Source of the DNA: Octopus sinensis
Taxonomy: Eukaryota
Length of the DNA: 10,585 nt
Direction of reading: 5' to 3'
Assembly: GCF_006345805.1 (NCBI RefSeq)
Contig: NW_021827372.1
Span: 1 to 10,585, forward strand
Numbering within the stretch: position 1 is the first letter of the stretch; the number at the start of each line of letters is the position of its first letter. The notes under the pieces are model-generated. The model searched no databases and was not told the DNA's origin. It saw only the letters and a program-made list of their open reading frames with translations. Both the position numbers and the translations under genes were made by a program. Positions 1 to 10,585 of this stretch are shown piece by piece.

Positions 1-190
1 GTCTGAGTTCAATTCCACCACCAAGGTCGACTTTACCTTCTTCCTTTGGGGTCAATTCAATAAGTACCAGTTACACACTGGAGTTGTGCAACTGGTACTT
101 ATTCCAGTACTTATTGATGTAATCGACTAGACCTCACACCCAAAATTTCAGGCATTGTGCTTATAGTAGAAAGGATTATTATTATTATTA
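1..190 (+). mobile_element. tRNA-derived SINE, 5' end outside the window, with (ATT)n tail
   Basis: Pol III B-box-like GAGTTCAATTCC at 5-16. The body (AAGGTCGACTTT...AATAAGTACCAGTT...GATGTAATCGAC...GTAGAAAGG) ends in (ATT)n at about 176-190. It resembles an Octopus SINE family from memory; not database-checked. Confidence 0.75.
59..103. repeat. Short fold-back inverted repeat inside the SINE (19-bp arms, 1 mismatch, 7-nt loop)
   Basis: AATAAGTACCAGTTACACA (59-77) versus TGTGCAACTGGTACTTATT (85-103), whose reverse complement is AATAAGTACCAGTTGCACA. Confidence 0.9.
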
Positions 191-220
191 TCTTCAAAAT
201 ATCACCAAAAAAAAGTTGGG

Positions 221-473
221 GGCATGGCTGTATGGTTAAGAAACTCACTTCACAACCTTGTGGTCTCAGGTTCAGTCCCACTTTGCAGCACCTTAAAGAA
301 TTAACTTCTTCTAATGTTCCAGGTTGACTTAAGCCTTGTGAGCGGGTTTCGTACATGGAACTGATAAAGCCTATGGTATATACATGTGTGTGTATATTCA
401 TGTATGCATATCTATATTTGTACTTGTATGTGTATGCATGTATCTGTGTGTGTGTGTGTGAGTGTGTGTGTGT

Positions 474-511
<38 letters not shown>

Positions 512-695
512 ATATGTCTGCTCACGTCTCCTTTTCTTGACATCTGCTGCTAATTATAAACAAATGTCACGTCAAACAAACAGAGTCGTTTGTTTGCAGT
601 GTTCCACCAGAAAACATATCCAACCATTGTGCTGTTCATGTTGGAAGAACTTGGGGAAATATTGTCTTGCTTGAAACCAGGTGAGGATTGGTGAC
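221..695 (+). mobile_element. Diverged tRNA-derived SINE with an internal TG/TA microsatellite
   Basis: A-box-like TGGCTGTATGGT and B-box-like GGTTCAGTCCC. The first ~170 nt align by eye with the head of the copy at 3703. The 3' part (GTCTCCTTTTCTTGACATC...GGGGAAATATT...CAGGTGAGGATTGGTGAC) differs from that copy. Confidence 0.75.
445..508. repeat. (TG)n microsatellite with two AG interruptions
   Basis: Directly visible; interrupting A at 461 and 479. Confidence 0.95.
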
Positions 696-818
696 CCTCA
701 TCGAGTGTAGTCATAGACTTCACTGAGTAGGACTCACAAGAACCTGGCAAAAAACAAAACAAAATTATTAGAAGGAAAATACAGAAAAGAAAATACATCA
801 TCTGATGTATTATAAAGG

Positions 819-948
819 TTTTGACATCCATTTTCCCTAACTGGCATGGGTAGGACAGTTGACGAGGAAGCAGTGAACCAGAGGACATTGCTGAGCTCCA
901 ATGAAAGATTTGGCAAGATTTCTACAGCTGGATGATCTTCTTAACACC
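819..948 (-). mobile_element. SINE/LINE 3' tail remnant, inverted relative to 2380-2543
   Basis: The reverse complement of 919-948 (GGTGTTAAGAAGATCATCCAGCTGTAGAAA) matches 2423-2452 at 27/30 positions. A CCATGCCAG...GGAAAATGGATGTCAAAA tail motif is also present. Confidence 0.65.
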
Positions 949-1577
949 AGATGCACACATACATGTGTATGTATGTGTTTATGCATGCATAAGAGTATAT
1001 GAATGAATAAACATTGGTTTACTTATGTTTGATTGCACATCTGATTTTGTATGCTAGCATGGGTTAGGTGAATATATTATTGTAGCCTTGTTTTACAGAC
1101 AGACAGCTTTCCTATTGCTCACCCAAAACCATTTTGCAAGAACAAAAGTTCTTATTTCCCATGTCTTCCAAGGTGGGGGTGATTGGTTGACAGATGTTTC
1201 TGCTTGGAGCAACTTAAAAGAGATTGCAAACATTAACAAATGCACAGACACCTATGCGCACACACACTCAGCTCGAGTTCACTGCTTCCTGTAGCAGAAA
1301 CAGCTGGAAGCTAATGAAGGTGTCTATGTAACTCTTGTTCTTTTGTCGTTCATTGATTCATATCTATAAACATACATAGACACAAATATTTATACATGGG
1401 TGTGAAGGTATATTCATATAATTACACATGTGTGTCTATGTATATGTTTTGTGTATGTGTGTATATTATATGTATATAATTTCACAATTGAGGGTAAAAT
1501 TAATTAATTATTAATCAATTTCACCAAGTATTCAGTATGTAAAGGGACCATTTAAGGCGAATTCAAATATTACATTA

Positions 1578-1680
1578 TAAAAAGGGCTTAGTAAAAAAAA
1601 TTACTTTGCCACATACTGAACTCATTAAAAAATGAGGTTCAGTATGTGGCAAAGTAATTTATTTTACTAAGCCCTTTTTA
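1578..1680. repeat. Near-perfect palindrome (49/50-bp arms, 4-nt loop), MITE-like or fold-back
   Basis: 1578-1626 versus the reverse complement of 1631-1680 differ by one substitution and one 1-nt indel. The loop is AAAA, and both outer ends read TA. Confidence 0.9.
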
Positions 1681-2379
1681 AATATATATGTTATATATAT
1701 TTATATTATATTATTTCACCGAAGTAACAAGTGACCCAGATCCAAAAGTTTCTTTTATTGGCATTTATATAACTTGTTTTTGGGAGTATATTCCCAGACC
1801 TCCAAAGAACCAGATTGATGAGTGTCAGCACATGAAACTCTCAGATCTTGAGTCACTGAGTTCGTTCTGCTCAATAATAATAAAAAATACAATACACATA
1901 TACTTACATGTCAAGTTCTATTTTTCCCATTTGCACCTGTATATATATAGTCAACACCTTCAGCCCTTTTGCTACCTCTCATATTTATCACACCCCTCTA
2001 ATACACATAACTTATCATTCACTTCCGATATCACACACCCTTCATATCACCCATGTCACTGTCACCTGTGTCCCTACTGCCATGCCCCTATCATCACCTC
2101 ACCACCTCTCTATCTTTCATCTCTCAATCACTCTTCTTTTTACTCTACTATCTTCTACTGCTGTGACAAAGATTGGCAGTAAATCTCTTCTCTTCACCAT
2201 TCTTCCAATGAAACTAGGGATGTACTACTGGACCTACCTGGGTCTCTCCCAACACCCAAACCACTCCTCCTTTCATATATTTATTACCCTAGATCTCTCA
2301 CCCATCCCAAGATATATGTGAAACCCAGAGATTGAGGGGAACCTTTAGTTTTGTCAAGGACATGGTGATCGTCTCTAGC

Positions 2380-2543
2380 GATGGTACCAAAAGATGCACC
2401 CAGTGCACATTGTGCAGTGTTTGGTGTCAGGAAGAGCATCCAGCTGTAGAAAGATAATCAGAAAATGTAACCTCAGGCAAGATATTCTTTGAACCATCCA
2501 ACCGATTCCAGCATGGAAAGTGGGGGTAAAATGATGATCATCA
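2380..2543 (+). mobile_element. SINE/LINE 3' tail remnant ending in an (ATG)n-like repeat
   Basis: GCACCCAGT...GGTGTCAGGAAGAGCATCCAGCTGTAGAAA...CCAGCATGGAAAGTGG...AAATGATGATCATCA. Homologous to the inverted copy at 819-948. Confidence 0.7.
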
Positions 2544-3702
2544 TACATACATAGACGTATGGATGTATTAATATACATATGTGCATCATCTTGTGTATAT
2601 ATTTACACATTCATTCATATATATGTATGCATGTGTGTATATAATACATCTACGATTAGATTAAAGTCTAATTATTATGAGGGGTTTTGTAGGTTTTTTC
2701 CCCAAATAAACCAAGTAGAATGGCACAAATGAAACATAAACATTCATTCAATTTAATTTTACAATAGAAATATTTGCAATTATCTGCTTTTCTCTTTATA
2801 AACTTTGTTGTCAACAACACAGCAATAACAACAACATATCCTTATCCAGCTTGTCCCCAAAATAGTGTTTTGTTTAGTCCATGTATATTCAAGAGCTGAC
2901 ATCCTGAAGGAGGTCTCTTTTATTTTTCATTCCTCCTGGGTCAATAGAGTACAGTCATTATTCATAGACCAAGGAGGAGTGGAGGACCATTCTGATGATG
3001 ATGGGTCACAGAATGTCATTACACCCCCACCCAATATTTTCCTAATCCACCTCATTAAACCCCCAATACTTCATAATAAACTACACCAAGTTATAACTCC
3101 TCACCTAATACAAAACACAACACATTCACCTGCAACCCCTTTTTCATACAACACATCTTTCTCATTGCTACCAAACATTGTCCCTTATATTAAAGATAAT
3201 TAAGATGAACCTACCTTTCATTAATTGGGCTTATTCTTAACCCATCTTTATTATCTCAATAGCAACAATAATAACGATCCTCTCAACATGCTGTCTATCA
3301 GTGTGATTATTGAAAGCCCATCTTTGGATAAGCTTTCCGAGTTAATCAATGTTTGTAGATAATTGTGTGATTATATTGAAGTCGAGAGATTACAGCATTT
3401 GTCAGGTTAAGAACAGTTTCATCTCCAGCTTTATTGGTATCTGTTAATCCAGGTAAATATGACGGAAACCAAGCCAACCATGACTGTCCCATCATTTAAG
3501 TATATATAATCATTATAATACTTATATTCATCTAATAGCAAAATGTTCAGTCTTCTTGTATCTGACAAATGTCTAGGTAACATAATAAAGTCTATGCTTT
3601 GCTAATTGTTCCTGTTAACGAAGTTTGAACATGATTGCTGTGTGTTGGGACATAAATATAGCATTACAACACCAATTAAAGTTAATTTTCTCTACAGCTT
3701 TG

Positions 3703-4110
3703 AGGCGCAGGAGTGGCTGTGTGGTAATAGCTTGCTAACCAACCAACATGGTTCCGGGTTCAGTCCCACTGCGTGGCATCTTGGGCAGTATCTTCTGCTA
3801 TAAGCCCCGGGCCGACCAATGCCTTGTGTATTTGATTTGGTAGACGGAAATGAAAGAAGCCTGTCGTATATATGTATATATATAATATTTGTGTGTGTAT
3901 GTTTGTGTGTCTGTGTTTGTCTCTTAGCATTGCTTGACTCACCGATGCTGGTGTGTTTTACGTCCCCGTCACTTAGCGTTCGACAAAAGAGACCGATAGA
4001 ATAAGTACTGGCTTACAAAGAATAAGTCCCGGGTCGATTTGCTCGAACTAAAGGCGGTGCTCCGCATGGCCGATTCAATGACTAACAATTAAAAGAGTAA
4101 AGAGTAAGAG
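3703..4110 (+). mobile_element. Near full-length tRNA-derived SINE (Octopus-type) with (AGAGTA)n-like tail
   Basis: A-box TGGCTGTGTGGT, B-box GGTTCAGTCCC, central TA/TG tract, 3' body GAGACCGATAGAATAAGTACT...GGCGGTGCTCC, and tail AAAGAGTAAAGAGTAAGAG. It resembles Octopus tRNA-derived SINEs (OR1/OR2-type); exact family not determined. Confidence 0.85.
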
Positions 4111-4435
4111 CTTAAGTGTCTCGTTATTGAGTGCTTTTGGAGCAGGGGAATCTCTTTTGACTAATTATCGTTAAATAAATCTAAGCCACACATGACTATT
4201 TCTTTGTGATGTTGAGAGCAAATATCATTTCCAGTGAAAATAATTATTTCTAATATTTAGACTCCATGTAATTAATGAAACTTAATACATCTTAGAATAG
4301 ATTGTAATAAGTTGTTTAAATATTAATTAGACAAGATTAATTCACTGACAGAAATACATAATGTTTTGTTTGTGTTTTTCAAATGATGAAGCAAACATCA
4401 TCTCCCTGAACTTTAATATTTTCACAAAGCTAAAT

Positions 4436-4468
4436 GTTTTCCTTATATTCTTTGCAGATTCACTATGG
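4436..4468 (+). promoter_or_regulatory. Splice acceptor followed by a start codon in strong Kozak context
   Basis: TGTTTTCCTTATATTCTTTGCAG (AG at 4456-4457), then ATTCACT-ATG-G (ATG at 4465-4467; A at -3, G at +4). Confidence 0.7.
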
Positions 4469-5050
4469 AAGACCAGACTGAAAATACTTTAAGGAAACTT
4501 ATCCCTCAGAAATTGGCTTTGAGTACTCAACACCAAAACGGATGAAGGAGGAGTTGACAATAAAGGTGTAAATATGAGAGAGATGACGGTTCAAGGAGAG
4601 AATGTCCGAGAAACGATCTCCATCTCAGCCACAACAACAAAAAAAGACGTAAAGGAGACCCTAAAAACTGGAATAATTAGAAAACGAGATGTTTTCGACA
4701 AACACATATTTTATACAAGATTCAATGCCTATGAGGACAAAATGGATTTGCTGATAAATTCTCGGAAAGAAATATGTACTTTTTTAAAGGATAGGAATGG
4801 ATGAAAATACTTTTCTAAAACATTTTACACAGAAATAGAAATTCTGACGAAAACATTAAAAAAAAAAGATTACAATCAAGAATTTATAATTTTTGCAAAA
4901 CTAGAATTGTTCCTGGAACACTATATACAAAGAAATATTCTACAAGACAAACACAAAACCATTGAAGCACCAAAAATAATCACAAATTTCGGCCTCTTCA
5001 CAAGTTGTGATCAGAGAAGCAAACATTGAGGAATCTGGAGAAGAATTTGA
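4465..5050 (+). CDS. Fragmented N-terminal, probably helical/coiled-coil region (includes ORF 4574-4804)
   Basis: Frames 1, 3 and 2 join as MEDQTENTLRKLIPQ / EIGFEYSTPKRMKEELTIKV / MREMTVQ...FLKDRNG* / KYFSKTFYTEIEILTKTLKKKDYNQEFIIFAKLELFLEHYIQRNI. Rich in E/K/L/I. No Cys/His RING or B-box pattern is seen. Confidence 0.5.
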
Positions 5051-5520
5051 AGAAATCCCAAAATATCCAATATTGTCATCATAGAGGAGGGAGTGATGAC
5101 ATATTCCCACAATTGCAAGATAATAAGTTTAGTAACAAGAGACAGTGACAGAATTGATGTCCATTGTCCATCTTCTGTGACCAGTTTCACACAAGAATCA
5201 GTGAAGACATGGTTCTGGCAACCCTCCCCTTCCATGAAATGATTCTTATTATCAGCCCCAAAACCTTCAAGATCAAAAGGATACAGTTGGGGTTACATAT
5301 GGTGAGTTACTTGGAAGATTCTACACTTATAGGTGTAGAAATGTTTGGTAAGATAGTTTACCAATTTGATTGGGAGGATAATACCATTAACTATCAATTT
5401 ATTACCAAGAAACCCCTACAGATATTGCTGTAGGGGTCCAGAATATACTTGTAATTACATTCGCCAGCATCAACAGAGTAATCTGTTACAAACTGGATGG
5501 CCAACAGTTATGGGAGGTAG
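5051..5520 (+). CDS. Fragmented first beta-propeller module (blades 1-4)
   Basis: Frame 2 RNPKISNIVIIEEGVMTYSHNCKIISLVTRDSDRIDVHCPSSVTSFTQ, then frame 1 ISEDMVLATLPFHEMILIISPK..., then frame 3 PTDIAVGVQNILVITFASINRVICYKLDGQQLWEVET. Each junction is consistent with a 1-nt deletion. Confidence 0.6.
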
Positions 5521-7131
5521 AGACCCTCTTCTCTGCACCTCCCAAGTAAAATCTCTCTCTACCAAAATTATTTCTATGTCCTCCAGGGACAAATAATTTA
5601 TAGGATTTCAGCTAAAGGTGGTGTGACAAGGAGGGACATTGGCAGGAAATGCCGCTCTATTTCTGTTGGTAAAGATACCATTTTGGTAACAGATTATTGC
5701 GGCAAACCACATGGTATTCAAATGAATAAAGACTTTTGGCCCAAACTGTCATACAACCACCAGCTACATACCCCCAGTTTAAAAGACTATATTGATATTG
5801 AGGATTGCTACAACATTACAAATATTCTACCTATGTCTACATCTTCTATATTAATAATTTACAAAAACAAGAAAGCTAAATTATTCACTGATAACGGGGA
5901 AATAATTAACCAAAATAATTCAGTTTTCCTTGAGCTTCCTTCTTTCTGTTGTAGAATAAACGCAAACAGATTCCTGGTATTTTATCCTGAAATGAAAGGA
6001 TTTCAGTATATCACCTGTCCTGAACTAAAAAAAGGCCCTTTAATAAAGGTGCAAACTGGTTACATGAAAATATGTCATGTTGTATCAAATAAGTGTCTAG
6101 CTGTGACCACCACTGAAAACAAAATCGAGGTCCATATCCTCTTGATCAACGAAGATAAAGTTGACATTGCAGAAAGAATTTCTCTGGGACATCATAATGT
6201 CAGCATTGCTGCAACTCCAATTAATTTTGTAGTCGTAGATGGAAACGAAAATAAAATGGTATTTTATTCCACATGTGGTGAAGAACTTTTTCAAAAATAC
6301 CTTCCATTCTATGGCCACCCTCATCACATCTACTCTGATAATGTTTATTTCTATGTCCTCTTCAGGAGACACTCTATTCTCAGATGTTACGATATATATG
6401 GACAAATGAAATGGCAGTGGGAACTGCCTTTCCCTGTTCACCCTCACATTGCTGTTTTCCAAGGAACTCTTTATGTCCCGGACACTCAACTCAACAGGGT
6501 TCTTCTTTACAAGTATCAAGACCGGTCGTCTGGCGGTCTTTTACCCATTAAAAATCCTTACATCAGAAATCTAAATCTACGACTCAAAGAAAAGGAGAAT
6601 GACCAAAAACTTGTAATTGGCGAAATATGTAATCTGTCCAATGGACAGTTGGTGGTGTCTGACATCAACCATGATTGCTTGTTGTACATTTCTGAGGAAG
6701 GAGACATTGTGTCCAGATTATCTCTGCCGTCTACAGCCACAGATATATGTCGATGGGATTCTAATCATATAGGGGTCACATTACCCCTACAGAAACAATT
6801 AAGGGTCATCGGAAACCTATCAAAGACAGTGAGAAGTGTATCATTAAGGCAGCCTTATGTACAGGTGTGTAAGATGGGTGAATGTGAAATTGTTTGTTAT
6901 TGTGATAAACCATCACATTTAGACATTTTAGCCATCAATTATTATAATCAAGTTGAAGTAATTAAGACAATTAATATCCCTGTGTTTGTGAAATCATTAT
7001 CAGTAGACAAGGAAACAGAAAAGCTATTAATTGTTACTAGGGAAAAAGCTTTTCAGTACAACACTAGAATAGGTGGTGGTGGTCATCGTCGTCATCGTCT
7101 TCGTGTGGTAAAACTAGATAGGTTATGTTAG
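5521..7131 (+). CDS. Uninterrupted 536-aa segment: end of propeller 1, propeller 2 and truncated propeller 3
   Basis: The provided ORF 5623-7131 extends upstream in frame to 5521 (RPSSLHLPSKISLYQNYFYVLQGQIIYRISAKGG). It carries NHL-like blade motifs and ends at TAG 7129-7131. Confidence 0.8.
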   Translation, partial: RPSSLHLPSKISLYQNYFYVLQGQIIYRISAKGGVTRRDIGRKCRSISVGKDTILVTDYCGKPHGIQMNKDFWPKLSYNHQLHTPSLKDYIDIEDCYNITNILPMSTSSILIIYKNKKAKLFTDNGEIINQNNSVFLELPSFCCRINANRFLVFYPEMKGFQYITCPELKKGPLIKVQTGYMKICHVVSNKCLAVTTTENKIEVHILLINEDKVDIAERISLGHHNVSIAATPINFVVVDGNENKMVFYSTCGEELFQKYLPFYGHPHHIYSDNVYFYVLFRRHSILRCYDIYGQMKWQWELPFPVHPHIAVFQGTLYVPDTQLNRVLLYKYQDRSSGGLLPIKNPYIRNLNLRLKEKENDQKLVIGEICNLSNGQLVVSDINHDCLLYISEEGDIVSRLSLPSTATDICRWDSNHIGVTLPLQKQLRVIGNLSKTVRSVSLRQPYVQVCKMGECEIVCYCDKPSHLDILAINYYNQVEVIKTINIPVFVKSLSVDKETEKLLIVTREKAFQYNTRIGGGGHRRHRLRVVKLDRLC

Positions 7132-7137
7132 TATAAG

Positions 7138-8238
7138 ATGGTCCCCAGTGTTTTAATGTCCCAAGTGAAACGTCCCCTCAGTCTCCAAGGTGGATCTATT
7201 GACCAAACGTCTGTTTATCTGATAGACAGAAGCCGTATGTTTGCCATAAACGATCAGAATTTGTTGGTTAATGATCTCGTTACTAATAATCAACTTAATT
7301 ATTATATCGACCTGGTGGATGTATTTTCCAGACACATTTCTCTCAGTGAAATGTTGTCTTCCACTTTATATCTACAGGACCTGACAGTTTCTGATAAAGC
7401 CAGACATATTCCTCTCCCTAAACATTTGGGAGACAAAAGACCAGCGGAGATTAGATCTTTGGTTCTTACTGAAAATAATCTGATTGCAGGATGGGACAGG
7501 AAGAATGGAAACATTAAGATATTCACATTGGATGGTCACCTATTGGATTCAATCAAAGTGAATGTTTATAGAGATATTAAAATGTGTCGATGGCAGTCAA
7601 ACACACTGGTCATTACGAATAGGGATCGTTTTGATGATAATAAACGCCAACTGTTGACATTAAAAGTGGAATTTCCATTGTCGTTGGTAATTTACAAAAC
7701 GAGAAATAAATATGAATGTGTGGCTTCTTTATCAAACAATCAACTGGTTTTGAGTGAATGGAGAGATGCAAGACATTTGCATTTTGTTGATATTAATGAA
7801 ATACATTCGAGTGTGAAGGAAATAAAAAAAATAGACATACCTGAACCATTAATAAAGAGAGGCATAAATGGAGATTATTCTGATAAAATCCAGGATATTA
7901 AAGTTACTGATGAAGATGTCATCATTGTCTTAAACTGGAGATTCATCATTTTCTTCAACAGTGGTGGTCAATATTTACATTCAGTCAGACACTACATGGA
8001 GTATTATGTTGGTAGTGATGACAGGATGACAATTGATGACAGTTTTTTGTACATTCATGGTAAGTGGGAGAAATGTTTTGGTTCATTTGGATATCGAAAC
8101 ATTTTGTGTTTGACCCAGAATGGGGAATACAAGAGAATATTTTTAAATAAAAGAATTTATAAAGATAGAATAGATTTCTCCAGTATAGACTGTAAAGGAC
8201 CAAGGTTGTTGGAAGCCCCAGGTGGGGGAAAGGAATGA
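7138..8238 (+). CDS. 366-aa segment: linker plus propeller 4; same frame as 5521-7131
   Basis: Provided ORF. It contains blade motifs IRSLVLTENNLIAGWDRKNGNIKIFTLDG, MCRWQSNTLVIT, YECVASLSNNQLVLS and IQDIKVTDEDVIIVL. Confidence 0.8.
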   Translation: MVPSVLMSQVKRPLSLQGGSIDQTSVYLIDRSRMFAINDQNLLVNDLVTNNQLNYYIDLVDVFSRHISLSEMLSSTLYLQDLTVSDKARHIPLPKHLGDKRPAEIRSLVLTENNLIAGWDRKNGNIKIFTLDGHLLDSIKVNVYRDIKMCRWQSNTLVITNRDRFDDNKRQLLTLKVEFPLSLVIYKTRNKYECVASLSNNQLVLSEWRDARHLHFVDINEIHSSVKEIKKIDIPEPLIKRGINGDYSDKIQDIKVTDEDVIIVLNWRFIIFFNSGGQYLHSVRHYMEYYVGSDDRMTIDDSFLYIHGKWEKCFGSFGYRNILCLTQNGEYKRIFLNKRIYKDRIDFSSIDCKGPRLLEAPGGGKE

Positions 8239-8914
8239 ATTGTATGTTGAAGGGTTGTTTATGGTGAATCGAGACAGCTTCCCGGTTGCTCGTTTACAAA
8301 CAGACGAATGTCCTGTTCAAGTAAAAGATTTTGATGTCTCTGAGGAAGGAAAGACAGTTGTGTGTGAAAAAGCCAATAATGGAAATGTTAAAATATTCGA
8401 TGAAGACGGCCAGTTGCTATGTCACAGAAATGTTGCAAGTTTAGTTGGTGGTGTGTGTTTTACACAAGAATCACACATAATGGCCACGGTTCCTAAAAGG
8501 AAAGAAATATTTCAACTGAATGGAGAAGATTTGCAGACATCTCAAGTTTGGTCGAGTCTCATCCCTTATGGTGTAATATGGAGAAAAGTGGCGGGTATTT
8601 ACTGGTGTGTACATAATGAATTGATTGAATGTCATTGCATAAAGATTGATGGGGACCAAGTGAACATTCTGGAATCTGTGTCGTCATTAAATCTTGATTC
8701 TGGTCTTCGTTTCCCTTCCATTACATCTGAAACGAACAAGGAAATATTCAGTAATGAATTAATTAATAAATTGGAATACAGAGGAGGGGATGGAGATGGA
8801 GGAGGAAGAAGAAGAGGTAAATCAGGTGAAATAATTGGTAAAGGTAGATTAAAGGTGAGATGTGGTAATTACATAGCGGAGATTAATAATTCAGGAATTG
8901 ATGAATATCAGTGA
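8222..8914 (+). CDS. Segment encoding truncated propeller 5, joined to the previous ORF by a frameshift near a G run (8224-8228)
   Basis: Provided ORF. It contains VKDFDVSEEGKTVVCEKANNGNVKIFDEDGQLL and VGGVCFTQESHIMATVP. Confidence 0.75.
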   Translation: MGERNELYVEGLFMVNRDSFPVARLQTDECPVQVKDFDVSEEGKTVVCEKANNGNVKIFDEDGQLLCHRNVASLVGGVCFTQESHIMATVPKRKEIFQLNGEDLQTSQVWSSLIPYGVIWRKVAGIYWCVHNELIECHCIKIDGDQVNILESVSSLNLDSGLRFPSITSETNKEIFSNELINKLEYRGGDGDGGGRRRGKSGEIIGKGRLKVRCGNYIAEINNSGIDEYQ

Positions 8915-9983
8915 GGAGACTTCCATATAGGACAGCAATGGTCCCTTTTTCCATTCCTGCATTCGAGGAACCTGTTGATTATGATTATGGGACATTAGGG
9001 ACCGGAACAGTAAACTAATTAAGTTAGATGAGAATGTGAGTGTGTTGATGTTTCGAGAAAGTGTCACATTAATCAGAACAACAACAACAACAACAGTGGA
9101 CATACTTCAACATGAACAACAACAACAACGAACCCACTGGACATATGTCGGTGGACAGAGGAATGTTTCATTGTCGCCTTTGGGAGAGAAATGAGGGTCT
9201 TCAACAGGGATCTCCATCGTTTAAAAACCATCAGAACTGAGAAATACTACAACAGGATTTATAAATACAACGACAATCAACTCGTGTGTGGTGGTCATTA
9301 TATTAGAGACATAACTCAAGGAGAGAGACACAAGAAATACGTAAGAAAATGGATAAACAACAAGGATTGCTATTATTGCGATGACCCCGACATCTTTGAC
9401 CCTTATTATGTGGATGTGGTTGATTTTGAAGATGGGAAATGTAAAGATGAAGTGTGTCGTGGGAAGATGGGGAGAAAGGGAAGGTTGGAGGGAGAAGAAG
9501 GGGTGTTGGATGATGTGGGAGTCACATCTTTTGGTGATGTTGTTGTTTTGGGGAGGGAGATGGAATGATGGAGGGAGAGGAGTGGAGAGAGGGAGTTGGT
9601 GTGGAGGATCTGGATTTTGGGAAGTTTTTTGTTTTGTGGAATGGTTCAGGGAAAAGTCTTTGGTGAGGAGGATAAGAATAGAAGAAATATTTATTGATCC
9701 GGAAGATTATATTTCAAGACCTCGTCTGACCATAATTGGTGAATGTGTTTATATAACAGATACAATAAACAATATTTACGAAATACCTCGACAGATTGAA
9801 GAGGAAACATCTGAAGTTATTAAAGACCGGGGATTAAAAGATAATCCAAAATATTTACTCCTCAGAGGGGAGGATAATGAAGTCTCTGAAGTTCTTGGTT
9901 TGGATGTTTCAGACAATTCTTTGATGGTTTTTGGAATTATTCCTGGACCTCAATCTTTTGCTTTCTTTTATTTTGACAAATAA
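8905..9983 (+). CDS. Fragmented propeller 6 and C-terminus
   Basis: Frame 1 ISVRRLPYRTAMVPFSIPAFEEPVDYDYG, frame 3 DIRDRNSKLIKLDEN, frame 2 ECVDVSRKCHINQNNNNNNSGHTST*TTTTTNPLDICRWTEECFIVAFGREMRVFN...GREME, then frame 3 ...RPRLTIIGECVYITDTINNIYEIP...FAFFYFDK* (TAA at 9981-9983). Confidence 0.65.
9077..9129 (+). repeat. Two (AAC)n tracts inside the coding frame
   Basis: (AAC)6 at 9077-9094 and (AAC)5 at 9115-9129, read as poly-Asn and poly-Thr in frame 2. Confidence 0.9.
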
Positions 9984-10003
9984 ATATTTCCAGAAATATT
10001 AAA
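9979..10003 (+). terminator. Candidate polyadenylation signals
   Basis: AATAAA at 9979-9984 overlaps the stop codon; ATTAAA lies at 9998-10003. Weak evidence in AT-rich DNA. Confidence 0.35.
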
Positions 10004-10048
10004 CTTCAATCTTCTTCTTCTTCTTATTGTTGTTGTTGTTGTTGTAAA

Positions 10049-10101
10049 TGGCTTCGCCCGGGAATCGAACCTGCATCGCATACATTGCATTCTACACACT
10101 T
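10049..10101 (-). other. tRNA-like remnant (tRNA-Gly-like pseudogene or SINE head)
   Basis: The minus strand reads AGTGTGTAGAATGC...GCAGGTTCGATTCCCGGGCGAAGCCA, with a perfect B box GGTTCGATTCC. There is no intact anticodon arm and no 5' acceptor strand, so it is not a functional tRNA. Confidence 0.4.
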
Positions 10102-10131
10102 ATTGTTGTAACATTCCTCAACACTCTCTCT

Positions 10132-10262
10132 TTGTGTGTGTGTGTATATTTATATACAGTATATGTACATGCGTTTATATATATATACACACATATTTAG
10201 GAATGTATGTATAGAAATAAGGCTATAAGTATGTATGTTTGTGTGTGTGTATATACGCATGT

Positions 10263-10296
<34 letters not shown>

Positions 10297-10313
10297 ACGC
10301 ATGCATGTATGTA
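10132..10313. repeat. Compound TA/TG/TATG microsatellite region
   Basis: Directly visible dinucleotide and tetranucleotide tracts. Confidence 0.9.
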
Positions 10314-10374
10314 TAGGAATGTCTGGTCCGAAAGCAGAGACTTTCATAATCATTGATTCTCCATTAAAAGGCAG

Positions 10375-10585
10375 ACGACCACCGCCGCCGTCTCCGTCGT
10401 CGTCGTGGTCGTCGTCGTCGTCTCCGCCGTCGTCGTGGTCGTGGTCGTCGTCGTCGTGGTCGTCGTCGTCGTCTCCGCCGTCGTCGTCGTCGCCGTCGTG
10501 GTCGTCGTCGTCTCCGCCGTCGTCGTCGTCGTCGCCGCCGTCGTGGTCGTCGCGGTAGTCGTCTCCGCCGTCGTCGTCGTCTCCG
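10375..10585. repeat. GC/CpG-rich (GTC)n trinucleotide repeat with recurring GTG, TCC and GCC variants; runs off the window
   Basis: Units such as GTCGTCGTCGTCTCCGCC and GTCGTCGTG recur repeatedly. Confidence 0.95.

What the first reader, a model, noticed from the sequence alone, without database searches (positions are those of the whole stretch)
4465..9983. Giant intron-free gene encoding a chain of about six tandem NHL-like beta-propellers
Joined across lesions, the frame gives about 1,840 aa with six modules (about 5050-5720, 5800-6520, 6610-7070, 7450-8270, 8320-8900, 8980-9980). Each is built from ~40-aa blades in a shared order. Blade 2 carries a (D)IC/MC-RW-type motif (6742-6756, 7582-7593, 9140-9154). 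Blade 3 starts with Tyr (YMKICHV 6061, YVQVCKM 6856, YECVASL 7711, YGVIWRK 8567, YNRIYKY 9248). Short Pro-containing linkers separate modules. Molluscan TRIM-like proteins typically carry one C-terminal propeller, so six in tandem on one exon would be an unusual architecture. It could belong to a lineage-specific multivalent binding or immune-recognition family (inference).
Basis: partly seen in the sequence, partly recalled or inferred. Interest (0 to 1): 0.72.

Follow-up and report, generated by a model that had tools for sequence, protein, structure and literature searches.

The report
Dead copy of six-propeller octopus gene
The window holds a frame-broken (pseudogene) copy of an uncharacterised, octopus-lineage gene family. 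Its intact members encode about 1,800-residue single-exon proteins built from six NHL-type beta-propellers in a row, two of which evolve unusually fast.

Summary
Window 4465-9983 (+) is one long reading frame, broken by about 20 frame changes and one in-frame stop. Intact paralogous ORFs exist: 1,811 codons in O. sinensis and 1,802 in O. vulgaris.

Each module HMM scores the NHL domain of a cuttlefish TRIM-NHL protein above 2,000 shuffles. A module-4 profile's first 12 PDB hits are all TRIM-NHL domains (Brat, Thin, TRIM71, TRIM2/3). AlphaFold models are all-beta, and Foldseek matches only multi-propeller proteins. Pfam's own NHL model does not reach threshold, and no RING or B-box is present.

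The family occurs only in cephalopods. It has conserved single-copy members of about 1,670 aa in three Octopus species, copies in Argonauta, and a large expansion (at least 30 gene models) on one 29-Mb O. vulgaris chromosome. Modules 1, 2 and 5 are under purifying selection. Modules 4 and 6 show pN/pS above 1, with variable patches about one blade apart.

The most likely function is a cytosolic multivalent binder with fast-evolving recognition surfaces. This is inferred, not shown. The window copy itself is dead. The architecture is a new variant of a known fold and is not described in the searched literature.

The parts
4437..4457 (+). Polypyrimidine tract ending in CAG, 8 nt before the start codon. 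Putative 3' splice site of a 5'-UTR intron.
   Evidence: Read directly. Conserved in L001 and L003b, and mutated to CAT in the broken copy L002. The splice function is inferred and was not tested with transcripts.
4465..9983 (+). Whole frame-broken coding region: a pseudogene copy of the six-propeller family, from ATG 4465 to TAA 9981-9983.
   Evidence: Collinear with the intact ORFs L001:9512-14944 and L004:10001-15406.
4465..5051 (+). N-terminal region: a Lys/Arg-rich stretch followed by a helical domain, 'MEDQ / type A' cassette. It carries about 8 of the frame changes.
   Evidence: AF2 predicts helices at P0004 residues 64-146, pLDDT about 70. Window 4489-4954 does not align at DNA level to L001 9536-9853. 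dS for N is 0.6-0.8 between cassette types. No similarity to the TRIM coiled coil was detected.
5052..5730 (+). Propeller module 1 (about 226 aa), broken by frameshifts near 5062, 5188, 5407 and 5527.
   Evidence: AF2: all-beta, 21 strands, pLDDT 80-87. HMM scores the Sepia NHL domain at 11.4 bits against a best shuffle of 9.0. pN/pS 0.2-0.36.
5809..6531 (+). Propeller module 2 (about 241 aa), in frame in the window.
   Evidence: AF2: 23 strands, pLDDT 55-75. NHL score 11.7 bits against a best shuffle of 7.4. hhalign M1~M2 E 5.8e-4. Contains an NHL-like blade, 'IAVFQGTLYVPDTQLNRVLLYKY'.
6619..7080 (+). Propeller module 3 (154 aa, about 4 blades), with DICRW at 6742 and YVQVCKM at 6856.
   Evidence: HMM against the Sepia NHL domain: 1.8e-10, 30.1 bits. 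M3~M6 hhalign 95.5%, E 1.5e-8. AF2: 15 strands.
7081..7134 (+). Gly-rich low-complexity insert of variable length, with three indels and an in-frame TAG at 7129-7131.
   Evidence: It is 44 aa in O. sinensis and about 110 aa with an internal duplication in O. bimaculoides P0027.
7135..7449 (+). Conserved 'L34' segment (about 105-114 aa) of unresolved fold. It may supply the missing blades of propeller 3.
   Evidence: Present in all family members, including Argonauta. AF2 confidence is low. No NHL signal on its own. Joining it to M3 extends the NHL alignment to the whole domain without adding score.
7450..8269 (+). Propeller module 4 (about 274 aa), the most NHL-like module, with MCRW at 7582, YECVASL at 7711 and frameshifts at 8206 and 8223.
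   Evidence: HMM against the Sepia NHL domain: 1.3e-13 over nearly the whole domain, 41.2 bits. PDB profile hits: Brat 7.5e-6, Thin 1.3e-5, TRIM3, TRIM71, TRIM2. AF2 pLDDT about 80. pN/pS 1.1-3.0.
7627..8100 (+). Five hypervariable patches within module 4: 7627-7644, 7768-7773, 7858-7896, 8002-8022 and 8065-8100.
   Evidence: Column entropy across 59 family sequences, mapped to the window. Patch centres are spaced about 23-45 aa apart (45, 35, 45 and 23 aa), roughly one patch per blade.
8321..8902 (+). Propeller module 5 (about 194 aa), highly conserved among copies, with YGVIWRK at 8567.
   Evidence: HMM against the Sepia NHL domain: 4.3e-9, 25.9 bits. M4~M5 hhalign E 8.7e-5. dN 0.002-0.03 among close copies. 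AF2 did not model it (pLDDT about 26).
8980..9980 (+). Propeller module 6 (about 318 aa, long beta hairpins), with DICRW at 9140 and YNRIYKY at 9248. Frameshifts lie at 8989, 9132 and 9565 (a 40-bp insertion).
   Evidence: AF2 pLDDT 80-93, about 25 strands. NHL score 13.3 bits against a best shuffle of 7.2. pN/pS 1.7-3.8, P 0.002-0.014 in three of the four pairs tested and 0.12 in the fourth.
9476..9725 (+). Three hypervariable patches within module 6: 9476-9499, 9554-9638 and 9672-9725.
   Evidence: The 22-nt x2 tandem repeat at 9551-9595 coincides with the 40-bp frame-shifting insertion.

Best explanation
**What it is (shown)**
- Window 4465-9983 (+) is a pseudogenised copy of a cephalopod-restricted gene family.
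- Intact members encode about 1,660-1,925-aa proteins from one uninterrupted coding exon.
- The domain order is: a short basic stretch, a helical N-terminal domain, then six consecutive beta-propeller modules.
- Each module descends from the NHL propeller of TRIM-NHL proteins. There is no RING, B-box, signal peptide or membrane segment.
- The family has old, conserved single-copy members and a young expansion made by segmental duplication, concentrated on one small chromosome. Gene conversion or cassette exchange makes the copies mosaic. The window belongs to this expansion.

**How it most likely works (inferred)**
- The protein is a cytosolic multivalent binder.
- The conserved propellers (1, 2, 3, 5) probably provide a constant scaffold or fixed partners.
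- Propellers 4 and 6 carry periodically spaced hypervariable loops under diversifying selection. They would recognise fast-changing ligands, RNA or protein, for example from viruses or mobile elements. TRIM-NHL and TRIM56 NHL surfaces bind RNA or protein in this way.

**Confidence by step**
- Identity and architecture: about 0.85.
- The window copy is non-functional: about 0.85.
- Recognition or immune-type function: about 0.35.
For: **Broken frame and intact relatives**
- Broken frame.
- Intact ORFs: 1,811 codons (L001, O. sinensis) and 1,802 codons (L004, O. vulgaris). L003b and L005a have one frameshift each.

**Module homology**
- In-register cross-hits.
- hhalign: M3~M6 1.5e-8, M4~M5 8.7e-5, M1~M2 5.8e-4. 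Controls are 0.024 or worse.

**NHL origin**
- The family profile hits the Sepia RING/B-box/NHL protein P0079 at E 5e-7 in a library of 1.84e9 proteins.
- All six module HMMs beat 2,000 shuffles of that NHL domain. The N domain and L34 do not.
- The M4 profile's first 12 PDB matches are all TRIM-NHL NHL domains.

**Fold**
- AF2 gives all-beta modules of short strands. Foldseek matches only multi-propeller proteins (IFT-A, LRP4/LRP2, DDB1, UTPs), E 1e-20 to 1e-10.

**Distribution and conservation**
- Cephalopods only.
- The same N-M1-M2-M3-L34-M4-M5-M6 order holds in deep paralogs and in Argonauta.
- Orthologs are 91-99% identical across Octopus species, while deep paralogs share only 30%.

**Selection**
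- pN/pS is 0.2-0.4 in M1 and M2, 1.1-3.0 in M4 and 1.7-3.8 in M6.
- Fisher test, M4+M6 against M1+M2+M5: P of 4e-5 or lower.
- Hypervariable patches lie roughly one blade apart, 23-45 aa.

**Other**
- No signal peptide or TM segment: maximum 19-residue Kyte-Doolittle hydropathy is 1.52, within a beta strand.
- Segmental duplication: at least 4 kb of upstream flank is shared among paralog loci.
Against: - Pfam's NHL HMM does not hit the window, L001 or L004 at any listed E-value. Across the family only 2 of 38 members reach E 0.049.
- Plain BLASTP finds no internal repeat.
- Several module-to-module hhalign probabilities are low, below 30%.
- AF2 confidence is moderate overall (mean pLDDT 58-60). 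Module 5 and L34 are not modelled.
- I could not inspect coordinates, so ring closure and exact blade numbers are unverified.
- Foldseek's best hits are as often WD40 as six-bladed YWTD proteins.
- pN/pS above 1 comes from non-independent pairwise counts. Gene conversion or misalignment in indel-rich patches could inflate it.
- There are no expression, ligand or localisation data.
- The frame breaks could in principle be assembly errors, because the source assembly is unknown.
Confidence: 0.7

Rival explanations
1. The repeated unit is a mobile element and the ORF is a transposon-encoded protein, not a host gene family.
For: - There are many dispersed copies, many of them degraded.
- The coding sequence is intronless.
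- Small dispersed repeats are embedded around the copies.
Against: - No reverse transcriptase, integrase, transposase or capsid domain appears in any member.
- Copies share at least 4 kb of upstream flank rather than sharp ends.
- Conserved single-copy orthologs on other chromosomes are 91-99% identical across three Octopus species.
- Modules 1, 2 and 5 are under purifying selection.
- The modules derive from a host TRIM-NHL domain.
Confidence: 0.04
2. The modules are WD40-type (or another non-NHL) propellers, and the NHL resemblance is convergence of beta-strand patterns.
For: - Foldseek's top hits include many WD40 tandem-propeller proteins: IFT-A, DDB1, UTPs, EML.
- The most frequent sub-threshold Pfam hit is a WDR90 propeller, in 15 of 38 members.
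- Two bacterial nSTAND-WD40 proteins appear at E about 3e-4.
Against: - Sequence-profile evidence points specifically to NHL. P0079's NHL region is hit at E 5e-7 library-wide.
- All six modules score above 2,000 shuffles.
- The first 12 PDB sequence matches are all TRIM-NHL domains, and the first WD40 protein (RACK1) appears only at E 0.45.
- The Pfam WD40 repeat model itself is absent from the family's hit lists. Only specialised WD40-type propeller models appear, all far below their cut-offs.
- The blade order is collinear with the Sepia NHL domain.
Confidence: 0.08
3. The window copy is a working gene, and the apparent lesions are assembly or sequencing errors.
For: - Most lesions are 1-2-bp indels.
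- Long error-free stretches remain (5530-7100, 7136-8205).
- The source assembly is unknown.
- The nearest copies are intact or nearly so.
Against: - There are about 20 frame changes, including 7-, 13-, 40- and 91-bp indels, and many are not in homopolymer runs.
- Other copies from a high-quality O. vulgaris assembly are broken in different places (L002, L003a), so pseudogenes are common in this family.
- No gene product matching the window is on record.
Confidence: 0.08
4. The family has a housekeeping structural or scaffolding role, for example cytoskeletal or ciliary like other multi-propeller proteins. The high pN/pS in the expanded clade reflects relaxed constraint on redundant duplicates, not adaptive recognition.
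For: - The deep single-copy members are strongly conserved.
- The closest structural analogues are scaffolds: IFT-A, DDB1, EML.
- Many expanded copies are decaying.
- pN/pS values near 1 in M3 and M4 fit relaxation.
Against: - M6 pN/pS of 2.5-3.8 exceeds 1 with P 0.002-0.014 in three of four pairs, including the pair of intact copies.
- In the same genes M1, M2 and M5 stay at 0.2-0.5, which general relaxation would not produce.
- Variable patches are focal and lie roughly one blade apart.
Confidence: 0.25

Closest known systems
TRIM-NHL proteins (Brat, TRIM71/LIN-41, TRIM2, TRIM3, TRIM32/Thin; cephalopod example P0079 from Acanthosepion pharaonis)
   Same: - The propeller modules are homologous to their NHL domain.
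- They share blade-level motifs: a G-I-C-x-W type strand in blade 2 and Tyr at the start of blade 3.
- Both are cytosolic, with no signal peptide.
   Different: - No RING, B-box or filamin domain.
- Six propellers instead of one.
- An unrelated helical N-terminal domain.
- About 1,800 aa from a single coding exon.
- No E3 ligase module, so it cannot act as a ubiquitin ligase on its own.
TRIM5alpha / fish finTRIM, rapidly evolving TRIM restriction factors (established knowledge), and TRIM56, whose NHL-like C-terminus binds RNA and restricts Zika virus (PMC6623546, abstract as listed)
   Same: - Lineage-specific expansion with many pseudogenes.
- Focal diversifying selection in loops of the C-terminal ligand-binding domain.
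- Intracellular location.
   Different: - TRIM5alpha and finTRIMs use a B30.2/SPRY domain and keep the RING.
- Here the variable surfaces are on NHL propellers 4 and 6 of a six-propeller chain.
- An antiviral role is untested.
Multi-propeller receptors and scaffolds (LRP4/LRP2 YWTD propellers; DDB1; IFT-A subunits)
   Same: Several beta-propellers on one chain. These are the best Foldseek matches, E 1e-20 to 1e-10.
   Different: - LRP propellers are extracellular and separated by EGF modules.
- DDB1 and IFT-A use 7-bladed WD40 propellers.
- There is no sequence-level relationship, and TM-scores are low (0.13-0.24) because domain arrangements differ.

Membership tests
NHL-repeat beta-propeller (Pfam PF01436, six-bladed TolB-like clan) | Significant profile similarity to bona fide NHL domains | tested here: met
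   - The family profile hits P0079's NHL region at E 5e-7 in 1.84e9 proteins. P0079 carries Pfam NHL at 29.1 bits, above the 20-bit cut-off.
- Module HMM scores are M4 41.2, M3 30.1, M5 25.9, M6 13.3, M2 11.7 and M1 11.4 bits. The best of 2,000 shuffles is 9.1 or lower.
- PDB hits: Brat, Thin, TRIM3, TRIM71, TRIM2.
NHL-repeat beta-propeller (Pfam PF01436, six-bladed TolB-like clan) | Pfam NHL repeat model matches the protein itself at or above its gathering score | tested here: not met
   - No NHL hit for window pieces, L001 or L004, even at E up to 10.
- Only 2 of 38 family members reach E 0.049.
- The best is deep paralog P0067 at 18.5 bits against a cut-off of 20.
NHL-repeat beta-propeller (Pfam PF01436, six-bladed TolB-like clan) | Fold: six four-stranded antiparallel blades of about 40-45 aa closed into a ring | tested here: inconclusive
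   - AF2 gives all-beta modules with about 21, 23, 15(+5), 22 and 25 short strands.
- Foldseek matches only propeller proteins.
- Strand counts suggest 5-6 blades.
- Coordinates could not be inspected, and module 5 was not modelled.
TRIM-NHL (class VII tripartite-motif proteins) | N-terminal RING finger and B-box zinc fingers | tested here: not met
   Pfam finds none in window pieces, 38 family members, the two intact ORFs or the deep paralogs. The control P0079 shows both.
TRIM-NHL (class VII tripartite-motif proteins) | Coiled-coil dimerisation region before the C-terminal domain | tested here: inconclusive
   A helical N-terminal domain is predicted. It shows no detectable similarity to P0079 residues 1-400 (hhalign E 0.36).
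TRIM-NHL (class VII tripartite-motif proteins) | A single C-terminal NHL propeller | tested here: not met
   There are six collinear NHL-derived modules.
WD40-repeat multi-propeller proteins | WD40 repeat or WD40-propeller HMM matches above threshold | tested here: not met
   Only sub-threshold hits: the WDR90 propeller at best E 1.4e-4, with the listed scores 11-15 bits against a 50-bit cut-off. There is no WD40 (PF00400) hit.
Transposable-element protein | Recognisable mobilisation domain (RT, integrase, transposase), and sharp unit ends with terminal repeats | tested here: not met
   No such domains. Homology among loci extends at least 4 kb upstream with variable limits. Terminal repeats were not searched exhaustively.
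Pseudogene (status of the window copy) | Multiple frame-disrupting lesions relative to intact relatives | tested here: met
   About 20 frame changes and an in-frame TAG at 7129-7131, against the intact ORFs of L001 and L004.

The most novel reading that the evidence does not exclude
Octopods have evolved a RING-less, six-propeller derivative of TRIM-NHL proteins into a germline-diversified intracellular recognition family.

- Conserved propellers would form a constant scaffold.
- Propellers 4 and 6 would present hypervariable loops, one per blade, as ligand-binding surfaces.
- Diversity would come from segmental duplication, cassette exchange and gene conversion within a cluster on one small chromosome.

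This would be functionally analogous to TRIM5/finTRIM or NLR-type arms-race receptors, but built on NHL propellers.
Probability: 0.25. Interest if true: 0.8.

Novelty: new variant of a known kind. Interest (0 to 1): 0.55.

Why it matters
- Cephalopod genomes are known for a few large lineage-specific expansions (protocadherins, C2H2 zinc fingers, GPCRs). This is a further, apparently undescribed one.
- All public names for it are 'uncharacterized' or 'hypothetical', and six locus and protein identifiers returned no paper.
- It shows how a common single-propeller module (TRIM-NHL) was multiplied into a six-propeller chain that has been stable since before the Octopus-Argonauta split.
- Module-specific diversifying selection points to a testable candidate for invertebrate intracellular recognition or immunity.
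- Public gene models for this family are systematically truncated or chimeric. Examples are 859 aa annotated for an intact 1,811-codon ORF, and one model spanning two copies. The family is therefore invisible to domain-based surveys and needs re-annotation.

Tried and rejected
- **BLASTP self-comparison** of the intact 1,811-aa protein found no internal repeat at E up to 10. Profile methods were needed.
- **Pfam** on window pieces, intact ORFs and 38 family members gave nothing above threshold.
- **L34 segment (7135-7449).** Tests against NHL and against the C-terminal halves of the other modules gave no signal. Joining it to module 3 lengthens the NHL alignment but adds no score, so its fold stays open.
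- **N-terminal domain** against the RING/B-box/coiled-coil part of P0079: no similarity.
- **Orthology with L001.** I first read L001 as the strict ortholog because the flanks are collinear. I dropped this after finding that the same 4-kb upstream flank is shared by other paralog loci, and that true O. vulgaris-O. sinensis orthologs in this family are 99.5% identical.
- **Source organism.** An exact look-up of a window ORF found nothing on record.
- **P0079 relatives.** The search returned only three distant TRIM-NHL proteins, so the donor TRIM-NHL lineage is not pinned down.
- **RNA features.** Rfam and tRNA scans of the window were negative.
- **Literature.** Searches for the family, its accessions, or NHL in cephalopods found nothing relevant.
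- **Lost job.** The first profile-search job was lost on the server and re-run.

Full report
**1. What is in the window**

The window is AT-rich eukaryotic DNA with microsatellites. On the + strand, a coding frame runs from an ATG at 4465 to a TAA at 9981-9983. It can be followed only by changing frame repeatedly.
- The long stop-free pieces are 5521-7128 (536 codons), 7132-8235 (368), 8189-8911 (241), 9116-9565 and 9357-9980.
- Protein-guided ungapped matches show 11 frame changes between 4465 and 5530.
- Nucleotide alignment to an intact relative lists further frame-shifting indels:
  - in the Gly-rich stretch at 7104-7134, which also holds an in-frame TAG at 7129-7131;
  - at 8206, 8223, 8904, 8989 and 9132;
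  - a 40-bp insertion at 9565.

**2. It is a dead copy of a real gene family**

Two protein searches returned only Octopus proteins (O. vulgaris, O. sinensis, O. bimaculoides). All are annotated as uncharacterised, and none has a Pfam domain.
- The fetched paralogous loci show uninterrupted ORFs of 1,811 codons (L001, O. sinensis) and 1,802 codons (L004, O. vulgaris).
- Two more copies have one frameshift each. Others are heavily broken.
- The public gene models are truncated or chimeric versions of these ORFs. For example, P0001 is 859 aa for the 1,811-codon ORF, and the P0021 model spans 29 kb across two copies.
- The coding sequence sits on one exon. A conserved polypyrimidine-CAG 8 nt upstream of the ATG suggests a spliced 5' UTR. 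This is an inference.
- The window copy, with about 20 lesions, is a pseudogene. Assembly error cannot be formally excluded, because the source assembly is unknown and no product of the window is on record.

**3. The six modules are real and mutually related**

Plain BLASTP sees no repeat. Profiles built from a 59-sequence family alignment do see one.
- hhalign gives M3~M6 at 95.5% (E 1.5e-8), M4~M5 at E 8.7e-5, M1~M2 and M1~M3 at about 6e-4, and M2~M4 at 1.4e-3. Comparisons with the N-terminal domain or the L34 segment stay at E 0.024 or worse.
- Module HMMs hit the other modules in register on the intact protein.
- They hit more strongly on deep paralogs. For example, the M3 model finds M1, M2, M4 and M6 of P0062 at E from 1e-10 to 8e-4, and M2, M4 and M5 of P0067 at 5e-7 to 6e-5.

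**4. The modules are NHL-type propellers**

- A profile of the C-terminal half (918 positions) was searched against 1.84 billion representative proteins. It found only 30 proteins at E of 1e-3 or better.
- One is P0079 from the cuttlefish Acanthosepion pharaonis (E 5e-7). Pfam shows it to be a RING + B-box + NHL protein.
- Every module HMM matches its NHL domain collinearly: M4 1.3e-13 across almost the whole domain, M3 1.8e-10, M5 4.3e-9, M6 2.5e-5, M2 1.2e-4, M1 9e-4.
- All six score above every one of 2,000 shuffled versions. The N domain and L34 do not.
- A module-4 profile searched against all PDB sequences lists, as its first 12 hits, only NHL domains of TRIM-NHL proteins: Brat 7.5e-6, Thin 1.3e-5, TRIM3, TRIM71, TRIM2.
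- AlphaFold2 models of two family proteins (P0004, N-terminal half; P0023, C-terminal half) give:
  - a helical N-terminal domain followed by all-beta modules;
  - pLDDT 80-87 for M1, about 80 for M4, 80-93 for M6, and 55-75 for M2 and M3;
  - no usable model for M5 or L34.
- Foldseek against the PDB returns only multi-propeller proteins at probability 1.0: IFT-A, LRP4/LRP2, DDB1, UTPs, EML.
- Against full membership:
  - Pfam's 28-residue NHL model does not reach threshold in this subfamily.
  - No RING or B-box exists.
  - Blade numbers (5-6, from strand counts) and ring closure could not be checked on coordinates.

**5. Distribution and history**

- Besides the expanded clade, there are conserved single-copy members.
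  - P0064/P0082/P0083 (1,674-1,680 aa) and P0067/P0085/P0086 (full-length members 1,662-1,674 aa; the O. sinensis model P0085 is 1,118 aa) occur in all three Octopus species.
  - P0062 (1,712 aa) occurs in O. bimaculoides, and two proteins of 1,913 and 1,925 aa in Argonauta hians.
- All have the same order, N-M1-M2-M3-L34-M4-M5-M6.
- Orthologs are 91-99.5% identical, while P0064 and P0067 share only 29.5% over their full length. The six-propeller architecture is therefore old within octopods.
- The expansion is concentrated on one O. vulgaris chromosome of 29.19 Mb (OX597841.1). At least 30 gene models lie there, at scattered positions (6.45, 9.72, 21.98 and 25.13 Mb in the loci fetched). A 15.1-Mb O. 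sinensis scaffold holds a similar concentration.
- Copies share at least 4 kb of upstream flank. Duplication was therefore segmental, not transposition of a sharp-ended element.
- Divergence is mosaic. Between the two intact copies, dS is 0.59-0.88 in the N domain and M1 but 0.01-0.07 in M2-M6. The window's N-terminal cassette (4489-4954) does not align to L001 at DNA level, although both sides do. This indicates gene conversion or cassette exchange.

**6. Selection**

Nei-Gojobori counts per module give:
- pN/pS of 0.2-0.4 for M1 and 0.2-0.7 for M2;
- very low divergence in M5;
- 1.1-3.0 for M4 and 1.7-3.8 for M6.

M6 shows a significant excess of non-synonymous change in three of the four pairs tested, including the pair of intact copies (P 0.014). 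The other two values are 0.011 and 0.002, and the fourth pair gives 0.12. The contrast of M4+M6 against M1+M2+M5 is strong (Fisher P from 5e-9 to 4e-5).

Hypervariable alignment patches fall in M4 at spacings of about 23-45 aa, roughly one per blade, and in three patches of M6. They map to window 7627-8100 and 9476-9725.

Caveats: the pairs are not independent, and recombination or misalignment in indel-rich patches could inflate dN.

**7. How it most likely works**

The proteins have no signal peptide or membrane segment, so they are probably intracellular.
- By homology, NHL propellers bind RNA or proteins on one face. This is established knowledge for Brat, TRIM71 and TRIM32. TRIM56's RNA-binding, antiviral NHL-like region is cited from PMC6623546 as listed.
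- The pattern of conserved and diversifying propellers suggests a multivalent binder. Propellers 4 and 6 would recognise fast-evolving ligands, and the others would provide a constant scaffold or partners.
- Without a RING, it cannot ubiquitinate on its own.
- This mechanism is an inference (about 0.35). The main alternative is a structural scaffold with relaxed constraint in redundant duplicates (about 0.25).

**8. Novelty**

- No paper in the searchable library mentions these loci or an NHL expansion in cephalopods.
- The fold and its parent family are known. The RING-less chain of six contiguous NHL propellers on one exon, its octopod restriction and its module-specific diversification are not described.
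- I therefore rate it a new variant of a known kind.
- The window itself contributes only a decayed copy.

Noticed in passing
window 3704-4108: A dispersed repeat of about 405 bp is inserted in the co-duplicated upstream flank. It is absent at the same point in L001 and L003 (there, 3704 joins directly to 4109). Other copies lie in L001 24108-25229, L003 and L005. It is probably a SINE-like element.
   Followed up: partly
window ~10043-10095 (minus strand): The reverse complement reads like the 3' half of a tRNA, with a T-arm and an acceptor ending in CCA (GGTTCGATTCCCGGGCGAAGCCA). This suggests a tRNA-derived SINE or tRNA relic in the 3' flank. The same stretch is conserved in paralog loci. 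ARAGORN and Rfam find nothing.
   Followed up: partly
window 4465-5530 versus 5530-7100 and 7136-8205: Lesion density is very uneven: 11 frame changes in the first 1.07 kb, and none in the next 1.57 kb or in 7136-8205. dS is also mosaic. Together these suggest that parts of this pseudogene were recently overwritten by gene conversion from intact copies.
   Followed up: partly
window 4489-4954; L001 9536-9853; L004/L005 10001-10450: The N-terminal ~150 aa comes in at least two or three cassette types: a MEDQ type with 'IFYTRFNAYEDK', a MEDQ type with 'DLEWFQQRLFDIYVT', and a MEKINEE type. They do not align at DNA level, although the flanking sequence does.
   Followed up: partly
window 7081-7134 (and L001 ~11985-12143): The Gly/Ser-rich low-complexity insert after module 3 varies widely in length between copies and species. 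It is about 18 codons here, 44 aa in O. sinensis, and about 110 aa with an internal duplication in O. bimaculoides P0027.
   Followed up: no
window 9551-9595: A 22-nt unit repeated twice coincides with the 40-bp frame-shifting insertion inside a hypervariable patch of module 6. Local duplication appears to be one source of variation there.
   Followed up: no
window 445-508, 10262-10297, 10395-10581: Microsatellites (TG)32, (TA)18 and (CGT)62. The last one creates long spurious ORFs in several frames at the window's end.
   Followed up: no
L001, L003, L004 (public annotations P0001, P0021, P0022, P0015/16, P0057): Public gene models of this family are systematically wrong:
- intact 1,800-codon ORFs are annotated as 859-1,596 aa with artificial introns;
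- one model joins two copies across 29 kb;
- others are fused to C2H2 zinc fingers or to an ankyrin + RING-like gene.
   Followed up: partly
L005 15604-21804: Between two convergent family copies in L005, the last ~80 codons plus 3' flank (window 9743-10300) are repeated four times in both orientations. This is a local 3'-end fragment array.
   Followed up: no
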